Below are positions 1 through 64,000 of a DNA stretch of 64,000 nt, one piece after another. Numbering within the stretch: position 1 is the first letter of the stretch; each line of letters starts with the position of its first letter. The stretch comes from Octopus bimaculoides (lineage: Eukaryota): NCBI RefSeq assembly GCF_001194135.2, contig NC_068981.1, positions 11,035,095 through 11,099,094 on the forward strand, given 5' to 3'. The notes below the pieces were generated by a model. That model saw only the letters and a program-made list of their open reading frames with translations. It had not been told where the DNA came from and ran no database searches. The translations under genes and the position numbers were made by a program.

Positions 1-1864
1 ATATATATATACGCGCTCTGTGACTCTCATACACACAGAAGTACAAATATACGTAGGCGCAAGAATCTAAATACATGCTTACGAAATATTGCACTTCAAT
101 GCCGGGGAGTGTACTTGTCAATTAGTTGGTGGTTGCCTACTCTTCCACACTACTGCCCAGATTAAAACCTCGTCTTGCAAGGAAATTGTCCTGGAGTAAT
201 AAGTCTTCCACAGTATAAATATGAATCTTCGCACCATCCACACACACACAAAAAACAGAAAGAAACAGAAGGAAAAAACCTCCACAAACAAGATATGAAT
301 ATGAATATCTGTTTAAAGTACAATAGATACTAGAGATGAGATGTGAAGGTGAAGTAATGGAGGTTATTGCCAACATCAAATATCTAGCATCTTTACGGCT
401 ATTTATTCATCTAACCTATTGAATATATGAATACGACGTTATTGTTATTAATGAAAGGAATGGGATGGTTGGTGCATACTGTCTAATTCTGTCATTAAAA
501 GATAAACAATATGGCCTCTTTAACAGTAAATATATTTAAAGCCATTCAGCTATTATCCTTTCGACGCCTTATCTTTCTCTTTTACAATTTATATAGTGGA
601 ATAATGGAACAACATGAATATTGATTCGGTCATGTTATTTCATGTTGATTCATGTTATTTTTATACTTTTACATTATTTTACTTCATTTTTTTTTTATCC
701 AGAATAACGAACAAACATGAATTAATATTCACTTGAGTGAATATACATGTATGCAATCAGACGCACGCATGGTTACACACATATACAGCGACTCATACAT
801 ATATATGATGTCCATATGTATACTTTCATATCTATACGCATGCATACATATAGAAATATACATCCATCCATCCATCCATATATATATATATATATATATA
901 NNNNNNNNNNNNNNNNNNNNNNNNNNNNNNNNNNNNNNNNNNNNNNNNNNNNNNNNNNNNNNNNNNNNNNNNNNNNNNNNNNNNNNNNNNNNNNNNNNNN
1001 NNNNNNNNNNNNNNNNNNNNNNNNNNNNNNNNNNNNNNNNNNNNNNNNNNNNNNNNNNNNNNNNNNNNNNNNNNNNNNNNNNNNNNNNNNNNNNNNNNNN
1101 NNNNNNNNNNNNNNNNNNNNNNNNNNNNNNNNNNNNNNNNNNNNNNNNNATATATATACATACACATACTTACACTTGTATACACATATGTGTATATAGG
1201 CATTTGTAAATATGCGGGAACACCATTTCTTCTAGTCATGCTATATTAAAAACATGGCTGTGTTGTAGTTTGATGTTTATCGGTTCGGTAATGTTTCCAT
1301 ATTTTATGAAATGAATTCTTACTTGAAAATACTAATTTTCTTAAATTTCTCATTGAAGTTTCGAGATCCTCATAATCCCATTTTCAACTTTAAGTGATGT
1401 TGAACTGTTTTCCTGCCTCTTCCTTGGCAAGGAATATATGATGGCTGTAGACAGACCCGCAGGAATTTAAATTAACCATCGGACATTTATTGTATTTGTG
1501 CCTGTATTAATTTTATTATTGTGCTCTTACTGCGATTATTACTTCCATCATCAACTATATATTCTGTGGGTGAATTTTGCAGTGCGTTTGTGTTTCGCAG
1601 TAATTTTTCTGTATTTAAATTTGTGCTGTGCAGTGTTACTAATTTTTCGGACATTCATAATCTGCAGTGTACAACGTGAGGTCATCCATGTACAAAATGT
1701 GGATGATTATTTCCATAACATTTGTAACAAAATCAAATGTTGTTTAGTATGTAGACTAAATGTGTTAATATCAGATGTTAAAGGAGCGGAAAGAGAGATT
1801 TCCTTTATAAAGTATGTCTTTGATAATAGTTTTTTGCTTTTCACTTTTGTCTGTGTCACATGAT

Positions 1865-2460
1865 TATTTGCTAGTTATCCAGGACACATTTAATGCATCT
1901 TTCCTTAAATGGTGCTGGCTCAATTATAGAAATATATTTCCAGAGTCTACGCGTGGGGTGTCATAATCCGTCTGTTAATCAATCCATTCGAATTCAGACC
2001 CCTTTCTTCTCGTGCAGTCGACTCTATAATGGTTGATCAGTAATTGATCGTTCCAGCCATATGGCCTTTGCAGCATCCTTTGAATTCTGGTACCACTGTT
2101 TTTTCTATAAATGTATTTACTTTTACCATTTTTGTGGACTATAAAAGAAGCAAAATTAAGGGTATGTAATTTTCTGAAGTTTGCTGAAGCGGGTTTTAAT
2201 TTCAGGAAGTCAGTTACTTCTTGTTTCTATCTCTGTTAGTCTCTTATTAAACAGTTCTTGTAGAATATCATGTGATCCTGATAGATATTCTAACAAGCAA
2301 TTTGGAATCTTGGTACCTCACACATTTCTGGGAGCATTTGAGACACTTCTAGTGTTCAAGTTTCGCAGTACAGTTCAGATATTGGGTTCATAGTGTAGAG
2401 CAATACTATGAGCCCAAAATATATAATCGACGAGTACCCTGTCTCCAAATTTCAGGCCTC
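1865..2460 (-). mobile_element. Decayed R4/Dong-type (RLE) non-LTR retrotransposon fragment, N-terminal RT region
   Basis: Manual minus-strand translation across frameshifts gives KIPNCLLEYLSGSHDILQELFNK... and KGCCKG.YGWNDQLLINHYRVDCTRRKG..EWID*..YD, matching the R4/Dong RT pattern EQKGC..GS.GCKDQLLINK.I.EDC..RK.NLS.AWIDY.KAFDS. Many stops. Confidence 0.7.
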
Positions 2461-2478
2461 GTGCATATAGTAGAAAGG

Positions 2479-2514
2479 ACTATTACTATTACTACAACAA
2501 CAACAACAACAACA

Positions 2515-2575
<61 letters not shown>

Positions 2576-2580
2576 TTATT
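2479..2580. repeat. Compound (ACT)n/(ACA)n microsatellite, the 3' tail or target of the adjacent LINE
   Basis: Seen directly; abuts the 3' UTR of the minus-strand element at 2581. Confidence 0.95.
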
Positions 2581-3881
2581 TTTCAGTGGTTCTATTTTTA
2601 TCACGTGGTTCTATTTTTATCACGTGGTGCTTTCACTGCACTACCGAGCGCAGCTCTAGTGCACTTTGGGTATGAGTTGTGATTTGTTGTGGTGTTCTTA
2701 TTTTCACTGTATTGAAAATATGTGCGGTGCCTAGTAGGGATATTTTCTGTACGTTATACACACTTGTATGTTCTGACGTTTTTGCTATTTATTTGTCTGA
2801 ATGTTTTTTCTTATCATATCTAATGCACTCAGTATTGTAGGTATTGTTTCTGCTTTTAAGCTCCACATTCGAGTTACCTCTCTATTTCCAGACCTTTGTA
2901 TTTTGATAGTTTCTCCGTTTCTTTTAGAGAAACATTGTCATCCGTCGGTATTGATATATCGACTAGAAGGCATTTTTTTCTTGGTGATCTCTGACAACTA
3001 TATCCGATCTATTAGCCTTGATTTTTTCCCTTTGTGTGTATTGGTATATCCCAGAGTATGCTTGCTTTCTCATTTTCTGTGACCTTTTTCTGGGTTGTGC
3101 CTACACCACCTTTTTCCAGTTGTCATCCCATAGTGTTGGCATAACTTCCATTGTATTTTTCAGCTTCCTCGAGACAGAAAACAGCTTTTTTGTTTTACTC
3201 ATGTTTTGTGGCTAATTTTTACCAGTTTTACTTGTTTTTGTAGTAGGTTTTTCTGTAGTCCTATGGTGGTTATTTTATAAGAGTTTTCTAGCTCTATAAG
3301 GCCGCTACTACCTTCAATATGTTCTATATATAACCTTTCTATGTCAGATTTTGGGTGGTGCATCCTAAATCCTGTCATTATTTTTCTTGTTTTCCTGTCT
3401 ATTTTTATTAGTACATTTAGAGTGCAGTTAAGGATATTGTATTTGTAACTTATAACTGGTATGGCTTGAGTGCTGATACCTATTAACTTGTTTTTCGCAT
3501 TGAGCCCTGTTTTCAGTATTAATCGTCTATAGTATTCTTTTTTTTACCTCTTCCTTCATTTGTGTGAATTGTTCATATCTAGTTCATTGATTCCTAAGTA
3601 TTGTATGTCTGGTTTTGGTATAATACTCTTATTTGATTTATCTAGTGTGATGTTGTTACTGTTAACTAGCTTTTCTCTTTTCAAGGTTGCTTTGGAACAT
3701 TTTTCTAAGCCAACTTTCAGGTTTATTTCTTTTGTAAATCCATGAACTTTCCGTAGTAATTTTTCCAGCTGTTTATCATTTGTAGCTTACAGTTTAGGTC
3801 ATCCATGTATAAGAAGTAGCTGATTGCTTTGCTGTAACAGTTGTATCCACATCCAGTTCTGTTTAGCATGTCAGATAGAGA

Positions 3882-3882
<1 letters not shown>
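2581..3882 (-). mobile_element. 5'-truncated R4/Dong-type LINE (RT C-terminus plus restriction-like endonuclease), pseudogenised
   Basis: Minus strand: ISYFLYMDDL (RT catalytic YMDD; ORF 3723-3968), KTGLNAKNKLIGIST.AIPVISY, RMHHPKSDIERLY, then WKLCQHYG and IKANRSDIVVRDHQEKKCLLVDISIPTDDNVSLKETEKLSKYK (PD..D..K RLE motif). The 3' UTR ends in the TAG/TAA tail. Confidence 0.9.

Positions 3883-3942
<60 letters not shown>
3883..3942. repeat. (ATT)20 microsatellite at the 5' junction of the R4/Dong LINE
   Basis: Seen directly. Confidence 0.95.
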
Positions 3943-3943
<1 letters not shown>

Positions 3944-4199
3944 GAAAACGAAACTGGCAGCCTTTCAAAGATTATTTGGTTGACAGTAATTATGGGCTCC
4001 CTGAAGATTAAGTGGACAGTAATTATAGTCTCTCTGCAAGATGAAAAGCAAAACTTATTAAACGGTGGATGATCTCAAGGGAGTCAATGATGACTATCCG
4101 ATCACGTGTACACACATACATTGACTATGTCCGTGTTTGTTCAGTTGCATGTTTTTATTTCCTTTTTAATGCACCCTCCATGCAACTGAATCTACGAAA

Positions 4200-4689
4200 G
4201 TGACAATAATTCCTTGCCGCCGATATGCAGAATACTCCAACCACCAATAAACCTAAAATACAGCAGAACCCCATTCTTCGTACAAAGAATATCATATCCA
4301 AAATTTATAACACTAAGGTTTCACACCTCTTTCTGTACAATTACTTCTGTACAATTACTTCAACGGTTGACTAAGCTCAAAACCGTTACGAATTTCCACA
4401 CCAAACCCAATATAATCTCCTAACTGTAACTTCCTTTCAACCCACGCTACAAACATGTACTTTTCTCCTATCTTTTCCACATCCCCTTCATACATTAATT
4501 ACCATTTCACACAGCATCATCTATCTCTAACAATTAACAATTTCTAATTAGAAAAAAAAAAAATTCCGAGTAAAGCAGAGCCTGAAGAAGGTAGAGGCAA
4601 GCCGATACTTTGAAGACAAAGTCAGCCTTTAACAAAGACTATAAAGCATTGATTCATCTTACAGTGTAATGTCAGATTGTTTTCATATA
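4200..4689 (+). mobile_element. Probable decayed Penelope-like 3' end (GIY-YIG C-terminus plus terminal repeat)
   Basis: ILRTK..I.KFITL-like peptide at about 4270-4325, then a degenerate HHR-like CTGAAGA-AGGT..GCC-GATAC at 4582-4608. Confidence 0.35.
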
Positions 4690-4814
4690 NNNNNNNNNNN
4701 NNNNNNNNNNNNNNNNNNNNNNNNNNNNNNNNNNNNNNNNNNNNNNNNNNNNNNNNNNNNNNNNNNNNNNNNNNNNNNNNNNNNNNNACATATATATATA
4801 TATACGTATATACA

Positions 4815-4846
<32 letters not shown>

Positions 4847-6199
4847 CGTATATACATATATATATCTTTTAAGCTGAAAATTCTCTGCGTTGCTAATTCG
4901 AGCTATAGTGCGTAACAAGAATGGACAAAATGCACTTCTGCTTATAAACACGAACATACGATTACACAAACGCATAAAAGCGTGCAAACACATACACGTA
5001 TACACAAAAGCACACGCGCAAACATATATATACATGCATATGTGTGCGTGCGTGTGTGTGTGTGTGTGTGTGTGTACACATACTTGTCATTATCTGGAAA
5101 GTATCGCCCACTAACACACTGTACCAATCCTTTATTTCTGTCGTGTCGAGAAACAATAAAGACCATTATGTAATCACAAGCCGCTTCAGTGTTCAGTCAA
5201 ACCTATTTCTCCCTCCCACCGCCACTTACTTCCCCGCTAATCCACTGGGACAGTCATAATCGTTACCTATCCAATTCCCACCACTTAAAACATGGCGCCT
5301 TTCTGTCTACTTAAAAAGAAATCGTTTATTTCTATTGATGATGCTTTAACAGCTTCCATTGAAAACGACTATAAAGATATCTTTACGAAGGCGAGATTTA
5401 TTCAGTACTTTCTATACAAGGTTACATCTCACATACGCAGCAGTTTGGATCTGTGCATTTTGTCTTCATTGCTAAACGCCTTATCCTAAACTTTGTTCAT
5501 GTAGCAATACTTCCGTTGCTAAAACCAATACATGCCACTCAATTGACGCTCTCAATTTATCTCATTATACACAATTATCGAGTGGCTCATTAGTCCGAGA
5601 AAATCTTATTTCACTTTTGATATTCTTCAGAACTCATCATTCTTTCATAACTGTTAAATTAATATTATATTCTAACTATTGTCAGCATAGAATGCATTCG
5701 CCAGTTATCCCTTTATGCTATTCAGTGTTCAGGTCTAAGAACATCCATTCATGTTCATGTAAGCACGGCATGTAACACGTATTTCATATATGGAAGCCGG
5801 CCACTCTATGTAATATTCATCGTTACACTCTATAGCACAAATCTCCAGAATTTCTATTGGGAACGAAAATCAATATAGATTACCTACTACAAAGGTATTG
5901 AACCTATTCAATGATAAAGAATCCCATTGGTTATCTGGTCTGTTTGAGAAAAATTTCCATAAAACTAAAGATACGCTAAAGTCTTTAATATAAACTTGGT
6001 TGAGCTTTAAATGAAAGTATTTTGGAAGTAATCATCCGACTTCGAAATTTCCTTTTTTGTTGTCTTTCTATTTATTTATGCAGACGATTTAAAAAAGAAA
6101 ACAATAGAAAAAGTCGAAATTATTGTGTTTTCAACCTTCGCATTTGCAGATTGAAGTTTGAGGCAAAACATAGAAAGAGCAGGGGAGGGTTGTACAGTA

Positions 6200-6460
6200 T
6201 TGCAAACATCGTAAGTACAGTCTCGAGTCCTAGGCCTTATGGGGCTGGTTACCGGTTTCCATGACGTATTAATGATCGAAATCACATTTGCCGCGAACCG
6301 AGGCAGGTCTGTCGCAGGGTTACACATTTACAGCAGATTGGACTGGAGCAACGTGAACCGAAAATAGTTTTCTTAAGAACGAAACGCACCACAAAGTCCG
6401 AGGATTGTAACTAAGATCTTGCTCTCGTGAGACAACACCCTAACCACTAGGTTTTGCACC
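6200..6460 (-). mobile_element. Decayed tRNA-derived SINE
   Basis: Reverse complement reads ...CCTAGTGGTTAGGGTGTTGTCTCACG (A-box-like), followed by the TTCACGTTGCTCCAGTCCA central box shared with other SINE copies here. Confidence 0.5.
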
Positions 6461-7544
6461 TTCAGGTGTGTCGTGGAGAGGAAGAATTCGCGAAAGTGCT
6501 CCAAGAAAAAACTTTTGGGCAAGGAATACTGTAGGTGTGATGGGAACATGATATGCGGTTATAAATATTGTTGTTTAACAATTGGAATGTGATCGCTGAG
6601 ATAAAGAGAGAAAGAGTGAGAAAAAGGTAGAGGGAGAGAGAGAGGGGAAGAAATGAGTGAGCGCTAGGATAGACGTATATACTGTTTGAGAGCGCAAGTA
6701 GGATCTCTCATAGAAAATGCTATATTTTTCATATGGCCGGGCCATCGAGATTCTTTTTTGTGTCCTGTGCAGCTCCATGCTAGACATAATTTAGCAAACA
6801 TGTCCGTAGGACAATTCCAGACATGAACATCCTTTATCTTTAGGGAGATCTAAGGCAAAATTATTTAGTGTGGACTTCTGTTGTTTTTTCTTAAGACAAT
6901 GGGTTGTAATTTAGATCTTGTTGGCTTTTTGGAACAAGAAGAGAGATTTGCGTAGAGTCAGCACCGTCAGCTTGTAACTGTCGACGTGTACATAATTGTC
7001 GCGTGCATAGATAAGAGTTGAAGGTTTGGCTCGTGGTGAGAGCGTGCACGCAACGGCAAAGCAAATGGAATCAAGTACCAAGACAGTGCATGCGGTGTGC
7101 GTGTATTTGTGTGTGTGTGCCTGTGTGTGCGTGTGTGTGTGTGTGTGTGTGTGAAATTGAAACCAAAGCTTATTGTATTGTAACTACTTTCACTGAAAGA
7201 ACACAGCTTACATAGCCACCTATTGTTGACGGTGACTGGTTTAGAAATCCGTTAAATAAAAAGAGATGATCTAGGGATGCCGATATTTACGTAGAGATTA
7301 TCTTCACAAGATAACAGTAATCCAGCAGAAAATTTAAGGGAAAACTACTTAGGAAACTGTCTTTTCATGCCTATAGTGAGTTGAAAGGCAGAGACAATCA
7401 TCTCTTATAAGACCTCCACGTCAAATAGGAAGGTGTGATTAGTGTAGTTTCAAGCCAGAAGCATGACCTACATGATTACAACAAAGTGAACTTCATTAAA
7501 GGTAACCGTGGTATCAGATGATGGTGTGTAAGCGGGTGATGGAT

Positions 7545-7660
7545 TATAGGTACCACCAGATAGGGTATAGCCAGATTTGAACTGAGAATGTAAAGAGCAA
7601 GAACAGATATCACAAGGTATCTGGTTTGGCATTCTTCAGTCCCGCCAATCCATCACCGCG
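7545..7660 (-). mobile_element. Decayed SINE head (family starting GGCGGCGAGCTGGCAGAATCG)
   Basis: Reverse complement GCGGTGATGGATTGGCGGGAC...TTTACATTCTCAGTTCAAATC aligns by eye to the copy at 30664. Confidence 0.45.
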
Positions 7661-8881
7661 ACTTGACTTTGGTGAGACCTGAACGTTAGATTGCAGTGTC
7701 GAAATAACTACCTCGAGATTTTCTCGCCCCAACCGATTCGCCATCTAATGTGAGAAAATATTTTGTCTTCTCTTCATGGTGTCTTCTAACACAGCGAAGA
7801 TGGAATATCGTTTAATAAGGTGTCCCTTATGTGAAGTGAATCATTAGTAAACCATTAAATCTTTAAGTATTACCGAATGATACTGGCGATATACATGCAT
7901 TCAAATATACATACATAATTAGGTACACACACATATATATTAGAAAGTGCATCAGTCGTGGGTAACTATTGACGTTATATAAGCATGCGCATACAGACAT
8001 ACACACTCTTATATATATANNNNNNNNNNTATATATATATAAATATAAACAAACACACATACTAACACATACATGTATAGAATTGATTGCATAGTATTGT
8101 TTACAATAATTATCTTGAGCTGACGAAATACATTGCATTTGCTGTAATATTAGGATTCCTTCTTTTCTGTTATAAACATTTTTATATTTCTTTACCACTA
8201 TTTTAGACTTGTGTCTAAAATCAATTGTAACAACGGAGACATATTAGTGTTGCGTATCGATTGAACGAAAATGGTATCAATTACCTACGCAAACCCAAAA
8301 CTCTGCCAGAGAACAAATAAAGTGTGTGCGTTGTAAGGTGACTAGTTAAAACATGACAGTATTAAATGCCATTTACGATTAATGGCATCAGCTCCAAATG
8401 TAATGATAAAGCCCATTAGGAAACCATTTTATTGTTATTTCTACAAAGCTATATTTAACGTTTATCACGCGCTAATTCCCTGCAACAGAATTATTATATA
8501 TACATATGTTCCTTCGCGAGTGGGTTTATGTTAATTGATATGGCCAGTTATTTACACAGTAGCAAAGGTGAAGTAATAAATTGAAGACTGTTTTAAACGT
8601 TTTTGTTCATACACAGAGATATTACACGGTAAACAACCTTTACTACTAGATTAGGTAGAGCAAATGCCTGAGCGGTATATAGGATTTCATGTTGGTTTCA
8701 TTGTAAAGTGCTATTAGATTATGCTTATGGAAGTTGTAGAAACATATCGGACATGTTAGGGAAATGTAACTCTGTAGTTTAAGGTTTGTAAACCATTCTT
8801 CAGAGTTATGTCACAGTGGTTGTTTGGAGAAAAAAAGAAGGAGGTTCTTGAGTTTTGATTGAAAATACATAGAGGGGGTAG

Positions 8882-9047
8882 GTAAGTTTCAAGAGTCAGA
8901 CGAGGCATCGATAAATTGCGAGTGAGTTGACGGAAAATATTTGTGTTTTAACTAATCGTTTTTCTTCACACCTACTTTGTAGAGAGCACCTACTTTGTAG
9001 AGAGCACCGTCAGCATTATGTAAATAGTAGTCTCATGTATGGTAAGT
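8882..9047 (+). other. Candidate short intron (8882-8982 or 8882-9000) and small exon (8983 or 9001 to 9041)
   Basis: Donor G|GTAAGT at 8882, branch-like CTAAT at 8952-8956, pyrimidine tract, TAG acceptors at 8982 and 9000, second donor ATG|GTAAGT at 9042. No transcript evidence. Confidence 0.35.
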
Positions 9048-9539
9048 CTGGGTTTTGTAACGTATCAAAGGTTGTTTAGAGATTAATACAAAAGGCTGTT
9101 TGTTGTTTAATCTCAGGTATTAATTTCATGCATTCATCTCATTTATTCATCTCATGTAATACATGCAATACTAGAACTCAAGAAATTCGATCTGTGATCT
9201 CCCAGGTATATTCCTAAGTAAAAAGATCAAGAACGACATTATACAACGCACTATGATAGGATTTTAGTTGAGGAAGGTTTGGCTCTTATGTTTAGCATGT
9301 TTAGTAACAACACGATGGTTACTTTGTGGAAATATATATTACCGTCAAGGATGGGATGAGCTAAAAGTAAGTTTTAAAAGACAGGGTCTGTATGCGAAGA
9401 CTAAACGGTAATCTCTAATGATATATGATAATATTCTCGGGATAGCTTTCCGTTGCTTTATTCAAATACCACATTTTCTATTTGGCATTATTGTTATGAA
9501 GTTACTATAACTGTTACCTTGCTACACAAGATACCATTG

Positions 9540-9705
9540 TTACTGTATTTGAAAGTGCCAGCCTTGCAACATCCTGTGTCACACTGAATCTCCCTTCAAG
9601 CTTATGCACATCTGTGGAGTTCTCAGCCACTAGGACGTTCATTTCAAAAGCAGGCTATTCCGTTGATCGCATCAACTGGAACACACGTGAGGACTGACAA
9701 AGACG
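9540..9705 (+). mobile_element. 3' half of a tRNA-derived SINE (same family as 9764 and 43819)
   Basis: TGTATTTGAAAGTGCCAGCC...TCTGTGGAGTTCTCAGCCAC...GATCGCATCAACTGGAAC matches the body of the next copy. Confidence 0.7.
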
Positions 9706-9763
9706 ACCATTTTACGAAATCTTCCTACTGCACTTGCTTTCGCATTAGCAGTTCTTGGATTAA

Positions 9764-10062
9764 GGCACGTGACTTAATGGTTAAGGTATTCGGCTTACAA
9801 TCGTAAAATCATGAGTTCGATTATCGGCGGTGCGTTGTGTCCTTGGACGAAACACTTTATTTCGCGATACTTCAGCTGTCAAAAGTGAGTTGCACCTGTA
9901 TTTGAAAGTGCCAACCTTTCCACATCTTGTGTCACCTTGAATTTCCCTGAGATCTACCTTCAATAGTATGCATGTCTGTGGAGTGCTCAGCCACTTACAC
10001 ACTAATTTCCCGAACCGGCTGTTCTGTTCATCAGATCAACTGAAACACTCTTTGTAGCTGAC
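9764..10062 (+). mobile_element. tRNA-derived SINE, near full length
   Basis: A box TGACTTAATGG, B box GAGTTCGATT, central GCGTTGTGTCCTTGG..AAACACTTTATTTC box and family 3' body. Confidence 0.8.
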
Positions 10063-10562
10063 ACAGTCCCAATTTTAAAGCAGTTCTAGGGATGATAAAT
10101 TTAAATTCGTATTCTTCATTAATTATTGATGGGTTAACAGTATTCGTTTTCTTTTTCTTATACGCGGTGAAGCAGGAAGACCTCCCATATGTTTTCTGCC
10201 ACATCTGGCCGCTAGTAAAGTTAGACAGGTGATAATAGCATATAAATGTAGGTAATGTTTTATCGTGTTTTTCATTCACCACCAATATTTGGACCGGCAC
10301 ACCGTACATTTGTTATTGAAGCGTTTATCAAGAATAGTGAATTTGAATGTTTTTTTTCCGTAGCCTGTACTGTACAAAACAACAGAATAAACCTATAGGT
10401 TTCATTCAACGGGTGTGCAAATGAAAGGAAATTAAGTACACAGTAGTAGACTATCTTTCCATATAATCACACACGTCGACATTCCGTGAGGTTGCACAAA
10501 AATGATACAATCTTTCAGTGTTACCTTAAACGTATAGGTTTATTCCGTAGCAGACTGGTTTT

Positions 10563-10596
<34 letters not shown>

Positions 10597-10599
<3 letters not shown>

Positions 10600-10723
10600 G
10601 GTGTCCACAAAGTCTGGGTACATGGGGATTAACACATACTTTAAGAAGCTATTATTTCTTATACTTAATTGTTTATGTTATAATTTTATTTACTCCATGT
10701 AGCCAGACTTTGTGGACAACCTG
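10597..10723. mobile_element. 127-bp Tc1/mariner-type MITE
   Basis: 29-bp TIRs at 10597-10625 and 10695-10723 (26/29 identical; consensus about CAGGGTGTCCACAAAGTCTGGGTACATGG). TA follows the right end; the left end sits in (TA)n. Confidence 0.8.
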
Positions 10724-11784
10724 TATATAAATCCTGTTAGAAAGCTGTCTATTAGAACTATAAACTAAGGGCAACTGATGCCTTAAGGCTCTAAGTATAT
10801 ATATATATATATATATATNNNNNNNNNNTTACAACCTGTGTGATCCATTGGGATCTTTGATATTAAAATTGTAACCTTCTCATCAGGGAAAGCATGGGAA
10901 TCATCTTAAACGTAAGACATTATGACCGATTATGAAAACAATAGATGGATAAGGTTATGACTTGATTCATTTGAAAGATACCTATGTAAACATATATTAG
11001 AATGCCTGAAAAGGAAAGGGATCGCAAAAGTTGAAGAATGAAGAATAGAAAGAAGTCTGAATTAGCTCAAATGTGCTTTTTTTTAATTGTCTTTACTAAT
11101 CACTGGAAGCTCTACAAAGTATTGCTTAACCCACGAATAAACACCACGATGATACAGAGAATAGGTACAAGCAAAATCAATCAACACTACTACAATGTGA
11201 CTTAGTAACGCTGACTAAAAATAATAGATTTTAGTCTTCTTCCTTGAGAATATTGGCAGCGAGAAATAATATTGCTATTGTATTTTCTTTTTAGTTAAGT
11301 GTAACCGACAAGACGATGAATGGCCGCATTAAGAGCCTGTTCATATAAGATATATGTTACTAGAAGCTGATAGCAATGCTACGCATGGCTGGGTATCTCA
11401 TGTTAGATGTATTATCATTGATTTCAGCAGGGAGAATGTTTGGAATAAATCAATTTGCTTCAACACTGATTACAATCTCTGAAAAGTGAGATTTAAGATG
11501 CTATGTTTAAAGACAGCTCTATGTATTTCTGCTTTCTTTCGTTCGGTGATGAAGAAACAAACATTGTAATAACTATGATAAGTCTGTCATACGTTATATG
11601 ATAGCATATAAATATAAAGATATATATATATATATATATGCATGTATCTATAGATATAATTTTACACCTACACACCCAGACATTTAGACAAACATCTCTC
11701 TACAGACAGACCCGTTCCCATATATATCCTTACGGTATGAGAACATTGGAAATTGATGAAATAAAGATATAATATAATAATATA

Positions 11785-12001
<217 letters not shown>

Positions 12002-12384
12002 CAGTAAGTGACGCTGTCAATAAATATATTTGTATATCTTGAATATATAGAGATCCATGCAATTCAACTGAGCACAGATTAGCTATTTAAACAGCTAATA
12101 TTTCCAGCTATGACATATTTAGATGTCAAACAGCATTCATATCCATATAAACTATAGCTTGTGGAGCTTTAGTTGATAAAAATTGAAAGACTTGTAAGAC
12201 GTTCAAATCTCTTCATACAAGACACGTTATGACGACTACGAAATGGCTTAAGATGGCCCAAATGACATATGCAAGCATCTATCCATCTATCCATCCATCA
12301 ATCAATCCATCCATCCATCCATCCATCCAACCAAGCATACTTAGAAAGAAAAGGGATAGCGATGCAGGGAAAGCAGCAGAATGT

Positions 12385-12845
12385 GACAATTGATGCAGAC
12401 TTTGTGGAGTCAACACCGAAGATCACAAGCAGTTGTTCGAAAATGTCATCACGGTATTATCTACCGATGAGACATGTAAGCTAGCACACTGTATAATTCG
12501 ATCCGTCGGAAGGATAATCTCGAGGACAAGGAAATAAGAACTCACAGTATGGTAGAAGCCATAGCTACTGGTAATGAAAATGAGTACTGATGGAATGTCC
12601 CAGTGAAAACCTCAGTAAAATGTAGACACACTAGTCTTGATTTAATGATTTCGGTTAGAGAAGAGAAACTTTGTACAGTTGTAGAAATCAGTTGCTCAGC
12701 GGATGTCAAGATAAGGCGAAAAAAGAGAATACCTACGCTGAACTATTCAGAAATTTGCAATTACTCTATCCAGATTACAAGGTCAGGTTTGTATCTGTAA
12801 TTATTGCGGCGCTGGGATATGTAACACACTGCCTAAATACCAATG
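12385..12845 (+). mobile_element. RLE-type non-LTR retrotransposon fragment (CCHC knuckle plus endonuclease), R4/NeSL-like
   Basis: Frameshifted [28 protein letters not shown] (zinc knuckle), NVPVKTSVKCRH..DLM..REEKLCTVVEISC.AD, KENTYAELFRNLQLLYPDYK.RFV.VIIAALGYV. Confidence 0.85.
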
Positions 12846-12913
<68 letters not shown>

Positions 12914-13171
12914 NNNNNNNNNNNNNNNNNNNNNNNNNNNNNNNNNNNNNNNNNNNNNNNNNNNNNNNNNNNNNNNNNNNNNNNNNNNNNNNNNNNNNNN
13001 NNNNNNNNNNNNNNNNNNNNNNNNNNNNNNNNNNNNNNNNNNNNNNNNNNNNNNNNNNNNNNNNNNNNNNNNNNNNNNNNNNNNNNNNNNNNNNNNNNNN
13101 NNNNNNNNNNNNNNNNNNNNNNNNNNNNNNNNNNNATATTTGTATGTATGTGAAGTATATAAGCATGCATA

Positions 13172-13260
13172 GGCGCAAGCGTGGTTGAGTGGTAGGGAGC
13201 TTGCATCTCAACTACATGGTTTCGCGTTCAATCCCACTAGCATAGTACCTTGTATATATT

Positions 13261-13306
<46 letters not shown>

Positions 13307-13531
13307 TGTCTCTCTGTCTATCCGTCTGTCTGTCTTTGTCCCCCGCCACCGCTTGACAATCGGTATTGATGTGTTTAAGTACCGGTAACGTAGTGGTTCA
13401 GCAAAAGAAACGATAGAATAAGTATTAGGTTTACAAAGAATAAGTCTTGGGGTTGATTTCTTCGACTAAAAAAAAAAAAAATTCAGGTGGTGCTCCAGCA
13501 TGGCCGCAGTCAAATAACTGAAACTAGTAAA
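13172..13531 (+). mobile_element. tRNA-derived SINE (GGCGCAGGCGTGGCTGTGTGGTAAG family) with internal (TG)n
   Basis: Head, microsatellite, body and the ...GGTGGTGCTCCAGCATGGCCGCAGTCAAATAACTGAAAC tail are shared with 24914 and 39790. Confidence 0.85.
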
Positions 13532-14310
13532 GCTAAAAATGTCTTTCATTTGGAAAATTTCGTAATTTTTTAATGTTTCACCTCGTGTCATTTTATGAGA
13601 CTTCATGAGCTTAAACCAGATTTAAGGCTTTTCAAACCTCTTTTGGTTACGAGATATACAGATAAGGAAAGGTATCTCATATGACTTCCTTGCATGGGCT
13701 TTGATTATTTTTGCTATGATTTTCTATTAGAAAATCTTCATGGAAATCTGCGAAATTAGAATATAACATTATTATTGTTGTCATATTCTACAGGAGAGCT
13801 ACTTAAGCGTCACTATTCGTGAATTGAAATAAAGGACTCATATGATGTTGTTGAAGTAGATACCTGAATCTATAATCATGGAGGTAAAGAAATAATATCT
13901 AGACTATTACGTTTCCCTGCTACAAATTGCAGTTGAATTTTCTTTAATCGCATTCGTTGTATTAAAATGAGAAAAATACATTGAGTAAAATAGTTTTAGA
14001 TGTCTTCCCTGCAATACGACAAAACTGTTGCTGGAAAGGCTGTGGTCATAGATTTTCTGAATACGGCTGGCATGCGACGTAAGTGCAAGAATTCGTTATA
14101 TATTTGAATGCGGTAGAGTGCCACAAATATATCACAGTAAGTTTCAAAAAAGGAAGAGGATTAACTGGGAGGAACCATGCCATTAGATGCAGATACATAA
14201 AATCGAAAAGCAATCTTAGAAGGGATCTCCATTAAGCTCAACCGATTCAGTTTCTGGAAAGTACAGGATATTCACTATGAGAGCAGATCTGGTAATTAGA
14301 GCCAACTAGT

Positions 14311-14640
14311 AAAATTAATGGACATATTTCAGACTTTTTATATCTCTTCACTTCAGAGGGACATATTCTACGTGGCTGGTAAGACATGGTTCCGGGTTCA
14401 GCCCCACTGCATGGTACCTACTATCTTCTCGGGCCGACCAAAGCCTTGAGAGTTAAAGAGTGAAATTAATGGACAAGTTTAAGTTATTTTGTACCTTTTC
14501 ACTTCAGTAGAGCATAGTCTACGTGGCTGTTAAGACAGCCACATGGTTCTGGGTTCAGTCCCATTGCATGGCACCTACTATAGTAGCGGGCCGATCAAAG
14601 TCTTGAGAGTAGATTTGGTAGACAGAACCTGTAAGAAGCC
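14311..14640 (+). repeat. Diverged tandem duplication (period about 151) of flank plus SINE-head fragment
   Basis: AAATTAATGGACA...CACTTCAG...CTACGTGGCTG..AAGACA..ATGGTTC.GGGTTCAG.CCCA.TGCATGG.ACCTACTAT...GGGCCGA.CAAAG.CTTGAGAGT occurs twice with the same internal SINE deletion. Confidence 0.75.
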
Positions 14641-14696
14641 CCTGTAAGAAGCTTGGAAGAGGATGCGTGGCGTTCGATCATATAATAATATAAATA

Positions 14697-14737
<41 letters not shown>

Positions 14738-14983
14738 NNNNNNNNNNNNNNNNNNNNNNNNNNNNNNNNNNNNNNNNNNNNNNNNNNNNNNNNNNNNNNN
14801 NNNNNNNNNNNNNNNNNNNNNNNNNNNNNNNNNNNNNNNNNNNNNNNNNNNNNNNNNNNNNNNNNNNNNNNNNNNNNNNNNNNNNNNNNNNNNNNNNNNN
14901 NNNNNNNNNNNNNNNNNNNNNNNNNNNNNNNNNNNNNNNNNNNNNNNNNNNNNNNNNNNNNNNNNNNNNNNNNNNNNNNNNNN

Positions 14984-15048
<65 letters not shown>

Positions 15049-16876
15049 AACACACACACACACGATATTACATCCACTGCATGTATGAACACTCGTTATG
15101 AATAATAGTAATCTGGTGGAGAGAAAATAATTCAAAGTATTTTATGTGTCTGTATATATTTTTTTATGATGTCAATGTTTCAAAAGGCTATTGTTGCTGC
15201 TATCATTGTTACTATTTTCTAATTCCAGCTCAGCTCTTATTGATCAAGTCTATGGGTAATGTTTCAAAACAAGTCCTTATCGCCTTTATTTTCTGTTAAT
15301 GAGTGCCCATGATCTGATGTATTAAATGTATTTAACGCTTTATAATGTACTACGGTGTGATTTGAAGTAGATATAGTTGTTATTTCTAGCAGGTTATTTC
15401 TAACAGCTGAATACAACCTATCTTTATAGTTTGGTACATTTCTTAATAAAAGGCTATTGATTTTTTTTTTTAAGATCATAAAATTGAATTTGCTTTTGTG
15501 TTGAGAGGAATCAATTGTATCGAAGTTTATTTCGGCCACGGGCTACATCAGAAACACCACAATTTCTTTTTGCTTACAGTTACATGCAGTAATTGTTACG
15601 AAAACATACATCTTGATTTATACAGACTATAGTGATTTGGTAGTATTAAGACATAGTAAAAGTAGTTTACATGGATATAGAAGACAATTAAAAATAATTA
15701 TTGCTTGGTGGAATACTGCAAGTAATTCTGATTCGTTGAAGTAAAATCTCCGTAGGATTCTCATATATTGAAGTTTTTGAACTTGTTGACGTTTTTCACT
15801 AAGATTTATTCTTGAAGAAAAGAATCAAGCGGAATGATGAATAGCAGTACACCCCGTTGTGTGCCTCGGGGTGAGTTAATGGGTAAATAACTAAACAATG
15901 GATTGAGAACAATGCTAAGAAAATTCTCGCTACTGCTACAGTGTAAAAGGAAAATTATATTTTGCTCATGAGAATGTATAAAATGCAGGAATATGGAATA
16001 CATAAATATAGACTTTTTTTTGATGCAAAAGAGAAAGCAAAGTGATCAAAGATCAGAAAGAAAAACTAAAATAAAATAACACCAAAGAATGAGATTCAAA
16101 AGATTCTTGTCTTCAGAAAGGTTAGAGCAAGATAAATCAACTTTATAAAGTGGAATAAAAATAGTAGAAGAAACCTATAAAGTGCAAGAGTGATTGATAA
16201 AGATTGAACTGATGTGTTATATGGGTGATCAATAAATAGATCACGCCACACAGAAGAACAGTAATAAAGGATTTCTTTAGACCAATAATCATAGTAATAG
16301 TTAGATAGAATAGGCAAAGAATTGCAAGATATATCGCGGTATTGATCGAAATGAAGTGATTGCCAAGCGCACAATCTTTGTTCAACCTTCCAATGGATTT
16401 TCATTATAACTTTCAAAGATCTATGAAGAAATATTTCATGGAAACCACGAGAATAGTGCATAACATTCTGTTCAGTGTTCTGCAGTTGTTGGGAGTGGTT
16501 GAAAACCTGTCTAGAATTAAAAAAAAATGTAGAATAATAAAAAAAAAATCCTTATAGATTGCATTCAACTACAATAAGGATGAGAAAATAAATGGAATGG
16601 TGGGGTAAAAACGGAACGGTAAGTATAGGCAAGAGTGAAATTAAAGGTTGTGAACAGAAAGTAGAAATAAAAATCCTTTATCAAATATCAATTTTAATAC
16701 TCGATCGTAATGGGAGTCACTGAACTAGAGCTGAATAAATGGCAAACTACATAGTATTGCTTTATTTTAGCCATCTTTCATTTGCAAGATATACATCATC
16801 TTTGTGCCTTCGAGAAAAAGAAACGAATAGTTTTAATATTAGTTTCAAATTTTGGCACAAAACCATCAATTTCATA

Positions 16877-17043
16877 GGGTGTGGTCGATATAATTGACCC
16901 CAGTGTTTAACTGGTACTTGGTTTATTGACTCTGAAAGGATGAAAGGCAAAGTCGACCTCGGAATGATTTGAACGAAAAGGCGGACAAACTGTCGCTACG
17001 CATTTTGCCCAGCGTGATAGCGATTCTGCCAGCTCGCTGCCCT
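16877..17043 (-). mobile_element. tRNA-derived SINE (GGCGGCGAGCTGGCAGAATCG family)
   Basis: Reverse complement GGCAGCGAGCTGGCAGAATCGCTATCACGCTGGGCAAAATGCG...GAGGTCGACTTTGCCTTTCATCCTTTC...GTACCAGTT.AACACTGGGGTC. Confidence 0.85.
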
Positions 17044-17871
17044 ATTAATTTGACTATTAGGACTGGTATTTGAAGTAAATCATAGATTTTTTTTTGTAGT
17101 ACTGTCCATCAATCTATGTATCTACACTTATACATTGCTATTTTCGTCTCTCTTGCAGCTTTGTTCGGCTTTCTTTTAAACTTCCTAATACAATTATCAT
17201 CTAGTCTATCTGCTTTACTGTCTTTATGATATTTCTGTTGCTTTAAATAGTCATTTTGTGTGTGTGTTGCACTAACATAATTAATATAGAGCGTGAGAAT
17301 TAGATACTATTCCAGGTCGGTTAGTATATTCGAACTGCTGTGTCACTTCACATGCTGTTAGAGCTTCAACTGCTATTTGTCGGATGGGAATTTGGGGATT
17401 AATGTACTTTATTTGCCCCTTACATTTTGACTCAATTAGACAGTCTGTTAAATCGGCCCCAGTGTATAGCTTGTGAATGAATTTATCAAGTGAGCAAGGA
17501 AGACGAAAAGCAAATTTGACATGGATGATATTTAAACTCGAAATGGTAAAATCGGAAACAAATAAGGCAATGTATATTGTACAAAGTCTTAAAGGTCCTA
17601 CAAATATCACGCATTCATAGCGAGTTTGTGGGAGAGGGTGAAATTTGAGCCCCTTATTAAATTTTATAGCATTAATTATTAAACATTAATGATTCTTTCT
17701 CATAAACTGGTTTAGCTGTTATTTCTAGCAATACAGGCGTTTCCGAACACCCTAGTCACATTTAGTGACAATCATAATTCTCCTTTTTGGTGAAACATTA
17801 CAAACTGCTGTTTATATTAATATTACACGCACACATATACATACAGACACGCCCCGATAATATATATTGCA

Positions 17872-18030
17872 GGCGCAGGTGTGACTACGTGGTGTAAAGT
17901 TATTTTCGCAACCACATGATTTCGGGTTCAGTGCCACTGTGTGGCACCTTCGGCTAGTGTCTTCTATTAGAGACTTGGGACGACTAAAACCTTGTGAGTG
18001 GATTTGGTAGATGGGAACTGAAACTCGTTG
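17872..18030 (+). mobile_element. SINE 5' half (same family as 13172)
   Basis: GGCGCAGGTGTG...GGGTTCAGTGCCACTGTGTGGCACCTT...CCTTGTGAGTGGATTTGGTAG. Confidence 0.85.
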
Positions 18031-18046
18031 TATATATATATATATA

Positions 18047-18800
18047 CAACAGGGGCAGTGCATGAGATGGGAGGAATACGTGGTCAGTCGCAGAATCTCA
18101 TGGAAGGAACTTTGGGCTTGGGAACAAGCAAGAACATCCTTCCTGATCAAGTCTACCTTCGACGTTCTACCCTCACCGGCGAACTTAGTCCGATGGAACA
18201 TAAAAACAACCGATGAATGTGGATGCGGAGAGAAAGCGACGGTGAGACATGTTCTGTCAAGCTGCAGACTAGCACTAGAAAGGTATACATGGCGCCATAA
18301 TCAAGTCCTCAGCGTCATAAGCGCAGCGCTCAAGGAGAAGATCGATGGATACAATAGGGGAGAGTACCCCTAAGTGGAAAAACGCAGGAAAATATACTTC
18401 CAGAAGGAGGGAGAAGGACATAAGATCAGGCCTCCAAATAGAGCATGCGTGGGCTAAGATTACGCGCCCTCCATTATCAGTTAAAGTTTAGACAGTGTCA
18501 CGTGACAACTTGCTGGAGCCTAGCAGCGGGAAGTTTAGACAGTGTCACGTGAAAACTTGCTGGGGCAGCCTGCTGGAGCCTAGCAGCAGGTATAAAAAGG
18601 GGAATTTGACATGACAATCAGTCGGACGCTGACACTCGTTGATGCTGCATCGAAGAGGCCAGGGAATAGAAGAAAGAAGACACCTCCGAAAGGGGGGCCC
18701 CGCCACGTCAAAACGGTAGAGGAGTAGGGGCCGAAACCGGACGTGGTTCCTCCTGATGATGTCTTGTGCTAACTGGATCCTATAAAGGAGCTGTTGTGGT
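18047..18800 (+). mobile_element. HERO-like (RLE-clade) LINE 3' fragment with internal deletion
   Basis: ORF 18011-18373: QGQCMRWE..SRRISWKELWAWEQARTSFLIKSTFDVLPSPANLVRWN...CGCG..TVRHVLSSC..ALERYTWRHNQVL (CCHC knuckle region typical of HERO/R2-group elements). The 3' part CCGAAACC...CTGATGATGTC resembles HERO 3' ends as I recall them. Confidence 0.75.
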
Positions 18801-18844
18801 AGCAGACCACGAAACATGGTTGAAATTCCTTCCTATACATATAT

Positions 18845-19150
18845 GAATTTTCGGTGGACAACGGTGTCAAACAGGAATATATTCATGCCCCTAAACTTTT
18901 CTCTATAGATTTTGCTGAATTGTTGTTCTTTGATTCTAAGGACTGCAAAACAAAGACTTCCAAAATACTTCTTAGAGAATCACTTTATGCTGGTGATGCT
19001 GATTTGTTGGCACACTCAGAGGGGGATATGCAACATTCAATGGATAGATTTTCCACTGAATGTGTACATTTCGGACTCACAATTATTCTGGGGAAACCGA
19101 AAGTAATGTCTACTCCTGTACCAGGACAAAATATTCTGAACCAAATATTT
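18845..19150 (+). mobile_element. RTE-type LINE reverse-transcriptase fragment
   Basis: F.VDNGVKQ..I.APKLFSIDFA (GVKQG motif) and KTKTSKILLRESLYAGDADLLAHSEGDMQHSMDRFSTECVHFGLTI (YADD decayed to YAGD). Confidence 0.85.
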
Positions 19151-19329
19151 TTGTGATTCCAGTATTTATATTCGAAGCTTAGCACTTATTCTGTGTTATC
19201 CTTTTTCCAAACTGTTACCTTACACAGATATACCAACACCCGTTGTCAACCAATGTGGTGAGGAGAGAAAACGTATTATCATATAAATACACGCAAAATT
19301 ATATACATATAAATACACGTATGTTTATA

Positions 19330-19530
19330 TACAGTTGAAATTTACAGAAAATCAAAAGACGAAGGCAGGTGTATGAACAAGAGGCAGGTGTATTAGTTTG
19401 ACGCTCAGAAAAGTGAGAAAGTCTTTTACGTTTCGAGCCTACGCTGTTCAACAGAAAAGAATAAGAGAAAACAGAGTGAGAATAAAAAGTAAAAAAAAAA
19501 AAAAACCTGTGGATTTAGTGATTTCTATAT
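19330..19530 (-). mobile_element. Penelope-type terminal-repeat fragment with a decayed HHR motif
   Basis: Minus strand 19460-19421: TCTTTT-CTGTTGA-A-CAGC GTAG GCTC-GAAAC-GTA-AAAGAC. Confidence 0.55.
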
Positions 19531-19892
19531 TGTAGGTTTATAAACGGGGATAATTTAGATTGGTAAATATATGATTTCCGAAACTTGTTGTATTCTCATC
19601 CGATGTGGCGACAACAATTTGAATAATTCCAGAGAAACACGTATCCAATCTGTTTATATACTCAGCAATTAGAGTAGCTACAGAAACCTGGAATTACTAA
19701 TTTGCATACCGTAAGTGTTAATACTCTATTAAATACCGGTGGCTTCGCAACAGGTTTGTCAATCGGCGAAATATCAAGATATGATATAATGTATGTAATC
19801 TATATACTAAATTTATTAACAAAACTAACAGCTATTTCTCCGTAGATTGAAAAGAGAATACGGGATGAACAACCTGATAAATATATGAGTTC

Positions 19893-19970
19893 GACATAGT
19901 TTCTCTCTACCAAATTCACGCACAAAGTATTGTCCAGCCTAGGGCTGAAGTACATGACATTTACCCAATG
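19893..19970 (-). mobile_element. Decayed SINE fragment
   Basis: CTACCAAATTCACGCACAAAG...GGGCTGAAGTACATGACATTTACCCAA matches the reverse complement of the 13172 family. Confidence 0.5.
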
Positions 19971-20603
19971 ACAGTAACTATTTCCAAGATGAAAATGTCA
20001 GTAAGATGTGCACTAAGGGGAACAGATATAAAGAACACGAACATGGAAAAGTGAAGATATGATTTCGTATTGATTTCGTATTGATTATAGATAAGTATAT
20101 GATTTTACTTCTTGTATTACCTTAAACACTGGTATATCTCATTAAGAAAGAATTTTAATATTGAATTAGTAAACTGCTTCTTTACTAGTTTTCTACACAA
20201 ATATATGATTAGGCATAATATCTTCGTCTATATGTTAGCGAAAGGAATTATGAAATATGTTAGTAATGAGAAAATTGCTTGAAAATGAAGATATAATTAA
20301 AAAAAAGATATATATCTTCCAAATAGACAATTTTTCTTAGCCAAGAATTTATGGAAATAAATATATGACAAATTCAGTGGCAAACACTTAAGAAGGACGG
20401 TAATCGACTTAATTGCTCTTAATATTTCATTGCTACTTACTGTATTGGCGCCTAAAGCAGAACACCGACAAAAATATAAACTTTAGAAATGCAAAGCATT
20501 TTGTAGTGAGGTGGTTGAACAGCGCCCCTTACTCACTAAATGATAGGAAGAACATAGGAGCAAGTATTTAAATAGAAATACACACACACACACACACACA
20601 CTT

Positions 20604-20764
20604 TATTAAAAAGCAGCGGGTATATCACAAAAACTGTTACTCAGAGTTTCACGTTCCCGTTCGTCGGACAGTTTTGTTTAGAAATTCTAAACAAAACTAT
20701 CCGACGAACGGGAACGCGAAACTCTGAGTAACAGCTTTTGTGATATTTCTGCTGCTTTTTAATA
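20604..20764. repeat. 80-bp-arm palindrome (1-nt spacer) of a PLE-like terminal repeat
   Basis: Arms 20604-20683 and 20685-20764 match at 74/80 positions; the right arm continues to about 20836. Confidence 0.95.
20630..20675 (-). ncRNA. Minimal type-I hammerhead-like motif with U4C core variant
   Basis: AAAACUGU-CCGACGA-ACG ggaa CGU-GAAAC-UCUGA-GUA-ACAGUUUU: 8-bp stem I, 3-bp stem II, quasi-palindromic stem III ACUC-U-GAGU. A mirror copy lies on + at 20693-20738 with stem mutations. Confidence 0.6.
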
Positions 20765-20874
20765 CACCATATTACTCTACCTCTGGTATTCGAGGACTAT
20801 TTTTTCCACCTTGTTTCGCATTTATGTGTTTACTCTGGTATATATCTATATATCTACATCTATATATATATCTA

Positions 20875-20945
<71 letters not shown>

Positions 20946-21002
20946 NNNNNNNNNNNNNNNNNNNNNNNNNNNNNNNNNNNNNNNNNNNNNNNNNNNNNNN
21001 AT

Positions 21003-21604
21003 ATTTAAGTCACAATATACGGTACGTTTCAACTAAACCAGTGGTACTCATAAAAAATTCTGATTTAACAACAATTGTTTCGCAGCTTAATAAACATGGA
21101 GTGTAATAAATTACTTACATGTGTGCGTTAATATAATTACAATTTTTGAATTAGTGTATACATGTAATTTATTACTAATTATAAACTATAACAGAATAAA
21201 TTATTTATCCCTGTTTATTAAAAAATTGTAAATAAGAATAACTCGTGGGTAAAATAATATTATCATAATGTATTTCTTACTTTATTCATAATTACATGTA
21301 CTAATTTAAAAAAATGTATATATATTAATGCATACATGGAAGTAATTTACTACTTACAAAACATAGTAAGATGAATTATATACACATGTTTATTAAGCTG
21401 CGAAACAATTGTTGTTAAATCAGAATATCCATTGGTAAAATAAATGTTATCATAGCATATTTCTTTCTTTCTTTATAATTATATACACTCCTTATGTTGT
21501 TTTCTCTTGTATCGTACTATATATTGTCTGTAGAATGATACATTGAGGACCTTTTTTGTATGAGTACCCCCGGTTTAGCTGAAACGATATATTGTGACTT
21601 AAAT
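21003..21604. mobile_element. About 600-bp fold-back/MITE-like element with modular inverted repeats
   Basis: About 50-bp terminal IRs (21003-21057 and 21551-21604), a perfect 41-bp IR (21058-21098 and 21385-21425), and a further imperfect IR (about 21102-21170 and 21290-21353). Flanked by (TCTA)n/(TA)n. Confidence 0.85.
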
Positions 21605-21672
21605 TTACATATATATATATATATATCATGGGTCCTTCCATAGCACTTACATAGCCTTACCTGCTACCTTGG

Positions 21673-21742
<70 letters not shown>

Positions 21743-21946
21743 ATGATAGTAACATTAGGGATAAAAATCCAAATTTACAGGTAAAAACTCAATTAATTCA
21801 ATTTCTCAAAAATTAAAATTAAATTATGTTTCACAGTATATAATGATTATTACTTTGTATTTTATTATTATTCTTTTTAGTGTATTTACTTATTAAATTT
21901 TTCTATATGTGACTGGATTTTCATGGATGAGTTCTTTTCTCTAAAT

Positions 21947-21974
<28 letters not shown>

Positions 21975-21978
<4 letters not shown>

Positions 21979-22155
21979 GATTGTTGGCGATCTTTTTCCT
22001 CCGTCTACCTTTTCCTTGGACTTTCCTGTGTCACCTGCTACTGAAGAAGAGCTGTGCTCGAAACGTAAAACACACTTTCTTTCATTCCCTGTGCGTCTTT
22101 TAATACTTTGCGTCCTCGCGTCGTTGTTTTTCTTGTGTTTTTACTTCTTTATTCT
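21975..22155 (+). mobile_element. Penelope-type terminal-repeat fragment with an HHR core
   Basis: 22041-22067: CTGAAGA-A-GAGC TGT GCTC-GAAAC-GTA; stem I does not pair in cis. Confidence 0.55.
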
Positions 22156-22172
22156 ATTTTGGGATTACTTTT

Positions 22173-22216
<44 letters not shown>

Positions 22217-22218
<2 letters not shown>

Positions 22219-22514
22219 GGCGCGCACAGCTTAGTGGTTAAGATGTTGTACTCACGATTGCGAGATCGTGGGTTCGACTCCCACACAGGGCATTGTGTTG
22301 TGTTCTTGAGCAAAGCACTTCATTTAAAGTTGCTCTGCGATCATTTCGTCACATCTGACACGTGGCACTCGTTGCACCTGACCAGGTGATGCCTATTTGA
22401 TGGAGTGAGTGAGCTTATGTCTACACAAACAATTGATCACTATAAACAAATCATCTGTGTGGTTCTTCGGTAAGAAATTATCGAACCCTCATACGTCGTC
22501 TAACGACAGGAGAG
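22217..22514 (+). mobile_element. tRNA-derived SINE
   Basis: A box AGCTTAGTGG, B box GGTTCGACTCC, central TGTGTTCTTGAGCAAAGCACTTCATTT box. Confidence 0.8.
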
Positions 22515-22722
22515 CTACTATCGAATAGAAAGAATGAGTACTCAAATGCGGCATTGTTGGATAAAGATTCTTTACTTGTAGGTTAACCTGGCTAACAATG
22601 TTTTCGTGTAAGAGAGATCGTTTGACAAATGTCAATTCTGCTATATGGGAACGTTAATATTCTTCCACATTCTGGATTCTCACTCAATGAGAACGAGTAC
22701 CAACGTTCCCATGTGGCATGCT

Positions 22723-22802
<80 letters not shown>

Positions 22803-22949
22803 CACACACACACATATATATATATATCTGGAATCCTAATTATCATAATCTCACTTACTCTGCTTCTATGGCGTATAAGTAACCATGATCACAACATCCT
22901 ACTTGAATAGGTTATCAGTCTGCTGTTGCCGAGTTACATATTTACAGGT

Positions 22950-23076
22950 AAAAGAACCAGAACAACAGTCAATGAGTAAATGAAGTGTCTTGTCTAAAAT
23001 ACATAATATGCGGCCCGGTCCGGCAATCGGAACCGTGATTATGCTTGTAACAACTTAACCACTAGCCGACGCGTCT
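22950..23076 (-). mobile_element. Decayed tRNA-derived SINE head
   Basis: Reverse complement GCGTCGGCTAGTGGTTAAG...GGTTCCGATTGCCGGACC...AGACAAGACACTTCATTT. Confidence 0.6.
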
Positions 23077-23559
23077 TCATATACGTTAATGTTTAAAATA
23101 TATAAACATTTTACCTTGTCTCTTGTAGTTGTCAATTCGCTTTATTTTCTAAATAATGGATTCATTCCTTTTGTCTCATTCAATCGGGACGGTTGTAATA
23201 TTTAAAGTTTTTCCCTACATGTTTACTAATACTTAAATTTATGCTTTTTTCTTCTTTTTTTTTTTTTTTTACAATCGTACGATAAACAGAAACTCGGAGT
23301 AACAATCTCCGATGTTTCAACTTGTGATAAATTGTATAGTCTTTTCAGTATTTAGTACTATTGCTTCTTTTCTCTTTTCATTTAAATGTTAATATATATA
23401 GACACACGTATACACACACAGAGAGATACAGTCGATATACATATATATAATAATATAAATAATATATAGATATACGCATATATCCATAGATATATGTACA
23501 TACCTACATCTATATGTATACATACATGCATATATGGGTACAGGACATAAAAAAAAAAA

Positions 23560-23900
23560 CGTTAAACACAATGAGAAACGAAAACATGAAAACGAAAATA
23601 AAAAACGAACTGTTTTCGAACAACGAAAATAAAAAAAACAGACAAACAGAGAAACGAGACATGCAACATAAAGAGTATATCCCTTCGTCAGTTTTCCCTG
23701 TCCATCTACTCCGCGTTTCGAAGGCAAGGGCAATACGCGACTTCGTTGTAACAGTCCTTCCCGCAAAGCAAATTAAATAAAATTTGGAATTTTTGGCGGA
23801 GGGTGAAAGTTTTAACAAGAACAGGACAGTGAGAACAAGACAGTAAAAACAATAGAAACAGTAAGAACAAGACAGTAAAAACAAACGTTGAGGGCTGAGT
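23560..23900 (-). mobile_element. Probable interspersed repeat (PLE terminal-repeat-like)
   Basis: GC-richer core containing GAAACGCGG...CTGACGAAGGG between (TA)n tracts, with short internal duplications (GAACAAGACAGTAAAAAC twice). Family not identified. Confidence 0.35.
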
Positions 23901-24036
23901 GTACGTATATATATATATATATATATACACTCACATACCTACATACATACTCTTACACGTGCACACATATGTGTGTATGTACGTTTATACATATATGTAT
24001 ATCCATATTATATATCTAAACATACGAACATATTCT

Positions 24037-24126
<90 letters not shown>

Positions 24127-24760
24127 TATATATTTGAAAAAAGCAAGTATTAAAATCAGTCGTGCGTAACATAAAATTGAGTGGGGATAAAGAGGAAAAC
24201 ACCGAGAATTAAAACAAAAACAAAGAATAACAATAAACAAAATAACATATCCTTTCTAGCTTAGACTAGAAGCTTACATACAAATTCAAATGTCACCCAT
24301 TTGCTCAATAAAATGTGAGGCGTTCGTGACAGAGGGGAGGAGCAGAAGAAAGAGTATAGGAGAATAAGGTGGTAGCACTACGAATGTTGACACCATTAAC
24401 ATTGCCATAACCGGTTGGTTATGAGTCACTACATGTCGATTAGTCTCAACGAATAAAGATAAAATAAAAGAATTGCGATTTCTCAGGGAATTATTATGAA
24501 ATGATAGGTAAATACACTGTGTAAATAGAAAAAAATGACATTTTCAACAGAAATACAGTCTTTAACAACACCATGCGCTTAGCAACAAGTCGGACATCAT
24601 CGTTACAGCTCTAGCATATTAATTCCTAGATTTTTTTCTTTCAACATTTCTCTTTATCCATTTACCTCTCTCGTTCATATCTTGCTATCTGTATATATTT
24701 CCCTTATATCGTATCATCTCCATATCAGTCTGTCTTTCTCGTTATCATTATCTATCCTGA

Positions 24761-24846
<86 letters not shown>

Positions 24847-24913
24847 CATATATATATATATGTATTATATGTAATGATATATATATGTATGTATGCATGT
24901 ATGCATGTATATA

Positions 24914-25070
24914 GACGTGGCTGTGTGGTGAGAATCTTGCGACCCAACGGCATGGTTCCGGGTTCAGTCCCACTGCGTGGCACCTTGGGTAACTGTCTTC
25001 TACTATAGCCTCGGGCCGACCAAAGCCTTGTGAGTGGATTTGGTAAACGGAAACTGAAAGAAGCCCGTCG

Positions 25071-25106
<36 letters not shown>

Positions 25107-25270
25107 CGTGTGTCTGTGTTTGTCCCCACCCATCATCGCTTGAAAACTGATGTTGGTGTGTTTACGTCCCCGTAAATTAGCGGTTCGGCAAAACAGACCG
25201 ACAGGATAAGTACTAGGCTTACAAAGAATAAGTCCTGGGGTCGATTTGCTCGACTGAAAGAAATAAAAGA
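24914..25270 (+). mobile_element. tRNA-derived SINE, well preserved (same family as 13172)
   Basis: GTGGCTGTGTGGTGAG...GGGTTCAGTCCCACTGCGTGGCACCTTGGG...GAAAGAAGCCCGTCG(TA)n...CCTGGGGTCGATTTGCTCGACT. Confidence 0.9.
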
Positions 25271-26434
25271 ATAATAGAATAAATATGTATATATCCCTTA
25301 TATTGTCTCTTCGTCTATTTGTCTCTCGCGTTATCTATCCTCTATTTATACAAATATTCAAATCATATCATATCCTTGTCAATGTGTCTCTCTCGTTATC
25401 TATCCTGCTATATATGTGTGTGTGGGGTATACGCGCGCGATGGGGTGTGCATGTGTGTGTATGTATATATATATATATGATTAATGATATCAGAGTAATA
25501 AGAAATATTAGAAATTTCTACTACCATTAGCCGAGCGTGTAAAAAATTTAGTCAATAGACTATATATTATTCATATAAATATAAATACACCGTATTTATA
25601 TGAATTATATATATATATATATATATATATATCCATCGTATATCGGTTCCTCTCCTGCTATTTATGTATATAAACATAATGTGTTTTTGTCAATCTGTCT
25701 CGTAATTATTTGGCATCATATTTTTTCTTTCTCTCTTTCTATGTCATCTAATTCATCTATCTATTAATCTATTCTGTCTATCATTCCATCTTTTTGTTAA
25801 TGTCTGCACTTTTCTATCTAACCTATCTACAATTACATATAACCTTTTTATTGCTTCGCCTTGTTTCTCCTCTTCTCTTAAGCTCATCCTTGTCTGTTCT
25901 CTATACCATTCAGCAACAATGCCCACGTTTAGTCTAGGCACTATTCAAAAATAGACAAAATTACATACATGAAAAAATAAACTTTTCTATTTGTCTATAT
26001 GTGTCGATATCAACTATTTATATGTCATATAATTTGTCATCTAGTCTAAAACCAATAAATTTTTTTTTTAATATACATATATATGATAAAATGAATAAAA
26101 GCAAAATAATATTATCTTACGAAAATATACTTTAATTTATATGTGGTTTCAATACTGTCCCCGCCACCAGAAAAATAAATTAAGAGAGAAAATGTAAAGA
26201 AGCAAATTTATTATTGACTCATTTTAATGAAACTCTACGAAAGCCAAACATATGCACAAACTGAAACACAGCTTTTATGTATGTATCAAGTCAGGTATGT
26301 AGATATACACGTAGCTATACGCATGTTTCTACTTGTACGCATGTGTACACATACGCAAAAGTATGTTATAGTAAATTTGTTATATTTTGTGTGAATATAC
26401 CAATACGTACACACGCATATGTGTATATAAGTGA

Positions 26435-26513
<79 letters not shown>

Positions 26514-26814
26514 GATGTATACGCTTATATATATATATATATATAGTCTTGGTTTTCTGGTAGTGTAAAACCTATTATTGTACGTGAATGTAATGTAGGT
26601 TATCAACACAGTTTAGGACAATATATATAATATTGTGTATGCTAAATCACATGTACTTTAGACACCCAGATCTAGGATTAATGCTTGCTGTTATTTTTTA
26701 ACACTTTACGTCAGTGTAAATAGAAGAGTCTCTGGGTGACATTTCGCTATGCTCGGGTATCTATTTGACGAGAAATCTATGAAACGGATAAGGAGAAACT
26801 CGTATGTGATCTGA

Positions 26815-26955
26815 TGTGGAGAGAGAGGGAGAGCGAGAGAAAGAGGAGGAGGAGAGAAAGGGGAGAGAGTAAAGGAGAGAGAGGATGGAGGGATGGAGGG
26901 AGAGGTAGAACGAGAAGGAGAAGGGAGTAGCAAGAAGAGCGCAAGGGAGAGGAAG
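26815..26955. repeat. Polypurine (GA-rich) low-complexity tract
   Basis: Seen directly. Confidence 0.85.
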
Positions 26956-29398
26956 TAAAATATTAAAGCAGGGCGCTATTTTAAGACATGATTGAGGGCG
27001 TAGATATGTTAAATGTTATAACGACCAACTACAACTTATTTCGTATGAAGTTCGAGAAGCGACAGTAAACTGATCTAGAAAAGCAGAATGACTGGAGTTT
27101 ACTAAACTTGTTTAAGCGTCGCTGTTTAAATGATAGATTATTAAGTTCATTTTTTCTTATTCGCGGTATTTATGAAAATATAATTGTTTCGCAGTTATTC
27201 AATAACATAAAGGACAGACATATATCATTAGAATTATCTAGACGTTTCATCATTTTGTAATTTTATTAAAGAAAGTGATTGTTAATGTTATTAGATTTAA
27301 ATTGGCGTCATAGTTCTTCTTTATCTTTCATCATTGCATATTGAAAGGAAGAAATGGAGATGAGGAATGTGTGAAATACGGAAGTAAAACAAAAGAGTAA
27401 GAGGAATGAGAATCGAAGAATGAAAATACAAAGAAGAAAGTTAAAACAATGACGAACAGTAATGAAGAGAAAAGTTGAAAGATGGTGAAGTTTAATGATA
27501 ATAGAAAGTACATTAAACGAAAGAATTAATAGCGAAAGCGATTTAATGAGTAAAAGAAGAAAGATCATAATAATATAGAAAATAATAAAGATAATATTAA
27601 TTATACAGATGAAATGCTGTAATACGATCGCCATTAGCATTTGGCATATTTTATCTTCAATTTCTAAATCATGTTTTATGAAAATTGGAGTGCGTTCCAG
27701 ATATGAAAATAGTATACACAGTAGTTTCTTTAATACGAAGATAAATTAGCTGAGTGTGGAAAGTTTTGCAATTGTCTGATTCACGAAGAAGTGGTGGGGG
27801 AAGCTGAAATCCAACTCATTTCTATTATTTGTTTCGTATGTAGATTTTATTCTAATACAATTTACAAAATTGTTGAAAATAAGTTCTCTGATCTTCTGGG
27901 TATGATAAATGCGATAGATATGCAACGCATTTAATGGAAGATGCATAATCATTCGTTTGGAGTCACAAAACTATGGAAGATTATAGTAACATATTTATAT
28001 TTAATACATTTTCTCAACTGAAACGATGTGAATATGGCCACTGGAGTTAGCATTAATGTATATTTCAATATTTGACCATATCACAGATTCAATAAAAGGT
28101 CTTACCCTTTTACTACCAGATACGTCAAGCAAGGATGACTTTTAAACCCAGCTTCAGTGCACAAAATAATCTTGATGGATTCATATGCGACCCCTGAATT
28201 GAGAAAGCTATGTTTCATTCCCAAACACCCTTTCTATACTAATTCTAATCATGAACTTATTCTCCTAATTATATTTCAGAAATTTGCAACTAGAGAGGAG
28301 AGGAAAAACACAAAAATAGAGCAAAACAGAAATATATGAGACAATCGAAATTAAACAGTGAAACATTGAGGAAAATTTAGATCATAATCCAATTATGGTA
28401 TACAACGGCAGTCATGGAGATCTATATCGTATAGGCAGATGCTCTAACTTCAACATATTACCACACAGCTGTTAAGGATTCAGTCGATCTACGATGGGTG
28501 TCTCCATTGTATGATTGATCGGAAGAATACAAGATATATTCATTGGTCATTACAACTGACATAATTTTCAGTAGAAAACATGTTTTCCAATGTTGTTCTT
28601 GAGTTTAGACAATGGTAAAGAATTTCCGATTACTTATTTGATCAATGTGCGTATAATATAATACATTTCATCGAAACGCAAGTATACATCAGTGACTAAA
28701 CAGTAAGTTTTCAAAGTGTTAAAATTGTAGAATAGAATATACGACTCATGTACGATTCAACTTGGCTTTTCTTTCGCAAACGTGTAGAATGTGCTGCCGT
28801 TTTATTTCAAAACGACATTCGTCTGTTTAAAACGAATCGCATAGCCTTAAATATTCTGAAATTCCTACTTGAAATAAATTTGCAATTCTGAAACATTATG
28901 GTAAAATTCCCCCTTGAACATATTGAAATGTGTGACAGTTTTCTTGTCTGCAAGCCATCATAACATAAATTTTAACATTTGCAATCATAAGTGCATAAAA
29001 AAACAGAAACAAGCTACATAAAAAGCCAATATAATGTGAATTATTGGCGGTAAAAGAAACAAATATATTACCTCTAGCAAGGAAGAATCCATCTTGAAAT
29101 CTTTCTCACTCATAATTTAATCCACAATTAATTATACTGAAACGTATGTTCTTCCTGCTAGGAGAAAATACTTTTGCATAAATGGTTTTAGGTTTATTGC
29201 ATTCCTCTCAAGCAAACTATCTGCTGTACATTTCTGTATAAACATTAGTAATTTGCTTTCTTCACCAATATATGACTTTATATTCCTGTTTGTACTGGGA
29301 CTGTTAATGTTTAGTATATATTTACGCTTATATTTCGTTTTCACTGAATGTTCTCCAACTATATTATTTATTTTTTCTTCCTTTCTTTTCTTTCTCTT

Positions 29399-29442
<44 letters not shown>

Positions 29443-29980
29443 ATTCCCCCTTTCTTTCTATCTTTCTTTCTTATTGTATCCCTCTCTTTTACTCTCCCTC
29501 TCCCAACAATACAACGATGTTATGGTTATGACTAAAAGTTGTACTATCTGTTGGAGACTTGCTACACTTTCCACGCTCAGCAAATAAAAATAGACGTTTT
29601 CCCACGCTGATCATAACAATGATAAATAAAACTGCTGGATATTAGCAGTAGGAATATTAGTTATCCACTACCTCACACTTGCCATATTCTGTTCGTGCTT
29701 TTGTCTATAATTTGTCTGCAAAGACACCCCGCCTATTATTTGCACAAACCATAAATGATTTTCTTTTCATTTTTATGCACTCAATGTACAGGAACTCGGT
29801 ATAGCAGGACAATCAAATATAGAAATGCTTATTGTTCGCTATAATTTCCATTTATTAAACAACTGTTGTTTGAAAACTGACAGGGCTGTCTAATTTTTGA
29901 TTTTGTTTTTGAATTGTCTTGGAGTTGGAGCTATGAAAACAGTACCTGAGTTAAAGCCTTGCCTTGGATATTATATTATA

Positions 29981-30012
<32 letters not shown>

Positions 30013-30469
30013 AAAAACCATGACAATAAATATAACCACAATAGTAATAGTAATAGTATTAAACAGGGTTAAGTCGTCAGTCAACAGTCTAATGACAATG
30101 TAAATATTACAGTTTTCATTGTGAGGTTTACAGATCGTCTGTTGTCTCAAAAGAGACATATATGCAGCTTAGAGCTTATAAATAGCAATCAGAATTGGAT
30201 AATATTAAAACGGTGATGTATAAAATGCTGTGGATAACATAATGCTTTGGATAAGTATAATGCTTCTAAAGAAAGATGTTGCTGCTAAGAGGCGGAAATC
30301 CGTTTGAATTCGGTGAAGTGCGTTAACTGTTCCTTATCTCCATTCGACATCTCTATGTCTTGTATACCACCTCCGCACTTGTTGAGTGGAGTTGAGACAA
30401 TTATAGAAATCATTAATAAAATAGCATTAATGTGGTAGGCTAGGAGAACTGTTAGAGTGTCGGAACAAC

Positions 30470-31055
30470 TGCTTTGCGGTATTTCTTCCAATTTATTACT
30501 GAGTTCAAATTCTACCTGGAGTCGGTTTTGTTTTTTATCTCTTCCCTGGTGTCAATAAAATAAATTACCAATCCAGTACTAGGGTTCGTAATATCGACAT
30601 TACCCTACTTTTAAAATTGCTGGCTTCTTGCCAAAATTTAAAATTATTATTACTAATAGGATGAAGGCGGTAAGCTGGCAGAATCGGTAGAGCGCTGGAC
30701 GAAATGCTTAGCCGTATTTCGCCCGTCGCTACTTTCTGAGTTCAAATTCCGCCGAGGTGAACTTTGCCTTTCATCCTTTCAGGGTCGATAAAATACGTAC
30801 CAGTTGACCACTGGGGTTGATGTAATCGACTCCCCCCTAACCACCCAAGCTGCCCGTATAGCAAAAAACTGAATTAATTATTACTAATAGGATGAAGGCA
30901 GCGAGCTGACAGAATAGATAACATGCCGTGCAAAAGGTTTAGCTGCAGTTCATCCGGCTTTGCATTCTGTGTTCAAATTCTGCCAAGGTCAGCTTTGTCT
31001 CTTATCTTTTCGGGGACGATATAATAAGTACCAGCCAAGTATTGGAGTTGATGAA
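30470..31055 (+). mobile_element. Three head-to-tail SINE copies (GGCGGCGAGCTGGCAG family): old (about 30470-30640), young (30664-30870) and old (30895-31055)
   Basis: Each has GAGTTCAAATT (B box) and the ..GTCGATAAAAT..GTACCAG body; the middle copy is closest to the other window copies. Confidence 0.8.
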
Positions 31056-31219
31056 AGCTAAGTGTCCCCAGAAACACGAAGAGGAGGGGATAGAAAAAGA
31101 ACAAGAAGAAGAGGAGGTTTCAACCGTAGAAAAGCAAAGTATGGAAGAACAGTATACAGTGGTGAAGAGGAAGTAGAGTAACGCGGACCGACCATCAAAA
31201 AGTCGTAAGAAGAAAGGAA

Positions 31220-31386
31220 AAGGAAATGGAGTGGAGACGCAGAGCGTGGAACAAGGAAATGGAGTGGAGGGCAGAGCGTGGAACAAGGAAATGGAGTGGA
31301 GGGCAGAGCGTGGAACAAGGAAATGGAGTGGAGGGCAGAGCGTGGAACAAGGCAATGGAGTGGAGGGCAGAGCGTGGAACAAGGAA
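31220..31386 (+). repeat. 32-bp minisatellite x5 (AAGGAAATGGAGTGGAGGGCAGAGCGTGGAAC)
   Basis: Contiguous, near-identical units without spacers, inside a purine-rich stretch (31060-31600). Confidence 0.95.
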
Positions 31387-31598
31387 AAACGAAAGAGCAG
31401 AGAAAAAAATGAAAGGAAAACAAAAGTAAGTGAAGGGGCCGAGGAGCGAAGACAGAAACCTTTACCAACGATCAGTAAGGAGGAGAAAGTACAGAAGGAA
31501 AAAGGAAAAGGAAGATGAAAGAGAAATGATAACATTCAAGAATGAGAGACATACAGAGATAGAAATACCAGCAACAGTAGAAGAGATTGGTGAAGACA

Positions 31599-31646
<48 letters not shown>

Positions 31647-31787
31647 CATCGAAAGGAAAACAAGTAATAAATATGATATAATACACAAAAAGTGTGGAGA
31701 TAGAAAAAAGATTGCGAAAATGAAGGATGTAATTAGAATTAAATTGCCATCCAACGAGAACAGTGTAGGTTTGGAAGCTGTTCTGCT

Positions 31788-31835
<48 letters not shown>

Positions 31836-33512
31836 GAAAGGTTAAAGGAATTGTTTGCTGAAAAGTTAGAAGTGACACCGGTACAATATCGTTTTGATGA
31901 ATTGCCGCCGGTAGTGGCATTCGAAGATTTAATGAAGTACTTGGCATAAATGAGGGCAAATGAGGAAATTTAAGAACTGAATAATTAGTAGCTTTGTGTA
32001 AATTTAGAAAAAAAAGAGGAAAGAAAGGGAAAACCAACAGATACAAGACAGAATATTGAACTGTTGGTAAAACGTTATATAAAAACAGTAAAATGAAACT
32101 GCCTGCTCATGCGGTGGGGGTGCAGGTAAGTCATTCCCTCCTCTTTTTTCATTGTATCCTTAATTTCATACGATATGTGTTTTTATGTACCCTATTGTTT
32201 TGTTTTGTATGTACTTGTATTGTCCCCTCTTTTTAAGAGCCATGTGCTCAATGAAAGAAATTAGGACGTTGGTGTTACCTTGGCGGAGGTTTGCACTCTC
32301 TGAGTGCTCTTGTTTATTATTGTAGCACAGGACAAAAATAATGTGACGTGACACCAATCATAGCTAGCGATTGATTTTAATTTTGAAGGAATAATCTTTT
32401 TTAAAAAATTAGATCTGGTGTTATTTAACTCAGAAAAGAGGTAGAACAGAGATAACTAGTGAAAGAGAGTGCTCTACACTTGTGCAATATAATTGACTCA
32501 TAATTTAGGGAAGCTGTATTACATCTGTGGGTTTGAGGTACTGTCAACTGAGTCTGTCCTAATATTCTACTGTAATTTTAATTTTAGCGATCCTCAGAAA
32601 ATACAGACGAAGATTAACACTGATGAGATTTTAACTAAAGAATTAAAGGGACCATGAAATATAGACCGGGAAGTTTCCATTACTGCATTTCCTATATCAT
32701 AGTGACATAATAAGAAATATTCTAGAATTAATATCAATCTAGAAAATGTTATCGACAAAATCAATAATTTCAGAAGTTGTTTGCTGTCGTAGTAAATTTT
32801 AGTAGTAACACGACAATTATGAATATATATCCACAAGCTGATATAAAAGTACAATGTATCATGCGGGTATCTTTTGTTTTAAATACTTTTGCAGCAAGGA
32901 TGCAGTCTCCCGTTAAAAACAGATAACCTCATGTAATGACATATCTCAATTGATTTCTCGTATGGCATTTGCATCAACGCTGGTTATCGTATAAAGTCTG
33001 CTTGTTAAAGCTTTGGACGTGTCTGTCTTGAATAGTGCTTATTCAAGCGTATCTATGTTAATTCATGGAAAAACAAACGGAATGAAATTAACCTCGCTGC
33101 CCAGAAACATGATTTATCATGCCACTGATGATAGCCGTGATGTTGTGGTAAGTTTTATAGGTTTTTATAAAACGATATGCTCTGTCCTCTTTCGATTAAC
33201 AACTGAAATTGTTTTTATCATACCCGTTCCAGCTTCGCACCTTCAACAAATACACGCCTTCCAATAACGCCATATTTGCTTCCTAAAATGCATGAATAAA
33301 CATATTCTGTTCTGTAATAGGGAGTTTGTAGATTAGAAACAATGTCTTATAATCAGTTAAATCAAACATATTGTTTTACTGGCGATCTGGAGTGATAAAC
33401 ATATTAATACATTATCTCTACTAGTGGCTTTTAAACATAGAAAGTGAAGGTGCAATATTAAATATTACAAGTCATTATTGTTTGGCCTCCTCTGCCTTTC
33501 CCTGAACAGACA

Positions 33513-33579
<67 letters not shown>

Positions 33580-33959
33580 GTCCCTTCTTTTCTACTTCTA
33601 TTATTTGTTGAATGACTTGCTAAAATAATTGGACAACTTGCTGCAAATCTAATCTACATTCCGAATACAAGGACATAGATGTTGTTGAACTAGTTATATC
33701 ACAAAAATTAAGGTGATCTCAACTGGAATGCCTTTTAGCATTTGGATATATATTCAGTCTGAATTGACAAGAGGCGAAACCATAACACTGTTAACCCTCA
33801 AAGTTTCTGAATATAACAGCCATGAAAACAGAACAATATCGTAATTAAGTAAATGGATACAATCAAATTCGCACTTGCTGTGCAAGCAAGACACCGAGAA
33901 GGGACAAATTGAGAGTGTATAATAAAAACAGTGATTTGAATAGAATTTGTCACTAACAA

Positions 33960-34985
33960 CGTGATTCGCTTACGTGATACGGCCAGCGAGAGACAAGGAT
34001 GAGGTTAATATATTGGTCAACTCAGGTCACGTGGTGTTAATGCTGCGGAGTCGATATAGTTCCTTTATTCTTAGGCCCTTGTGCTTGGCTAGGGTTTGGT
34101 TAGAAGTTGCTGCCACTATGGCAAGAAGTAGTTTTATAGTGCATCTCGTAACATCACTTCCCTGTAGTCTTAGTATCGAGGGTTCGTACTTGGTGTTCCT
34201 TCAGTGTGGCATTAACGTATTAGCGGCATAAGTTTATACGTGAGAGTGACTAAATTTGATGATGTTAGGTTAAAATCACGTCTACGTGATCAGTTTGGGC
34301 GGGACTGTAGTTTACACGGACAACAGACATTAAATAGTCTACACTTGTGTAGGGAACGGTCAGGCATGGAGTCGTATATTCAGATTGTCAGTTCATTAAG
34401 AAGGAGTACTTATGGTTGCCCCAATAATATTTATGATGGCAACATTCTTTCCGTTGGTGGAGACTGTCGGTTGGTCGAGTATGTATAGTTTCTCGAGGAG
34501 ACAGACTTAGCAATTGCGAGTTCTGGGTGAGTAAAGTGGGGCGCCTATCAATGAGGCCCCATTTAATATCCTGATGGTCGCGAAATATCCTGTTAAAGGG
34601 GACAGGGAGGTGGACGTTTCCCCATTCCCGCGCCTGAAGGTGTACGAAGGTCATGCATTCCTTCCTTTAAAGTTATCGGCTGTTATGCCTGTGTAGAATC
34701 TTGTGATGCTATTGCATGATGTGAGGGTGGCTTTAGAAGCAACAGCTTTGTGAAGCAGTTTTCTTTCAGTAGAGAGTTGGTAGGATTTCAACAATTGCAG
34801 GCTAGAGTGTAGATTCGTGGTTGTGTATAGGTGTGAGCTATTGAAGTATGCGATGTTTGAACCGATGTTCTGTAAGCGGGAGTAACTAACCTTAGCAATG
34901 TGGAGATTGTAGAGTTCATAAATCTAAAGGGTTCTAGAGATATGTATCTAATTAGCGTCGGGAACATCCTCATTCGATCTCTTTC
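33960..34985 (-). mobile_element. Decayed Penelope-like element: GIY-YIG domain and 3' region
   Basis: Minus strand, frameshifted: AKVSYSRLQNIGS, ACNC*NP, RFYTGITADNFKGR, APLYSP..RNC*VCLLEKLYIL, matching the KVSYSC..CNC..Y.G.T..FK.R..C.LCL.EK..I pattern of PLE endonucleases. Confidence 0.7.
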
Positions 34986-35222
34986 AAATATTATGCGCAG
35001 AGTTTCGTTCAATACTGATGCAGAATTGAGAGCTTCGCTAGATGAATTTTTCGAGTCAAAATCGGGTGATTTCTACCAACGAGGTATTGAAAATCTTGTT
35101 AAACGTTGGGAAGAAGTTGTAAACAACTAGCGTGAATACATTATTAATTATTTTTTATTTTTTATTAAACCTTTAAAAAAATTTAAATTTAAAAACCGGC
35201 GGGAATTTAGTTGCAAACCTAA
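34986..35222 (+). mobile_element. Mariner 3' end with right TIR
   Basis: VSFNTDAELRASLDEFFESKSGDFYQRGIENLVKRWEEVVNN and TIR ...CCGGCGGGAATTTAGTTGCAAACCTAA; same family as 42200-43346. Confidence 0.9.
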
Positions 35223-37459
35223 CATATATATATTGTTGCATTTGGGGATGGTCTTGTTGTCAGTTTAGCCAATAAAAAACACACGCACTATATATTTGGT
35301 GTTCACTTGTTTCAGCTTTANNNNNNNNNNNNNNNNNNNNNNNNNNNNNNNNNNNNNNNNNNNNNNNNNNNNNNNNNNNNNNNNNNNNNNNNNNNNNNNN
35401 NNNNNNNNNNNNNNNNNNNNNNNNNNNNNNNNNNNNNNNNNNNNNNNNNNNNNNNNNNNNNNNNNNNNNNNNNNNNNNNNNNNNNNNNNNNNNNNNNNNN
35501 NNNNNNNNNNNNNNNNNNNNNNNNNNNNNNNNNNNNNNNNNNNNNNNNNNNNNNNNNNNNNNNNNNNNNNNNNNNNNNNNNNNNNNNNNNNNNNNNNNNN
35601 NNNNNNNNNNNNNNNNNNNNNNNNNNNNNNNNNNNNNNNNNNNNNNNNNNNNNNNNNNNNNNNNNNNNNNNNNNNNNNNNNNNNNNNNNNNNNNNNNNNN
35701 NNNNNNNNNNNNNNNNNNNNNNNNNNNNNNNNNNNNNNNNNNNNNNNNNNNNNNNNNNNNNNNNNNNNNNNNNNNNNNNNNNNNNNNNNNNNNNNNNNNN
35801 NNNNNNNNNNNNNNNNNNNNNNNNNNNNNNNNNNNNNNNNNNNNNNNNNNNNNNNNNNNNNNNNNNNNNNNNNNNNNNNNNNNNNNNNNNNNNNNNNNNN
35901 NNNNNNNNNNNNNNNNNNNNNNNNNNNNNNNNNNNNNNNNNNNNNNNNNNNNNNNNNNNNNNNNNNNNNNNNNNNNNNNNNNNNNNNNNNNNNNNNNNNN
36001 NNNNNNNNNNNNNNNNNNNNNNNNNNNNNNNNNNNNNNNNATATATATGTAAATATACACATATTTATTCATATACATATGTATATATGGATATATATAC
36101 ATGTGTGTATAAATATGAATAAATATACATGATATACATGTGCGCGCGCGTGCTTCTGGGTGTGGGGGTTTATGAAATGGAAAATATTAATCTGCACACC
36201 ATTATACTATAATGACTCGAAAATATATTCCCTGTACACCACAGAAAAAATACCACCTAATTATACAAGCACACGCACACACAGCCGGACATCCGCACGC
36301 ACTCACACATATATGCGTGCTTATACACAGAGGAGAATCATGGATTGCAGAATGAATAATTTTGCATTACGGGAGCAATAAACATGTTATGAGTATGATG
36401 CATACGTGTGATGGTGTAATTTAATAATAGCCTGCAAACAACTTCTCATGTTTTGTTTATTTATACGTAGATACATACCTATATATATATATATATATGT
36501 GAAGCAAATATTTGCTGATCCCTAAATTATGTTTATAAATATATATGAACTTTTAAATAAGTTCTCCACCGATAATGGTGCTTACATACCGAAGGGCTTG
36601 GTAAAAATTATTAATTGTTGATTTATTAATAAATTAATAAATTGATAATCCTTTACCCTTTTAATTTGTATANNNNNNNNNNNNNNNNNNNNNNNNNNNN
36701 NNNNNNNNNNNNNNNNNNNNNNNNNNNNNNNNNNNNNNNNNNNNNNNNNNNNNNNNNNNNNNNNNNNNNNNNNNNNNNNNNNNNNNNNNNNNNNNNNNNN
36801 NNNNNNNNNNNNNNNNNNNNNNNNNNNNNNNNNNNNNNNNNNNNNNNNNNNNNNNNNNNNNNNNNNNNNNNNNNNNNNNNNNNNNNNNNNNNNNNNNNNN
36901 NNNNNNNNNNNNNNNNNNNNNNNNNNNNNNNNNNNNNNNNNNNNNNNNNNNNNNNNNNNNNNNNNNNNNNNNNNNNNNNNNNNNNNNNNNNNNNNNNNNN
37001 NNNNNNNNNNNNNNNNNNNNNNNNNNNNNNNNNNNNNNNNNNNNNNNNNNNNNNNNNNNNNNNNNNNNNNNNNNNNNNNNNNNNNNNNNNNNNNNNNNNN
37101 NNNNNNNNNNNNNNNNNNNNNNNNNNNNNNNNNNNNNNNNNNNNNNNNNNNNNNNNNNNNNNNNNNNNNNNNNNNNNNNNNNNNNNNNNNNNNNNNNNNN
37201 NNNNNNNNNNNNNNNNNNNNNNNNNNNNNNNNNNNNNNNNNNNNNNNNNNNNNNNNNNNNNNNNNNNNNNNNNNNNNNNNNNNNNNNNNNNNNNNNNNNN
37301 NNNNNNNNNNNNNNNNNNNNNNNNNNNNNNNNNNNNNTATATGTATATAATAGAAATATGGTACAAAAACAAAATAGAAACTACACGTGGAAATGTCAGG
37401 GGAAAGTAAGAAGAAAAATAAGCGAAACTGTGCTTTATGACGCTGGAAAGGACGTTTAT

Positions 37460-38535
37460 ATTGATTTTAAAGAGGAGCAGGTCCAAGACAGTCCCCTGAG
37501 GGACACCACTGGTACTTTTGCGGGGCTTTGGTGGATTTCACTAAACACAACATGTTATGTTCTGTTCTCCAGGAAATACTCAATCCAGTATAGAAGTTTC
37601 CCACGGATTCCAACATTTGACAATTTTGACAGTAGGATATTATGGTCAACTCTGTCGAACGCTTTACTGAAGTCAAGCTATATGACATCTGAGTTCGAAC
37701 CTGTTCTCAAGGCTTTAAGAATATCATCGATGTGGTATAAGAGCTGTGTTAGACACAGTGAAAGCCAAGCTGGTTTGAATTTAGGAATCTGAGGCTCTCC
37801 AGGAAGCAAGCCATCCTTGATCTCATCACTCTTTCAAACACTCTAATGATAAAGGAGTTGAGTGACGTTTGATGATAGTTAAATGCGAGGGATCTGTTTC
37901 CCTGTTTGAAAACCAGGATGACAGACTGAGATAAGTGCAGTTTAGGTATATGGCCTAAGTCTAAAGAATTTCTTCAGAGGTTGGTCGAAGTGTCTGCAAG
38001 TTGGTGTCTACATTACTTCAGGAGACTAGAGGGGAATCTATCAGGGCTCACAGCAGAATGTTATGATGTCTGGAGCAGTAAAGGTTATGTCTAAGATAAT
38101 AGTTTGGGAATCGACTTCGTTCACGCCCCTTACGTCTATCTCAATGGGATCACTAAAGACAGAGCAGTGTTGTTTCTGCAGTACCTCTACCATTTCGTTA
38201 GCATCGTGTTGGAGAATGCCGTTATCATCGATCAATGGACCAATGGGTGAGACAGCAGTCCTATTCTTATTTGCATATGAATAGAACGCTTGGGTTCTGT
38301 TTAACTTCTTTTGATTACCCAATGTTCCTCTGCAGCTCTTTGGTTTTCAATGAAGGTGTTCATGTTGGTCTGCAGATGAAGTTTTTAAAACTCCAGCTTT
38401 TTCCTTGATTTTGAATATTAATGTTGTATGTGGAAGTATTTTAATTGGTTGATCTTTTTTTATTAAGTCTTTTGATGCGCCTGATGAATGTTTTTTTCTC
38501 TGTAGGGAGCTTGTTTCTCATTGTGCTAGTGGATT
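37460..38535 (-). mobile_element. CR1-type LINE RT fragment, pseudogenised
   Basis: ORF 38041-38322 AFYSYANKNRTAVSPIGPLIDDNGILQHDANEMVEVLQKQHCSVFS, then LDFSKAFDRVDHNILLSKLSNVGIRGKLLYWIEYFL and a decayed SGVPQG..LGP. Runs into a gap at 38536. Confidence 0.85.
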
Positions 38536-38779
38536 NNNNNNNNNNNNNNNNNNNNNNNNNNNNNNNNNNNNNNNNNNNNNNNNNNNNNNNNNNNNNNNNN
38601 NNNNNNNNNNNNNNNNNNNNNNNNNNNNNNNNNNNNNNNNNNNNNNNNNNNNNNNNNNNNNNNNNNNNNNNNNNNNNNNNNNNNNNNNNNNNNNNNNNNN
38701 NNNNNNNNNNNNNNNNNNNNNNNNNNNNNNNNNNNNNNNNNNNNNNNNNNNNNNNNNNNNNNNNNNNNNNNNNNNNNNC

Positions 38780-38890
38780 GATTAAATAAGTACCAGTTAC
38801 GCACTGGGGTCGATATAATTGACTTAATCTGTTTGTCTGTCTTTGTTTGTCCCCTCTGTGTGTAGCCCCTTGTGGGTAGTAAAGAAATAA
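38780..38890 (+). mobile_element. SINE 3' portion emerging from a gap
   Basis: ATTAAATAAGTACCAGTTACGCACTGGGGTCGATATAATTGACTTAATC...GCCCCTTGTGGGTAGTAAAGAAATA. Confidence 0.75.
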
Positions 38891-39789
38891 CACATATATA
38901 TATATATTTACACTCACCCAATATTCAAGGAAGACAGTTAAGTAATGAGAAATAAAATCCTAGATGGTAAGAAGCTGGAGGCGGGCGGGGGGGGGGAACT
39001 TTAGTTTTATTCCATCGAGATATTCTTACTGTTCACAGCCAAAGCGAATAAGAGATGTCACGACAGTGATTATTAGTAAATGATTATTTTTGTGTTGTTG
39101 TTGCTAAGATTGGTTGAAATTCTATCGATCAAAGACTTACTTTGTATGTCTCCGAAGACGTTATGAATGTGGAAACTAAGTTAAATAAATATGTGGTCGT
39201 AATTGGTTAAACATTGATAGCGTTATCTCACACGCACAGATAAATATTTGGCTATGTTTGTGTATGTGATTCTGTGCGTACGGCTGGGAAAGAAGCTAAG
39301 AGGAAAACGGGGTGTTTCAATTAAGGTTTCTAATTAATTCTGTGAGTTTATGCATGGAAACCATATATATCTTGTATGAGGGATATTTATTGTCTTCTTA
39401 ATTACTACTTTATCGAGTGATTCATACACAGATAGCATTGTGGAGTTAATATTAATAGCAGTGGGAGGTGTTGGAAAGGATTTTCAGAAAACTGACAGAG
39501 TCTACTAATTCAATCATGCATTATAGTGAAGTGGATTATTTATTTATTATTTCTAAATAATCGCCATAACCTGATCGATATCAATGATAAACAGGCTGAT
39601 TAAAATAGCATTAAATATTTATTAGCATTCATCACCTCTAATGCTAAAGTAATAAAAACCTCTATATTGATGTGTGTGTTTTACCCCTCGGTCGGGGAAC
39701 AATTAAGACATTTGAGGTCGGCTAAAATTTATAGGAATTATGGTTTCATTGCTGTCATGTTTTATCTTTATCTTTCATCTTTTCATACT

Positions 39790-40247
39790 TTCAGTCATTG
39801 GATAGCGGCCATGCTGGAGCACAATCTCGAAAGGTTTCCTCGAACAAATCAACCCCAGTATTTATTTTTAAATTCCGATAATTGTTCTGTCGCTCCGTTT
39901 TGCCAAATCACTAAGTTACGGGGGCCATAGACACCGGTTGTTAACCGGTTGTGGAGGACAAACAGAAACACAGACACACTACACAGACACACTACACAGA
40001 CACAGACACACAGACACACACACATAGGCACACTCACACACACATACACACACACACACATACACACGCGTGCGCATGTATATATGATGGGGCCTCCATG
40101 CAGTCTCATTCTACTTAATTCACTGGCACGATATTGGCCGGCCCGGGGGCTATAGTAGAAGACAGTTTTCCAAGGTGTCATACAGTGGAACTGAACCTGA
40201 AATCATGTGGTTGCAAATCGAGCTTCTTAGCCATACAACCATACCTG
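39790..40247 (-). mobile_element. tRNA-derived SINE with internal (CA)n-like tract (same family as 13172)
   Basis: Head at 40140-40247 and tail TTCAGTCATTGGATAGCGGCCATGCTGGAGCAC at 39790-39825 are reverse complements of the family. Confidence 0.8.
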
Positions 40248-40399
40248 ACATACTGTTTCTTTTATAGTTAGACCCCACGCCCATGGTGGACGTATTCCCC
40301 TCGAAACTTTTGTGATTGAGGCCATTAATAATCTGCTTAAACAGGTGAAAGTTTGCCACAACAGGAAAAGATATATGGAGGCATAAACGATCAGGATGC

Positions 40400-41200
40400 T
40401 GATATTACAGGGTTAAGTGATGAGGAAATTTTGTAAGATCGTTACCTTGGAGGTTGAATACGATATAAATGATAGGATGAAATGAGTGAGTCGGGGCTGT
40501 TTGAGAGGAAGTGGTACAGAAACACTTTGCTGTTAAGATAAAGGTCAATGTAGCAACAATATAAAAGGCAAAAAGAGGGAACAGCTCGTTTATGGGTCAT
40601 AGATTAGAGGGTGTATGGGAATGTCAACAAGTTCAATGGCTTTTCCAGTGGCGGACTGGGTCTAAAAATACCTGCGACTACAAGGGACCCCACCCGCAAC
40701 TACATGGGCACCCACCCGCAACTACAAGGGGGTCCACCTGCAGCTACAATGCTGTCAATTAATTTTTTTTGTTAAAGTATTCTTTTTAACTGTCTACAAA
40801 CACAGCCAGGCTGAAATGATTAATGCTTTCTTCCAGGAGTGAATAAAAAATTCTCAAACTCGAGGAGATGGGCCTATTAGATACTAACATGAGCCCCCAT
40901 ATATGGATTCCGATGTGCAGGGACCCACTCACCATCGGGCAACCTGACAACCTGGCCAGTCCGCCACTGGGCTTTTCTGTGAATGTGCTCCAGGATATCT
41001 GCAAGTGTAGAATTAGTGTGGAACGACAGTGGTAGGGACACATCTACGCTTTCCTCATATTTGACTGGTACGTGGTTCGGTGATACTTTCTTGATGAGAG
41101 TAGTTGATCGTATTAAAAAAAAAATTTTTCGGCATTTGAAAGAGAGAAACTTGGCTCATGACCCCCGCTGGGAGATGCTTCGCTGTTCTTGTTAAATGCC
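40400..41200 (-). mobile_element. Old Jockey/CR1-superfamily LINE C-terminal remnant, interrupted by the hAT MITE
   Basis: Removing the MITE and one TSD gives LADILEHIHRKAIELVDIP...TSCSLF, resembling the LDR.QRKAIRLI..P...SL.LFY LINE C-terminus. Confidence 0.4.
40646..40969. mobile_element. 324-bp non-autonomous hAT element
   Basis: Perfect 14-bp TIRs CAGTGGCGGACTGG (40646-40659 and 40956-40969); perfect 8-bp TSD GGCTTTTC (40638-40645 and 40970-40977); subterminal CACCCGCAACTACA repeats. Confidence 0.92.
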
Positions 41201-42199
41201 TCGAAACCTCTAGCTTCTATACCCAGAGTATAAATTCGCATTTATACCAATAATAATTAGTGCTTTTGGTTTATGAGTAAATACCTAAATGATAGTCTGC
41301 ATAAACTGGAGTTTCATGAAAAAGAAACCAACCAACTAACACGTACATTACAAATACCATCTGAAAGAAGAACAATAAAAACTTTTCTCAAGTTTCTGAA
41401 GTGTAAAATATGAATTTTTGTTATCTGCGCTCCAGCTATTGAGCAGTGCATTCTTGTTAAAACCTGCTCCTTCCTTAAAGGAAGACTTCAAATGATTAAA
41501 ATCAGAATGGAACACACCAACATATGTATCTATATGCACACATATACACATAGAGACACACAGACACACTAACACACATATATAGCTGCATACAAACATA
41601 TCATGATTGTATTTTATATTGAAGATATTTCGTGAAGTGATTCCTTGCAATCAAGTGATTAATAGCTTTAAAGTTATGTTGACACATTACATAATGCATT
41701 CATATGTTTGCACATTACGTTAGCATTCTTGAATCTATAGTGACAAAGATTTACATAAACGTTTGTAGTTTTCATTTCTTTAAATTCAGTTAGTATTTAC
41801 GATATTGTGTATCCTTTTCTGTCTGTCTTTCTTACTATCTCTCTTTTGTTTTTCATATAGAAAATCATGGTTTCCTTACACAGTTACATTCAGCTCTTAT
41901 TCTTAAAATCTTAAACACATTATGTATAAGAGAGGCAGCTGATGCTGCAGTGAATTCAGACTGTCTACAATGTTAGTTATCAATCACTCTGAAATGTAAA
42001 TGACCAACATGAGGCAAATTTTTAACAGCGATTCTCAGAGAATAGCAGTGAAGTATGTTTCTTATTAGAGACTTCTGTAGATAGTACCCTTCTCCGAAAC
42101 TGAACATAATATCTCTAATAAGTTACCTTATCAGCTGGTTCATAATCCAGAATCATTTGATTCTTTAGTTCAAGACTAATTCCACTTCTTTTGGAATCT

Positions 42200-43346
42200 A
42201 TTTTGTTTGTTTTTTTTTCTAGTTAATTCTAGTTAATTTTTGTTTATTTTCAGATCAGTAAAATGGAATGTCAAGTTAAGAAAAACGATCATTTTCGACA
42301 CCTCATTTTTGCTTTTAATCAAGGTTCTAAGCCCGCAAAAGCTGCTCGCGACATTTGTGCTGTGTATGGAGAGGGTGCCATAGCTGAAAGAACCGCTCGT
42401 GATTGGTATGCCAAGTTCAAAAATGGAAATTTTGACCTCAAAGACGCACCTCGTTCTGGCCGTCCAGTTGAGTTCGATGAAGAGCGATTAAACCAACTTT
42501 TGCACGAAAAATCTCGTCAAACGACAAGGGAGCTGGCAGAGAAAATGGAATGCGTCCACACTGCTATAAAGAAGCATTTTCACTCGATGGGAAAGGTTCA
42601 GAAATACGGAGCATGGGTACCGCATGCTTTAAGTGACAACAACAAAGTCAACGAGCCATAATATCCGCTGGTTTGCTTGCTCGTCATCGCTCAACACATG
42701 GACACAAGCAACCATTTCTTTACCGAATCGTTATTGGCGACGAAAAATGGTGCCTGTACATCAATATGAAGCAACGTAAGGAATGGCTTAGCCCCGGTAA
42801 ACAAGCGACACCGCGCGTGAAACAAGATCTTCATCCACGTAAAACGATGTTGTGCGTATGGTGGGCCTGGGAAGGGATTATCCATTACGAATTGATTGAA
42901 CGGAACCAAACGATCAACGCGGAACTCTACGTTCAACAGATGGAACGACTCAACACAGCTAATCAAGAGAAAAGACCTAATCGTCAGCATGGAGTTCTGC
43001 TGCACGACAACGCCCGCCCTCATATCGCCAATATGACCAAGGAAGCCATTTAAACACATGGCAGGGAAGTGCTGCCACACCCACCGTGCTCTCCTGATTT
43101 GGCACCAACTGATTTCCACCTCTTTCAATCTCTTTCAAATACTATGCCCGGAGTTTCGTTCAATACTGATGCAGAATTGAGAGCTTGGATGGATCGATTT
43201 TTCGTATCGAAATCGGGTGATTGCAAATCTTGTTGAACGTTGGGAAGAAGTTGTAAACAACAAGAGTGAATAGTTATTATTTTTTATTAAACCTTTTAAG
43301 AAATTCAAATTTAAAAACCAGCGGGAATGTAGTTGCCAACCCAATA
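42200..43346 (+). mobile_element. Mariner (DD34D) transposon lacking the left TIR
   Basis: Right TIR ...GCGGGAATGTAGTTGCCAACCCAA followed by TA at 43345-43346; no matching left TIR found upstream. Confidence 0.92.
42263..43270 (+). pseudogene. Mariner transposase pseudogene
   Basis: HTH region, WVPHAL, GDEKW, HDNARPH and SPDLAPTDFHLF, with exactly 34 codons between the second and third Asp. Frameshift near 42650, in-frame TAA at 43051 and a C-terminal deletion relative to the 35-kb copy. Confidence 0.92.
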
Positions 43347-43818
43347 CATACAAGGACTGTAATGATTGCAGCAATCCCAAACAAACCATTCACTAAATGC
43401 AATGACACTGTCTAATAAATGACCAATAATCAATAGACAGATAAACTTACTTTGTCTTTGTAAACATCCACGGTCGCTAGTTAAACATTGATCCAATCCA
43501 TCATCTGCTATACTCTGAGGTAAACACCACTTCTGCTCAGATTACACTCTATATTCCAATTTTATTCAGAATGTTTGTCTTAATTTACATAGAAAACATT
43601 CGCCCCACTACTCGTCCTTTCCTACTGAGAATGACATATCTTTCCTTGCCATTCTACCCCGCTAACTACTGTCTTTTTCACTCGAAATATTTAGTAGATG
43701 ATGAGGTAGTAGAAATCCATCAATCACTGTCTTTATCTACAATGAAAACCCTACAAATGACCTTATTGCAAAGATGTTTCTATTCAGCGTTTTACCTGCA
43801 ATATACAAGTGTGTATAG

Positions 43819-44182
43819 GAGGCGCAATGGCCCAGTGATTAGGGCAGCGGACTCGCGGTCATAGGATCGCGGTTTCGATTCCCAGACCGGGTGAAAACAC
43901 CTAAAGCTCCACGAGGCTCTGGCAGGGGATGGTGGCGAACCCTGCTGTACTCTTTCACCACCACTTTCTCTCACTCTTACACCCTGTTTCTGTTGTGCCT
44001 GTAATTCAAAGGGTCAGCCTTGTCACACTGTGTCACGCTGAATATCCCCAAGAACTACGTTAAGGGTACACGTGTCTGTGGAGTGCTCAGCCACTTGCAC
44101 GATAATTTCACGAGCAGGCTGTTGGTAGGATCAACTGGAACCCTCGACGTCGTAAGCGACGGAGTGCCAACAACAACAACAA
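43819..44182 (+). mobile_element. tRNA-derived SINE with (CAA)n tail
   Basis: GGCGCAATGGCCCAGTGATTAGGGC...GGTTTCGATTCCC head; body shared with 9764; ends GACGGAGTGCCAACAACAACAACAA. Confidence 0.88.
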
Positions 44183-44384
44183 GTGTGTATAATCGTTATC
44201 TTTAAATAACAGATTCTTCATGTTAGATATGATCAAATTCTATGATCAGATAGCGAAAAATCGCCCTCTCAAGTAACATGACAAATTAGTTTCTTTCACT
44301 TCTATATTTAAGAGGTGAGGAATTATGTACATTATTTACATTGTTTGAATTTGAGTGATAATTGTCCTCATCTTGTTTGTTGTT

Positions 44385-44434
44385 AACACAACGTTTCGGC
44401 TGATGTAAACGTTCGGTTGATATCATCAGGTGTC
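44385..44434 (-). ncRNA. Type-I hammerhead motif with a rearranged stem II
   Basis: GACAC-CUGAUGA-[25 nt with no canonical stem II]-GAAAC-GUU-GUGUU; stem I is intact. Confidence 0.5.
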
Positions 44435-44517
44435 TTGAGTCCTCATTCCTAAGGTATTTTTCGATGTTGTTGTTGTTATTATTATTATTAATATATCACC
44501 ATTATGATTATTGCTCA

Positions 44518-44590
44518 GGTCACTGCCTGGAATCGAACTCGGAATCTTGGGGTTAGTAGCCCGCGCTCTTAACCACTACGCCATATGACC
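44518..44590 (-). promoter_or_regulatory. tRNA-like Pol III head (A and B boxes) inside the PLE terminal repeat
   Basis: 73 nt; A box TGGCGTAGTGG, B box GAGTTCGATTCC; acceptor GGTCAT/GTGACC and D stem pair, T stem broken; resembles tRNA-Arg(ACG) from memory. Confidence 0.7.
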
Positions 44591-45124
44591 GTGGGCAATT
44601 ATGGAGTGAATTTTATGGTTTATAAATCTAATATTTTCCTATCCTTCCTTTATACCGGTTCCCACATACTATTCATATCTGCATATGTGCTGCTTCTAGC
44701 ATATGTGCTGCTTCTTTTAGTTTTCGTATTTTCTAGTAGTGTTCCCTGTCTATTATCTTAACTTCATCCCACAGAGGGAGGTGGTCTCCATTCTTCCGTA
44801 CATGATCAGCTCTACCCGATTTATCAATATCTCTTCGTGTCACAGCTTTGCGATGTTCCTCTACCCTTATTTTGAGGGGGCGACATGTCTCGCCTTTATA
44901 AAACCTACCTTTTCGAACGTACTTTATTTCATACTAGATTACCAAATGTTATTCGCATTACTACAGACAGAGAACACCACTGGAAAATACGAAAACTAAA
45001 AGAAGCAGCACATATGCTAGGAAACAACAGACTCCTAAGCAGACCGATACGAATAGCATATAGGAACCGGTATTAAGGAAGGATAGGAAAGTATTAGATT
45101 TATAAGCACTCCATAATTGCCCAC

Positions 45125-45197
45125 GGGTATATGGCGTAGTGGTTAAGAGCGCGGGATACTAACCCCAAGATTCCGAGTTCGATTCCAGGCAGTGACC
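45125..45197 (+). promoter_or_regulatory. tRNA-like Pol III head, second copy
   Basis: Near-identical to 44518-44590. Confidence 0.7.
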
Positions 45198-45367
45198 TGA
45201 ATAGATCGTATGCTGCAAAATGAGGGTGATTTGCCAAGTATTTCTAACAGTCAAACGACTACATATACACTGCTTCATTATTATTAAGTAAGTTAGTTGG
45301 ATAGATCCCATTGATCAGCAAGCAAAGATATGAATCTTGTGTTGTGTTGTGTTCCCACTTTTGAAGA

Positions 45368-45434
45368 CGTGGCGCTGCGGCGGTCGTGGCACTGCGGCGG
45401 TCGTGGCACTGCGGCGGTCGTGGCACTGCGGCGG
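45368..45434. repeat. GC-rich 17-bp minisatellite x4 (CGTGGCACTGCGGCGGT)
   Basis: Units start at 45368, 45385, 45402 and 45419; no spacers. Confidence 0.95.
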
Positions 45435-46144
45435 CTAGGTTAATTATATACAGACGAGGAATTAGGCTCAATCAAAATATAACTGCTTTGAACATTACAA
45501 AGTTATTAATATGATTCGAACATTCGATCCTTCGTATGGTAAAGTGAATTTTCTTAATTCGTCGTAACATAGCACTGCAAGTTCACATTAAATGTTTTCA
45601 ATTTAAACTTCAAAAAATTTACAATTGCAATATTTCTATTTTATATTTATTGTTGATAATATCTGTAACTTATTTTTGGATTGATAATCTTTACATTAAG
45701 CAAATGACCTCCCGAAAGGAGATTCCATGAGTGAAATTCAGGTTTTATTGTTGTGTCTATGAATGAAGATGTTTATTTTTAAAAATAACAATATCATGCT
45801 AGAATCACTTGAGAGTTAACACGATATGAGTCATGCGAAGAATATTTCGGTACGTCCAGAAAATCAGATTATATTAGTCTCTTAGGATTATCATATCTAG
45901 TATTATTCTTGACAGCATGTAATAAATTTAATCCATAATTCTCAACCGAGGTTCCTTAGGTACTCTTCCTGCAATGAAATACAAATCGTAATTCATGATT
46001 TTAACTCGAATTAAAACTTTATATTTTGCAGTTGGTTTCTTTCACGATGCACGAACCATTTCTCATGAGTAAAAATGGAGAAAATTTCTGGAAGTGCTGC
46101 ATTCAGTTTATAATTGACAATGTATTCTTTAGATTAATAATTGG

Positions 46145-46410
46145 CAGTATACATACATACATAATACATACATACATAATACATACATACATACACACAT
46201 ACATATATATAAGCATGTCTAGATATGCAAGAATATACATAAGACATACACAAAAAAACATAAATCTGCACCTATACATACATACATACATACATACATG
46301 CATTCATACATACATATATACATACATACATACATACATAAATACATACATACATGCATAAATACATACATACATACATACATACAGACAGACAGACAGA
46401 CAGACAGAGA
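46145..46410. repeat. Degenerate (CATA)n/(CAGA)n tract
   Basis: Seen directly. Confidence 0.9.
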
Positions 46411-47592
46411 TTCGTATAAACATAAACCCTTGTTGTTGATGTTGAAATTCCGATGAAGGAGGCTTGGATCTAGGTTAGAAACCAGCTCCTTCTCTATTAA
46501 CAAGAAATCTTGAAATAAAACTGCATAATGATATACATGCATACATTCAGGCATGCATACCTGCATACATTGATCCATCCATCCATCGGTATGTATGTAT
46601 GTATGTATGTATGTATATATGTACGTAATGTATGTACGAAATGAACTCACACAAATTAATCTATTCATTTCTTGGTAGATAAACTTTATTATACGACGAT
46701 CTCTTCACATTCGACAGCAAAAGGGGCCGCCTGTCTGCTTCACATTCATTGAATTCAAAAGTATAAAACTACTGCTTTACACATTATTGCTTCGTTGTCA
46801 TTTATATTTCACTTAGATTATGATTTGTATTGTAACATTCCAATAAACACAAATGCTTCAGATGTTTACCCTGAATCCTTTGTGTTGAACGTGTAGATAA
46901 CCAGATACAATGATGGAAGATATAATAATTGCCACTATCTGTCACAACAGTCAGTGGGATTAGTGTTAGCTATCGAATTTTGATCTTCGAGGCAAGGTTA
47001 ATGGTATTAACTTTCATAGAAGTCGTAATAATCAAAATGTATCTTCTTTTGGAAATTTCCACAATTCTGTGTCTCTTATCTACGAAATCCCACTTTTGTT
47101 TCGTGGTTGAATGCGTTTAGCAATGCTGAACGGTAAACTATTTGAAATAACTGAAATTAGATTGAATCAATGTAATAAAGATTTATATTATAGAATTCTA
47201 ATTGATGACGTCAGTATAATGAATAATAAATATTAGACAAAATAAGCAGGAAACATAAAGATATGCTGTGTGTACGTTTCTCACCCGTTCCTGTATCACC
47301 AAAATTATATACGGATAAAAGTGAAGGAACTATATCTCTACACTGATTGTGTTTTAGTCAGTACTATGCACCAAAACTTGTTATACTCAGCATACGAGGA
47401 AAAGACGTATGGCAAAAACAAAAAAATGTCTTCAGAAATAGCAACCAAATCTTCTTTGTGTTAACACAAATGCAACTGTTTGAATAATGGAATAAAATAT
47501 TGGATGATAATCTACAAGATTAATTACTTGTAGGGAGTGTGTAGATTTATAGAAAACCTGTAGAAATAATCATATGTGAGGGAGTGCGTGGC

Positions 47593-47621
<29 letters not shown>

Positions 47622-47628
<7 letters not shown>

Positions 47629-48261
47629 ATTATTATTTCTAAAACTCTCAAAGAGAGATATTCAGTAACAGTTTTTTTAAAGTAAAGGCTATTTGCCAAC
47701 ATAGTGGAGCTCTCCTGGAAAGGACAATTGTTACTGTTGCTTAGCATCCAGTAAACATCGTATCTAGCTGGCTGTACGAAATCTGTGTCCTCATATTTTC
47801 GAATAGGGAGTCTAGCACCCCCACCCAGCACAAAGCAACATCTGTGGATCGGTTTCTGGAGCAACAGTGACAATCGTCCCTTCCAGGAAAGCCACATTAT
47901 GTTTGCAAATAGCTTTTAATTTAAAGAACTGTTACTGAACATACCTCTTTGAGAGATTTAGAAATAATAAAGTTTCTATATATTAAATCAAGTACTGTAA
48001 GTCACTTTGAAAACGATATATTTTCGAACAGGAGTTCACCTAGCCAAGCAGCTGCTCTGTGTTACTAAAGGGCAAAAATCCAGAAACCGATCCACAGATG
48101 TCGCTTTGAGCTGGATGGGGGTACTGCCCCCCCTCCCTATTCGAAAATATAAGGACACAGATATTGTGTCGTATAGCCACCTGGAATGATGTTTCCTGGG
48201 GTTAAACAAGAGTAACAATCGTGCCTTCAAGGACAGCCACATTATGTTGGCAAATAGCCTT

Positions 48262-48263
<2 letters not shown>
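47622..48263. mobile_element. HHR-repeat family locus 1: inverted partial copy (47622-47860, -) plus about 1.2 tandem monomers (47861-48263, +; period 345)
   Basis: GCCACATTATGTT repeats at 47891 and 48236; 47622-47860 is the reverse complement of the forward unit; flanked by (TA)n on both sides. Confidence 0.85.
48056..48098 (+). ncRNA. Degenerate type-I hammerhead (core mutated)
   Basis: UCUGUG-[UUACUAA]-AGGG caaaaa UCCA-GAAAC-CG-AUC-CACAGA: perfect 6-bp stem I, but the CUGANGA box is destroyed. Confidence 0.6.
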
Positions 48264-48308
<45 letters not shown>

Positions 48309-48327
48309 NNNNNNNNNNNNNNNNNNN

Positions 48328-48388
<61 letters not shown>

Positions 48389-48506
48389 GGCGCAGGCGTG
48401 GCTGTGTGGTAAGTAGCTTCCTTCCCTACTACATGGTTCCGGGTTCTGTTCCTCTGTGTGGCATCTTGGACATGTGTCTTGTACTATAGCCTCGGGGTGA
48501 CCAAAA
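48389..48506 (+). mobile_element. SINE 5' part (same family as 13172)
   Basis: GGCGCAGGCGTGGCTGTGTGGTAAG...ACTATAGCCTCGGGGTGACCAAA. Confidence 0.85.
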
Positions 48507-48540
48507 TACACATAAATACACGTATGTATGTATATGTGTT

Positions 48541-48586
<46 letters not shown>

Positions 48587-48906
48587 TGAATGTTTGTGCG
48601 TGTTTCTGTGTGTCTGCGCATATGTATATATAATGTATACATATATACATACACACGCACGTTATATATGTGTATATACAGCATTTTTGTACGGACAATA
48701 TATCGAAAATGGAGAATTTTTTAATTAACTCACACAGGTCGTTGAAATTGCATATCTTGCTACAGTAACTCTTGTTCTACACTATTTATTCATTCTGTTA
48801 TTCTTCGTCGCTGTCATAAAACGTGTTTCAAACAAATATTGCGAGACGTCATTAAATTCTTTAAGGAGGAAGGGAGCGCATATTTTTGGGTGATATATAT
48901 ATATAT

Positions 48907-49270
48907 AAGCAATGTTAAATCTCTGAACGAGGTATTAACAGTAACTGCACGATAAAGTGAAGTATATTTGCCACTTAAATGTGGCTGACCCCGAGGGGTG
49001 GATGTTACTGTTGCTTTTAGCCCCAGGAGAACATCTCCTCCAGCTGGCTATCGACACACTTGTGTCCTGTCTGTATTTGCCAAGGGAAGTTATCCTTCTC
49101 ATCTTGATCTACGATACGTACGTACTCGAGTTTCAGGGTTATTTCCCTTCTTCAGCGTACGACAATCGCCGACCTTCGATGGCAAATATATATAAGTTTT
49201 TCCAGTGAAATTATTCACTGATATCGAAAAACTGAAAACAAGCAATGTTAAATCTCTGAACGAGGTATTA
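48907..49270 (-). mobile_element. HHR-repeat family locus 2: 333-nt monomer plus the start of the next unit, running into a gap
   Basis: Identical 31-mer AAGCAATGTTAAATCTCTGAACGAGGTATTA at 48907-48937 and 49240-49270; body homologous to loci 1 and 3. Confidence 0.85.
49117..49161 (-). ncRNA. Complete minimal type-I hammerhead ribozyme motif
   Basis: CGUACG-CUGAAGA-AGGG aaauaa CCCU-GAAAC-UCGA-GUA|CGUACG: all core nucleotides, 6-bp stem I, 4-bp stem II, palindromic stem III ACUCGAGU. Predicted cut between 49123 and 49122. Confidence 0.9.
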
Positions 49271-49917
49271 NNNNNNNNNNNNNNNNNNNNNNNNNNNNNN
49301 NNNNNNNNNNNNNNNNNNNNNNNNNNNNNNNNNNNNNNNNNNNNNNNNNNNNNNNNNNNNNNNNNNNNNNNNNNNNNNNNNNNNNNNNNNNNNNNNNNNN
49401 NNNNNNNNNNNNNNNNNNNNNNNNNNNNNNNNNNNNNNNNNNNNNNNNNNNNNNNNNNNNNNNNNNNNNNNNNNNNNNNNNNNNNNNNNNNNNNNNNNNN
49501 NNNNNNNNNNNNNNNNNNNNNNNNNNNNNNNNNNNNNNNNNNNNNNNNNNNNNNNNNNNNNNNNNNNNNNNNNNNNNNNNNNNNNNNNNNNNNNNNNNNN
49601 NNNNNNNNNNNNNNNNNNNNNNNNNNNNNNNNNNNNNNNNNNNNNNNNNNNNNNNNNNNNNNNNNNNNNNNNNNNNNNNNNNNNNNNNNNNNNNNNNNNN
49701 NNNNNNNNNNNNNNNNNNNNNNNNNNNNNNNNNNNNNNNNNNNNNNNNNNNNNNNNNNNNNNNNNNNNNNNNNNNNNNNNNNNNNNNNNNNNNNNNNNNN
49801 NNNNNNNNNNNNNNNNNNNNNNNNNNNNNNNNNNNNNNNNNNNNNNNNNNNNNNNNNNNNNNNNNNNNNNNNNNNNNNNNNNNNNNNNNNNNNNNNNNNN
49901 NNNNNNNNNNNNNNNNN

Positions 49918-49954
<37 letters not shown>

Positions 49955-49955
<1 letters not shown>

Positions 49956-50200
49956 AAAGCTCGCTCTTCCACTGTCGTATTCCTTTTTGTAAAATTCATT
50001 GTTTGTATTACTGCACTTTGTTTGCCCAGACTGTTCAAGATATCTCTTCACTTTGTTGTCATTCATGGCTGCTCTGCCGGGGTCTCGAAACCTATTCTGG
50101 AAGTATTTTTTGTACATTGTTTTGTAATCTGTTCAAAAATTTCCTACTATTAGAGTTGTCACTTCAGTATCTTGAACAAGGTTATTACTTCTGTCAAAAT
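49955..50200 (-). mobile_element. Decayed LINE RT remnant (RTE-like)
   Basis: Across frames: KFLNRLQNNVQKILPE*.., FR.PGRAAM, EYDSG.R, resembling RL...ILPE.Q.GFRPGR...AYDSV.R. Confidence 0.45.
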
Positions 50201-51339
50201 CAAGTATCTCTAAGTGGGAATCAAATATCGTCGGAGACATGTCTTTCCGAGCAGATTAGATTGTGAAATACATCCCATGTGATACACTTACAAAAATCAA
50301 TCATTCTAGGCAGCTTCTATAATGAATAATTCACTTTCACCAAAAATCGAAATATATAAAGATATTTTAGGCAGAGAAATCATATTACAAGAGTTATCTT
50401 AACGTCTCTGTTTATAATTAGATTGAAATGTAAAATTAGCTAAAGCAATTACAATTCCGCTTCTTTTCGCCAACCTTTTGGTATTAATTTTGTAATTCCC
50501 CTTGCAGTATTTCAAAATTAGCTTGTTGATTAGCTCTTGTCATTTGTAAAAAAATAAATCCTCAAGCATTTTTACTTTCATTTAAAATTAAATCTAGAAC
50601 ATTTTATATTAGTTTACAAAAAATAAATAGATAAATAAAAAAAACAAAAACAAAAACAAACTAAAACAAATTTCGTTCGATAAAGCAAAGAAACGAATAA
50701 ACAAATAAAAGATGTTATTTTTGCCAGAAGGTAAGAATTTTGTAAAGTTTAAAATAATAATAATAAGAAAACGTAAAATCAATAACTTCGAATACAATCA
50801 ATGCTTTGCTCCCCTAAGGCACGAAAACATTCAATGTTTCAGATCTGACATGAGAACGGCAGAAGAAAAGAATAATATTAAGTAAAAGTTGTAATTATAG
50901 AGAGTTTATATTTAAGTGAAAATTTATTTTCTTTTAAAAGTTTACGAAGGAATGTGGGTTGATGATACGAAATAAATTTACGAAATAAATTTACCATCAC
51001 TAATTAACTGTTTTATACTGAGCCCTGCTCTTATGAGATAACACGTTGCTTATTTTAAGAGTATATACTAAATGAAATATATATACTGAGATAATAATAA
51101 TGAATACGAAAGTTGTGAAACTTTCTGCAAGATTTAATATAATTTCATTGATATTCTGACTCGCTGCATCACTATTCACACACAAACATACAGATTTCAC
51201 GCACACATGCGTAGTTATGTGTATAGCAACAAATCAATATCTTTATTTATTTATATATACACACACACAAACATATATACACACACGCTGTCTCAATCTC
51301 TTGATTCCAGGTACAATTCCGTTGAGTGACATCGTCGAA

Positions 51340-51419
51340 TGAATACATACATACATACATACATACATACATACATACGTACATACATACATACATACAT
51401 ACATACATACATTCATACA

Positions 51420-51450
<31 letters not shown>
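51340..51450. repeat. (CATA)n microsatellite
   Basis: Seen directly. Confidence 0.95.
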
Positions 51451-51455
<5 letters not shown>

Positions 51456-51633
51456 TATTATTAATAAATTATAGGGCAGCAAATAAAATTTTAGAAATTT
51501 TATTTACCACCAGTGGTCTAGAGAGAATAAAAATCAGTCAATAGACTATATATTATTCATTTAAAATACAGAGATGCCTATAATAGGACATCTGACCCGC
51601 TAGAAAGAGCAGCAAAAAACATATACACCCCCC

Positions 51634-51681
<48 letters not shown>

Positions 51682-52455
51682 GAATATATGAGTACAGGAC
51701 GTCCCCAACAGTAACATACAGAAAGTAACATAAAGAACGACCTTTCATCAGTTGTCGGCTGTCTGTTTACTCCTCATCTCGAGCATTGAACTGTGACGCA
51801 GTAGTTTATAGTATACAATGCCACGTATACACAGTTATAAACACAACCATACATATTTACTGCTGGATGCATTGCCTTACCATTTCTACACCTGCAAACA
51901 TGAATTTATAATGCTTAAACAATGAAATTTTGAAATGTTTCCTTTGAAGGTGTGGAAACATCAGAGAGCTGCCTAATATTAATGTTAATACTGATGTCTT
52001 GTCAGAATGTATAAGCCATTCGAGGTAAATGTATTCGTATAATTAATGTTCTTAGCTGTGACATCTAGTATATTTAAGCTTTCAAGAATGTCGATTGATT
52101 TTCTCAAGTTAAGTGTGTTTCACTTTGAAGGTAAAAGCCAGCGCAGTTTTCGTACAGCAGTAGAAACATATTGAAACAACTACAGTAATACGATTCCAGT
52201 TTTATGAATCATAGACACACAGATATATACGCATATGTATAGTAATGTTTCTTGTTACATCAAGTTAAAAATNNNNNNNNNNATATATATATATATATAT
52301 ACATGTATGTGTGTGTGCATAATATAACAGAGATGCTTGCAGAAGAATAAACTTATATCAAATCCCATATCTGTATGGGAAGTATAATGAGAGATAAGAT
52401 CTCAGCAATTAGAGTCCACAATTCATGTTAGAGTCTTATCAATAAAACTCAGGAT

Positions 52456-52696
52456 GAGTGGTTCTGAACTGGTGGTCATATGTCCTTTCGGTGGCCATAT
52501 AAAATCCATGTGCAAAAGATTAGCTATATTTCTACAATGCACAAAATATTCAACATTTTTCTTACATTATTCTTAAAAATATTTAATCATAAAGATATAA
52601 TAGGAGCTTTTAGCTATCTAATTAATATGATTTTCCCCACCCTTGAATAAAATAAGAATCAAAGCGGTCCATGGGGAAAATGGTTGAGAACCACTG
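52456..52696. mobile_element. 241-bp hAT/Charlie-like MITE
   Basis: TIRs GAGTGGTTCTGAACT and TGGTTGAGAACCACTG (12/15 match); decayed 8-bp flanks CTCAGGAT and CTCTAAAT. Confidence 0.6.
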
Positions 52697-52719
52697 CTCT
52701 AAATAAATGTTATAAAGGT

Positions 52720-52998
52720 CCCACGGGCATATGGCGTAGTGGTTAAGAGCGCGGGCTACTAACCTCAAGATTCCGAGTTCGATTCCAGGTAGTGACCTGA
52801 ATAATAATAATAATGATGATAATAATAATGATAATAATAATAATAATAATAACATCGAAAAATACCTTAGGAATGATAACCCAGGTTCGAAATTTCCCCA
52901 AGACTCCTGATGAAGGCTGGAGGGTATATCAGCCGAAACGTTGTGTTAGCAGACAAGATGAGGACAAATATCCTCCAATTGTAAATCATGTAAATAAT
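52720..52998 (+). mobile_element. tRNA-like head plus (AAT)n plus HHR module (same family as 44310-44600), without an ORF
   Basis: Head 52725-52797, (AAT/GAT)n 52801-52851, CATCGAAAAATACCTTAGGAATGA body, HHR, GATGAGGACAA tail. Confidence 0.85.
52902..52947 (+). ncRNA. Minimal type-I hammerhead motif
   Basis: GACUC-CUGAUGA-A-GGCUG gagggUaUaU CAGCC-GAAAC-GUU-GUGUU: 5-bp stem II, palindromic AACGUU stem III, one stem I mismatch (52905), weak GUU triplet. Confidence 0.7.
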
Positions 52999-53914
52999 GT
53001 TCTAGTTAACTGTTCTACTGAAATAAAATGCATATACACAGAAGTTTGAATTCCATAAGCGCACTTATGGACTTTAAACTTCTCGCTGCTATTTCATATT
53101 CCCTAACTTTATATGAAAAATGTCTGCAAACACTTTTTCCAACGTCATAAATGTCGGTTCCTTAGATTCAAGTAAAAGAGAACGTTTAAGTGTAATAATA
53201 TATTTGTATATATTTTGGTGATGATACTTCAAGGGAAATTTCACTGTCTTATTTCACAGTTAATAAAGGAATCTACGGTATATTTTGAGAAGAGACGGGA
53301 AGGTGTGTGCTTACTTTGCAGATTTTAAATATCAAACACAGAGTAGACCTTGGAGCGAGAGGGGAAGTCACTAAATTACTGAAAAGGTCGCAAACAGCGT
53401 CGAAAGAACTTTGACTAACAAATAACCGACTGATTGCTTAATCTACACATTAAACAAATAATCGTTTCGTTAGTTATATATGTAAACATTGACTAACAAT
53501 TAAGAAGTGGAATTGAACCTGTGCGTGTGTTATCAATATTGGCGTAATGACTCTCCCAAGACACAACAGCATATAAAATCCTTATAGGTAATTATTTTCC
53601 GATTATCTTTTTTCTCAGCTTACTGGATGTATCTACGCGTATATCCGACTTCTAGCGCGTGGTTTCCATTTTACATTCGTTCATGATCAAGCGGTCAGGG
53701 TGATAGTCCAATAGAGTAGATGTCTTGTCTCACATTTGGGGGAAAGGAGTTATCGTGAGCTGGGTCTCAAAGATCTCGATTCCTATACACAAAGGTAGAA
53801 TATGAAATCCGAGGGACGGAAGAGACACCAGAAGGCATTCAATCCATTATTCTAGCGATTCAAAACCAATTCATCGCCTGTTCACAGCTGCTTCTTTCTT
53901 CCTTCTTTTCTTTT

Positions 53915-53990
53915 TGTTTGTTTGTTTGTTTGTTTGTTTGTTTGGTTGTTTGTTTGTTTGTTTGTTTGTTTGTTTGTTTGTTTCTTTCTT
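53915..53990. repeat. (TTTG)n microsatellite
   Basis: Seen directly. Confidence 0.95.
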
Positions 53991-54018
53991 TCTTTCTCTC
54001 TTTCTTTCTGTGTCCTTA

Positions 54019-54493
54019 TGTGACACAGAACGCTTGTGTCACATAGCCAAGTGGAAACGGTATTTCTTGGGGCTAAATAACAGTAGGATTCTTCCATTTC
54101 CCGGGACTACTACAATAAGTTGGCAACAAACCATCACTTTATCGTTCTGCTATTTTATAAGTCTCTCTGAGAGATTTAGAAATGCAATATTTCTAATTTT
54201 GTAGATCAGTGAATTTATTTCACTTGAAACTCTATATGTTTTCAAAGGTGAATAAGCATCGACAGCTAGCAAGTCAAACTACTCCAGACTGATGAAGAGC
54301 AATGATTCTGAAACTAGTCTTTGGATGTTGGCTTTGCTGGGTGGAGGTGCTTATCTTCCTTGTTTGAAAACATAAAGATACAGAACACTTGTGTCACATA
54401 GCCAACTGGAAACGGCGTTTCCTGGGGCTAAATAGCAGTAGCATCCTTCCCTTTCCTGGGATTGCCACATTAAGTTGGCAACAAACCATCACT
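54019..54493 (+). mobile_element. HHR-repeat family locus 3: about 1.3 tandem monomers (period 355)
   Basis: CAGAAC.CTTGTGTCACATAGCCAA.TGGAAACGG at 54026 and 54381; flanked by (TTTG)n and (TA)n plus a gap. Confidence 0.85.
54283..54325 (+). ncRNA. Complete minimal type-I hammerhead ribozyme motif
   Basis: UCCAGA-CUGAUGA-AGAG caauga UUCU-GAAAC-UA-GUC|UUUGGA: 6-bp stem I, 4-bp stem II, palindromic ACUAGU stem III, GUC triplet. Predicted cut after 54319. Confidence 0.88.
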
Positions 54494-54647
54494 GTATATA
54501 TATATATNNNNNNNNNNNNNNNNNNNNNNNNNNNNNNNNNNNNNNNNNNNNNNNNNNNNNNNNNNNNNNNNNNNNNNNNNNNNNNNNNNNNNNNNNNNNN
54601 NNNNNNNNNNNNNNNNNNNNNNNNNNNNNNNNNNNNNNNNNNNNNNN

Positions 54648-54679
<32 letters not shown>

Positions 54680-54687
54680 ATTAATTT

Positions 54688-55452
54688 ACAAAGGTACCGT
54701 TAATTCTATTATTATCCAATGTCACTAATTTAAGAATGATAATAACAGAATCAACGATAAAGGCGACTGCAGGCCAAAAATGGCATTTAAAAAGCCGAAG
54801 GATTATAATTAATCAAAGGACATACCTAAGTATGTCTACCTGCTTGAAATGACAGTCAAAACTCGTTATTAAGTCGCCAAAAATACACTGGTAATTACTA
54901 CAGAAATCAAACGAAGGCAAAATTGGTTAAGACAATCTACTTACATACATGTGGATTTACGTGGACTAGTTTCTGCATTGACATTAATATGCCTTAGCTT
55001 CTTCAGCACGCATCACCATAACAGAGATCGTTAACCTGTCCTGTTATAATCATTCTTAAATTAATGACATTGAATAATAATAGAAGTAACGGTACCTTTG
55101 TTTATTAATTTTATATTATAATCTCGTAAAATTCGGCAACGAGATTATGTTACACTAGAAAGCTGCTCCGATTTCGGCGCGAAACGAATCAGTAGTGGCA
55201 CAGATTTCGTGAAGGACTGGTTAACGATCACTATTTATGGTGATGCGTGCTAAAGAACCTAAGGCATATTAATGTCAATGCAGAAACTAGTCCACGGAAT
55301 TCCGCATGTATGTAAGTTGACTGCCTTAACCAATTTTGCCTTCGTTTGATTTCTGTAGTAATTACCAGTGTATATTTGGCGATGTAACAACGAGCTTTGA
55401 CTGTTATTTCAAGCAGGTAGACATACTTAAGTATGTCCTTTTATTAATTATA
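54688..55452. repeat. Two interleaved long inverted repeats (A-B-A'-spacer-B'), fold-back-like element
   Basis: A 54688-54748 versus A' 55041-55101 (57/61 identical); B about 54804-55041 versus B' about 55214-55452 (about 238 bp, roughly 85-90% by eye). Confidence 0.9.
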
Positions 55453-56733
55453 TATATAGATAGATAGATAGATATAGATATATATGCAGAGAGAAAGAGA
55501 GAATGGGAAAGAGAAAGAGAGAGACGGAAAAAGAAAGAGAGAGAGAGAAAGAGTGATATATATATATATATATATATANNNNNNNNNNNNNNNNNNNNNN
55601 NNNNNNNNNNNNNNNNNNNNNNNNNNNNNNNNNNNNNNNNNNNNNNNNNNNNNNNNNNNNNNNNNNNNNNNNNNNNNNNNNNNNNNNNNNNNNNNNNNNN
55701 NNNNNNNNNNNNNNNNNNNNNNNNNNNNNNNNNNNNNNNNNNNNNNNNNNNNNNNNNNNNNNNNNNNNNNNNNNNNNNNNNNNNNNNNNNNNNNNNNNNN
55801 NNNNNNNNNNNNNNNNNNNNNNNNNNNNNNNNNNNNNNNNNNNNNNNNNNNNNNNNNNNNNNNNNNNNNNNNNNNNNNNNNNNNNNNNNNNNNNNNNNNN
55901 NNNNNNNNNNNNNNNNNNNNNNNNNNNNNNNNNNNNNNNNNNNNNNNNNNNNNNNNNNNNNNNNNNNNNNNNNNNNNNNNNNNNNNNNNNNNNNNNNNNN
56001 NNNNNNNNNNNNNNNNNNNNNNNNNNNNNNNNNNNNNNNNNNNNNNNNNNNNNNNNNNNNNNNNNNNNNNNNNNNNNNNNNNNNNNNNNNNNNNNNNNNN
56101 NNNNNNNNNNNNNNNNNNNNNNNNNNNNNNNNNNNNNNNNNNNNNNNNNNNNNNNNNNNNNNNNNNNNNNNNNNNNNNNNNNNNNNNNNNNNNNNNNNNN
56201 NNNNNNNNNNNNNNNNNNNNNNNNNNNNNNNNNNNNNNNNNNNNNNNNNNNNNNNNNNNNNNNNNTATATATATATATATATATGTAAAGAAACATAGAA
56301 ACCAGCAATACAGACGTAAACATTCAGTAAAATGTATTTCAGTTTAATTACTCGTAAGAAAAAAATAATTTATCATCATGTTAATAAAACTATTGCGAAA
56401 AACATTTTATGAAATCATTATTGAACAAATGTTCTCCAATTTTCTTCTCAAACTGGAATAATTTGCTGTTGAGCAGAGTAAATATTGTTGTCAATTATTA
56501 AAGAGGTATCTGATATTTAATGATACCTTATATGTCGAGTCATCGTTCGTAGAGTACAACTGAACAACAATATGTTTTTTTCTTATCATAGGCTTGTCAT
56601 ACAGAGTAAACAGAGTTTGATAGTGGATCAATTAAAATTTCTTAATTTGTCAGAAATATCTGCATTAATGAAAACGAGTTGAAACGGTTAAACAAAGTTT
56701 GTAAAGAATTTTGTTTCAGTAGCGTTTTATAAA

Positions 56734-56860
56734 AGGCGGCAAGATGGCGGAAACGTTAGCACGTAAGACAATATATTTAGCCGCATTTCTTATGGCTCTT
56801 TACGTTCTGAGTTCATCTCTCACTTGTCATCACCTCGGGGTCGATAAAGTAAAAGATAAA
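56734..56860 (+). mobile_element. Decayed SINE (GGCGGCGAGCTGGCAG family)
   Basis: GGCGGCAAGATGGCGGAAACGTTAGCACG...TACGTTCTGAGTTCA...CGGGGTCGATAAA. Confidence 0.7.
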
Positions 56861-57159
56861 TCCAGTACTTCGGCCCAGAAAATGGGCATCTCCCACCCTC
56901 GAGGGAACTTTCAGAGGACTGTTGTCATCTCTGGTCCTCATACGTCATGAAAGCCGGGTAACAAACCTTGACTCCTCGGGAGTCAAAATAAAATGTTTGA
57001 AATACAGCAAATACCCTTCAGTTTGCTTTGAATTTCGTCAACGAAGTTTTAATTTCAATATAGTTATAACGAATTATACATACAGACACAGACACATAGA
57101 CACGCACGCACACACGTACACACACATACTCACATACACACACATGCAATATATATACT

Positions 57160-58835
57160 CTAAAACAAAACTAAGACCTATAATAGCAGGTCCGGCATGC
57201 GAAACCCACTGCCTCAGTAAATTTTGGACATCCTCTTAAAACCATTCCTCAAGCATATCAAAAGCTACACAAGGGACGACCTAGATATGCTCTATCACCT
57301 CCCTAAAACAATAAACAAAATTCACCCTACTAATATCCATCGATGTAATCAACCTCTATTCCAATATCCCCCACAATCTAGGAATAGAGGCAATTCAATT
57401 CTGGCTAGAGAATTACTCCAATGTACTCCCTCATCGCATCAAAAAAGAATTCGTAATAGAAGGGCTAAAATTCCTCTTGGAGAATAACTACTTTGGTTTC
57501 GAAGACAACTTCTATCGACAAAAATCAGGGACTGCGATGTGTACGAAAATGGCCCCCCCCACTCCTTTGCTAACCTAGTCATGTGATAACTAGAAATCAA
57601 TCATTATCGTAAGGTATTAGATAAATACGGCAGATCATTCTTCCTCTCCAAAGGAAGTAACTGGAAGACTTTCATTCTTTCGCATGAAAATTTGGATGGC
57701 TGTTTCATTCTTTGGCATGAAAATGTAGAGAGACTTCAAGAATTTCAAGCACTTATAAATGGACTTGAAATGAAGATTTAATTTAGGAGGGAATATAGCT
57801 ATCAACAACTTCCATTCTTCGACATCCTCCTTAAGAAATCCAATAACAAAATAAAAACTGATATATACTATAACTGGTCAACTTATGTCACCCCAGATAC
57901 ATTAGAATGAATATCCCCTTCAACCTAGCAAAAAGGATTTGTACTATAGTTTCCAATACAAGCACCAAGGACACGTGACTATATGAACTAAAGGATACAC
58001 TCATTACCAGGAACTATTCACCATCACTAATTGACATATGCTTTCAACGTGCCCTTCAACTCAACATCTACGAACTGAGACATCCCAAACTAAAGAAGCA
58101 TTTACAACCAGAAGCCTTACCATACATCTCCATACAAAAGCCCCATAACAATGAAGCCTTCGATACCATCCCCAAGAACATTCCCCTACTAAAAAGGGAC
58201 CACAGAATGAATTTAATCCTCCAAACTCACACCATCATGCGAAAAGTCTCTTAAAACAAGTCCAAGTACACTCGACAACAACACTGAAGCCGTTAGTAAA
58301 AAAATGCGGAAGACCTAACTGTGGGATATGCGTCAATTTAATCTAGGGATCAGAGTTCTCCTTCAATCAAGGATAACGTTTCACAGTGAAAAGCAACTTC
58401 ATATGTGCTTCGGAGAACCTGATATACGCACTAACCTGCTCAGGGTGTCGAGTGCAATACATAGGCCAAACCCAAAACAGCCTATGTCAAAGGATGGCTC
58501 TACATAGATCCCAGATCAAAATTCGAGAATACATAAAAATAGCATTCAGTGAACACATCGACATTTGCGCGACTATCGAACAACCCAGCTTCAGAAGTTT
58601 TCCCCTGTATAAATTCAGGGGCGATATAATATATGACACTACAACCAGGGCCTTAGCATAATACCCACGCAAATATTAGAAACGATATATTCAGACAGTC
58701 GCTACCCATGAATTTATTCAGAACAATTCCAATCACTGCTATTACTACAACAAGTTACTTTTAGATCACTTGACCATTCAAGAGTATTCCACCAACATCC
58801 TACCACTGTCATACCACTCGCGTATTTTTATTATT
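57160..58835 (+). mobile_element. 5'-truncated Penelope-like element (RT plus GIY-YIG), pseudogenised
   Basis: LRPIIAGPACETH.., LDILLKPFLKHIKSY, DV.NLYSNIP, FYRQKSGTAM, NIPFNLAKRICTIV, linker KCGRPNCGIC, then LIYALTCSGCRVQYIGQT..RMALHRSQI..FSEHI (GIY-YIG with CxxC). Many frameshifts. Confidence 0.92.
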
Positions 58836-58945
58836 CTTTCTTCTTCTTCTTCTTCTTCTTCTTCTTCTTCTTCTTCTTCTTCTTCTTCTTCTTCTTCTNN
58901 NNNNNNNNNNNNNNNNNNNNNCTCCTCCTCCTCCTCCTCCTCCCC
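58836..58945. repeat. (TTC)n/(CTC)n microsatellite at the PLE 3' end
   Basis: Seen directly; spans a small gap. Confidence 0.95.
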
Positions 58946-60867
58946 CCTCTATCTTCTTCCTTCTTCTCCTCCTCTTTCTTCGGCTACTATTGCTACTTAA
59001 ACAATCAAAACCAAGAATTCATATAAAATATTCTTTTAGGACTGCTACTACCTACTACCAGCTACCAAGCCTTCACAAGAAGTAAAAAAAAAAGACAGAC
59101 AGACAGACAGAAAACAAGAAAACGTCCCTTGTATTTGAAAACAATGGATATATTAAAAAAAAAAAGATTTAGTTTTTCCACAATTTAATTGTTTTTCATG
59201 CTTTACTCTAAGTTGAAAAAGTCGCAAAGACTGGAACCGGTACTAAAATGTTCTTCACGATAAAATTATTTTAGCATTTCCTACTTTGTCTTATTTTCCT
59301 CATATATATATATACATGTATGTAAATGAGATCCCTCCTCTCCCTAGCCAGGATCTTTTAGGCCTCACACGTGGTATTATCTCGCATACCATGGCAATTG
59401 AACTGGTTGTAACAATAGAACACCACACTATGAAATAATCTGCTGTCAACTGTACACCTTGGCATCGATTAAAACTGGCATCGATTTTAGAAATAAATTT
59501 CGTATAAGTTTTCTATTGATCCCTAAAATTTCAGTATCGGATTCCTGTGAACTCCAGGCATGAAATTAATTTACTTGGTACTACTTATGCAACAGTTAAA
59601 ATATAGGTCTACAACTTGGAGTTGGCATTCGACGCAAGTTTACGTCGCAGTGAATTAATTTCTACGATTATAGATTTGTTATGTATTCTTCGTTGGCAAA
59701 TGTTATATAGAAATAGTCTTACTGACCTCTACATGTCTTTGAGATTTAACAGATGAATGTTAGCCATTTTCAATTCCAATTTTCTCCTTTTGACATTATC
59801 CTTGACGGCCAGCCAAACACAAAAGCTTCAATTATCATTTTAAATATGCTTCGAAGAATCCTGTTTGCGCTCCAGGTGGTTTCCTGTGTTATTTTATGTA
59901 TGCCTCACTACACTCTGATAACGACTACCACGATTTTGGTCTACAGCCAAACGCCTTTGTCTCATCATTGAGAACATTTTTCTTTTCGTTTCTTCATTGA
60001 TCCAGATACGTCGATCCTATATGCTTTTCATTGTAACAAAAATATTCCCGTATAACATTTTACTCGTCTGGATAACCTTTTTATTCAGCTTTTCAAGTTA
60101 ACACGCACACTTGTTTAGATTTCTAAAGAAGGTGTATTTAGTCATACAAGTTTCTTATGTAAATAAAGCCACCCTGTGTTGTATAAAAAATGTCAACTAT
60201 TTGCTGTTTCCAAATCAGGCAACGCTCATTTGGAAACTTGTCTCTGACGTCATGAAGCTCACATGTTACAATTCTCTTGTTGTTTATGTCAGTGTTAACA
60301 GGTTTTCTGGAACTAATGCTTTTTGTGAGTTATTTTAGGTTTTTAATCTTAACTGAAGAAACTACGATTTACATACAACATATACAAAACTGAATATTAC
60401 GTAATGTTCCACATTACCAAAATCTAAAACACAGTGAAAGCAATGAGTGAGAGATAATACATATACAGATCGAAAGACAGAGAGAAAGAGTGATAAAGAG
60501 AGATCGGTTGTGCAAAAGAGAGAGATAAATTGATGATGATACAGAGTCTGAGATTTGTAGATCTAAAAGATGAGTTATATCTCGTAATAAATTTTATTTT
60601 ATTTTATCATTATTTACGGATAACTTTCTCTTTGCGGCGCAGATTTTGAAAATCAATTTCGTTTTACACGAGGACGCACCGCGTCAAAGCATTTCTGGGC
60701 TAAACAAACATACATAACCACACACCATTGCATCTATATTATGGATACATACATTGTATGATATATCATACACATAAATGCATATAGTTATACACAGTCT
60801 CAAAAGCACTCATATATCAAGAATCAGACATCTTGTTCTTCTGTAAGAAATCTCTATCAACTGAATA

Positions 60868-61078
60868 TTGGTTTCAAATTCTGACACAAGGTCAGCTATT
60901 TCGGGAGTGTGGATTACATTGAACCCACTGATCAGCTTGTGCTATTTTTTTTATCGACTCTGAGAAGATGAACGGCAAAATCGACCTCAGCGGAGTTTGA
61001 ACTCGGAACGTAAAGACGGACGAAATGCCGCTAAGCATTTTGCCCAGCGTGTTAACGATTCTGCTGGCCCGCCACCTT
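60868..61078 (-). mobile_element. tRNA-derived SINE (GGCGGCGAGCTGGCAG family)
   Basis: Reverse complement GGTGGCGGGCCAGCAGAATCGTTAACACGCTGGGCAAAATGCTTAGCGGC...CCGAGTTCAAACTCCGCTGAGGTCGA. Confidence 0.85.
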
Positions 61079-62029
61079 AGAATCAACTGAATTTTATAAT
61101 GATAATTAAATGCAAATGCACATATATATGCACACATTCATGCTTACATGCTTATATATGTGCATGTATATATGAGTATATGTGTGTATATATATATATA
61201 TTTATATATATATATATATATATATNNNNNNNNNNNNNNNNNNNNNNNNNNNNNNNNNNNNNNNNNNNNNNNNNNNNNNNNNNNNNNNNNNNNNNNNNNN
61301 NNNNNNNNNNNNNNNNNNNNNNNTATATATATACATATATATATATATATATACATATGTATATATACATACATACATACATATATCTATATAGGCATGT
61401 AGAGTCCTGAGGTATTTTATCAACCATGAAAAGATTCTAACGAGAAATGTTACCTCGTATATCGCATAACTAATAAGTTAACAATTTCGGCCTGAAGACA
61501 CAGACATAATTGTTATCATGAAAAGAGTCTCAGGTGTTCTAATCGTTAGCTATTTCTGTAGAGATTCTCTTATTATTTATAATATGAATAGAATCGATAA
61601 AGTACCAGGCTATTTTGCCCTGAAGAGCTATACATACTTGCGTATTCTGTTGAAAATGCTGAGCTGTATTCTTGGCCAAGTTACTTATCTGAAGCTAGTG
61701 TGTATATTTACCTGGAAATGCGTATCTAATGATGAAATTCTAAAATCGTATATAATTCATATCTTTGTCATTCACGTAGATAAAACACTGAACTCGACTG
61801 GTGAGTTAATAATAATAGTTACTAACTCTCAGTTCTAAAGTAGATTCATCTTTTAAGATTAACAAGACAACTGCGTGTTTCTGTGTTTGATTTTCATCAA
61901 TATTTCAATTGTCTACGGATATAACTTGAACAGAGATAGAATCCGCTGAGATAACAGACGACATTTTAAGCTACGGATCTTAAATTCCTCATTGCTAAAA
62001 ATTTTGTTTATATTGTAATGGGGTTGGTG

Positions 62030-62118
62030 ATGGGGGCGAACTGGCAAAATCTTTAGCATGCCGGCTAAAATGCTTCGCGTCATTTCGTTCGTCTTTATGT
62101 TCTGAGTTTAAAATTGCC
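62030..62118 (+). mobile_element. SINE head fragment
   Basis: GGGGGCGAACTGGCAAAATCTTTAGCATGCCGG...TTCTGAGTTTAAA. Confidence 0.65.
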
Positions 62119-62555
62119 TTTTTTGACCAGTAATTAAGGGATAAAAGTGAGATATTTATTTGGAGATGATAGGGAGAGAGTTAAGAGTAAATATTCACAC
62201 AAATTAGAAAAATAAAAAGTTAAACTTTTGAGTCTTAGTCTAGAAGGGATATTTCGGGAGTACAACGAAGTAAATATCAACATAATAATAAGACAAAACT
62301 CAAGGTAATAAATTTAAAAAGTTATTCTTTTATTTTGGTTATAATCCACTGATGGGTATAAAAAGACATTATATGATGATAATAATATGCATTATTTCTT
62401 TGACAATGTTATGGTCTTTTTGACAGAAACAGCTCTTTGGGATAATTGAATAAATAAATAATCCATCATTAACAACAAAATCTACTTAATTTCTTTTTAT
62501 TTGATGACATTTATTGAACTCCGTTTAATGAATTAATTCTTATAATGAACATTTG

Positions 62556-62672
<117 letters not shown>

Positions 62673-62675
62673 ATA

Positions 62676-62787
62676 GGCGTGGGTGTGTGGTAAAACGCTT
62701 GCTTTCCAGCCACGTGGCACCGGTTTCAGTACCACTGCGTGGCACGTTGAGTAAGTGCCTTCTATTATAGCCCTGTGCAGACCAAGG
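62676..62787 (+). mobile_element. SINE 5' part (same family as 13172)
   Basis: GGCGTGGGTGTGTGGTAAAACGCTTGC...CCACTGCGTGGCACGTTGAGTAAGTGCCTTCTATTATAGCC. Confidence 0.8.
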
Positions 62788-62789
62788 AA

Positions 62790-63125
62790 GATCCTGGAAG
62801 ATCCTGGGGAGTCATGTTCCAAACATCGGCATCAGACCGAATTTTAATGCTCCAAATGGTAGGCACTGACAGCTTCCAAATATACCATCTTCAAACCCAC
62901 AAGTATAAAGACTATACTGTACCATTCTAATATTCAGAGCTTCTCAAGTATTCAACTTCTTACCCAAAGACATTAGGAATATAACGGGACCTCTACTGAA
63001 ACTTTCAAAACAGCATTGGGTGAAAGACTGACGACGATATCGGACCAACCAACCATTGAAGGATACACTCAGGAGAGATCAACTACTGCAAGTTCGATCA
63101 TCGACCAACTTTCAATCATAAAGTG
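62790..63125 (+). mobile_element. CR1-type LINE 3' end fragment
   Basis: FNFLPKDIRNITG..TETFKTAL...LTTISDQPTIEGYT...SSIIDQL, a typical CR1 C-terminus; a SINE tail follows at 63154-63205. Confidence 0.7.
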
Positions 63126-63486
63126 AGAAAAAGAAAAAAAACAAAAAAATTAAGGCCGAACTCCAGCATGGCCGAAGTCCGGCGACTGAAACCTTTAAAA
63201 GAATGAAAGAATATATGAGGCATATATATTTATATACTCATATATACATACATACATTCATACACGCACACACACACGCGCGCGCGCACACACACACACN
63301 NNNNNNNNNNNNNNNNNNNNNNNNNNNNNNNNNNNNNNNNNNNNNNNNNNNNNNNNNNNNNNNNNNNNNNNNNNNNNNNNNNNNNNNNNNNNNNNNNNNN
63401 NNNNNNNNNNNNNNNNNNNNNNNNNNNNNNNNNNNNNNNNNNNNNNNNNNNNNNNNNNNNNNNNNNNNNNNNNNNNNNNNNNNNNN

Positions 63487-63535
<49 letters not shown>

Positions 63536-64000
63536 GATGTTATTCAATACTGTATGCTACAGACAGGTGTAAATACCTTGTCTCTAGGCACGACGTTTCC
63601 GTTGAGAGACAAAGAACAATAGAACCGACGTCTATGTATGTTGTGCGATGGAATTTTCATCAGCTACAGAGAATGTTTGCTTGTCTGTCTACAGAAACGT
63701 TTGAAGACTATTGCTAAAGACGTAGTAATTTGCACTTACGACCGTACATCCTTTATTGTCGAGGTTAGAATATGAACTCTCCAGACATCTATCTATCTAT
63801 GAATGACTACAATCACGTACTCGTGTCCTCGACTCTTTTAGCGGTGATTATAGACAATAGACTTTTAGTATATATATCTATGAAGAGCTACTGTGAAATT
63901 TTACTTTACTAATTTTACTGGTTTTCTAACCACTTAATGGTATTTATTCATGCTTTGGTATAACAGTTTATAAACGCTCTGGTGCTATTTACAGCTGCTT

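What the first reader, a model, noticed from the sequence alone, without database searches (positions are those of the whole stretch)
47622..54493. Candidate retrozyme-like system: a non-coding 333-355 nt tandem repeat family with a structurally conserved hammerhead
Seen: three loci (periods 345, 333 and 355) carry an HHR at the same position, about 60-67 nt upstream of a shared TGTGTC hairpin. All have a 6-bp stem I, a 4-position stem II with a 6-nt loop and a short stem III, but the sequences differ. Stem I is CGUACG/CGUACG, UCCAGA/UUUGGA or UCUGUG/CACAGA; stem III is ACUCGAGU, ACUAGU or a decayed ACCGAU. This is compensatory change, which indicates selection on RNA structure. No ORF is attached, and every locus is flanked by microsatellites. 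Known: metazoan non-LTR retrozymes are tandem repeats of a few hundred nt with minimal type-I HHRs that yield monomeric circular RNAs and are thought to use PLE machinery. Inference: this is such a family, with several diverged subfamilies; solo PLE terminal repeats are the alternative. Whether it is already catalogued needs a search.
Basis: partly seen in the sequence, partly recalled or inferred. Interest (0 to 1): 0.88.

Follow-up and report, generated by a model that had tools for sequence, protein, structure and literature searches.

The report
Octopus hammerhead-bearing Penelope-dependent short retroelement
The three loci are old, partly decayed insertions of a 333-355-nt non-coding octopus repeat that carries a hammerhead ribozyme motif and has the insertion marks of Penelope-like retrotransposons, so it is a new example of the known animal "retrozyme" kind and not a new kind of system.

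Summary
The repeat family is real and occurs only at the three named loci in this window. A fourth copy lies elsewhere in the Octopus bimaculoides genome. Two loci (B, C) carry a complete type-I hammerhead: 2 hits in 64 kb against 0.005 expected by chance. Locus A keeps the helices, but its catalytic core is destroyed.

The helices covary. Stem I differs at 5 of 6 pairs between subfamilies. Between two 85%-identical copies, 6 of 9 changes are compensatory, and they keep an 8-nt palindromic helix III. That palindrome implies a ribozyme that works only as a dimer.

These are not tandem arrays. Each locus holds 1.1-1.4 units and one hammerhead. Locus B runs into a 647-N gap, so its length is unknown. 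Locus A is an inverted pair.

Every arm ends at one of two fixed 3' positions about 50 nt apart and then abuts (TA)n. Partial tandems, inverted 5'-truncated arms, an optional "tail" and AT-rich targets are the published signature of Penelope-like element (PLE) integration. A decayed Neptune/Nematis-type PLE lies 2.7 kb away.

Best reading: a non-autonomous, PLE-mobilised, retrozyme-like element. Self-cleavage and circular RNA are inferred, not shown. No Rfam hammerhead model matches it. It is a new member of a known kind, of moderate interest.

The parts
47594..47625 (.). (TA)16 microsatellite abutting the 3' end of the minus-sense arm of locus A
   Evidence: TRF. Perfect-run list and flank print.
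47626..47862 (-). Locus A, left arm: an inverted, 5'-truncated copy. Its 5' end lies inside the hammerhead (only ...CCAGAAACCGAUC-CACAGA remains). Its 3' end is the 'long' end, carrying a 56-nt tail.
   Evidence: blastn, alignment, nhmmer hit 47845-47618 on the minus strand. 81% identical to the right arm.
47863..48262 (+). Locus A, right arm: 1.16 units (period 345), ending at the 'short' 3' end followed by TGT(AT)n.
   Evidence: blastn offsets 47862->48207, alignment.
48056..48098 (+). Dead hammerhead of locus A. Stem I UCUGUG/CACAGA is 6/6 paired and stem II has 3 of 4 pairs. The core is UUACUAA instead of CUGANGA, and helix III ACCGAU is not palindromic.
   Evidence: Registered parts table.
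48909..49270 (-). Locus B: at least 1.09 units (period 333) with the 'long' 3' end ...AACAUUGCUUA at 48909, next to (TA)8 at 48893-48908. The 5' side runs into the assembly gap 49271-49917.
49117..49161 (-). Complete type-I hammerhead of B: CGUACG-CUGAAGA-AGGG-AAAUAA-CCCU-GAAA-CUCGAGU-A-CGUACG. The predicted cut is after 49123. The 8-nt palindrome ACUCGAGU is predicted to form the helix III of a double hammerhead.
   Evidence: Descriptor scan. Homodimer MFE -32.7 against 2 x -11.1 kcal/mol, and it adopts the double-hammerhead fold.
54010..54497 (+). Locus C: 1.37 units (period 355). Its 5' end is at about 54010-54022, next to (TTTG)n(TTTC)n. It ends at the 'short' 3' end ...CCAUCACU, then GT(AT)n and the gap 54508-54647.
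   Evidence: Internal redundancy 86.8% over 121 nt.
54283..54325 (+). Complete type-I hammerhead of C: UCCAGA-CUGAUGA-AGAG-CAAUGA-UUCU-GAAA-CUAGU-C-UUUGGA. The predicted cut is after 54319.
54377..54397 (+). Conserved GACACA...UGUGUC hairpin, 58-66 nt after the hammerhead. The other copies are at 54020-54042 (C), around 48165 (A+) and around 49058 on the minus strand (B).
   Evidence: Alignment and RNAalifold: all five sequences keep the stem, and it shows no covariation. Distances.
54680..55452 (.). Locus D: a second, unrelated family (unit about 470 nt) with the same architecture. The minus-sense arm is 54680-55040 and the plus-sense arm 55041-55452. The arms are joined head-to-head and are 92% identical. 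Both 3' ends point outward, into (TA)n on the left and (TA)3(GATA)n on the right. Hammerhead-like motifs lie at 55011-54959 on the minus strand (CUGAAGA, long stem II, ACUAGU palindrome) and at 55245-55297 on the plus strand (CUAAAGA, dead).
   Evidence: The relaxed dimer-type descriptor finds the 55011 motif, against a shuffle mean of 0.007.
57168..58661 (+). Decayed, 5'-truncated PLE ORF: RT motifs (KLRPI..., ...DVINLYSNIPH..., ...YRQKSGTAM...) with stops and frameshifts, then a CX4CxxC linker (CGRPNCGIC), then a GIY-YIG endonuclease (LIYALTCSGCRVQYIGQT). It has no sequence similarity to the repeat family.
   Evidence: Frame translations. Pfam GIY-YIG E=6.5e-4, below the curated cut-off. 61% identity to O. 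bimaculoides LOC106872478. 61% identity to a GIY-YIG protein.

Best explanation
The three loci are separate, old insertions of a short non-coding retroelement of an octopus genome, with a unit of 333-355 nt and three diverged subfamilies. The element carries a type-I hammerhead at the tip of a long imperfect hairpin, followed by four or five conserved small hairpins. It encodes nothing.

How it spreads (inferred from the anatomy). It is copied into DNA by the reverse transcriptase/GIY-YIG endonuclease of an autonomous Penelope-like element. The enzyme cuts AT-rich DNA, here (TA)n, sometimes on both strands. It starts reverse transcription at one of two internal sites of the RNA, about 170-178 and about 212-214 nt downstream of the ribozyme cut site. 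It often stops early. This yields 5'-truncated inserts, inserts with or without a roughly 50-nt 'tail', and head-to-head inverted pairs.

Template (inferred). Inserts are longer than one unit, so the template was multimeric or circular.

Ribozyme (inferred, not shown). Helix III is only a 6-8-nt palindrome, so the hammerhead is predicted to cut only when two copies pair, that is, in multimeric transcripts. Cutting would release unit-length RNA that a tRNA ligase could circularise, as in animal non-LTR retrozymes.

The copies in this window are relics. Each has one hammerhead, one hammerhead is dead, and none can release a monomer on its own.
For: SHOWN
- The family and its register.
- Hammerheads far above chance: 2 observed against 0.005 expected.
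- Stem I is 6/6 paired in all four copies although the sequences differ. 5 of 6 pairs are doubly changed between B and C.
- B against the 85%-identical copy E (L001 14157-14425): 9 differences in 45 nt. 6 of them form three compensatory pairs, one in stem I and two that keep helix III palindromic (ACUCGAGU to AUCCGGAU).
- The predicted homodimer of B and of E is the double hammerhead and is 5-10 kcal/mol better than two monomers.
- Unit RNAs fold more stably than shuffles: z = -4.1 to -5.7.
- Two fixed 3' ends: short for C+ and A+, long for B-, A- and E.
- 5 of 6 arm ends in the window, plus E, abut (TA)>=6, against 0.004 expected per end.
- Inverted arms with outward 3' ends and a tail on one side only, in A and independently in family D.
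- A PLE RT/GIY-YIG remnant with a CX4CxxC linker lies in the window.

FROM PAPERS
- PLE insertions are partial tandems with inverted 5'-truncated copies, a 30-40-bp tail at one end and a (TA)n bias linked to the CX2-5CxxC linker (PMC8557442).
- A purified PLE protein cuts both strands at AT-rich DNA and starts reverse transcription at two internal sites, which explains the tail (PMC11167929).
- Animal non-LTR retrozymes are 170-400-nt, low-GC, type-I hammerhead repeats (PMC7229834).
- They are thought to be non-autonomous PLE derivatives (bioRxiv 10.64898/2026.07.22.740005).
- Metazoan type-I hammerheads have a 6-bp helix I, a 4-bp helix II and a short palindromic helix III, and they act as dimers (PMC4209133).
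Against: - No locus has two hammerheads, so no monomer or circle can come from these copies.
- No Rfam hammerhead model matches.
- All copies have A10.1-U11.1 where, from my own knowledge, natural hammerheads usually have G10.1-C11.1. Activity is therefore uncertain.
- E has U4 changed to C, and A+ has a destroyed core.
- The tail is 49-56 nt here and about 120 nt in D, longer than the published 30-40 bp.
- The nearby PLE remnant shares no sequence with the family, and no autonomous partner was identified.
- C has (TA)n only on its 3' side, so the claim that (TA)n is the target is not proven.
- In the one PLE tested in vitro the hammerhead was dispensable for insertion, and no cleaved RNA ends were seen in RNA-seq.
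- Only four copies were available, so no formal covariation statistic was possible.
Confidence: 0.62

Rival explanations
1. The element is PLE-dependent but has no circular-RNA stage. The hammerhead is an inherited passenger or a protein-assisted processing signal of the PLE untranslated region. Inserts longer than one unit come from tandem genomic transcripts or from template switching by the reverse transcriptase.
For: In vitro, PLE insertion did not need the hammerhead, unprocessed RNA was the main substrate, and no RNA-seq reads ended at the cut site (PMC11167929). Here no locus has two hammerheads. The 3' ends lie 170-214 nt from the cut site, not at it.
Against: Compensatory changes keep stem I and, notably, the intermolecular palindrome of helix III. 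That is hard to explain unless pairing of two ribozyme copies matters. The unit RNA is unusually self-paired, as in known retrozyme circles (PMC7229834).
Confidence: 0.25
2. The loci are merely 5'-truncated ends or solo pseudo-LTRs of a full-length autonomous PLE, not an independent short element.
For: PLE pseudo-LTRs carry hammerheads, and retrozyme consensus sequences match pseudo-LTRs in frogs. A PLE remnant lies 2.7 kb from C. A further copy, E, lies 3.4 kb from another PLE fragment in L001.
Against: In A+, B and C the sequence runs through both 3'-end sites and reaches the next hammerhead after only about 110-130 nt, with no ORF. This holds in three subfamilies that are 62-73% identical, so the short unit itself was the template. 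The PLE remnant shows no similarity to the family in blastn or nhmmer.
Confidence: 0.08
3. It is a satellite or minisatellite that spread by unequal crossing-over or segmental duplication, or a SINE moved by a LINE (RTE, CR1 or Dong/R4), with a hammerhead-like motif of no consequence.
For: Octopus genomes are rich in SINEs and in RTE/Dong elements (PMC8967140). Microsatellite 3' tails occur in some LINE/SINE pairs (my own knowledge).
Against: The inserts are dispersed and short, with precise shared 3' ends, variable 5' ends and outward-facing inverted arms. There is no tRNA-like head and no B box. There are no long arrays. The hammerhead occurs far above chance and its helices covary.
Confidence: 0.05

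Closest known systems
Metazoan non-LTR retrozymes (Cervera & de la Pena 2020, NAR, PMC7229834; mussel, coral, axolotl)
   Same: Both are non-coding, low-GC units of a few hundred nt (here 333-355 nt, GC 37-42%). Both carry a type-I hammerhead with a 6-bp helix I, a 4-bp helix II and a short palindromic helix III that implies action as a dimer, as in amphibian retrozymes. The unit RNA is strongly self-paired. Both are presumed to depend on PLE enzymes.
   Different: In this window there are no arrays with two or more hammerheads, only 1.1-1.4-unit inserts and inverted pairs. The 10.1-11.1 pair is A-U. RNA circles and cleavage are untested. I found no paper in the searchable library that describes a cephalopod family.
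Penelope-like elements and their pseudo-LTR hammerheads (Cervera & de la Pena 2014, PMC4209133; Craig et al. 2021, PMC8557442; Frangieh et al. 2024, PMC11167929)
   Same: Both show partial tandem inserts, an inverted 5'-truncated second copy, an optional tail that reflects two reverse-transcription start sites, AT-rich or (TA)n insertion sites, and a hammerhead upstream of the start sites.
   Different: The family has no RT/GIY-YIG ORF, and its unit is about 340 nt instead of 3-4 kb. Its hammerhead is of the 'canonical metazoan' form (helix I 6 bp, helix II 4 bp), not the PLE 'min-HHR' form (helix II 7-8 bp, helix I 4-5 bp). The tail is longer, at 49-56 nt.
Newt/salamander satellite 2 and the Schistosoma Sm-alpha SINE hammerheads
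   Same: Both are short dispersed or tandem repeats with type-I hammerheads that have a 6-nt A-rich loop 2. In newts helix III is too short for the monomer to cut (Forster et al. 1988, as cited in PMC4209133).
   Different: There is no sequence similarity, and the core-adjacent pair differs. The octopus copies show explicit PLE-type insertion marks.
Plant LTR retrozymes (Cervera et al. 2016, PMC4918200)
   Same: Both are non-autonomous retroelements whose hammerheads are proposed to release circular RNA.
   Different: The plant elements have type-III hammerheads inside true LTRs, PBS and PPT signals, Gypsy-type mobilisation, and are 600-1000 nt long. None of these features is present here.

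Membership tests
Hammerhead ribozyme, type I | Conserved core: C3 U4 G5 A6 N7 G8 A9, G12 A13 A14, A15.1-U16.1, and H17 not G | tested here: met
   Met in B (49161-49117) and C (54283-54325). Not met in A+ (core UUACUAA), in E (U4 changed to C) or in the right arm of D (G5 changed to A).
Hammerhead ribozyme, type I | Three helices around the core, with helix I open and helices II and III closed | tested here: met
   Helix I is 6/6 paired in four copies, helix II has 4 bp with a 6-nt loop, and helix III is a 6-8-nt palindrome. Compensatory changes occur in helices I, II and III.
Hammerhead ribozyme, type I | Match to a curated covariance model (Rfam hammerhead families) | tested here: not met
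   No hammerhead hit at gathering score, at E<=10 on 7.3 kb, or on 131-nt slices around either motif.
Hammerhead ribozyme, type I | G10.1-C11.1 pair next to the core (usual in natural hammerheads; from my own knowledge) | tested here: not met
   The pair is A10.1-U11.1 in B, C and E, and A.A in A+ and D.
Hammerhead ribozyme, type I | Site-specific self-cleavage | not testable with these tools
   This needs in vitro transcription of monomeric and dimeric constructs.
Metazoan non-LTR retrozyme | Non-coding unit of about 170-400 nt with low GC, and no LTR, PBS or PPT | tested here: met
   Units are 333, 345 and 355 nt with GC 0.37-0.42. The ORFs in the loci have no Pfam match.
Metazoan non-LTR retrozyme | Head-to-tail tandem copies, so that two hammerheads flank a monomer | tested here: not met
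   The loci hold 1.16, at least 1.09 and 1.37 units with one hammerhead each. B is unresolved because of the gap 49271-49917.
Metazoan non-LTR retrozyme | Unit RNA strongly self-paired | tested here: met
   Circular MFE z-scores are -5.2 (C), -4.1 (A+) and -5.7 (B) against dinucleotide shuffles.
Metazoan non-LTR retrozyme | Expressed as linear and circular unit-length RNA | not testable with these tools
   No transcriptome data can be reached from here.
PLE-type insertion (element mobilised by a Penelope-like RT/GIY-YIG) | Partial tandem (pseudo-LTR-like redundancy) with a variable 5' end | tested here: met
   Redundancies are 57, 31 and 121 nt, and the 5' ends lie at different unit positions.
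PLE-type insertion (element mobilised by a Penelope-like RT/GIY-YIG) | Inverted 5'-truncated copy joined head-to-head | tested here: met
   Locus A (junction at 47862/47863) and locus D (junction at 55040/55041).
PLE-type insertion (element mobilised by a Penelope-like RT/GIY-YIG) | [quoted passage not shown] | tested here: met
   Short end in C+ and A+; long end in B-, A- and E. In A and in D one arm is long and the other short. Tail length is 49-56 nt (about 120 nt in D) against the published 30-40 bp.
PLE-type insertion (element mobilised by a Penelope-like RT/GIY-YIG) | AT-rich or (TA)n insertion site | tested here: met
   5 of 6 arm ends in the window, and E, abut (TA)>=6, against a random expectation of 0.004 per end. 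Caveat: the 5' flank of C is (TTTG)n(TTTC)n.
PLE-type insertion (element mobilised by a Penelope-like RT/GIY-YIG) | An autonomous partner whose terminal region is homologous to the element | tested here: inconclusive
   A PLE remnant is present at 57168-58661 but shows no similarity to the family. The PLE-containing loci L001 and L002 gave no pseudo-LTR to compare.

The most novel reading that the evidence does not exclude
Octopus genomes may hold several independent hammerhead-bearing non-autonomous lineages: this 340-nt family, the 470-nt family D, and a tRNA-derived SINE whose 3' module carries a PLE-type minimal hammerhead. All would ride on PLE enzymes. They would show directly, from insertion anatomy (dual-strand priming, two internal start sites, inserts longer than one unit), that animal retrozymes integrate by PLE-type target-primed reverse transcription of multimeric or circular RNA. 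If the abundant octopus SINEs belong to this set, PLE-driven, ribozyme-linked retroposition would account for a large share of the octopus repeat expansion and could be a rich source of small circular RNAs.
Probability: 0.15. Interest if true: 0.6.

Novelty: new member of a known kind. Interest (0 to 1): 0.36.

Why it matters
Animal retrozymes and their dependence on Penelope-like elements are already described, so the kind is known.

What these loci add:
- A cephalopod family, which I could not find described in the searchable literature.
- Clear structural evidence that such short hammerhead elements are integrated by the PLE mechanism: two fixed 3' ends (a 'tail'), outward-facing inverted arms and (TA)n junctions. 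The published link rests mainly on co-occurrence and sequence similarity in vertebrates.
- A clean example of selection keeping an intermolecular palindrome (helix III). This supports the idea that these ribozymes are built to cut only in multimers.

A genome-wide census and RNA tests would show whether octopus tissues make such circular RNAs. The copies in this window are relics and are unlikely to have a function of their own.

Tried and rejected
- Rfam, four searches: no hammerhead hit. The low-scoring miRNA, snoRNA and other below-threshold matches fall on microsatellites and are artefacts.
- TRF: no 333-355-nt period, because fewer than 1.9 copies are present.
- ARAGORN: no tRNA genes. 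No Pol III B box in the units. So the family is not a tRNA-type SINE.
- Pfam on the ORFs inside the loci: nothing.
- More copies from public data. Two exact-pattern scans of metagenome contigs gave 0 and 6 hits. The 6 hits (L004-L009) look like chance: the two I checked have GC above 50% (L004, L006), and none has a second family motif.
- Look-up of an ORF from locus B, in the hope of bridging the gap: not on record.
- PLE-based look-ups. L001 (O. bimaculoides) held one more copy and was useful. L002 (another species) held none. L003 was never scanned with the family profile because it did not become readable by scripts; the two family-motif searches over all fetched loci found nothing in it.
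- Mariner-based look-ups L010-L012: neither of two family motifs occurs in them.
- The GIY-YIG search returned a single protein on a short contig.
- MAFFT misaligned helix III of the four hammerheads, so pairs were counted on a hand-registered table checked against the sequence. The count of structure pairs was not used. With four copies no formal covariation statistic is meaningful.
- Family D as a distant member of the A/B/C family: rejected. It gets no nhmmer or blastn hit.

Full report
WHAT IS THERE

A self-comparison of the window (blastn) and a profile search (nhmmer) show one repeat family. It is present only at 47626-48262 (A), 48909-49270 (B) and 54010-54497 (C), and the loci are 62-73% identical.

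But only 57, 31 and 121 nt are actually repeated. The loci therefore hold 1.16, at least 1.09 and 1.37 units, and Tandem Repeats Finder reports no such period.

A multiple alignment in the sense orientation shows that locus A is an inverted pair. A minus-sense, 5'-truncated arm (47626-47862) is joined head-to-head to a plus-sense arm (47863-48262).

The window is from an octopus. A decayed PLE ORF in it is 61% identical to an Octopus bimaculoides protein. A locus fetched from the O. bimaculoides chromosome assembly (L001) contains a further copy, E (14157-14425, minus strand), which is 85% identical to B.

ASSEMBLY GAPS

- Gap 48309-48327 separates (TA)n from (AC)n, outside element A.
- Gap 52273-52282 lies in unrelated DNA.
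- Gap 49271-49917 truncates B. The 31 nt before it are collinear with the uninterrupted unit of C, so they are genuine. After the gap come (TA)16 and unrelated sequence.

B's true length is therefore unknown, at most about 3 units if the estimated gap size is right. Nothing here is coding, so reading frame does not arise.

THE HAMMERHEAD

A strict descriptor was run on both strands. It required the CUGANGA core, a stem II of at least 3 bp, GAAA, an A-U-closed helix III, H17 not G, and a stem I of at least 5 bp. It hits exactly two places in 64 kb: C (54283-54325, plus strand) and B (49161-49117, minus strand). 400 dinucleotide shuffles gave a mean of 0.005 hits, and none gave two.

Both motifs have a 6-bp helix I, a 4-bp helix II with a 6-nt A-rich loop, and a short palindromic helix III (ACUAGU in C, ACUCGAGU in B). 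This is the architecture described for canonical metazoan type-I hammerheads that work as dimers (PMC4209133).

Locus A+ keeps helix I (6/6 pairs) and most of helix II, but its core reads UUACUAA, so it is dead. The A- arm is cut off inside the motif.

No Rfam hammerhead model recognises any of them, even at E<=10 on 131-nt slices. All copies have A10.1-U11.1 instead of the usual G-C. I therefore call them hammerhead motifs by descriptor. Activity is unproven.

SELECTION ON STRUCTURE

With the register fixed by the core, helix I is fully paired in C, B, E and A+ although the sequences differ. 5 of 6 pairs are doubly changed between B and C. The chance of 6/6 pairing is 0.0033 per independent lineage.

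The comparison of B with E is the most telling. There are 9 differences in 45 nt. 6 of them are three compensatory pairs: U-A to A-U in helix I, and two in helix III that turn ACUCGAGU into AUCCGGAU and keep it a perfect palindrome.

An 8-nt palindrome cannot form a hairpin. It can only pair with a second copy. ViennaRNA predicts the double-hammerhead fold as the homodimer minimum for B and E: -32.7 and -32.5 kcal/mol, against -22.2 and -27.6 for two monomers.

Downstream of the ribozyme, RNAalifold finds five small conserved hairpins, including the GACACA/UGUGUC one, with little covariation. Whole units fold more stably than shuffles, with z from -4.1 to -5.7.

Four copies are too few for a formal covariation test.

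INSERTION ANATOMY

Every arm ends at one of two unit positions.
- Short end: 170-178 nt after the predicted cut site, in C+ and A+.
- Long end: 49-56 nt further on, which for B- and E is 212-214 nt after the cut site; A- also ends here.

5 of the 6 arm ends in the window, and E, run straight into (TA)>=6. The random expectation is 0.004 per end. The 5' ends are at different unit positions. In A, both 3' ends point outward, one long and one short.

This is the published signature of Penelope-like element insertions: partial tandems, an inverted 5'-truncated copy, a tail at only one end, and a (TA)n bias tied to the CX2-5CxxC endonuclease linker (PMC8557442). It also matches the biochemistry of a purified PLE protein, which cuts both strands at AT-rich DNA and starts reverse transcription at two internal RNA sites (PMC11167929).

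A decayed, 5'-truncated PLE lies at 57168-58661. It has RT motifs, a CGRPNCGIC linker and a GIY-YIG domain. It has no similarity to the family.

A SECOND FAMILY WITH THE SAME ANATOMY

Just beyond the finding, 54680-55452 (D) is an unrelated element with a unit of about 470 nt.
- It has two head-to-head arms that are 92% identical.
- Its 3' ends point outward, one long and one short, next to (TA)n and to (TA)3(GATA)n.
- It has a hammerhead-like motif with the same ACUAGU palindrome and a long helix II. The motif is intact at 55011-54959 and dead at 55245-55297.

A relaxed descriptor (core, perfect palindromic helix III, stem I of at least 5 bp) finds C, B, D and a SINE copy, against 0.007 expected.

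INTERPRETATION

The unit closes on itself without any ORF in three diverged subfamilies. The short unit, not a full PLE, was therefore the template. That argues against 'solo PLE terminal repeats'.

The best reading is a non-autonomous, PLE-mobilised, hammerhead-bearing element. It belongs to the kind called metazoan non-LTR retrozymes (PMC7229834), which have recently been argued to derive from PLEs (bioRxiv 10.64898/2026.07.22.740005).

The defining retrozyme arrangement, two hammerheads flanking a monomer, is not met at any locus here. Cleavage and circles are inferred only.

The copies are old. Redundant parts are 87% identical and the A arms 81%.

One real alternative is that the hammerhead has no role in making circles. 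That was the case for insertion in vitro by the one PLE tested. Inserts longer than one unit would then come from tandem transcripts or from template switching.

NOVELTY

I found no paper in the searchable library that links retrozymes or hammerheads with cephalopods beyond passing mentions. The kind is known, so this is a new member. Its modest added value is the clear PLE-type insertion marks and the covarying intermolecular helix III.

Noticed in passing
window 54680-55452: A second, unrelated hammerhead-bearing short element (family D, unit about 470 nt). It is built as two head-to-head arms that are 92% identical. Both 3' ends point outward and abut (TA)n on the left and (TA)3(GATA)n on the right. 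The hammerhead-like motif at 55011-54959 (minus strand) is intact and the one at 55245-55297 (plus strand) is dead.
   Followed up: partly
window 52720-53010 (+), 44329-44595 (-), head only 45120-45203 (+): A tRNA-derived SINE with an (AAT)n run and then a 3' module carrying a PLE-type 'minimal hammerhead': CUGAUGA-A-GGCUG...CAGCC-GAAACGUU-GUGUU, with an unpaired A before helix II and the ACGU palindrome in place of helix III. The copy at 44429 passes the relaxed dimer-type descriptor. This suggests that some octopus SINEs may also use PLE enzymes.
   Followed up: partly
window 57168-58661 (+): A decayed, 5'-truncated Penelope-like element: RT motifs with stops and frameshifts, a CX4CxxC linker and a GIY-YIG endonuclease ORF (58386-58661). 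It starts right after an (AC)n run and is followed by (TTC)n. No hammerhead was detected in what remains.
   Followed up: partly
window 47594-55578: Four PLE-type short insertions (A, B, C, D) lie within 8 kb, with a PLE remnant 1.7 kb further on. (TA)n runs are dense here, and most assembly gaps in the window sit next to (TA)n or other microsatellites.
   Followed up: no
window 42263-43053 (+): A mariner-type transposase remnant split over two ORFs (HTH_48 E=3e-17; Transposase_1 E=9e-25). Close relatives occur in many unrelated assemblies.
   Followed up: partly
window 18011-18373 (+): A remnant of a non-LTR retrotransposon RT C-terminus (a weak zf-RVT match, E=0.014).
   Followed up: no
window 48390-48500 and 14308-14610: Further SINE-like repeats (GGCGCAGGCGTGGCTGTGTGG...GGTTCCGGGTTC...). 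One sits between loci A and B, and another forms a 157-nt, 2-copy tandem reported by TRF.
   Followed up: no
window 22041-22063 (+): CUGAAGA-AGAGC-UGU-GCUC-GAAAC resembles a hammerhead core with a helix II but has no helices I and III. It is probably chance.
   Followed up: no
window 51332-51400, 51629-51697, 48516-48580: Rfam mir-297, mir-1277 and mir-466 matches below the gathering score fall on (ATAC)n and (TA)n microsatellites and are low-complexity artefacts.
   Followed up: yes
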